The notes under the pieces were generated by a model, which was not told the origin of the DNA, made no database searches, and worked only from the letters and a program-made list of their open reading frames with translations. From the IMG/VR virus record IMGVR_UViG_2534681701_000015: a DNA stretch of 32,028 nt. One strand, written 5' to 3'. A program made the position numbers and the translations under genes. Source of the DNA: a virus (Duplodnaviria > Heunggongvirae > Uroviricota > Caudoviricetes). Every line of letters begins with the position of its first letter. Within the stretch, counting starts at the first letter, position 1. Below are positions 1 through 32,028 of the stretch, piece by piece.

Positions 1-1224
1 ATGGCGTTGTCTGATGCGTGGTTGCGTTCAGTCATTGGAAAGGAACGTGATAAGGTTTTGGTTAAATCCGATCGTGATGGTTTGTCTGTCAGAGTATCAC
101 CGAAAGGTCGCGTAGTGTTCCAATATCGTTATCAATGGGCAGGGAAAGGCGAGCGCCTTGATATCGGTACTTACCCGGCAACTGGATTAAAAGAGGCCAG
201 AGAAGAAGTTATCCGTCTTCGTGGTGAACTCGAGTCAAACCGCAATCCACGATTGGTCAAGCAGGTAGAAAAACGCAAAGCTACTGAAGCCATGACGGTG
301 GAGTCTGTGATCCGTGCCTGGTATGCAGCATATTGTGTAAAAAATAAAAAAGGTTCTGAGCAGATACTCCGCTCATTTGAACTGCACCTGTTCTCTAAAA
401 TCGGGAGTATCCCTCACGATGTAGCTACTTTGCATGATTGGTTAGAGGTCCTGGAGCCTCTTAGCACTAAGACTCCAGCAATAGCAGACCGATTGCTAAT
501 TAACGCAAAGCAGGCCCATGTCTGGGCGTATAAGAGAAAGCTCATTGAAACTCGCCCGCTGTCGGATATCACGGGTAAAGATATGGATATCCGTAAAGGT
601 CAGAAGAAACGGTTTCTGACACATGATGAAATTAAAATCCTTTATGCTGCGATCGATGGTTCTCGAATGGTTCCTAAATACCGGGCCTTCATTAAACTAT
701 TGCTGCATTTTGGTTGCCGTAGTTCAGAGCTAATTACTGCCCGGGTGGACGATTTTGATTTCATTAATAAAGTATGGACTGTACCACCAGAACGACATAA
801 GACTGGGGAGATAACAGGCGAACCGCTAAAGCGACCCATTATTGAACCGGTTGAAGAGCTTATAAAGTACGCTATCTCTATGAACAATGGTTCCGATATG
901 CTTTTTACTAAGGAAGGAAGCAGGGAACCCGTTGGTCGGACATCATTGCAGTCGCTGCCTTACAATTTAATGCAGTACGCATGGCGGCGTTTGGGGTATC
1001 AATTCCCTCATTGGTCTCTTCATGATTTGAGACGAACAGCACGAACAAACTTTTCTGATCTTACTGAGCCTCATATTGCAGAAATAATGCTAGGTCATAA
1101 ACTGCCAGGGGTATGGCAAGTTTATGATAAGAGCGATTATCTAGAAGAACAGCGTAAAGCCTACCAGGCATGGTGGGAGAGAGTTAAATCGATTGTTACT
1201 TGTACTAACTCATGCTCCAATTGA
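1..1224 (+). CDS. int: Tyrosine recombinase / phage integrase, P4-type, complete (ATG at window position 1)
   Basis: 407-aa ORF; N-terminus MALSDAWLRS...VRVSPKGRVVFQYRYQ resembles the arm-binding domain of P4/CP4-57 family integrases; C-terminal HDLRRT and downstream Tyr region fit the catalytic domain. Confidence 0.9.
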   Translation: MALSDAWLRSVIGKERDKVLVKSDRDGLSVRVSPKGRVVFQYRYQWAGKGERLDIGTYPATGLKEAREEVIRLRGELESNRNPRLVKQVEKRKATEAMTVESVIRAWYAAYCVKNKKGSEQILRSFELHLFSKIGSIPHDVATLHDWLEVLEPLSTKTPAIADRLLINAKQAHVWAYKRKLIETRPLSDITGKDMDIRKGQKKRFLTHDEIKILYAAIDGSRMVPKYRAFIKLLLHFGCRSSELITARVDDFDFINKVWTVPPERHKTGEITGEPLKRPIIEPVEELIKYAISMNNGSDMLFTKEGSREPVGRTSLQSLPYNLMQYAWRRLGYQFPHWSLHDLRRTARTNFSDLTEPHIAEIMLGHKLPGVWQVYDKSDYLEEQRKAYQAWWERVKSIVTCTNSCSN

Positions 1225-1257
1225 TACAGTATGCCCAGCCAGTATGTAATCAAATTT

Positions 1258-1306
1258 GGCAGCCTGCTTTGAGCGTAAAGCGAGAGCTGCCATTATTCTT
1301 ATATTT
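1258..1306 (+). terminator. Possible intrinsic terminator downstream of int
   Basis: Imperfect hairpin GGCAGC...GCTGCC (1258-1291, with inner GCTTT/AAAGC pairing) followed by T-rich ATTATTCTTATATTT. Confidence 0.3.
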
Positions 1307-1358
1307 GAACGCTATACGATTAACTTTTTGACTGATAGATCAACTGGGTTCAGTATAC

Positions 1359-1379
1359 CACCTGCAATATAAGCAGGTG
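1359..1379. repeat. Perfect 7-bp inverted repeat CACCTGC-N7-GCAGGTG
   Basis: Read directly: 1359-1365 CACCTGC, spacer AATATAA, 1373-1379 GCAGGTG; lies between int and the cargo operon; function unknown. Confidence 0.5.
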
Positions 1380-1395
1380 ATGGATAAATATATCA

Positions 1396-2301
1396 TTATT
1401 GGTCAGGATATTTTGATAGTTCAACTTCAAAAGTTGAATTTTTGTTTTTTAGAACATGATCAACACCTTTATAAAGTTGCCGTAATTTATTTACTGCATT
1501 TATATCAATGGAAGCAGGGGAGAATGCTCGGATAAGATTGTTGAAGATTTCCTTGGAGTAAGCAGATTTCTTCTTTTTATCAAGAGAGTCCATTCTTTTA
1601 ATAATGATTTCTAAAAGATATGTCTTTTGATTGTTATGCATTTTTTCTGAAGTAATAATCAGATACATCATTTCCCCCAAGGTTTTAGAGGCAAAGAACT
1701 CTGGAGATTGCTCTTTCTCTTCTGGTGTCCAGTTATCATAATTGAGGTGTTCTGTTGCTCCTGCCCATATATTACAACGGCTGATTAGCTCATATATTAA
1801 ATAATCAAATCGCATGGGGAACTCTCTATTTACATCTATGCTGCTAGATTTTTCATAACTCTCAAGTATTTCCTTTAGGAAAAAACGATAATACATGAGC
1901 CACATATTGTCTTTTGAGCGTTTGAATATTGCTGTAGATACCATAACATCGAAAAACGTCAATCCAACGAAGATTGGGCATTCCCAACGCTCATCACTAC
2001 TTGAATAGTAATTATCTGGATGATTGTAAAAGCAAGAACTCCCTTTTTGTTTTTTTATGTAGCTAATGACATAATCACCCACAGGTTTCCATATTTCTAA
2101 ATCTATCGCCATGCGAATATCATTTAAATAAAAATTAAGCAAGGTATTACTTTCGTCGAGTGCATACTCCCCTGTATATGAACGATTTTGGTTGTCTCGT
2201 AACTCCCTATACATAATGCTGTTTGGGTTAGATATTAAATACGTAAAGAAATTTGTATTATACTCACAATTATATCTAAGCTGTAAGCAGGTGGCCTTCA
2301 T
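1396..2301 (-). CDS. Hypothetical 301-aa protein, second gene of the AT-rich cargo module; no recognisable motif
   Basis: Uninterrupted 301-aa ORF in a visibly AT-rich segment; no Walker A, HxH or other motif recognised by eye; no clear SD before the ATG at 2301. Confidence 0.6.
   Translation of the reverse strand: MKATCLQLRYNCEYNTNFFTYLISNPNSIMYRELRDNQNRSYTGEYALDESNTLLNFYLNDIRMAIDLEIWKPVGDYVISYIKKQKGSSCFYNHPDNYYSSSDERWECPIFVGLTFFDVMVSTAIFKRSKDNMWLMYYRFFLKEILESYEKSSSIDVNREFPMRFDYLIYELISRCNIWAGATEHLNYDNWTPEEKEQSPEFFASKTLGEMMYLIITSEKMHNNQKTYLLEIIIKRMDSLDKKKKSAYSKEIFNNLIRAFSPASIDINAVNKLRQLYKGVDHVLKNKNSTFEVELSKYPDQ
1420..1450 (+). terminator. Intrinsic-terminator-like hairpin plus T-tract, embedded in the 3' end of the convergent minus-strand CDS
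   Basis: TTCAACT-TCAAA-AGTTGAA stem-loop (1420-1438) followed by TTTTTGTTTTTT (1439-1450) on the plus strand. Confidence 0.4.
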
Positions 2302-2369
2302 AGCTACGTGAGGGTAAGTATCAATTAGATAATGTGAAAAAACCTTTGATTTCAGAAGATTGGATATAT

Positions 2370-2956
2370 TTAATTGAATATCATTTTGTCTTTTGTCTTT
2401 TGTCTTTTGTCTTCATAAGGGAAAAACTTTGACAGAAATCTCCTGACTTTTTTGAATCGTAATTTTTTTACCTTCTCTTCATCCATTTCAATGGGAGATA
2501 ATGAAGGGGCTAAGTAATTATGTACGCGAACATACCATTTTTTATTGCTGATTATATTGAATAGCTGCTCGTGATATTTATCAAAAAGATATCCTAGTTG
2601 TTCTATTTTTTTTGCGCGCAGATATGTTTCTGAAACACTGATCCAACAGGTAAGGTTTGCTTTTGGTAGTATTTTGCCCTGTACTTTAATTCCAAAAAAT
2701 ATAATTATGATACAAAGACAAGTAAAAGCCAATGTATCTTCGTTAAAACCGAGTATCCAAGGGATCGGTTTTATCGGGAAAACACTTAGCAAAACCTTAG
2801 AATATATAACTGTTAATATTGTTGATATAAAAAGATAATGAATGCTAAATTAAATTTAGATATGCGTAACCTTAAATCAACACGTCTCTCATCCGTTAAG
2901 AGAGTATACCAAGCAATAAGTATGGCGAAGACTGCTAGTAAACCATTGGCACCCAT
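2370..2956 (-). CDS. Putative multi-pass membrane protein (about 195 aa if joined), apparently frameshifted at an A5/T5 run
   Basis: ORF 2370-2792 begins at TTG with no in-frame ATG/GTG before the upstream stop at 2850-2852; a 47-aa ORF (ATG 2956, SD GAGGTG, stop 2813-2815) lies in the -1 frame; joining at the A run 2829-2833 gives hydrophobic segments LLAVFAILIAWYTLL, FNLAFIIF..ILTVIY and LAFTCLCIIIIFFGI followed by a basic tail. Confidence 0.45.
2384..2411. repeat. Tandem heptanucleotide repeat (TTTTGTC)x4 inside the 3' end of the membrane-protein gene
   Basis: Four perfect head-to-tail copies at 2384-2411; on the coding strand this is GACAAAA x4, encoding the KRQKTKDK C-terminus. Confidence 0.9.
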
Positions 2957-2996
2957 TATCACCTCTGAATAAGCTACATTTAGACATTCATAAAAA

Positions 2997-3025
2997 ACTT
3001 TAATACTATGTACTTATTGTAACAA
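2997..3025 (-). promoter_or_regulatory. Putative sigma70 promoter for the cargo operon
   Basis: Minus strand reads TTGTTA-N17-TAAAGT (-35 at 3020-3025, -10 at 2997-3002), about 40 nt upstream of the SD/ATG at 2956. Confidence 0.25.
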
Positions 3026-3188
3026 ATTCTGGGTGTTTTCATCAGAATTATCTGCATCATCCTGCACCATTAATTTTGGTGCTTCGCTGGTGGTATTTGC
3101 AACATCTACTTCAGGCACAGAGTAGACAGTCTGATTAGGTTTAGCTCTGTGCCATAGATGTGTTAGCTCACATCTGAACGAATACGTA

Positions 3189-3383
3189 TTACTCAATAAC
3201 TCCCGCAAACCTGTATATCTTGCGTGATGCCCATTTATTTGGGCAGGATTTAATATCAGGATCTGGGAAGTCAGGCCTGTATTTCTGGCCAGTTCTCCTG
3301 TTTACGCTGTTCCAGCGAAGAACTGTCGATACTGAAACGCCACAGAAATCAGCGACTTGTTTAGTTGTCATTAAGTTGTTCAT
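3189..3383 (-). CDS. Small HTH DNA-binding protein, excisionase/AlpA-like
   Basis: 64 aa; MTTKQVADFCGVSVSTVLRW is a helix-turn-helix typical of Xis/AlpA-type regulators; start overlaps the stop of the upstream gene (TAATG). Confidence 0.55.
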   Translation of the reverse strand: MNNLMTTKQVADFCGVSVSTVLRWNSVNRRTGQKYRPDFPDPDIKSCPNKWASRKIYRFAGVIE

Positions 3384-4003
3384 TACTTCACCTCCTGCGG
3401 CGGCTCCGGTAGCGGCATCCAGTGGGTTACTTTCGATGCCGGTTCTTCCCCATTGTCAGTAACTGCCCACCATTTGTTTCTCGAACAATCGTAATACCCT
3501 TCGAAGGTATCGCACTCAGTCCAGCCGTAAGACTTACCCCAACACCAAACATACTGTTTATCGTTCGGCATTCGCTCACTACAGCTTATCCAACCATCCG
3601 GAGTTACCGGAGAGTTGCCCGACAGCTTGTTCAACTTATAAGTCTGGCTTACAGGTTTGGCACCATGAAGCATGGTGGCGCGGCAGGCGTTCCAGCCTTC
3701 ATCAAAACCGACTATGCCATTATTTAAAGACGGACGAGCATCTGGCACCACCAGTACTGGCTTGGCTATATATAGCGGCTGAACATACCAGCCCTTTGAT
3801 AACCAACTGTCAGCAATGTTTTTGCTCCTGGTTATTGCCGGAATACCTAAGCCATTGTCTGAATGCAGCCATGCCACCGGCTCCTCTTCCAGCGATGCCA
3901 GAGCAATTTCATAAGCACGGCGCTCAATATCGTCTCGAATCTCTAGGCTGCTGATTCGTTCTTTGATTTCTTTAATCAGTTCTTTATTGGTAAATGTGGT
4001 CAT
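3383..4003 (-). CDS. DUF551-family phage protein
   Basis: 206 aa; C-terminal THWMPLPEPP is characteristic of DUF551; translationally coupled to its neighbours. Confidence 0.65.
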   Translation of the reverse strand: MTTFTNKELIKEIKERISSLEIRDDIERRAYEIALASLEEEPVAWLHSDNGLGIPAITRSKNIADSWLSKGWYVQPLYIAKPVLVVPDARPSLNNGIVGFDEGWNACRATMLHGAKPVSQTYKLNKLSGNSPVTPDGWISCSERMPNDKQYVWCWGKSYGWTECDTFEGYYDCSRNKWWAVTDNGEEPASKVTHWMPLPEPPQEVK

Positions 4004-4365
4004 TATGCTCCAGCCTCCGGCGCTTTAGGTATTACTGCCCAGTGAGTGATATTGAAGTTTTCAAGGTCCCCGACCTGAAATGTCCACTGCCATTCTCCGG
4101 TTTCTTTTTGTCCCCAGGTGTACCAGAGAGAACGCCAGCCAATCAGCCAGCCTTCTCCGTTAGCATCAAGTAACAGAACACTTTCATTTGCTGGTGGCAG
4201 TTCAGCTGACACTGGTATTATTTTGTTTTCCAGTGCCGCACATTTAGCTTCAAGCGCGTCGAATTTACGTACCAGGTACTCAGCATTTGTTTCGTTCACT
4301 TTCAGATCTCGCGGTACACATTTCCCGCGAAGAAACCCTTCCATTTCGAAAACATTCATGCGCAT
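4003..4365 (-). CDS. Hypothetical early-left phage protein (120 aa)
   Basis: ORF overlapping the HD gene by 10 nt and the DUF551 gene by 1 nt; C-terminal ITHWAVIPKAPE is DUF551-like. Confidence 0.5.
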   Translation of the reverse strand: MRMNVFEMEGFLRGKCVPRDLKVNETNAEYLVRKFDALEAKCAALENKIIPVSAELPPANESVLLLDANGEGWLIGWRSLWYTWGQKETGEWQWTFQVGDLENFNITHWAVIPKAPEAGA

Positions 4366-4904
4366 TTGCGTAACTCCGATAACTCGTTAAAACGTTCCAT
4401 AAACATCCCGTAGGCATGGCCAGGTGCCAGTGGAATCACGTTGAACATCTCTGTTGCCGGGATGCCTTCCAGTACAGGCCAGAAAGAGCCATCATCAAGC
4501 CCGAGATCGCGGCGTTCGGTTGCCAGCATGATAAGATCGGCATATTTCACGGGCGTACTCATAACTGGGGGTAACCCGTATTTCTCACGGATTACGGCAT
4601 CTATTTTTTCTTCCATCCGTTTATAGTCAGGAAGAAGACGTTTCAGTGGTGCGGGAATGTCCTGGCAATACGCTTCTGTTGCATCATGCATTAACGCTTC
4701 AAAAGCAAATTCCTGCGGCACCAACTGGCTGCAAAGAACCGCATGTTGGGCGACGCTGTAGAAGTGTGAAAGATGTCCTGCAAAGCGACAGATATTTGAA
4801 AGGGAAACCGCGATATCGTTAATAACGATGTCGTCTTTATTTATCTTGTCATAATAAAAATGCTTCCCGGAAAAAGTTTTAATAAATGACATTTCGTTCT
4901 CCAC
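4356..4904 (-). CDS. HD-domain phosphohydrolase (YfdR-like)
   Basis: 182 aa with H...HD metal-binding signature (SVAQHAV ... LMHDATEAY); position matches the yfdR slot of CPS-53-like early-left operons. Confidence 0.7.
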   Translation of the reverse strand: MENEMSFIKTFSGKHFYYDKINKDDIVINDIAVSLSNICRFAGHLSHFYSVAQHAVLCSQLVPQEFAFEALMHDATEAYCQDIPAPLKRLLPDYKRMEEKIDAVIREKYGLPPVMSTPVKYADLIMLATERRDLGLDDGSFWPVLEGIPATEMFNVIPLAPGHAYGMFMERFNELSELRKCA

Positions 4905-4968
4905 TTTATATGCGCTGCACCGGCTGAATTCGGGTAAAAGGAATCCCGCACCATCCGGCGATTATTGA

Positions 4969-7414
<2,446 letters not shown>

Positions 7415-7471
7415 TCACTTAAATAAGTGATAGTCTTAATACTAGTTTTTAGACTAGTCATTGGAGAACAG

Positions 7472-7837
7472 ATGATTGATGTCTTAGGGCCGGAGAAACG
7501 CAGACGGCGTACCACACAGGAAAAGATCGCAATTGTTCAGCAGAGCTTTGAACCGGGGATGACGGTCTCCCTCGTTGCCCGGCAACATGGTGTAGCAGCC
7601 AGCCAGTTATTTCTCTGGCGTAAGCAATACCAGGAAGGAAGTCTTACTGCTGTCGCCGCCGGAGAACAGGTTGTTCCTGCCTCTGAACTTGCTGCCGCCA
7701 TGAAGCAGATTAAAGAACTCCAGCGCCTGCTCGGCAAGAAAACGATGGAAAATGAACTCCTCAAAGAAGCCGTTGAATATGGACGGGCAAAAAAGTGGAT
7801 AGCGCACGCGCCCTTATTGCCCGGGGATGGGGAGTAA
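7472..7837 (+). CDS. insC: IS2 OrfA (InsC), HTH protein
   Basis: [41 protein letters not shown]...; A6G slippery run at 7789-7795. Confidence 0.9.
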
Positions 7838-8700
7838 GCTTAGTCAGCCGTTGTCTCCGGGTGTCGCGTGCGCAGTTGCACGTCATTCTCAGACGAACCG
7901 ATGACTGGATGGATGGCCGCCGCAGTCGTCACACTGATGATACGGATGTGCTTCTCCGTATACACCATGTTATCGGAGAGCTGCCCACGTATGGTTATCG
8001 TCGGGTATGGGCGCTGCTTCGCAGACAGGCAGAACTTGATGGTATGCCTGCGATCAATGCCAAACGTGTTTACCGGATCATGCGCCAGAATGCGCTGTTG
8101 CTTGAGCGAAAACCTGCTGTACCGCCATCGAAACGGGCACATACAGGCAGAGTGGCCGTGAAAGAAAGCAATCAGCGATGGTGCTCTGACGGGTTCGAGT
8201 TCTGCTGTGATAACGGAGAGAGACTGCGTGTCACGTTCGCGCTGGACTGCTGTGATCGTGAGGCACTGCACTGGGCGGTCACTACCGGCGGCTTCAACAG
8301 TGAAACAGTACAGGACGTCATGCTGGGAGCGGTGGAACGCCGCTTCGGCAACGATCTTCCGTCGTCTCCAGTGGAGTGGCTGACGGATAATGGTTCATGC
8401 TACCGGGCTAATGAAACACGCCAGTTCGCCCGGATGTTGGGACTTGAACCGAAGAACACGGCGGTGCGGAGTCCGGAGAGTAACGGAATAGCAGAGAGCT
8501 TCGTGAAAACGATAAAGCGTGACTACATCAGTATCATGCCCAAACCAGACGGGTTAACGGCAGCAAAGAACCTTGCAGAGGCGTTCGAGCATTATAACGA
8601 ATGGCATCCGCATAGTGCGCTGGGTTATCGCTCGCCACGGGAATATCTGCGGCAGCGGGCTTGTAATGGGTTAAGTGATAACAGATGTCTGGAAATATAG
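7795..8700 (+). CDS. insD: IS2 OrfB (InsD), transposase catalytic domain, made as an OrfAB fusion by -1 frameshift
   Basis: 301-aa ORF with DDE integrase-like core, overlapping the end of insC in the -1 frame. Confidence 0.9.
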
Positions 8701-9202
8701 GGGCAAATCCACCAGTCTTCAATCCATTCTGCCAGTGACTTCTGGGAGTTACGCTCACCGTTAACAGACAACAGAGCAGAGAACGGTGCTGTCTTTTTCA
8801 GTTTGAGAGTGGCGGTGTTATCTGCGTGACCTGGTTCATCAATAGTACCCAGATTAAGCACACTGACGGCACGCATATTATCAGCATCGATAAAGCAGCG
8901 GGTGCCTTCATCTGCAAGATCTTTAGAATAACGGGTAAAGTCATCGATGCTGGCAGTGGAAAGCGCACCACGGAAACGTAAGCGATTTAAATTAAATTTT
9001 TCCAGATCATGAATGCGGAAATTCTCGGGCAATGCCACAGCATCGGCACCAATCTTACTGATAATTTCATTAACACCCTGAGCAGAAATAAGGGCATGGA
9101 TTTGATTAATTGCGGTTGCGTCTAAGTTCTGAGACATAATAAGTCCTCACTATATAAAGATATTCAGTGATGAGATAAATAATCAGTTAATTAAGAACGA
9201 TA

Positions 9203-9565
9203 TTAATGACCTGCTGCGCGGAGTTTTCCGTCAGGTTCACCGGCAAGAGTCAGTAATTGTCCCTGGTCTTCCTGCAGAATAGTCAGGCGACCACCGCGAT
9301 TGACATACATCGGCGTTTCGGTGGTGTCTTCTTCGGAAATTTTCCCGCGGTTAGTCGGGCGGACATATGAGAGTTTATGTTTGATTTTCACACGGCTCTC
9401 ATCAAACGGTTCGATTTCCAGGTTGAGTGAGACCTTACCTTTGGTTTTCGTGTTCATCACACCGGAAGCGACTTCACTGAGAACTGCGCCGATTTTGGTT
9501 TCAAATACGCCGCCGTCCAGCTCCCCGATAAATGCCTGTACATCAGTACTGCGTTCGCTAGCCAT
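9203..9565 (-). CDS. Hypothetical early-left phage protein (120 aa)
   Basis: ATG at 9565 preceded by AGGAG 7 nt upstream; the longer ORF called to 9751 lacks an SD and runs into the leader. Confidence 0.55.
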   Translation of the reverse strand: MASERSTDVQAFIGELDGGVFETKIGAVLSEVASGVMNTKTKGKVSLNLEIEPFDESRVKIKHKLSYVRPTNRGKISEEDTTETPMYVNRGGRLTILQEDQGQLLTLAGEPDGKLRAAGH

Positions 9566-9700
9566 TTTGCTGCTCCTCATCATATCGACCCTGCAAGGTC
9601 GGTTGGTTTCTCCACAAAACAGAGAAGAACACCTGCGGTGGCAGCCGCCCGGATGGATTGGGTTATGAGCCCGTCGTCCGGTGATGCTCTTCTCTGTTTT

Positions 9701-9748
9701 GTAAAAAGAGCGGTACCAGCCGGAAGCAAGTGTACAAACTGGTACCGC
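9701..9748 (-). terminator. Intrinsic terminator in the early-left leader
   Basis: Perfect 10-bp inverted repeat GCGGTACCAG (9710-9719) / CTGGTACCGC (9739-9748), 19-nt loop; on the minus strand it is followed by TCTTTTTAC. Confidence 0.45.
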
Positions 9749-10193
9749 CAAAGCAGTGGCTGTTGTGGTGACCGGTGCTGATCTCCGGCTTGCGGTTATT
9801 TCAGACTCTCACGGGCGTTTAATTGCCCCGCCGAACAGCTCTTTTCCGCAATAGCTGCAATGTCTTTCGCGCATCAGCCTGCGCATTCACCACAACGCTG
9901 AGAGCACTTAGCCAGTTACGGCACCACACTTTGTCGCGGTTCCATAAATGCCCTCATCGTTGCACCCTGGTCTCTTCCCAGGCGTCAAACCGAATCGCCA
10001 CGCTGGTTAGGCGTCTTATCAGCATCATCATTGACTTGCACATTCCGGCTACCTGGTTTGTTTGCTCGAGCAAGGAGTGGATTGTCCCCTTTAACGTCAC
10101 CAGACCGCTAACGACGCATGTGCCATACGCCGTATTACAACCAAATTTTGTTAGTACCTTGTTTGTTGGTCTGGAAAGAAAGATAAAATGAAG

Positions 10194-10231
10194 TTGCGCA
10201 TTATGCAAGTGTTTTATTGCGAGATGTGCAA
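10194..10231. promoter_or_regulatory. Putative OL operators / PL region
   Basis: Two 15-bp sites TTGC-N7-GCAA (10194-10208 TTGCGCATTATGCAA; 10217-10231 TTGCGAGATGTGCAA), same half-site pattern as the cI-cro intergenic region. Confidence 0.4.
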
Positions 10232-10240
10232 TTTTATGGG

Positions 10241-10266
10241 AAATGAAAAGCCACCTTTGGGTGGCT
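10241..10266 (-). terminator. Intrinsic terminator downstream of cI
   Basis: Hairpin GCCACC-TTTG-GGTGGC (10250-10265); on the minus strand it is followed by TTTCATTT; 20 nt after the cI stop. Confidence 0.5.
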
Positions 10267-10286
10267 AATTGATGAGGAGGTAAGGG

Positions 10287-10979
10287 TTAATTGTGTCGCT
10301 TAAGGGTTTGTGACTGGCTGATTAAGACCTTTCCAAAGACCATAAACCGGTGTTCATTTTCGCTGGTAATTCCCCATTCACGGTAAATCTGGTTATCAGA
10401 AATCACCAGTAGTTTGTCAGGTATCATTTGCAGTCGTTTGACATAAATTTTATCATCAAAACCAAATACATAGATACCATCTCCATCAAACTGATTGATA
10501 CTGACATCAACGAAGATGAGATCTCCTGGCTCAATGGTTGGACACATACTGTCCCCACGAACGTTGATAACTTTAATGTGATTGGCTGGTCGTCCGCCAA
10601 ACATCGATACAGCATTATCAGTTCTGTATTCAATGGCATGAATCACATCAATGACATCACCGCCCTGGATAAGGCCATTTCCCGCACTGGCACTGACATC
10701 CAGCATTTCAATACGGAATACATCCTTCACCTGCGCAACATCCTCACTAATACTGTTTTTACATACAGTATTACTTTTGAAGTCTGAGGTAAAGAGATCA
10801 GCAATATCAACACCTAAACTCCTGGCAATATTACTCAGGGCTTGTTCAGTGAATTGTTTCTGCTTACCTGTTTCCAGGCGCGAGATATTCGCCGCATCCA
10901 CTCCTATTGCTTCAGCGAGATCGGCGATTTTCATGTTCTTCGCCTGGCGAAGTTGTCTGACTCGATTTCCTATGTTCAT
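10287..10979 (-). CDS. cI: CI-type prophage repressor (XRE HTH + S24 LexA-like autopeptidase)
   Basis: 230 aa; N-terminal HTH (KIADLAEAIGVDAANISRLETGK), Ala-Gly cleavage site (SASAGNG), catalytic Ser in GDSM and Lys in VKRL. Confidence 0.9.
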   Translation of the reverse strand: MNIGNRVRQLRQAKNMKIADLAEAIGVDAANISRLETGKQKQFTEQALSNIARSLGVDIADLFTSDFKSNTVCKNSISEDVAQVKDVFRIEMLDVSASAGNGLIQGGDVIDVIHAIEYRTDNAVSMFGGRPANHIKVINVRGDSMCPTIEPGDLIFVDVSINQFDGDGIYVFGFDDKIYVKRLQMIPDKLLVISDNQIYREWGITSENEHRFMVFGKVLISQSQTLKRHN

Positions 10980-10999
10980 GCGTTTATTACATTTCTTTA

Positions 11000-11066
11000 T
11001 TGCGCGTTAAGCAAATCAACTTGCGCAAAATATTTGCGTGAAATAACATGCTCATCACGCAATATG
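11000..11066. promoter_or_regulatory. OR operator / PR-PRM region between cI and cro
   Basis: TTGCGCGTTAAGCAA (11000-11014), near-palindrome GCAAAATATTTGC (11025-11037) and a further CGCAAT half-site at 11058-11063; cro SD GGAGG at 11068-11072. Confidence 0.5.
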
Positions 11067-11076
11067 TGGAGGTTAT

Positions 11077-11337
11077 ATGCAATCACCATTACGAAATGTG
11101 CGTAAGGCGCACGGGCTTACTTTGCAGCATGTTGCTGCGGGCGTTCAGGTTAATCCAGCAACGCTGAGTCGTATTGAGAGACTGGAACAAATTCCATCTA
11201 TCGATCTTGCAGAGCGTCTGGCCAATTTTTTTAAGGGAGAAATCAGCGAAATGCAGATTCTCTATCCTGCACGCTTTCAATCTAGTCAAAACCGGAATGA
11301 GTTAAAACCACAGGAACAGGAGGTAAGCCGTGGGTAA
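11077..11337 (+). CDS. cro: Cro-like XRE-family HTH regulator
   Basis: 86 aa, divergent from cI; HTH GLTLQHVAAGVQVNPATLSRIER. Confidence 0.75.
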   Translation: MQSPLRNVRKAHGLTLQHVAAGVQVNPATLSRIERLEQIPSIDLAERLANFFKGEISEMQILYPARFQSSQNRNELKPQEQEVSRG

Positions 11338-11874
11338 GCATCACTGGAAAGTGGAAAAACAACCTGAGTGGTACGTGAAAGCTATCAGAAAAACTATCGC
11401 GGCATTGCCAGGTGGTTACGCTGAAGCTGCTGACTGGCTGGATGTAACAGAGAACGCATTATTTAACCGGCCGATGGCGATCAGTTTTTTCCGTTGGGAT
11501 GGGCAATGGTTTTACAGCGTGCGGCTGGTACTCACCACATTGCGGATGCTGTCGCACAGTCTGCTGGTGGGGTGTTTGTATCACTTCCTGAAATTGAGGA
11601 AGTAGAGAACGCCGATATAAACCAGCGCCTGCTGGAAGTCATCGAACAGATCGGGAGTTACTCAAAGCAGATTCGTTCGGCAATCGAAGACGGGGTAGTG
11701 GAGCCACATGAGCAGACAGCAATTAATGATGAGTTGTATCTGTCGATTTCGAAGCTCCAGGAACATGCGGCACTGGTCTACAAAATTTTCTGCGTTCCAG
11801 AAAAGAGTGACGCCCGCGAGTGTGCAGCTCCGGGCGTCGTGGCGTTTTGTGTCTGTGGAGAAACTAACGCATGA
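11330..11874 (+). CDS. CII-like early regulator (CP76/YdaT-type position), with an apparent -1 frame break at a T6 run
   Basis: GTG 11330 preceded by GGAGG; the frame is coherent to the T run 11485-11490 then continues in the -1 frame to TGA 11872-11874; the C-terminus of the first ORF (FYSVRLVLTTLRMLSHSLLVGC...) looks non-coding. Confidence 0.45.
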
Positions 11875-12199
11875 ACAGTTTAACGGCAAATAACCGTTGG
11901 TCGCAACAGCTGGTGGTCCGCGTGGCTGAACACCTGTTGTTACGGCATGAATGCAGATTACCAAATCACCTGGCTGTAAGTAACCACAGAGAACTTTACC
12001 TGACTGTGGGGGGCGAGTTGTGCAGGAACTTAACCGCTGGTTTCGTGACGGAAGAGGACTTTATGTTCATGTTATTCGTTGGGAGCCAGAAACACAGCGC
12101 GTTATCTATCTTCGCAAAGACTACCCGCATGAGTGCTTTAGTCCTTTGTGGAAATTCAGGCGTGATTTTGTTGAGTGTGAAGGACCACCAGCACATTGA
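11871..12199 (+). CDS. Hypothetical small early protein, apparent -1 frame break at a G6 run (about 108 aa if joined)
   Basis: ATG 11871 overlaps the upstream stop (ATGA); frame breaks at G run 12008-12013; the -1 frame continues to TGA 12197-12199 (..VQELNRWFRDGRGLYVHVIRWEPETQRVIYLRKDYPHECFSPLWKFRRDFVECEGPPAH). Confidence 0.35.
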
Positions 12200-12284
12200 T
12201 TCTGCCATTCCGGGACGTTACACTGTTCAGGCACCTTATAAAGCGGGTGCCGGGCGTGGAAACCCGGAATTCACCAAAGCGCAC

Positions 12285-12308
12285 AACCGCGCTCTTGCGG
12301 TTTTTTTG
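12285..12308 (+). terminator. Intrinsic terminator inside the early-right operon
   Basis: AACCGC-GCTCTT-GCGGTT hairpin followed by T7 (12301-12307). Confidence 0.5.
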
Positions 12309-12476
12309 TGTCATGAGCAGCATTACGCCCAAATTATGGTGGGGCGTGCAGGGCCAACTTCGGTTGGGCCGGGTTCTTTGGTGACCGGTATTTCCACCCC
12401 TGTACGTCTCACCACCAATAAGGTCGTGGAAAGCCTTGGTGGTGAGTTATTTAAAATCACCAAAGAGGCTGCCATC

Positions 12477-13022
12477 ATGGCTACGATCCCAACCCTCACT
12501 CAACCTGAAATTGCCATCGTTGATGGTCAGGCTGTTACTTCATCCCTGGCTGTTGCCAACTTCTTCTCCAAACGTCATGACGATGTACTGAAAAAGATCC
12601 GCACGCTTGAATGCTCCGCATCATTCACTGCCCGCAATTTTTCGGTGAGTGATTACACCGATTGCACAGGCCGCAAACTACCTTGCTATCAAATAACCCG
12701 CGACGGCTTTGCGTTTCTTGCTATGGGTTTCACGGGTAAACGTGCTGCCCAGTTCAAAGAGGCATACATCAATGCCTTTAACCAGATGGAGAAACAGCTT
12801 TCAAGGCCCGCTGTACCGAGCGACGTTGCACATAACGCCAGCGTTCTCTGTTCCTACATTTCATCAATTCATCAGGTCTGGCTGCAGCAGCTTTATCCTA
12901 TGTTGGCAAAAGCCGAATCTCCGCTGGCTGTTAGCTTATATGACTATATTAATGATGCTTCGGCGCTGGCCTGCCTCATAAATTTGTCGCTGAACCCTTC
13001 AGAGGTAAGGGGGCGCAAATGA
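12477..13022 (+). CDS. rha: Rha-family phage regulatory protein
   Basis: ATG 12477 with SD AGAGG 8 nt upstream; N-terminus PTLTQPEIAIVDGQAVTSSLAVANFFSKRHDDVLKKIRTL...YQITRDGFAFLAMGFTGKRAAQFKEAYINAF fits the Rha family; the 383-aa ORF called from 11871 is read-through. Confidence 0.8.
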   Translation: MATIPTLTQPEIAIVDGQAVTSSLAVANFFSKRHDDVLKKIRTLECSASFTARNFSVSDYTDCTGRKLPCYQITRDGFAFLAMGFTGKRAAQFKEAYINAFNQMEKQLSRPAVPSDVAHNASVLCSYISSIHQVWLQQLYPMLAKAESPLAVSLYDYINDASALACLINLSLNPSEVRGRK

Positions 13023-13243
13023 TCCGGAATATTTTCAAACGTTTTACCAATCAGACTTTCCGTTGTCCTCGTCCGGGTCAGTGGTACACCACGCCTGCAG
13101 GGCATGTTCTACGTGTTAGCCTGGTTGACCGTGAATGTCAGAAGGTGGTTTGTGAACCGCTGGGCCGTAATTACCGCGTCAGTATGCCGCTTATAGCCTT
13201 TCGCTCCAGAAAAAACATGAAGCATCTCGGAGGTGCAGCATGA
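13019..13243 (+). CDS. Small Cys-containing hypothetical protein (74 aa)
   Basis: ATGA overlaps with both neighbours (Rha stop, O-like start); contains C-x24-C-x4-C. Confidence 0.45.
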   Translation: MIRNIFKRFTNQTFRCPRPGQWYTTPAGHVLRVSLVDRECQKVVCEPLGRNYRVSMPLIAFRSRKNMKHLGGAA

Positions 13244-14058
13244 GTATGGAGCTGATGGTTAAAGCGATGAAAATTCGAGTGGGTAATCCATTGCGAAAAC
13301 TGGTTCTGATCAAGCTGGCTGATAATGCCAGCGATCAGGGTGAGTGCTGGCCCAGCTACCAGCATATTGCTGACCAGTGCGAGATTAGCAAACGTTCTGT
13401 GATGAATCATATTGCGGCCCTTTGTGAGTCCGGGCTGGTAAAAAAAGTCACCCGGAAAGGTGAAAAAGGTAACTCAAGTAATATCTATCTCCTTCATCTG
13501 GATGGTGCAGGAGATTCACTAGGGGGTAGTGCAAATAATTCACTATCTGGTGCAGCAAATTCACCAGGTAGTGCAGGAGTTGCACCAGGGGGTAGTGCAG
13601 GAGATTCACCCAGAACCAGTCACTCTTTTGAACCAGTCAAAGAACCAGTCAATGAACCAATAGCTGTTGGTGCATCAGTTGATGAGTCCGTGCGAGTTCG
13701 TTCAAACCGACCGGAATATTCTCCGGAGTTTGAGCAGGCATGGCTGGCATATCCCAAACGTGCTGGTGGCAATTCAAAATCTGCAGCCTTCAAAGCCTGG
13801 AAAGCCCGTTTGAATGAGGGGGTAAACCCCGAAACCATGCTGGAAGGTGTGAAACGCTATGCGGGCTGGGTATCTGCAATGGGTAACAGCGGCACACAAT
13901 TTGTGAAACAGGCTGTCACGTTCTTTGGTCCGGATCGTCATTTCGAAGAATCCTGGGAAGTTCCTGCGGTATCTGCAGCCAGACGTGAGGACCCGTACTT
14001 CAAATCCAGTTACGACAACGTGGACTACAGCCAGATCCCGGCAGGATTCAGGGGGTGA
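13240..14058 (+). CDS. Replication initiator, lambda-O-like organisation (N-terminal winged HTH, low-complexity linker encoded by iterons, C-terminal domain)
   Basis: 272 aa; SD GGAGG 6 nt before the ATG; the linker GAGDSLGGSANNSLSGAANSPGSAGVAPGGSAGDSP is encoded by direct DNA repeats. Confidence 0.6.
   Translation: MSMELMVKAMKIRVGNPLRKLVLIKLADNASDQGECWPSYQHIADQCEISKRSVMNHIAALCESGLVKKVTRKGEKGNSSNIYLLHLDGAGDSLGGSANNSLSGAANSPGSAGVAPGGSAGDSPRTSHSFEPVKEPVNEPIAVGASVDESVRVRSNRPEYSPEFEQAWLAYPKRAGGNSKSAAFKAWKARLNEGVNPETMLEGVKRYAGWVSAMGNSGTQFVKQAVTFFGPDRHFEESWEVPAVSAARREDPYFKSSYDNVDYSQIPAGFRG
13504..13651. repeat. Iteron-like direct repeats inside the initiator gene: candidate replication origin
   Basis: Five imperfect ~20-bp repeats (core GT(A)GTGCAG..ATTCACC) at 13504-13610, then three perfect GAACCAGTCA copies at 13613, 13630 and 13642. 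Confidence 0.55.
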
Positions 14059-14060
14059 TC

Positions 14061-14549
14061 ATGAGTCTTTTGAATGACGTTCAGAAATTCATTGAAGCCC
14101 ATCCGGGGTGTACTTCCGGAGACATTGCGGATGCTTTTGCAGGTTACTCACGGCAGCGCGTACTGCAGTCAGCAAGCAAGTTACGTCAGAGTGGGCGTGT
14201 GGCTCACCGTTGTGAAGGGGATACACGCAGACATTTCCCGCGCCTGACTGAGAGAGCGCAGGAGCCGGAACCACAACCAGTTCGTGAAACCAGACCTGTG
14301 CGCAATTTCTATGTCGGCACTAACGATCCCCGGGTGATTTTGTGCCTGACCCGCCAGGCTGAAGAACTGGAGTCAAGAGGCTTATACCGTCGTGCTGCAA
14401 CCGTGTGGATGGCGGCATTCCGTGAAAGCCACTCCCAGCCAGAACGAAACAATTTTCTGGCGCGTCGTGAGCGGTGCTTACGGAAAAGCAGCAAGCGCGC
14501 TGCATCGGGTGAAGAGTGGTATCTGTCAGGGAATTACGTGGGGGCTTAA
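14061..14549 (+). CDS. Hypothetical regulator: N-terminal winged-helix-like region plus C-terminal PerC/Pch-like motif
   Basis: AEELESRGLYRRAATVWMAAF resembles the conserved helix of PerC/Pch regulators; GTG at 14055 is an alternative start. Confidence 0.4.
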   Translation: MSLLNDVQKFIEAHPGCTSGDIADAFAGYSRQRVLQSASKLRQSGRVAHRCEGDTRRHFPRLTERAQEPEPQPVRETRPVRNFYVGTNDPRVILCLTRQAEELESRGLYRRAATVWMAAFRESHSQPERNNFLARRERCLRKSSKRAASGEEWYLSGNYVGA

Positions 14550-15202
14550 TGAGTAATAAATATTGCCAGGCGCTGGTGGAACTGCGGAACAAACCAGCCC
14601 ATGAACTGAAGGACGTGGGCGATCAGTGGCGCACGCCGGACAACATTTTCTGGGGAATTAACACCCTGTTTGGCCCGTTTGTTCTGGATCTGTTCACTGA
14701 CGGTGATAACGCCAAATGTGCTGCGTATTACACGGCGGAAGACAACGCGCTGGCGCATGACTGGTCAGAACGTCTTGCGGAGCTTAAAGGTGCTGCCTTT
14801 GGTAATCCCCCATACAGCCGCGCCAGTCAGCATGAGGGGCAATACATCACCGGCATGCGTTACATCATGAAGCATGCCAGTGCCATGCGTGATAAGGGCG
14901 GGCGCTATGTTTTCCTGATCAAAGCTGCCACCAGCGAAGTTTGGTGGCCGGAAGATGCAGACCATATTGCTTTTATTCGCGGGCGTATTGGTTTTGAACT
15001 GCCTGCCTGGTTTATCCCGAAGGATGAGAAGCAGGTGCCGACAGGAGCGTTCTTCGCTGGTGCTATTGCTGTTTTCGACAAGACCTGGAAGGGACCGGCA
15101 ATCAGCTACATCGGGCGCGATGAACTTGAGGCATGTGGTGAGGCCTTTCTGGCGCAGGTTCGCCAGCAGGCGGAAAAACTGGTCAGGGAGATGGCGGCAT
15201 GA
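14549..15202 (+). CDS. Phage DNA N6-adenine methyltransferase (Dam-like)
   Basis: NPPY catalytic motif (GNPPYS); SD GGGGG before ATG 14549. Confidence 0.8.
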   Translation: MSNKYCQALVELRNKPAHELKDVGDQWRTPDNIFWGINTLFGPFVLDLFTDGDNAKCAAYYTAEDNALAHDWSERLAELKGAAFGNPPYSRASQHEGQYITGMRYIMKHASAMRDKGGRYVFLIKAATSEVWWPEDADHIAFIRGRIGFELPAWFIPKDEKQVPTGAFFAGAIAVFDKTWKGPAISYIGRDELEACGEAFLAQVRQQAEKLVREMAA

Positions 15203-15525
15203 CGACGTTAACTCAATGCCAGCAGCAGGTGCTGGATATGCTGATTTCTTACCAGAAAGAACGTGGCTTCCCGCCAACCAATCAGGAGGTGGCAACCATG
15301 CTGGGATACCGTTCAGTGAATGCAGCGGTGGAGCATCTTCGCGCACTGGAGAAAAAAGGCGTCATCACGATAAAGCGTGGCGTGGCCCGGGGGATCACGC
15401 TTCATACCGCAGTGAAGGACGACGACAGCGAAGCGGTCGGGATTATCCGCTCACTGCTTGCCGGTGAGGAAAACGCAAGGCTGCGTGCAACCCACTGGTT
15501 ACATGAGAGGGGCCTGAAAGCATGA
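15199..15525 (+). CDS. LexA DNA-binding-domain homologue lacking the S24 peptidase domain
   Basis: LTQCQQQVLDMLISYQKERGFPPTNQEVATMLGYRSVNAAVEHLRALEKKGVITIKRGVARGITL aligns by eye with the LexA N-terminal winged helix; 108 aa, no Ser/Lys dyad. Confidence 0.7.
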   Translation: MTTLTQCQQQVLDMLISYQKERGFPPTNQEVATMLGYRSVNAAVEHLRALEKKGVITIKRGVARGITLHTAVKDDDSEAVGIIRSLLAGEENARLRATHWLHERGLKA

Positions 15526-15911
15526 AGCTGATCCTGCCTTTTCCGCCCAGCGTGAACACGTACTGGCGACACCCCAACAAAGGGGTGTTTGCAGGTAAGA
15601 GCCTGATAAGCGCGGCGGGGCGCAAATTCCAGAGCGCGGCGTGCGCAGCAATAGTTGAGCAGTTACGTCGTCTACCAAAACCAACGTCGGCACCTGCTTC
15701 AGTGGAGATCGTGTTGTTTCCTCCGGATAACCGGATCCGCGATCTGGACAACTATAACAAGGCGCTGTTTGACGCGTTGACCCACGCGGGTGTGTGGGAA
15801 GACGACAGACAGGTGAAAAGAATGCTGGTGGAGTGGGGACCGGTTATCCCGAAAGGGAAGGTCGAGATCACCATCAGTAAGTACGAGAAAACGGCGGGTG
15901 CAGCCGCCTGA
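15522..15911 (+). CDS. rusA: Holliday junction resolvase RusA
   Basis: MKLILPFPPSVNTYW...IRDLDNYNKALFDALTHAGVWEDDRQV, typical RusA. Confidence 0.9.
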   Translation: MKLILPFPPSVNTYWRHPNKGVFAGKSLISAAGRKFQSAACAAIVEQLRRLPKPTSAPASVEIVLFPPDNRIRDLDNYNKALFDALTHAGVWEDDRQVKRMLVEWGPVIPKGKVEITISKYEKTAGAAA

Positions 15912-15930
15912 TCAAGAGGAGAAACGAAGT

Positions 15931-16728
15931 ATGAATAATCTGATGGTCATTGATGGTATTGAAGTTCGTCGTGATGCTTATGGTCGTTACAGCCTGAACG
16001 ATCTGCACAGGGCTGCCGGTTCTCTGGATAAGCATAAGCCTGCATTCTGGCTCCGCAATGAGCAAACTGAACGTTTAATAAGCGAGTTGCAGATTTGCAA
16101 CTCGGTCAATATAGAGCCAGTTAACGTTATTCGTGGCGGAAATAACCAGGGGACGTATGTCTGCAAAGAACTGGTGTATGCCTATGCAATGTGGATAAGC
16201 CCGTCATTCCATCTGAAGGTGATCCGTACTTTCGACATGGTAACCAGCGCACCGGAAAAATTATCCGGACAGGCTGCTGACAAGATGCAGGCTGGTGTGA
16301 TTCTGCTGGACTTTATGCGCCGGGAATTAAACCTGTCTAACTCTTCAGTGCTTGGGGCCTGTCAGAAACTCCAGGAGGCTGTTGGCTTACCGAATCTGGC
16401 ACCGCGCTATGCCATTGATGCTCCTGCTGACGCGCCTGATGGCTCAAGCCGCCCCACGCTGTCACTGAGTGCACTGCTGAAGCAGTATGGTATCCGCCTG
16501 ACAGCTAATCAGGCATATCACCAGATGGCGAAGCTGGGGATCGTTGAACAACGTGAACGATACAGCCGCACTGCGATTAACAACATCAAAAAATTCTGGT
16601 CGCTGACGGCGAAAGGCTGCATGTTCGGCAAGAACATCACCAGTCCCGCAAATCCGCGCGAGACGCAGCCGCATTTCTTCGAATCCCGGTTCCCTGAGCT
16701 GTTAAAGCTGCTCGATACCGTTCATTGA
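15931..16728 (+). CDS. KilA-N domain protein (antirepressor-like)
   Basis: ATG 15931 with SD GAGGAG; N-terminus MNNLMVIDGIEVRRDAYGRYSLNDLHRAAG...KPAFWLRNEQTERLI. Confidence 0.6.
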   Translation: MNNLMVIDGIEVRRDAYGRYSLNDLHRAAGSLDKHKPAFWLRNEQTERLISELQICNSVNIEPVNVIRGGNNQGTYVCKELVYAYAMWISPSFHLKVIRTFDMVTSAPEKLSGQAADKMQAGVILLDFMRRELNLSNSSVLGACQKLQEAVGLPNLAPRYAIDAPADAPDGSSRPTLSLSALLKQYGIRLTANQAYHQMAKLGIVEQRERYSRTAINNIKKFWSLTAKGCMFGKNITSPANPRETQPHFFESRFPELLKLLDTVH

Positions 16729-16729
16729 G

Positions 16730-17725
16730 GTGACCGTGAGAGCGCTACTGACCCCTGAAATTGCCCCGCGTATGGGGATCGTATTGTTCAGGCCAGGTTC
16801 AGAGCTGATGCCCCTGTTTATGCAGGGGCGTGTCCTGCTGGAGCCTGAGCCGGAACGTTATTCATCTTTCGCCAGTGGTGCCGTTCCGGCTGCATCACAA
16901 CCGCTGGCGGATGATCCTGCCGTTTGGGCCGTGTTCCGCAATGAGGCAGTGATTCGTCGTGCTGGTGGAGTGGAATGTCTTGAACGCTGGTTACTTCGTG
17001 AAAAAGGTTGCCAGTGGCCTCATTCCGACTGGCACAGCGAGAACATGACCACAATGCGACACACGCCGGGCGCAATCCGTCTGTGCTGGCACTGCGATAA
17101 CCAGCTGCGCGATCAGTTCACGGAACGGCTGGAATCAATGGCAACGGATAACTGTACCCGCTGGGTGTTGTCTGTTGTGCGTCGGGATCTCGGTTTTGAT
17201 GACAGTCACGTTGTGACAATGCCGGAACTGTGCTGGTGGCTGATTCGTAATGACCTGGCGGATGCCTTACCGGAAAGTGCAGCCCGTAAGGCACTGAGAT
17301 TACCGAAGCCTGTTGTGCCGTCTGTCACCCGGGAAAGTGACCTTGTGCCTTCGGTTCCTGCCACCAGCATCATCCAGGATAAAGCGAAAAAGGTGCTGGC
17401 GCTGAAAGTGGATCCGGAGTCGCCGGAGTCTTTTATGTTACGCCCAAAACGTCGCCGCTGGGTTAATGAAAAGTACACGCGCTGGGTTAAGACACAGCCG
17501 TGTGCATGTTGTGGAAAGCCTGCTGATGATCCCCACCACCTGATAGGTCACGGTCAGGGAGGAATGGGAACAAAAGCGCATGACCTTTTTGTGTTGCCTT
17601 TGTGCAGAAAGCATCACGACGAGCTGCATGCGGATACCGTGGCATTTGAAGAGAAGTATGGCTCCCAGCTGGAGCTGATATTTCGTTTTATCGATCGTGC
17701 GCTGGCAATTGGCGTGCTGGCCTGA
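16730..17725 (+). CDS. DUF968-family protein with C-terminal HNH-like zinc-binding motif
   Basis: C-terminus [43 protein letters not shown]. Confidence 0.6.
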
Positions 17726-17742
17726 TTTTGTGGAGAAAGTTG

Positions 17743-18108
17743 ATGCGTGATATTCAAATGGTTCTTGAACGTTGGGGGGCATGGGTGGCAAATAATCACG
17801 AGGATGTCACCTGGTCGTCTATTGCTGCAGGATTTAAAGGACTAATCCCTTCAAAAGTAAAATCCCGCCCGCAATGTTGTGACGATGACGCGATGATCAT
17901 TTGTGGGTGCATGGCTCGCCTGAAAAAGAACAACAGCGATTTGCACGATTTATTAGTGGATTATTATGTAGGTGGTATGACGTTTATGGCGCTTGCCCGT
18001 AAACATGGGCGTTCTGATTGCTGGGTTGGGCGTTTATTGCAAAAGGCTGAAGGTGTAGTTGATGGCATGTTAATGATGTTAGAAATTGAGCTAGAGATGG
18101 ATCGTTAG
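17743..18108 (+). CDS. Q: Late-gene antiterminator Q
   Basis: ATG 17743 with SD GGAGA; [25 protein letters not shown]... with a Cys cluster; last gene before the lysis region. Confidence 0.8.
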
Positions 18109-18191
18109 AAGACCTCTTATTGAGGGGGTAATTGAATCAGTTTAATGTGTGGGGAGTCGATTTATTCTCCCCATTTATTTAATTAATTTAC

Positions 18192-18638
18192 TTAAGGTTT
18201 TAATTCATCAAGACGTTGTTGGATAGTGTTTTTGCTTGCGTTGTCTGTTATAGCCATTTGTTGTACTTGCCCCATTGCCATTTGAGTTTCCATCCACATA
18301 TCGGCCCACACTTTTGTATCGTTATTAACTTGAGCGATAGTAAATCTGACTTTTGATACCGGGGTTGTTGAATAGGCATTTCCGATTAACATTTGTCCAA
18401 AAACAGCAGAGCCGCCTTCCAGTTCTTTACCACATATAACACTGCTGTTATCCGCGTTGTAAATTATCAACCCTCTACTATTGCAGTAATTCACAAGGGC
18501 ATCTTTGACTTTATCTTTTGTCGTATTTTGATAAACCCCCTCAGGTTTTCCTGATTGAGTTTTCTTTATCAATGGTACGGAAGAAGTACAACCTGAAATG
18601 ATAGTTGCGCTAAGTAATAGTACAGTCATTTTATTCAT
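18192..18638 (-). CDS. Lipoprotein moron (148 aa) encoded antisense between Q and the tRNA cluster
   Basis: Signal peptide plus lipobox MNKMTVLLLSATIISGC; visibly AT-rich; hairpin GGGGAG..CTCCCC at 18151-18172 just beyond its stop. Confidence 0.7.
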   Translation of the reverse strand: MNKMTVLLLSATIISGCTSSVPLIKKTQSGKPEGVYQNTTKDKVKDALVNYCNSRGLIIYNADNSSVICGKELEGGSAVFGQMLIGNAYSTTPVSKVRFTIAQVNNDTKVWADMWMETQMAMGQVQQMAITDNASKNTIQQRLDELKP

Positions 18639-18767
18639 GTTTCTTATCCATTGTTAAGGGTATACCCACACAATTATTTTTATTGGAGATGAATAATCAA
18701 CCGTTTACAATCGTAAAAAATCAAATATGCTGTTAAGAGTGGTTACTTCGCCACACAACTTAAACCC

Positions 18768-18788
18768 GCCGCTGAGCGGTTTTTTTTG
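18768..18788 (+). terminator. Hairpin plus T8 terminator-like element upstream of the tRNA cluster
   Basis: CCGC-TGA-GCGG followed by T8, then GTACCTG. Confidence 0.4.
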
Positions 18789-18868
18789 TACCTGTAAACT
18801 TGGTGCAGTACAGTAAACACGCTGGTGGACAAGTGAAAAACAGCATTTAATCAGGCCTTCTGAAGATA

Positions 18869-18897
18869 TTGCAGTATTAATTCTGTAACGTTATTAT
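18869..18897 (+). promoter_or_regulatory. Putative sigma70 promoter of the tRNA operon
   Basis: TTGCAG (18869-18874), 17-bp spacer, TATTAT (18892-18897), then GC-rich discriminator CTGCGCGC and tRNA 5' end at 18907. Confidence 0.4.
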
Positions 18898-18906
18898 TCT
18901 GCGCGC

Positions 18907-18982
18907 GGCCCTTTAGCTCAGTGGTGAGAGCGAGCGACTCATAATCGCCAGGTCGCTGGTTCAAATCCAGCAAGGGCCACCA
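18907..18982 (+). tRNA. tRNA with CAU anticodon (ileX/ileZ-like tRNA-Ile2 or Met)
   Basis: Cloverleaf folded by hand: acceptor GGCCCTT/AAGGGCC, D-arm GCTCAGTGGTGAGAGC, anticodon loop CTCATAA, T-loop TTCAAAT, 3' ACCA. Confidence 0.8.
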
Positions 18983-18983
18983 A

Positions 18984-19060
18984 CTGCCACTAGCTCATCA
19001 GGAAAGAGCGTCAACCCTTTAAGTTGAGAGTGCGAGGTTCGAGTCCCCGGTGGCGGTCCA
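18984..19060 (+). tRNA. tRNA-like gene, identity uncertain (anticodon loop CCTTTAA; UUU/Lys if canonical, but C at position 33)
   Basis: Acceptor CTGCCAC/GTGGCGG (one G-U), D-arm GCTC..GAGC, anticodon stem TCAAC/GTTGA, T-arm CGAGG-TTCGAGT-CCCCG (one mismatch), 3' TCCA. Confidence 0.5.
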
Positions 19061-19062
19061 GT

Positions 19063-19138
<76 letters not shown>

Positions 19139-19141
19139 TGT

Positions 19142-19216
<75 letters not shown>

Positions 19217-19222
19217 GTTAGA

Positions 19223-19344
19223 GTCTTTCAGTCTGCGATGATGGGAAATCCCGGAGTGACTGAAAGACGTTTAAGTTATGAATGATCGCTTTTTTTGCAA
19301 AATTGCTGTGCAGAAATACTAACCTTCGGGCAGGCGATCATTCA
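19223..19344. repeat. Two perfect 11-bp inverted-repeat pairs in the tRNA trailer
   Basis: GTCTTTCAGTC (19223-19233) / GACTGAAAGAC (19258-19268); TGAATGATCGC (19279-19289) / GCGATCATTCA (19334-19344); T7 run at 19290-19296. Confidence 0.6.
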
Positions 19345-19422
19345 TAAGCACTCTGCTTTTATTCCGATTAACTGTGGGTGGTTTGTTGGATAGAGTGCTT
19401 CCCTTACTGTATATATCGTTTC

Positions 19423-19446
19423 GCCCGCTTTTGCGGGTTTTTCTTT
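19423..19446 (+). terminator. Intrinsic terminator upstream of the holin gene
   Basis: GCCCGC-TTTT-GCGGGT hairpin followed by TTTTTCTTTT. Confidence 0.5.
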
Positions 19447-19507
19447 TCAAATCCCTTTCATTTCTCAGTGTAAAACTACGCCATCCGTTATTTGCGGAGG
19501 TGAGGCT

Positions 19508-19723
19508 ATGAAATCCATGGACAAAATTTCAACGGGCATTGCCTACGGCACCTCCGCAGGCAGTGCTGGCTACTGGTTTTTACAGTGGCTTGATCAGGTC
19601 AGTCCGTCACAGTGGGCTGCGATTGGTGTACTGGGGAGTCTGGTGCTGGGCTTCCTGACTTATCTGACAAATCTGTACTTCAAAATAAGAGAAGATAAGC
19701 GTAAGGCTGCACGGGGAGAGTAA
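19508..19723 (+). CDS. S: Pinholin, phage-21 S21 type, with dual-start motif
   Basis: [71 protein letters not shown]; SD GGAGG 7 nt before the ATG. Confidence 0.9.
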
Positions 19724-19727
19724 TTCA

Positions 19728-20072
19728 ATGACACAAAAATATGAACTGATTGTGAAAGGGATCCGCAATTTTGAGAATAAAGTTACGGTAACTTTAGCAT
19801 TACGGGACAAAAAACGCTTTGACGGTGAAATTTTAGACCTGGACATCTCGCTGGACCGTGTTGAAGGTGCCGCGCTGGAGTTTTATGAGGCAGCAGCCAG
19901 AAGGAGCATCAGACAGGTCTTCCTGGATGTTGCTGCCGGGTTATGTGAAGGGGATGAGCAGTCACCGGAAAAGCGCCCCATAATTTTAGAGGCGCAGGGT
20001 GTGTGGATAACCTACAAAGGAAAACTGCCGGGAAGAATTACTGGTTCACTGAAGACTCCGCCGAAATGGTAA
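19728..20072 (+). CDS. Hypothetical 114-aa protein inserted between holin and endolysin
   Basis: ATG 4 nt after the holin stop, SD GGGGAGAG; no recognisable motif. Confidence 0.5.
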   Translation: MTQKYELIVKGIRNFENKVTVTLALRDKKRFDGEILDLDISLDRVEGAALEFYEAAARRSIRQVFLDVAAGLCEGDEQSPEKRPIILEAQGVWITYKGKLPGRITGSLKTPPKW

Positions 20073-20310
20073 TTTCACCAGCATATTTTTCTTCCAGTAA
20101 TACCGCCAGCCACTTGAAAGAATTTTGTTGTTGCTGGGACCATTTGGGGTTGAGTGATTCAAGCTGGAGCGATGCCAGTGTTGGTTGCATTTGTTCCTTG
20201 GGAATTGAGAATGCCAGATATGAAAATGCGACAGTAAGGGCATTTACATCATCCCGAAGCTTGGAAATGCAGTCGAGCAACTCCTGTAGAGAAATGGTGC
20301 TATTGTCCAT
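20038..20310 (-). CDS. Hypothetical 90-aa protein, convergent with and overlapping the 3' end of the 114-aa ORF
   Basis: ATG 20310 with SD AGAGAGGA 6 nt upstream (the caller's TTG start at 20316 is probably too long); 35-bp 3' overlap with 19728-20072. Confidence 0.45.
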   Translation of the reverse strand: MDNSTISLQELLDCISKLRDDVNALTVAFSYLAFSIPKEQMQPTLASLQLESLNPKWSQQQQNSFKWLAVLLEEKYAGEITISAESSVNQ

Positions 20311-20415
20311 AAACAATCCTCTCTATTGTATTTAACTATTCCTTGCCTGATTCAACAGGCCGGGACAGATAAACATATCCAGGGTTCAGAAACCGATAAA
20401 TCCTGATAAATATCC

Positions 20416-20949
20416 ATGAGCGCAAAAATCAAATACGGCCTGTCAGCTGCTGTTCTGGCGCTGATTGCTGCAGGCGCGTCTGCTCCTCAAATACTTGACC
20501 AGTTTCTGGATGAAAAAGAGGGTAACCACACTACGGCATACCGCGATGGTTCCGGTATATGGACCATCTGTCGTGGTGCCACAATGGTGGATGGTAAGCC
20601 CGTCATACCGGGAATGAAGCTGTCGAAGGAAAAATGCGACCAGGTTAACGCTATTGAACGTGATAAGGCGCTGGCATGGGTGGAGCGCAATATTAAAGTA
20701 CCACTGACCGAACCACAGAAAGCGGGTATAGCGTCATTTTGTCCCTATAACATTGGCCCCGGTAAGTGTTTCCCGTCGACGTTTTATAAGCGGCTGAATG
20801 CCGGTGATCGTAAGAGTGCATACGAGGCGATTCGCTGGTGGATAAAAGATGGTGGGCGCGATTGCCGCATACGTTCAAATAACTGCTATGGACAGGTTAT
20901 TCGTCGTGACCAGGAAAGCGCATTAGCCTGTTGGGGGATAGATCAGTGA
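20416..20949 (+). CDS. R: SAR endolysin (GH24 lysozyme)
   Basis: N-terminal signal-anchor-release segment [16 protein letters not shown]; catalytic E...D...T pattern in [20 protein letters not shown]. Confidence 0.9.
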
Positions 20950-21413
20950 GCAGAGTCGCCGCGATTATTTATGCTCTGGTTATCTGCATCATCGTCTGCC
21001 TGTCGTGGGCGGTCAATCATTGCCGTGATAACGCCATCGCCTACAAAGAACAGCGTGATAAAAAAGTCAGTGAGCTGAAGCAGGCGACCGCCACCATTAC
21101 TGACATGCAGCAACGCCAGCGTGCTGCTGATGTACTCGATGCTAAATACACGAAGGAGTTGGCTGATGCGAAAGCTGAAAATGATGCTCTTCGGCGCAAG
21201 CTTGATAATGGTGGTCGGGTGCTCGTCAAAGGAAAATGCTCTGTGCCATCCTCAGCCGAAACCTCCAGCGCCTCCGGCATGGGCAATGATGCCACCGTCG
21301 AACTCTCTCCAGTTGCTGGACGAAACGTTCTCGGTATCCGGGACGGAATCATCAGAGACCAGACAGCACTGAGAACGCTTCAGGAATATATCAGGACGCA
21401 ATGCCTTCGATGA
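20946..21413 (+). CDS. Rz: Spanin, inner-membrane subunit Rz
   Basis: GTG overlapping the R stop (GTGA); N-terminal TM segment [19 protein letters not shown] followed by coiled-coil-like sequence. Confidence 0.8.
21166..21372 (+). CDS. Rz1: Spanin, outer-membrane lipoprotein subunit Rz1, embedded in Rz in the +1 frame
   Basis: [22 protein letters not shown] lipobox then Pro-rich [11 protein letters not shown]; SD AGGAG 7 nt before the ATG. Confidence 0.8.
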
Positions 21414-22039
21414 TAGCGATAATTTTACTCATCATCCTTCACATCTGGCTCTGTAGACAGGGTGGTGATCACTTCTGGAGTGAATCCAGATTAAACATCT
21501 CATTGCTGATGCTTGAAGTTGAGCATCTGGCGCGCGGTAAGGGGCTGCGTTGAAATAAGAGCCAGTCATTACAAATACCAGGATTTAGCCTCGTATTCGC
21601 GGGGCTTTTTATTGCCATTACAAAAGCCACTCCCTACAGAGTGGCTTTGATAATGGCTTATACCCTACACGGGATAACTTAACTGATATCCCTTTTAACG
21701 GATAAAGGTATTCAAGCCTGACACATCATGCGCTGTATCGTCGCCGTATTCCCGTATTAACAGAGACCGTAGCCCGACGGGGAACTCCTTCTGCGAGAGT
21801 GTGCGGGAATAATCAAAAACGATGCACACCGGGTTTTTACCGCGTTTATGGTTCGCGGGTTTGTCCCTCATGCTCGCCAGTCCTGTGCGGGGGTGGAAGA
21901 AACAGGATACTCACACAGATTCTTGTGGGCACGATGCTATTCCTTTCTGGATTATCCCGATGCCATTCATGCAAGGCGCTGTATCAGACGTTCGTCATGG
22001 CTGTCAGGCTGACGGGTCCTCCCGGTGGGGTGGCCTGCC

Positions 22040-22062
22040 ACGGGGCGGGAGCGTCGCGGAAA
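22040..22062. other. cos site (cosN-like) for cohesive-end packaging
   Basis: CACGGGGCGGGAGCGTCGCGG resembles the lambda cohesive-end region (GGGCGGCGACCTCGCGG) and lies about 180 bp upstream of terS, as in lambda. Confidence 0.45.
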
Positions 22063-22227
22063 AAGGCTAGTTTTTGCATTTTTATCGGCCACCATCATCT
22101 TTGCATCTTATTGATTATTAATGTTATTTGTTTTTTGTATGTCGAATTGAGTGTTTTTTGTTCGACATCGAACGCGTTTTCTTAAAGTTGTTCGCACGAT
22201 GCATGTTTAAAGCTCTCCGGAGGAAAT

Positions 22228-22719
22228 ATGGATCATGAGTTGAAAAACCTGGTGCTGAATATTAATCAACTGGCGGCTTTATCTGGTCTGCACCGCCAGA
22301 CTGTCGTGGCAAGACTGAAAAACATTCGTCCCGCTGGTGGACATGACAAACTCAAGCTATACCGGTTGACCGATATTCTGACTGAATTTATGGGGTTACC
22401 ACCGCCGGTTGCTGAGGGCGAAATGGATCCACATGAACGCAAAGCCTGGTATCAGTCTGAACGTGAGCGTCTTAAGTTCGAACAGGAAACGGCACAACTC
22501 ATTCCGGCCAGTGATGTCAGACGGGAGTTTGCCATCTGGGCAAAAGCGGTCGTGCAGGTGCTGGAGACATTACCGGATATTCTGGAACGTGACTGCGGCC
22601 TGCAGCCTGTCGCTGTGAGCCGTGTTCAGTCCATTATTGATGATCTGCGCGATCAGATAGCCCTGCGGGTGACCGAAGCAGGTGCGGATGATGAGGAGGA
22701 ATTACAGCAGGAGGAGTAA
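22228..22719 (+). CDS. Terminase small subunit (Nu1-like, N-terminal HTH)
   Basis: 163 aa; SD GGAGG; N-terminal HTH LNINQLAALSGLHRQTVVARL; immediately upstream of terL. Confidence 0.75.
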   Translation: MDHELKNLVLNINQLAALSGLHRQTVVARLKNIRPAGGHDKLKLYRLTDILTEFMGLPPPVAEGEMDPHERKAWYQSERERLKFEQETAQLIPASDVRREFAIWAKAVVQVLETLPDILERDCGLQPVAVSRVQSIIDDLRDQIALRVTEAGADDEEELQQEE

Positions 22720-24821
22720 TGCTGAATCAGGAAACCGCAAAGGCAGCACGAACCGATTCAGGTTATATCCTTCGCGCACCGAGACGAATGCGGGTTGCTG
22801 ATGCCGTTGCTCAGTATATGCGAGTGCCCATGGGGGCCGGGAACTCAGTCCCGTGGGATCCGCTGGTGGCACCGTATGTTCTTGAGCCGATGAACTGCCT
22901 GGCCTCGCGTGAATACGACGCAGTGATATTTGTTGGTCCGGCACGAACCGGCAAGACTATCGGCCTGATTGACGGCTGGGTGATTTACAACGTGATTTGC
23001 GATCCTGCGGATATGCTGATCATTCAGATGACGGAGGAAAAAGCCCGCGAACACTCCAAAAAACGACTTGCCAGAACGTTTCGCGTCAGCCCGGAAGTGG
23101 TCAGTCGCCTGAGTCCGAACAAAAATGACAACAACGTTTATGACAGAACATTCCTTGCTGGCAACTACCTGAAAATCGGCTGGCCGTCAGTCAATATCAT
23201 GTCCTCATCAGATTATAAATGCGTGGCGCTGACGGATTATGACCGTTTTCCGGAAGATATTGATGGCGAGGGGGATGCCTTCTCTCTTGCCTCAAAACGT
23301 ACCACCACATTTATGTCCAGTGGTATGACGCTGGTGGAGAGTTCCCCCGGCAGGGATGTGAAGGATGTGAAATGGCGACGGACTTCACCGCATGAGGCTC
23401 CACCAACCACGGGGATACTGTCGCTCTATAACCGTGGCGATCGCCGTCGCTGGTACTGGCCCTGTCCACACTGTGGTGAGTATTTTCAGCCCTGCGGCGA
23501 TGTGGTTGCTGGTTTCCGTGATATTGCCGATCCCGTGCTGGCAAGTGAGGCGGCTTATATTCAGTGTCCTTCCTGTTCAGGACGGATTATGCCTGAACAA
23601 AAACGTGAGCTGAACGGACGTGGGGTCTGGTTGCGGGATGGTGAATCCATCAATGCGGATGGCAGTCGTTATGGTGATCCCCGACGCTCACGTATTGCGT
23701 CATTCTGGATGGAGGGTCCGGCAGCTGCTTACCAGACACTCTCGCAACTCGTTTACAAACTGCTTACTGCAGAACAGGAATACGAGACAACCGGAAGTGA
23801 AGAAACACTCAAGACGGTTATCAATACCGACTGGGGATTACCTTATCTTCCCCGTGCCAGCATGGAGCAACGAAAAAGTGAACTGCTTGAGCAGCGGGCA
23901 GAGCCAGTTCCTTCCCGCAGTGTGCCGGATGGCGTTAATTTCCTGGTGGCGACAGTTGATGTGCAGGCGGGACGTCATCGCCGTTTTGTGGTTCAGGTAA
24001 CGGGCTATGGCAGCCGTGGCGAACGCTGGATTATTGATCGTTACAACATCACGCAGTCATTGCGCGGTGACAGCGACGGGGAGAGCCAGCGAATTGATCC
24101 GGCCAGCTATCCGGAAGACTGGGATGTCCTGCTGACGGATGTTTTTCATAAAAGCTGGCCGCTGGCCTCCGATCCTTCTCAACAAATGCGACTGATGGCA
24201 ATGGCGGTGGACTCCGGCGGTGAAGACGGGGTCACCGATAATGCCTATAAATTCTGGCGTCGTTGCCGTCGTGATGGCCTTGGTAAACGTATTTACCTGT
24301 TTAAGGGCGACAGCATCCGGCGCGCAAAACTGATCACCCGTACATTCCCTGATAACACCGGACGAACGGGCCGACGGGCGCAGGCCGCAGGTGATGTGCC
24401 GCTCTGGCTTCTTCAGACGGATGCCCTGAAAGACCGGGTGAATAACGCGTTATGGCGTGACTCGCCAGGTCCCGGCTATGTGCATTTCCCTGACTGGCTG
24501 GGGAGCTGGTTTTACGACGAACTGACGTATGAAGAGCGGAGTAGTGACGGGAAATGGAGTAAGCCGGGTCGCGGTGCCAACGAAGCTTTTGACCTGATGG
24601 TGTATGCCGAGGCTCTGGTCATTCTGCATGGATACGAAAAGATCCGCTGGCCGGATGCACCGGAGTGGGCGAGCCGGGAAACCTGGCTGGAGTGTGTCCC
24701 GGACAGTACCGAACCGTCACCCTCACCGGAACCGGTATCCACGCCTGTTAAAAAACAAAAACGGAAGAAAACAGTAACTGACGATGTTAACCCCTGGCTG
24801 ACTTCCGGAGGATGGTTATGA
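22719..24821 (+). CDS. Terminase large subunit (lambda gpA family)
   Basis: 700 aa; Walker A FVGPARTGKT; ATGA overlap with terS. Confidence 0.9.
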   Translation: MLNQETAKAARTDSGYILRAPRRMRVADAVAQYMRVPMGAGNSVPWDPLVAPYVLEPMNCLASREYDAVIFVGPARTGKTIGLIDGWVIYNVICDPADMLIIQMTEEKAREHSKKRLARTFRVSPEVVSRLSPNKNDNNVYDRTFLAGNYLKIGWPSVNIMSSSDYKCVALTDYDRFPEDIDGEGDAFSLASKRTTTFMSSGMTLVESSPGRDVKDVKWRRTSPHEAPPTTGILSLYNRGDRRRWYWPCPHCGEYFQPCGDVVAGFRDIADPVLASEAAYIQCPSCSGRIMPEQKRELNGRGVWLRDGESINADGSRYGDPRRSRIASFWMEGPAAAYQTLSQLVYKLLTAEQEYETTGSEETLKTVINTDWGLPYLPRASMEQRKSELLEQRAEPVPSRSVPDGVNFLVATVDVQAGRHRRFVVQVTGYGSRGERWIIDRYNITQSLRGDSDGESQRIDPASYPEDWDVLLTDVFHKSWPLASDPSQQMRLMAMAVDSGGEDGVTDNAYKFWRRCRRDGLGKRIYLFKGDSIRRAKLITRTFPDNTGRTGRRAQAAGDVPLWLLQTDALKDRVNNALWRDSPGPGYVHFPDWLGSWFYDELTYEERSSDGKWSKPGRGANEAFDLMVYAEALVILHGYEKIRWPDAPEWASRETWLECVPDSTEPSPSPEPVSTPVKKQKRKKTVTDDVNPWLTSGGWL

Positions 24822-25030
24822 ACCAGAATGATATCGAAGCCATGATTCAGCGTTATACGGAAGCTGAAATGGCGGTGCTGGACGGAAAATCCGTCACCTT
24901 TAATGGTCAGCAGATGACCATGGAAAACTTATCTGAGATCCGGCAGGGACGGCAGGAGTGGGAGCGCCGCCTTGCGGCTCTGATTACACGACGACGGGGG
25001 CATCCCGGGTATCGGCTGGCGAGGTTCTGA
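24818..25030 (+). CDS. W: Head-tail joining protein, gpW-like
   Basis: About 70 aa, SD GGAGG 6 nt upstream, C-terminal RRRGHPGY similar to lambda W. Confidence 0.7.
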   Translation: MNQNDIEAMIQRYTEAEMAVLDGKSVTFNGQQMTMENLSEIRQGRQEWERRLAALITRRRGHPGYRLARF

Positions 25031-26538
25031 TGGCTATTCTTGATGATGTGATTGGCGTTTTTTCACCAGGATGGAAAGCGGCAAGGCTGCGTTCCCGTGC
25101 GGTGATCCAGGCTTATGAGGCCGTAAAAACGACGCGGACACACAAAGCCCGGCGGGAAAACCGAACTGCCGACCAGTTAAGCCAGTACGGGGCCGTGTCG
25201 TTACGTGAGCAGGCCCGTTACCTTGATAACAACCACGATCTGGTTATTGGTGTATTTGACAAGCTGGAAGAACGGGTGGTGGGGAAAAACGGGATTATTG
25301 TCGAGCCACATCCGGTATTACGCAATGGGGCCATTGCCCGTGACCTGGCTGCGGAGATTCGCACCCGATGGAGTGAATGGTCTGTCAGTCCGGAAGTCAC
25401 CGGGCAGTTTACCCGTCCGATGCTGGAACGTCTGATGCTGCGTACCTGGCTGCGCGATGGTGAGGTGTTTGCCCAGATGGTTTCCGGGCGCATAAACAGC
25501 CTGACGCCTTCTGCCGGTGTTAATTTCTGGCTGGAGGCGCTCGAGCCGGACTTTATTCCCATGACCAGTGATGATAGCAACAGGCTGAATCAGGGCGTGT
25601 TTGTTGATGACTGGGGGCGTCCCGAAAAATATCTGGTGTATAAAAGCCGTCCCGTATCCGGGCGGCAGATGGAAACCAAAGAAGTGGATGCAGAGCGAAT
25701 GCTGCATCTTAAATTTGTTCGCCGTCTGCACCAGATGCGCGGGACGTCTTTGTTGTCCGGTGTGCTGATCCGCCTCAGTGCCCTGAAAGAGTATGAAGAT
25801 TCTGAGCTGACTGCAGCAAGGATCGCCGCTGCTCTGGGGATGTACATCCGGAAAGGCGACGGGCAGAGCTATGAACCGGATGGTAATGGCAGCAAGGAGA
25901 ATGAACGCGAGCTTACCATTCAGCCAGGCATTATTTACGACGATCTGAAACCCGGCGAAGAAATCGGAATGGTGAAGTCGGATCGTCCCAATCCTAACCT
26001 TGAAACTTTTCGTAATGGTCAGTTGCGTGCCGTGGCGGCGGGCAGTCGTCTGAGTTTTTCCAGTACGGCACGCAACTATAACGGCACTTACAGCGCCCAG
26101 CGTCAGGAACTGGTTGAGTCTACTGATGGCTACCTGATCCTGCAGGACTGGTTTATTGGTGCCGTCACCCGCCCGATGTATCGTGCCTGGCTGAAACAGG
26201 CTGTGGCATCCGGTGTTATCAGGCTACCCCGCGATCTTGACCGTTCTTCACTGTATACCGCGGTGTATTCCGGACCGGTGATGCCGTGGATTGACCCTGT
26301 TAAGGAGGCTGAGGCCTGGAAAATCCAGATTCGTGGTGGAGCGGCGACAGAATCAGACTGGGTACGTGCAGGTGGTCGTAATCCGGATGATGTCAAACGT
26401 CGGCGCAAGGCCGAAATTGATGAAAACCGCAAGCTGGATCTGGTATTTGATACCGATCCGGCCAGTGATAAAGGAGGCAGCAGTGCCGCAACGAAACGAC
26501 AGGAGCCGCAGCACACCGACGACCAGTCCGAAGAATAA
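25030..26538 (+). CDS. Portal protein (lambda gpB family)
   Basis: ATGA overlap with W; about 500 aa at the portal position. Confidence 0.85.
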   Translation: MAILDDVIGVFSPGWKAARLRSRAVIQAYEAVKTTRTHKARRENRTADQLSQYGAVSLREQARYLDNNHDLVIGVFDKLEERVVGKNGIIVEPHPVLRNGAIARDLAAEIRTRWSEWSVSPEVTGQFTRPMLERLMLRTWLRDGEVFAQMVSGRINSLTPSAGVNFWLEALEPDFIPMTSDDSNRLNQGVFVDDWGRPEKYLVYKSRPVSGRQMETKEVDAERMLHLKFVRRLHQMRGTSLLSGVLIRLSALKEYEDSELTAARIAAALGMYIRKGDGQSYEPDGNGSKENERELTIQPGIIYDDLKPGEEIGMVKSDRPNPNLETFRNGQLRAVAAGSRLSFSSTARNYNGTYSAQRQELVESTDGYLILQDWFIGAVTRPMYRAWLKQAVASGVIRLPRDLDRSSLYTAVYSGPVMPWIDPVKEAEAWKIQIRGGAATESDWVRAGGRNPDDVKRRRKAEIDENRKLDLVFDTDPASDKGGSSAATKRQEPQHTDDQSEE

Positions 26539-26551
26539 TTCCTGGTTCAGG

Positions 26552-28510
26552 ATGCAGGCTGGTCACCAGAGTGACGCGGATATTTATATTTATGACGAGA
26601 TTGGTTTCTGGGGTGTTACAGCGAAGCAGTTTATCAGTGATCTGAATGCACTGGGCGATATCACCCACATTAATCTCCATATTAATTCACCGGGTGGCGA
26701 TGTCTTTGAAGGCATCGCCATTTTTAATGCGCTGAAAACACATGGTGCGTCCATTACCGTTTATGTCGACGGTGTGGCGGCGTCAATGGCGTCGGTCATT
26801 GCGATGGTGGGAAACCCGGTCATTATGCCGGAAAACACTTTCATGATGATTCATAAACCATTTGGCTTTACGGGCGGTGATGCGGAGGACATGCGCACCT
26901 ATGCCGACCTGCTCGATAAAGTTGAGGCGGTTCTGTTACCCGCTTATGCACAGAAAACCGGGAAAACCACCGATGAAATTGCTGCCATGCTGGCGGATGA
27001 GACCTGGATGTCCGGTGCCGAATGTCTGGCACATGGATTTGCTGATCAGGTAACGCCAGCCGTTAAGGCAATGGCATGTATTCAGTCAAAACGTACAGAG
27101 GAATTTAAAAAGATGCCGGAATCCATTCGAAACATGATTACTCCGCCACGCAACAGTGCTCCACGCGTACAGGATGATGAACCTGCAGCCTCCCGGACGC
27201 CAGTGCAGGCAGCAGCACCCGTGGTGGATGAAAACAGTATCCGTGCGCAGGTACTGGCAGAGCAAAAAGCGCGTGTAAACGGTATTAATGATCTGTTTGC
27301 CATGTTTGGCGGGCGTTATCAGACGCTGCAGGCTCAGTGTCTTGCCGATCCTGAATGTTCGCTGGAGCAGGCCCGCGAAAAGCTGTTGAACGAGATGGGG
27401 CGCGAGTCCACGCCATCCAATAAAAATACCCCGGCTCATATTTATGCCGGTAACGGTAATTTTGTGGGGGACGGGATCCGCCAGGCGCTGATGGCGCGTG
27501 CCGGATTTGAAAAAACCGAACGTGATAATGTCTACAACGGGATGACCCTGCGTGAATATGCCCGTATGTCACTGACTGAACGGGGTATTGGGGTTTCCAG
27601 TTATAACCCGATGCAGATGGTCGGTGCGGCGTTCACACACAGTACGTCTGACTTCGGTAATATTCTGCTGGATGTTGCGAACAAAGCCATTCTGCAGGGC
27701 TGGGAAGATGCTCCTGAAACCTATGAACAGTGGACGCGGAAAGGTCAGTTGTCTGATTTTAAAATTGCCCATCGTGTGGGTATGGGGGGCTTCAGTGCTC
27801 TGCGTCAGGTGCGTGAAGGGGCGGAATATAAATACGTCACCACCGGAGATAAACAGGCCACTATTGCACTGGCGACCTATGGCGAGCTGTTCAGTATCAC
27901 CCGTCAGGCCATTATCAATGATGATCTGAATATGCTGACCGATGTCCCGATGAAGCTGGGCCGTGCGGCGAAATCCACCATTGCCGATCTGGTTTATGCC
28001 ATTCTGACGTCTAACCCGAAAATCTCCACAGATAATGTAAGTCTGTTCGATAAAGCGAAACATGCAAACGTACTGGAGAGCGCTGCAATGGACGTGGCAT
28101 CGCTGGATAAAGCCCGCCAGTTGATGCGCGTTCAGAAAGAGGGGGAGCGTCATCTGAATATTCGTCCTGCGTTCGTACTGGTACCGACGGCGATGGAGTC
28201 TGTTGCTAACCAGGTCATTCGCTCCTCAAGTGTCAAGGGGGCTGACATTAACGCCGGTATTATTAACCCGGTGAAAGATTTTGCGACCGTTATTGCAGAG
28301 CCTCGTCTTGATGATAACAGCCAGACCACCTTCTACCTGGCTGCGTCCAAAGGCTCCGATACGATTGAAGTGGCTTATCTCAACGGTGTGGATACGCCAT
28401 ATATTGATCAGATGGAGGGCTTCAGTGTGGATGGCGTGACAACGAAAGTGCGTATTGACGCCGGTGTCGCGCCAGTTGATCACCGCGGTCTGGTGAAATG
28501 TACGGCGTAA
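26552..28510 (+). CDS. Single polypeptide: prohead protease (ClpP/S14-like) - scaffold-like linker - major capsid protein
   Basis: 652 aa with no internal stop; N-terminal ClpP-like region (GVAASMASVIA, MIHKP), Pro/Ala-rich and helical linker, then a ~400-aa capsid-like C-terminal domain. Confidence 0.7.
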   Translation: MQAGHQSDADIYIYDEIGFWGVTAKQFISDLNALGDITHINLHINSPGGDVFEGIAIFNALKTHGASITVYVDGVAASMASVIAMVGNPVIMPENTFMMIHKPFGFTGGDAEDMRTYADLLDKVEAVLLPAYAQKTGKTTDEIAAMLADETWMSGAECLAHGFADQVTPAVKAMACIQSKRTEEFKKMPESIRNMITPPRNSAPRVQDDEPAASRTPVQAAAPVVDENSIRAQVLAEQKARVNGINDLFAMFGGRYQTLQAQCLADPECSLEQAREKLLNEMGRESTPSNKNTPAHIYAGNGNFVGDGIRQALMARAGFEKTERDNVYNGMTLREYARMSLTERGIGVSSYNPMQMVGAAFTHSTSDFGNILLDVANKAILQGWEDAPETYEQWTRKGQLSDFKIAHRVGMGGFSALRQVREGAEYKYVTTGDKQATIALATYGELFSITRQAIINDDLNMLTDVPMKLGRAAKSTIADLVYAILTSNPKISTDNVSLFDKAKHANVLESAAMDVASLDKARQLMRVQKEGERHLNIRPAFVLVPTAMESVANQVIRSSSVKGADINAGIINPVKDFATVIAEPRLDDNSQTTFYLAASKGSDTIEVAYLNGVDTPYIDQMEGFSVDGVTTKVRIDAGVAPVDHRGLVKCTA

Positions 28511-28534
28511 ACGTCGCAGACAACAACTCTGATG

Positions 28535-28553
28535 GCCCGTAAGGGCTTTTTTT
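28535..28553 (+). terminator. Intrinsic terminator after the capsid gene
   Basis: GCCC-GTAA-GGGC followed by T7, then GTACCTG. Confidence 0.5.
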
Positions 28554-28596
28554 GTACCTGAAATCAGCCTCTGAACGGGGCTGTGCGGAGACAGTT

Positions 28597-28920
28597 ATGG
28601 CAAAGAATTTTGTAGAAGAAGGAAAAACGGTGGCGATTGTTGCCAGTGCAGCCATCAGCAGCGGAGATCTGGTGCAGGTGGGTGATGTTTTTGCGGTGGC
28701 GCTGACCGATATTCCACAGGGTGAAACAGGCGACGGCATGACCGAAGGTGTGTTTATCCTGCCTAAACTGAAAACGGATGACATGAAAACGGGTAAGAAG
28801 GTTTATCTGAAGTCCGGAAAAGTTCAGCTGACTAACAGCGGCTCTGATCCGCTGGTCGGGGTTGTCTGGGCAGATGCCGGAACCAGTGCAGAAGAAGTGC
28901 AGGTAAAACTCAATGTCTGA
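28597..28920 (+). CDS. Small head protein (decoration or completion protein)
   Basis: 107 aa, SD GGAG, sits between capsid and head-tail genes. Confidence 0.45.
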   Translation: MAKNFVEEGKTVAIVASAAISSGDLVQVGDVFAVALTDIPQGETGDGMTEGVFILPKLKTDDMKTGKKVYLKSGKVQLTNSGSDPLVGVVWADAGTSAEEVQVKLNV

Positions 28921-29188
28921 TCCCTTTTCCCGGCTGGCAGCGCGTATGGATGCGATCACGGTCAGAAAGATGGGAAAGACAGCCTCGATTAATGATGTCG
29001 ATATGGCTGTGATCCCGGGCGAAACACTGGCAGAGCTGAATGCTCTGTCCGGACCTGCGGTCTCTCTGGTGGTGTTTTCTTCGGGATACCGCCCACGGCG
29101 CGGGGATCGCGTTGTTTATGACGGACAACAATGGACGGTCACACGGCATGAACGTTTTAACGGTAAGCCAATGATCTTTATTGAGTAA
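28913..29188 (+). CDS. Head-tail connector protein, FII-like
   Basis: 91 aa; PRRGDRVVYDGQQWTV resembles the lambda FII C-terminal region. Confidence 0.45.
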   Translation: MSDPFSRLAARMDAITVRKMGKTASINDVDMAVIPGETLAELNALSGPAVSLVVFSSGYRPRRGDRVVYDGQQWTVTRHERFNGKPMIFIE

Positions 29189-29199
29189 AGAGGTGTGGG

Positions 29200-29778
29200 A
29201 TGAAGGGGCTTGAGAATGCCATCCGCAATCTGAACAGCCTTGATACCCGTATGGTGCCACAGGCCAGCGCATGGGCGATAAACCGTGTGGCACAGAAAGC
29301 GGTCTCGGTTGCCACCCGGCAGGTTGCCGGGAATACCGTTGCGGGAGATAACCAGGTGAAAGGGATCCCCCTGAAACTGGTACGTCAGCGTGTCCGGGTG
29401 TTTAAAGCCAGTCCGTCAGGAAAAATGACGGCCAGGATCCGCGTTAACCGGGGCAATCTTCCCGCCATTAAGCTGGGGACAGCCCGGGTCAGACTAGCCC
29501 GGCGTGGTGGAAAACTGCAGTACCGTGGCAGTGTGCTGAAGGTGGGTAAATATCTTTTCCGGGATGCGTTTATTCAGCAACTGGCGAATGGTCGCTGGCA
29601 TGTGATGCGGCGTATTGATGGCAAAAATCGTTACCCCATTGATGTGGTGAAAATCCCGCTTTCCGGACCGCTGACACAGGCATTTGAAGATGCCCGCGAC
29701 CGCATCATTGCTGCGGAAATGCCGAAACAGCTGGGGTATGCACTGAAACAACAACTGAGGTTATGGCTGACCCGATGA
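29200..29778 (+). CDS. Z: Minor tail / tail completion protein, gpZ-like
   Basis: 192 aa at the lambda Z position and of the same size. Confidence 0.55.
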   Translation: MKGLENAIRNLNSLDTRMVPQASAWAINRVAQKAVSVATRQVAGNTVAGDNQVKGIPLKLVRQRVRVFKASPSGKMTARIRVNRGNLPAIKLGTARVRLARRGGKLQYRGSVLKVGKYLFRDAFIQQLANGRWHVMRRIDGKNRYPIDVVKIPLSGPLTQAFEDARDRIIAAEMPKQLGYALKQQLRLWLTR

Positions 29779-30176
29779 ACCGACATACACAAATCCGCCA
29801 GGCCGTACTGGCACGCCTTCGGGAACAGTGTGGAGACAGCGCCACGTTTTTTGACGGGCTTCCGGCATTTATTGATGCGCAGGAACTGCCTGCCGTGGCG
29901 GTGTGGCTGAGTGATGCTCAGTACACCGGAAAAATGACGGATGAAGATGACTGGCAGGCTGTTCTGCATATTGCTGTCTTCATCCGGGCACAGGCACCGG
30001 ATTCAGAGCTGGATATGTGGATGGAGAGCACCATTTTCCCGGCCCTGAATGATATACCGGCACTTTCCGGACTCATCGACCCCCTGATCCCTCTCGGTTT
30101 TAACTATCAACGTGATAATGAGATGGCCACCTGGGCGATGGCGGAAATCACGTACCAGATCACGTACACGAATTAA
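29775..30176 (+). CDS. U: Tail terminator protein, gpU-like
   Basis: ATFFDGLPAFIDAQELPAVAVWLSDAQYTGKMTDEDDWQAVLHIAVFIRAQAPDSELDMWMEST aligns by eye with lambda U. Confidence 0.85.
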   Translation: MNRHTQIRQAVLARLREQCGDSATFFDGLPAFIDAQELPAVAVWLSDAQYTGKMTDEDDWQAVLHIAVFIRAQAPDSELDMWMESTIFPALNDIPALSGLIDPLIPLGFNYQRDNEMATWAMAEITYQITYTN

Positions 30177-30187
30177 AGGAGGTGGCA

Positions 30188-30931
30188 ATGACCACACCAA
30201 ATCCACTGGCAAAAACGAAAGGTGCGGGAACGACGTTCTGGATGTACACCGGCAAGGGCGATGCGTTTGCGAACCCTTTATCGGACACTGACTGGCTGCG
30301 TCTTGCGATGGTGAAGGATCTGCAACCTGGCGAAATGACCGCTGATGCAGAAGATGACTCTTATCTCGATGATGAAGATGCAGACTGGAAAACGACAACC
30401 CAGGGGCAGAAATCCGTCGGTGATACTTCGGCGACGCTGGCCTGGCGTCCGGGTGACAGCGGGCAGAAAAAACTGGTTCAGTTGTTCGACTCCGGTGAAG
30501 TCTGCGCGTTTCGTATCAAATATCCCAACGGCACTGTTGATGTTTTCCGTGGCTGGCTGAGCTCACTGGGTAAAACCATTGCCTCAAAAGACGTGATGAC
30601 CCGTACAGTGAAAATCAGCGGTGTGGGGCGTCCGTATCTGGCAGAGGAAGGCACTGAAACAGTGAGCGTTACCGGGCTGACGGTGGCACCGGCATCTGCC
30701 AGTGTAAAAGTGGGAGCAACCACCACGCTGACCTTTACAGTAAAACCTGACGGAGCCAGTGACAAAGCGATCAGTGTGCATTCGACAGATCCACAGACTG
30801 CCACGGTGACCCTGAACGGGCTTGTGGCCACGGTGAAAGGCGTGAAGCAGGGCAGTGTCAGCATTGTGGGCATGACTTCTGACGGCGATTTTGTGGCAGT
30901 GGCTGCGGTGGCTGTCAGCGCCGCAGGTTAA
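30188..30931 (+). CDS. V: Major tail protein, gpV-like, with C-terminal Ig-like domain
   Basis: PNPLAKTKGAGTTFWMY...DSYLDDEDADWKTTTQGQKSVGDTS...NGTVDVFRGW is very close to lambda V; SD AAGGAGG. Confidence 0.9.
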   Translation: MTTPNPLAKTKGAGTTFWMYTGKGDAFANPLSDTDWLRLAMVKDLQPGEMTADAEDDSYLDDEDADWKTTTQGQKSVGDTSATLAWRPGDSGQKKLVQLFDSGEVCAFRIKYPNGTVDVFRGWLSSLGKTIASKDVMTRTVKISGVGRPYLAEEGTETVSVTGLTVAPASASVKVGATTTLTFTVKPDGASDKAISVHSTDPQTATVTLNGLVATVKGVKQGSVSIVGMTSDGDFVAVAAVAVSAAG

Positions 30932-30951
30932 CAGGACGATACTCATCATTT

Positions 30952-30975
30952 GCCCCGGTTATCCGGGGCTTTTTT
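30952..30975 (+). terminator. Strong intrinsic terminator between V and G
   Basis: GCCCCGG-TTAT-CCGGGGC followed by T6. Confidence 0.6.
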
Positions 30976-30991
30976 GCAGGTGGAGAACATG

Positions 30992-31378
30992 ATGTTTCTG
31001 AAACAGGGCACGTTTAATTATGAAAAGCAGTCCGTGGTGCTCAGTGAGCTGTCCGGGCTGCAGAGAATTGAATATCTGGCGTTTGTTCAGCAGCGAACGG
31101 CAAAGTTTGATGCCGAAGAGGGAGAACTGCCGGAGGCTGAACGACAGATTGCTTTTCTGCGGATGGGGATGGATATCAATGCCTGGCTGGTTTCCCGCTC
31201 ACTGTGGAATGCGGAACAGTCTCAGGATGTTGAGACGCTTTGCGCATCCGTTATTACAACATGGTCGTATGATGCCCTGGGAGCGGGGGCGGAGATGGTT
31301 CTGTCGCTGAGCGGTATGGGAGCCATTGAGAATGCCGGGGATTTGGAGCATGAGGTGCTGACGCCGGAAAAGTCCTGA
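30992..31378 (+). CDS. G: Tail assembly chaperone gpG
   Basis: MFLKQGTFNYEKQSVVLSELSGLQRIEYLAF resembles lambda G; stop at 31376-31378. Confidence 0.8.
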   Translation: MFLKQGTFNYEKQSVVLSELSGLQRIEYLAFVQQRTAKFDAEEGELPEAERQIAFLRMGMDINAWLVSRSLWNAEQSQDVETLCASVITTWSYDALGAGAEMVLSLSGMGAIENAGDLEHEVLTPEKS

Positions 31379-31614
31379 CGCGGGAAATGCAGTTTGTCAT
31401 GCGGCTTGCCCGGGAGTTCCGGCGGGCAGACTGGCGGCGGATGCTGTCGGAAATGTCAGCCACTGAGCTTGGTGAGTGGGGCGATTATTTCCGGATGCAG
31501 AGCTTCAGTGATGTGTGGATGGATGCGCAGTTTGCCTCGCTGAAGGCATTGATCGTGAGAATGGTGTCCGGCAGCAGTGATGCTGCGGTGGCTGATTTCA
31601 GCCTTTTACCGTAA
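30992..31614 (+). pseudogene. gpG-T frameshift product; T portion truncated by the IS66-family insertion
   Basis: The -1 frame is open from before the G stop (A-rich slip region 31366-31372) to a TAA at 31612-31614 that belongs to the IS terminus GTAAGCG; T-specific part about 80 aa versus about 140 in lambda. Confidence 0.6.
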
Positions 31615-32028
31615 GCGTGCAGCAAGAACCGTATTGACGGGGATGTGTTATTCAGTCGGCAGTGCTACGCGCCAGGGGAGCAGTTCGCCGACCCGGTTTA
31701 TCGGCCAGTCGGCTATGACGTCAAGGACATAGCGGAGGTAGCTTTCTGGCTCCACTCCGTTCAGTTTGCACGTCCCGATCAGGCTGTACAGCAGCGCTCC
31801 CCGCTCTCCTCCATGATCCGAACCGAAGAACAGGTAGTTTTTGCGGCCCAGACTGACCATCCGCAACGCATTTTCAGCGATGTTATTGTCCGCCTCAGCC
31901 CAGCCATCATCTGCATAGTACGTCAGCGCCAGCCACTGGTTCAGGGCGTATGCGAACGCTTTCGCCAGTTCTGAGTGTCGCGACAGGGTTTTCATCTTTT
32001 CACGCAGCCAGCTTTCCAGGGATTTCAG
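31611..32028 (-). mobile_element. IS66-family insertion sequence, partial (terminus and transposase C-terminus; continues beyond the window)
   Basis: Terminus GTAAGCGTGCAGCAAGAACCG at 31611; adjacent ORF has the IS66 transposase C-terminal region. Confidence 0.7.
31648..32028 (-). CDS. IS66-family transposase, C-terminal part (partial CDS, N-terminus outside the window)
   Basis: ...NYLFFGSDHGGERGALLYSLIGTCKLNGVEPESYLRYVLDVIADWPINRVGELLPWRV. Confidence 0.75.
   Translation of the reverse strand: MKSLESWLREKMKTLSRHSELAKAFAYALNQWLALTYYADDGWAEADNNIAENALRMVSLGRKNYLFFGSDHGGERGALLYSLIGTCKLNGVEPESYLRYVLDVIADWPINRVGELLPWRVALPTE

Follow-up and report, generated by a model that had tools for sequence, protein, structure and literature searches.

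The lysis cassette analysed here poses the question of what two convergent ORFs, ORF1 on the plus strand (114 aa) and ORF2 on the minus strand (90 aa), do in the interval that separates a holin gene of S21 type from a lysozyme gene of SAR type. A previous sequence-only reading of this DNA had described the two ORFs and their 35-bp 3' overlap, and their coordinates are confirmed (Table 1). It held that holin and endolysin genes are normally adjacent, which would make the intervening segment a rarity, stated that neither protein matched anything it recognised, and offered three candidate roles: a lysis regulator, an antisense-regulated toxin/immunity pair or a lysogeny-expressed moron. Comparison with homologous cassettes gives a different picture. 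The segment is widespread and already carries annotations, none of them with a known function, and the order holin-ydfR-lysozyme is the usual one in prophages of E. coli, K-12 included; the main effect of the present analysis is to remove a false lead. The explanation that we favour, with a probability of roughly 0.7, is that the ~690-bp segment carries two unrelated passenger genes lodged in a variable slot of a lambdoid late (lysis) operon, and is not one device. The finding is real and ordinary in kind, its components being of types already known: ydfR, a widespread late-operon passenger, and ORF2, which would be a moron of an unnamed family.

The window, that is the whole stretch of 32,028 nt analysed, is a lambdoid E. 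coli prophage with an integrase gene, a cI-type repressor gene, a Q antiterminator gene and DUF1441 and GpA terminase genes. The chromosome of strain 510016 is 99.8% identical to positions 19400-20500. Downstream of Q come a reverse 148-aa ORF, four tRNA genes, beyond which an Rfam search found nothing, a terminator-like hairpin and the lysis genes. The hairpin is a candidate late-operon terminator that would be read through under Q antitermination, and the Q-antiterminated late promoter would serve ydfR as well as S, R and Rz. The holin N-terminus reads MKSM, which provides a dual start (M1, M4), and the protein reaches a Kyte-Doolittle 19-residue maximum of 1.72. The lysozyme has the E-x8-D-x5-T motif in its translation and a hydrophobic, SAR-like N-terminus (1.78 for the 19-residue window at residue 9).

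Table 1. Features of the late region of the prophage, in window coordinates.
Feature	Coordinates	Strand	Basis or remarks
Q antiterminator gene	17728-18108		PF06530
Terminator-like hairpin with T-run, 5' of the holin gene	19423..19438	+	Consensus scan
S21-type (class II) pinholin gene	19508..19723	+	PF04971, E 1.4e-35; phrog holin families
Shine-Dalgarno of ydfR, GGGGAGAG, within the holin 3' end	19713..19720	+	Read from the sequence
ydfR (DUF1327), ORF1, 114 aa	19728..20072	+	PF07041, E 4.2e-42; RefSeq name YdfR family protein
Convergent 3' overlap, 35 bp	20038..20072	both	YdfR residues 104-114, ORF2 residues ~80-90
ORF2, 90 aa	20038..20310	-	ATG at 20310, stop at 20038-40; phrog_2411; RefSeq hypothetical WP_000370546
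Present/absent segment, ~285 bp: ORF2 and ~40 bp of 5' flank	20067..20350	-	Alignment with vB_EcoS-689R5; both borders approximate to a few bases
Shine-Dalgarno of ORF2, GAGAGG, 7 nt 5' of the ATG	20318..20323	-	Conserved in E. coli copies
Weak promoter-like element	20325..20355	-	TTGAAT (20355-20350), 19-nt spacer, TACAAT (20330-20325)
SAR-type phage lysozyme gene (rrrQ-like)	20416..20949	+	PF00959, E 2.2e-23
Rz spanin gene	20931..21413	+	PF03245, E 9e-29
Candidate embedded Rz1 lipoprotein ORF	~21166-21372	+	Lipobox-like sequence in the translation

ORF1 gives a match of 142.7 bits to PF07041 (Pfam gathering cut-off 25) that spans positions 1-92 of the 93 of the model, and by this homology it is a member of the DUF1327/YdfR family. 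The view that neither protein resembles anything thus falls for ORF1, which moreover has its counterpart at the same position in prophage Qin of K-12. There the genes run essQ-ydfR-rrrQ, i.e. S21-type holin, ydfR and lysozyme, and Qin YdfR (b1555) is 80% identical to the present copy over residues 1-74. The two sequences part after residue 74, the K-12 protein having 103 aa and this one 114 aa. K-12 ydfR overlaps rrrQ by 4 bp, whereas here a 343-bp stretch with ORF2 separates ydfR from the lysozyme gene. The same gene order recurs in many RefSeq genomes. Over 5426 complete E. coli genomes, S21-type holin DNA is found at 16,895 places (5166 genomes) and ydfR-like DNA at 8608 places (4349 genomes); the latter accompanies about half of the holin places, the other half having no detectable ydfR-like DNA. 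Adjacency of holin and endolysin genes is therefore not the rule in E. coli prophages. The tight linkage of ydfR to S21-type holin genes is an observation that sits less easily with a lone passenger and could reflect a lysis-related role.

YdfR is a basic (pI 8.7), soluble protein with a Kyte-Doolittle 19-residue maximum of 0.69. Its AlphaFold2 model has a beta-beta-beta-alpha domain at residues 5-72 (pLDDT ~60-83), followed by a low-confidence tail. In the family, residues 1 to ~112 are conserved and the ends vary, being KW, ESQP or extensions of 60-150 residues; a second branch splits off near residue 83. The ydfR ATG lies at 19728, 4 nt 3' of the holin TAA (19721-23), and translation of ydfR is probably coupled to that stop. 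Diverged copies give pairwise Nei-Gojobori dN/dS values of 0.2-0.48 for most pairs (codons 1-102), while 0.79 and 1.81 come from two pairs of almost identical copies that differ by very few substitutions; the holin, for comparison, has 0.04-0.19 by the same measure.

A literature search by gene name returned one substantive work on YdfR, which deals with the K-12 protein (PMC13232886, 2026). In that study a two-hybrid signal with RNase E 1-597 needed no more of YdfR than residues 1-72, Rne 1-598 was recovered along with Strep-YdfR, and DNase-resistant nucleic acid (RNA) co-purified with YdfR as well. Overproduction of K-12 YdfR altered few transcripts, with little effect on the transcriptome (PMC13232886). 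With residues 1-74 80% identical, the copy studied here probably makes the same contact with RNase E. As binding of the catalytic N-terminal half of RNase E and co-purification of RNA are published for K-12 YdfR, the most likely role of the present protein would be to adjust RNA decay, through contact with RNase E and/or RNA at a late stage of infection, and not to time lysis. Among phage-encoded modulators of RNase E are T4 Srd, phiKZ Dip (PDB 5FT0) and T7 gp0.7. None of the three is known to be related in sequence to YdfR. Srd contacts the N-terminal half of RNase E, as YdfR would do if the K-12 result transfers, and YdfR is likened to the three as an RNase E contact alone, the K-12 transcriptome being little changed. 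With ydfR among the commonest E. coli prophage genes of unknown role, RNase E offers a testable partner, and the place of the gene in the late operon suggests when this contact would matter.

The lysis regulator of the sequence-only reading is an unlikely role for YdfR. It would have YdfR, possibly together with ORF2, tune the triggering of the pinholin or the release of the SAR endolysin, hence its place between S and R. Such a role would fit the position of ydfR, its apparent coupling to the holin stop, the 4-bp overlap of the K-12 gene with the rrrQ start and the company that ydfR-like DNA keeps with about half of the E. coli S21-type holin genes; a genetic screen, in the form in which PMC13232886 cites it, also flagged ydfR for envelope integrity. 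Yet Kyte-Doolittle profiles show no membrane or SAR-like segment in either protein (0.69 for YdfR and 0.88 for ORF2, against 1.72 for the holin and 1.78 for the lysozyme SAR segment), and the other half of the holin places do without detectable ydfR-like DNA. Holin and lysozyme genes are presumably adjacent in phage 21 and DLP12, a further point against this role. An antiholin is already supplied by the dual start of the holin gene itself, and ORF2 runs against the late operon, so that little of it would be made when lysis occurs. Finally, the partner reported for YdfR is RNase E (PMC13232886).

ORF2 matches phrog_2411 over its entire length (E 4.3e-59, positions 1-90 of 90); 12 of 12 diverse members of its family also match phrog_2411. 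The product is acidic (pI 4.4) and soluble (Kyte-Doolittle 19-residue maximum 0.88). Its AlphaFold2 model comprises four helices (pLDDT 71.6) and a disordered tail, and a fold search with it returned generic helical repeats only. Neither YdfR nor ORF2 had a match in sequence searches of NCBIfam, PADLOC and PDB, no Pfam family covers any member of the ORF2 family, and publications on ORF2 did not turn up in a literature search by RefSeq accession and gene names. The family is tiny, with 63 clusters at 90% identity and 18 representative clusters among 1.84e9 proteins. All its named members are from Enterobacterales, and the family has the conserved core motif ELLD.I..L...VN.L..AFSYLAFS. Prophages that carry ORF2 are found in E. 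coli, Shigella and E. albertii, and relatives with 30-40% identity in Klebsiella, Atlantibacter, Sodalis, Brenneria and Serratia.

Some of these relatives lie outside phages. An IncF-plasmid paralogue (WP_000976359 / WP_042054335; one UniRef entry is named 'Ybl58') is 61% identical to ORF2 and has the motif in common with it. In the plasmid collection 75 E. coli plasmids carry it, most of them conjugative and some of them IncF, and in contrast to the prophage-borne ORF2 it stands 3' of a heptosyltransferase-autotransporter (glycosylated) adhesin locus. A genome scan with a 5-sequence alignment complements this picture: the relative is syntenic, as X in pyrC-dinI-X-bssS-solA, in one metagenome-assembled genome and in six species of Serratia, and in Serratia the dinI terminator precedes it. 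Other relatives are in late operons. The Klebsiella one is antisense to late genes, beside the terminase gene, and that of Atlantibacter, also antisense, is flanked by two tail genes and has, like ORF2, a short overlap at its 3' end. These two copies share ~160 bp of homologous 5' sequence (score 35.5 versus 8.9 +/- 1.3 for shuffles). A common 5' region at different insertion sites implies that the ORF2-family unit carries its own upstream region. The interest of ORF2 lies in this double life of an unnamed family, repeatedly backwards in late operons and also a core-like gene next to dinI and bssS in Serratia.

Presence of ORF2 in the cassette is polymorphic. Phage vB_EcoS-689R5 shares holin and ydfR with the present cassette, and its flanks are more than 95% identical, but ~285 bp that comprise ORF2 are missing from it. 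The GC content of this segment is 42.3%, modestly below that of S (50.0%) and R (50.6%). Window positions 20371-20408 show a weak similarity to the Atlantibacter 5' region (8-32/2000 shuffles), which hints that the ORF2-less cassette could be a deletion form rather than ORF2 an insertion. In PhiR5_1 and in Stx2-converting phage 86 ydfR is longer, and the stretch from it to the lysozyme gene holds other small reverse ORFs (86 and 104 aa). An hhalign profile comparison shows no relationship of these to ORF2 (probability <1%). With unrelated reverse ORFs in the same slot, three different cargos in all, the ydfR-R junction is a recurrent site of backwards-facing cargo and illustrates, in a small natural setting, a recombination slot whose reverse-oriented genes can be exchanged.

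These features lead us to regard ORF2 as a probable reverse-oriented moron, the best for this gene of the three roles in the sequence-only reading. What upholds that proposal is the present/absent state, the low GC and the antisense relatives; a convincing promoter or terminator is the part that failed to appear. Lambda bor is reportedly a moron of this kind, reverse, expressed in the lysogen and located beside the lysis cassette. ORF2 would resemble bor-type morons in being an extra small gene, present or absent between otherwise collinear phages, and opposite to the late operon in or beside the lysis cassette. Like lambdoid morons it is lower in GC than its neighbours and has relatives at other late-operon positions. 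It differs in its product, a soluble acidic helical protein where bor encodes a lipoprotein, and in that no recognisable promoter or terminator flanks it; its expression in the lysogen is a prediction.

Classical moron anatomy is indeed incomplete around ORF2. A scan for consensus sigma-70 promoters calls none 5' of ORF2 or of its relatives, and a terminator scan of the minus strand from 20038 to the holin gene finds no terminator-like site, ORF2 ending inside ydfR. The possible promoter seen earlier survives in one half: TACAAT is kept in 6 of 7 E. coli copies, while the -35 TTGAAT is not conserved. An IS66 element of one Stx prophage has its end exactly at this -35. Autonomous expression of ORF2 is nevertheless suggested, mainly by its orientation and by non-phage relatives that must have promoters of their own. 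ORF2 would probably be transcribed alone from the prophage, and convergent late transcription would shut it off after induction. Our guess is that its product binds a host protein and thereby affects the physiology of the lysogen.

The slot itself invites another reading, namely that it selects antisense transcription and not a protein, a reverse gene serving to damp leaky expression of ydfR and the holin gene in lysogens. Three unrelated reverse ORFs in the same ydfR-R slot of different phages, a minus strand free of terminator-like sites between ORF2 and the holin gene, and the convergent, overlapping genes are all compatible with it. We find it improbable nonetheless: selection on the ORF2 protein is purifying (see below), its family occurs also in non-phage contexts, many prophages with the same holin have an empty slot, the consensus scan calls no promoter, and late genes are silent already without Q. 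Equally a long shot is a more ambitious combination, in which the ydfR-R junction would be a dedicated landing slot for a backwards, prophage-expressed gene whose transcription, antisense to ydfR and the holin gene, protects the lysogen from leaky expression of lysis genes, and the ORF2 family would in addition be a novel modulator of the host, perhaps in concert with or in opposition to an RNase E-binding YdfR.

Returning to two independent passengers, the distributions of the genes speak to whether they form a pair. The ORF2 segment (at least 80% covered) is present in ~1053 of the 5426 genomes, and ORF2 is found in only 3 of 50,697 phage records. ydfR stands without ORF2 in phage vB_EcoS-689R5 and in K-12 Qin. 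Conversely, tblastn reveals contigs where ORF2 lies between holin and lysozyme genes with ydfR cut to a fragment. Some Stx prophages have holin-ydfR-ORF2 and then a different lysis cassette, one genome has a deletion from about codon 19 of ydfR into the ORF2 start, and frameshifted ORF2 variants occur. ydfR and ORF2 are hence not an obligate pair, each being found without the other, and this independence excludes an obligate toxin/immunity pair. The general idea of a toxin/immunity or toxin-antitoxin pair, regulated via the 3' overlap, could appeal to two small neighbouring genes with products of opposite charge (pI 8.7 and 4.4) and a convergent arrangement. It is very improbable in view of the unequal distributions (ydfR in 4349 genomes, ORF2 in ~1053), of ORF2 beside a ydfR fragment and of its relatives on plasmids and in Serratia without ydfR, and of the frameshifted copies and the deletion that takes most of ydfR and the start of ORF2. 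Neither protein is hydrophobic or toxin-like, there is no toxin or antitoxin match in PADLOC, Pfam or NCBIfam, and strong overproduction of K-12 YdfR is not reported as growth-arresting, unlike that of YegJ (PMC13232886).

The overlap on which such regulation would depend looks like a by-product of tight packing. Within it dN/dS is mostly ~0.2 in the ydfR frame and ~1, with noise, in the ORF2 frame, and AlphaFold2 gives both overlapping tails low confidence (pLDDT <50). Constraint in the ydfR frame only, together with unstructured tails, argues that the 35 bp code for disordered ends and are not a designed regulatory element.

Both ORFs are, on comparative grounds, genuine genes and not chance ORFs. 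The dN/dS of ORF2 is 0.16-0.60 (codons 1-79, pairwise Nei-Gojobori), a range that alone cannot assign the strand, the wobble positions of ORF2 being common to a plus-strand ORF at 20003-20335. The ORF2 frame is open in 11 of 11 copies, including plasmid, Serratia and metagenome relatives, while the plus-strand shadow ORF has stops in most of the 11; a frame that is always open opposite one that is broken settles the coding strand. Both ydfR and ORF2 are then, as judged by these ratios (dN/dS ~0.2-0.5), under purifying selection. The ORF2 ATG and GAGG are conserved across E. coli copies, and the Shine-Dalgarno that the earlier reading gave to ORF2 is borne out by GAGG, 7 nt 5' of the ATG. That ORF2 might be a chance or shadow ORF antisense to a non-coding spacer, with ydfR alone real, could draw on its lack of a Pfam or NCBIfam family, its rarity in phage records (3/50,697) and the shared wobble positions that prevent dN/dS from separating the strands, but is hardly credible with a frame kept open even in relatives of 30-60% identity and stops in most copies of the other, a conserved start and GAGG, a motif that spans the family and a confident helical core in the AlphaFold2 model.

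A LexA box was sought by eye 5' of ORF2 and rejected, the spacing being wrong. An identical ORF2 protein is encoded within the Rac remnant of the BL21-lineage strain B95.deltaA, which makes tests of expression and phenotype cheap.

The junction between ydfR and the lysozyme gene, held in the window by the reverse-oriented ORF2, is occupied in phage PhiR5_1 and in Stx2-converting phage 86 by small reverse ORFs that are unrelated, yet lie at the same position (see the table). The YdfR variants adjoining these ORFs are longer, with 211 and 268 residues, respectively.

Features of the window and of comparison loci (L numbers; loci from other genomes, phages and plasmids, in their own coordinates)
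Feature	Position	Strand	Remarks
Reverse small ORF, 86 aa	L030 1543-1803	-	ydfR-lysozyme junction, phage PhiR5_1
Reverse small ORF, 104 aa	L031 1777-2091	-	ydfR-lysozyme junction, Stx2-converting phage 86
148-aa ORF	18192-18638	-	between Q antiterminator gene and tRNA cluster
Four tRNA genes (CAT, Lys-TTT, Thr-TGT, Gly-TCC)	18907-19216	+	between Q and holin gene
110-aa shadow ORF	20003-20335	+	antisense to ORF2; wobble positions common to both
dinI-bssS ORF2-family gene	L019 4971-5249; L023-L029 about 3968-4250		synteny
IncF-plasmid paralogue of ORF2	L018 6001-6270; L003 2460-2738		61% identity
Terminator-like hairpin with T-run	L033 4852-4866 (Klebsiella); L035 4856-4873 (Atlantibacter)		late-gene strand

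ORF2 itself is found in differently assembled lysis cassettes. The Stx prophages L015 and L017 share the gene order stxAB, PmrD-like gene, S21 holin gene, ydfR and ORF2 (region 2300-5273), and an IS66 element in L015 ends exactly at the putative -35 of ORF2. A second, different lysis cassette coding for Phage_holin_8, Phage_holin_3_7 and an M15 peptidase follows in L017 and in L016, the latter being devoid of stx genes. In the cassette of L006 to L008 (1089-3164 in L006), ORF2 lies between the holin and lysozyme genes with only a fragment of ydfR; a ParD/ParE-like pair is found directly after the lysozyme gene. The window's closest relative, in strain 510016 (L001 10017-12451), is a defective prophage in which an IS21-family element truncates the lysozyme gene, whereas the window copy is intact.

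Alignment of ydfR copies, including those of L015 and L014, reveals that some combine a different amino-terminal half (MKKKYELVVKGINNYPDK…) with the same carboxyl-terminal half, while others carry carboxyl-terminal extensions of 60 to 150 residues. This mosaic organization suggests recombination inside ydfR. The segment directly upstream of the lysozyme gene (20371-20408) is also present in phages whose cassettes lack ORF2, and has a weak likeness to the 5' region of the ORF2 relative from Atlantibacter, with a score reached by 8 to 32 of 2000 shuffles. Judging from this resemblance, the cassettes without ORF2 might be deletion derivatives. The shadow frame opposite ORF2 is open in the window and in E. 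albertii and stop-interrupted in most other copies.

Relatives of ORF2 are also found outside such cassettes. Between dinI and bssS, the chromosomes of six Serratia species and of a single metagenome-assembled genome from Enterobacterales have a syntenic gene of this family, preceded by a dinI terminator. The IncF-plasmid paralogue, present in 75 plasmid records, lies ~300 bp downstream from a gene for an autotransporter adhesin, close to which is an O-heptosyltransferase gene. The Klebsiella and Atlantibacter hairpins occupy the far (5') end of the cassette carrying the ORF2 relative.

Between Rz and the gene for the small terminase subunit, ~800 bp (21414-22227) are devoid of any convincing ORF and could include cos or a regulatory region. 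On the other side of the holin gene, the 148-aa ORF looks like another moron besides ORF2: it has a low GC content (37.8%) and its product, hypothetical protein WP_001038608 in RefSeq, bears a lipoprotein-like signal (…IISGC) and gave no match in Pfam or PADLOC. The CAT tRNA of the neighboring cluster is assigned to Met by ARAGORN, whereas RefSeq annotates a near-identical copy as tRNA-Ile.
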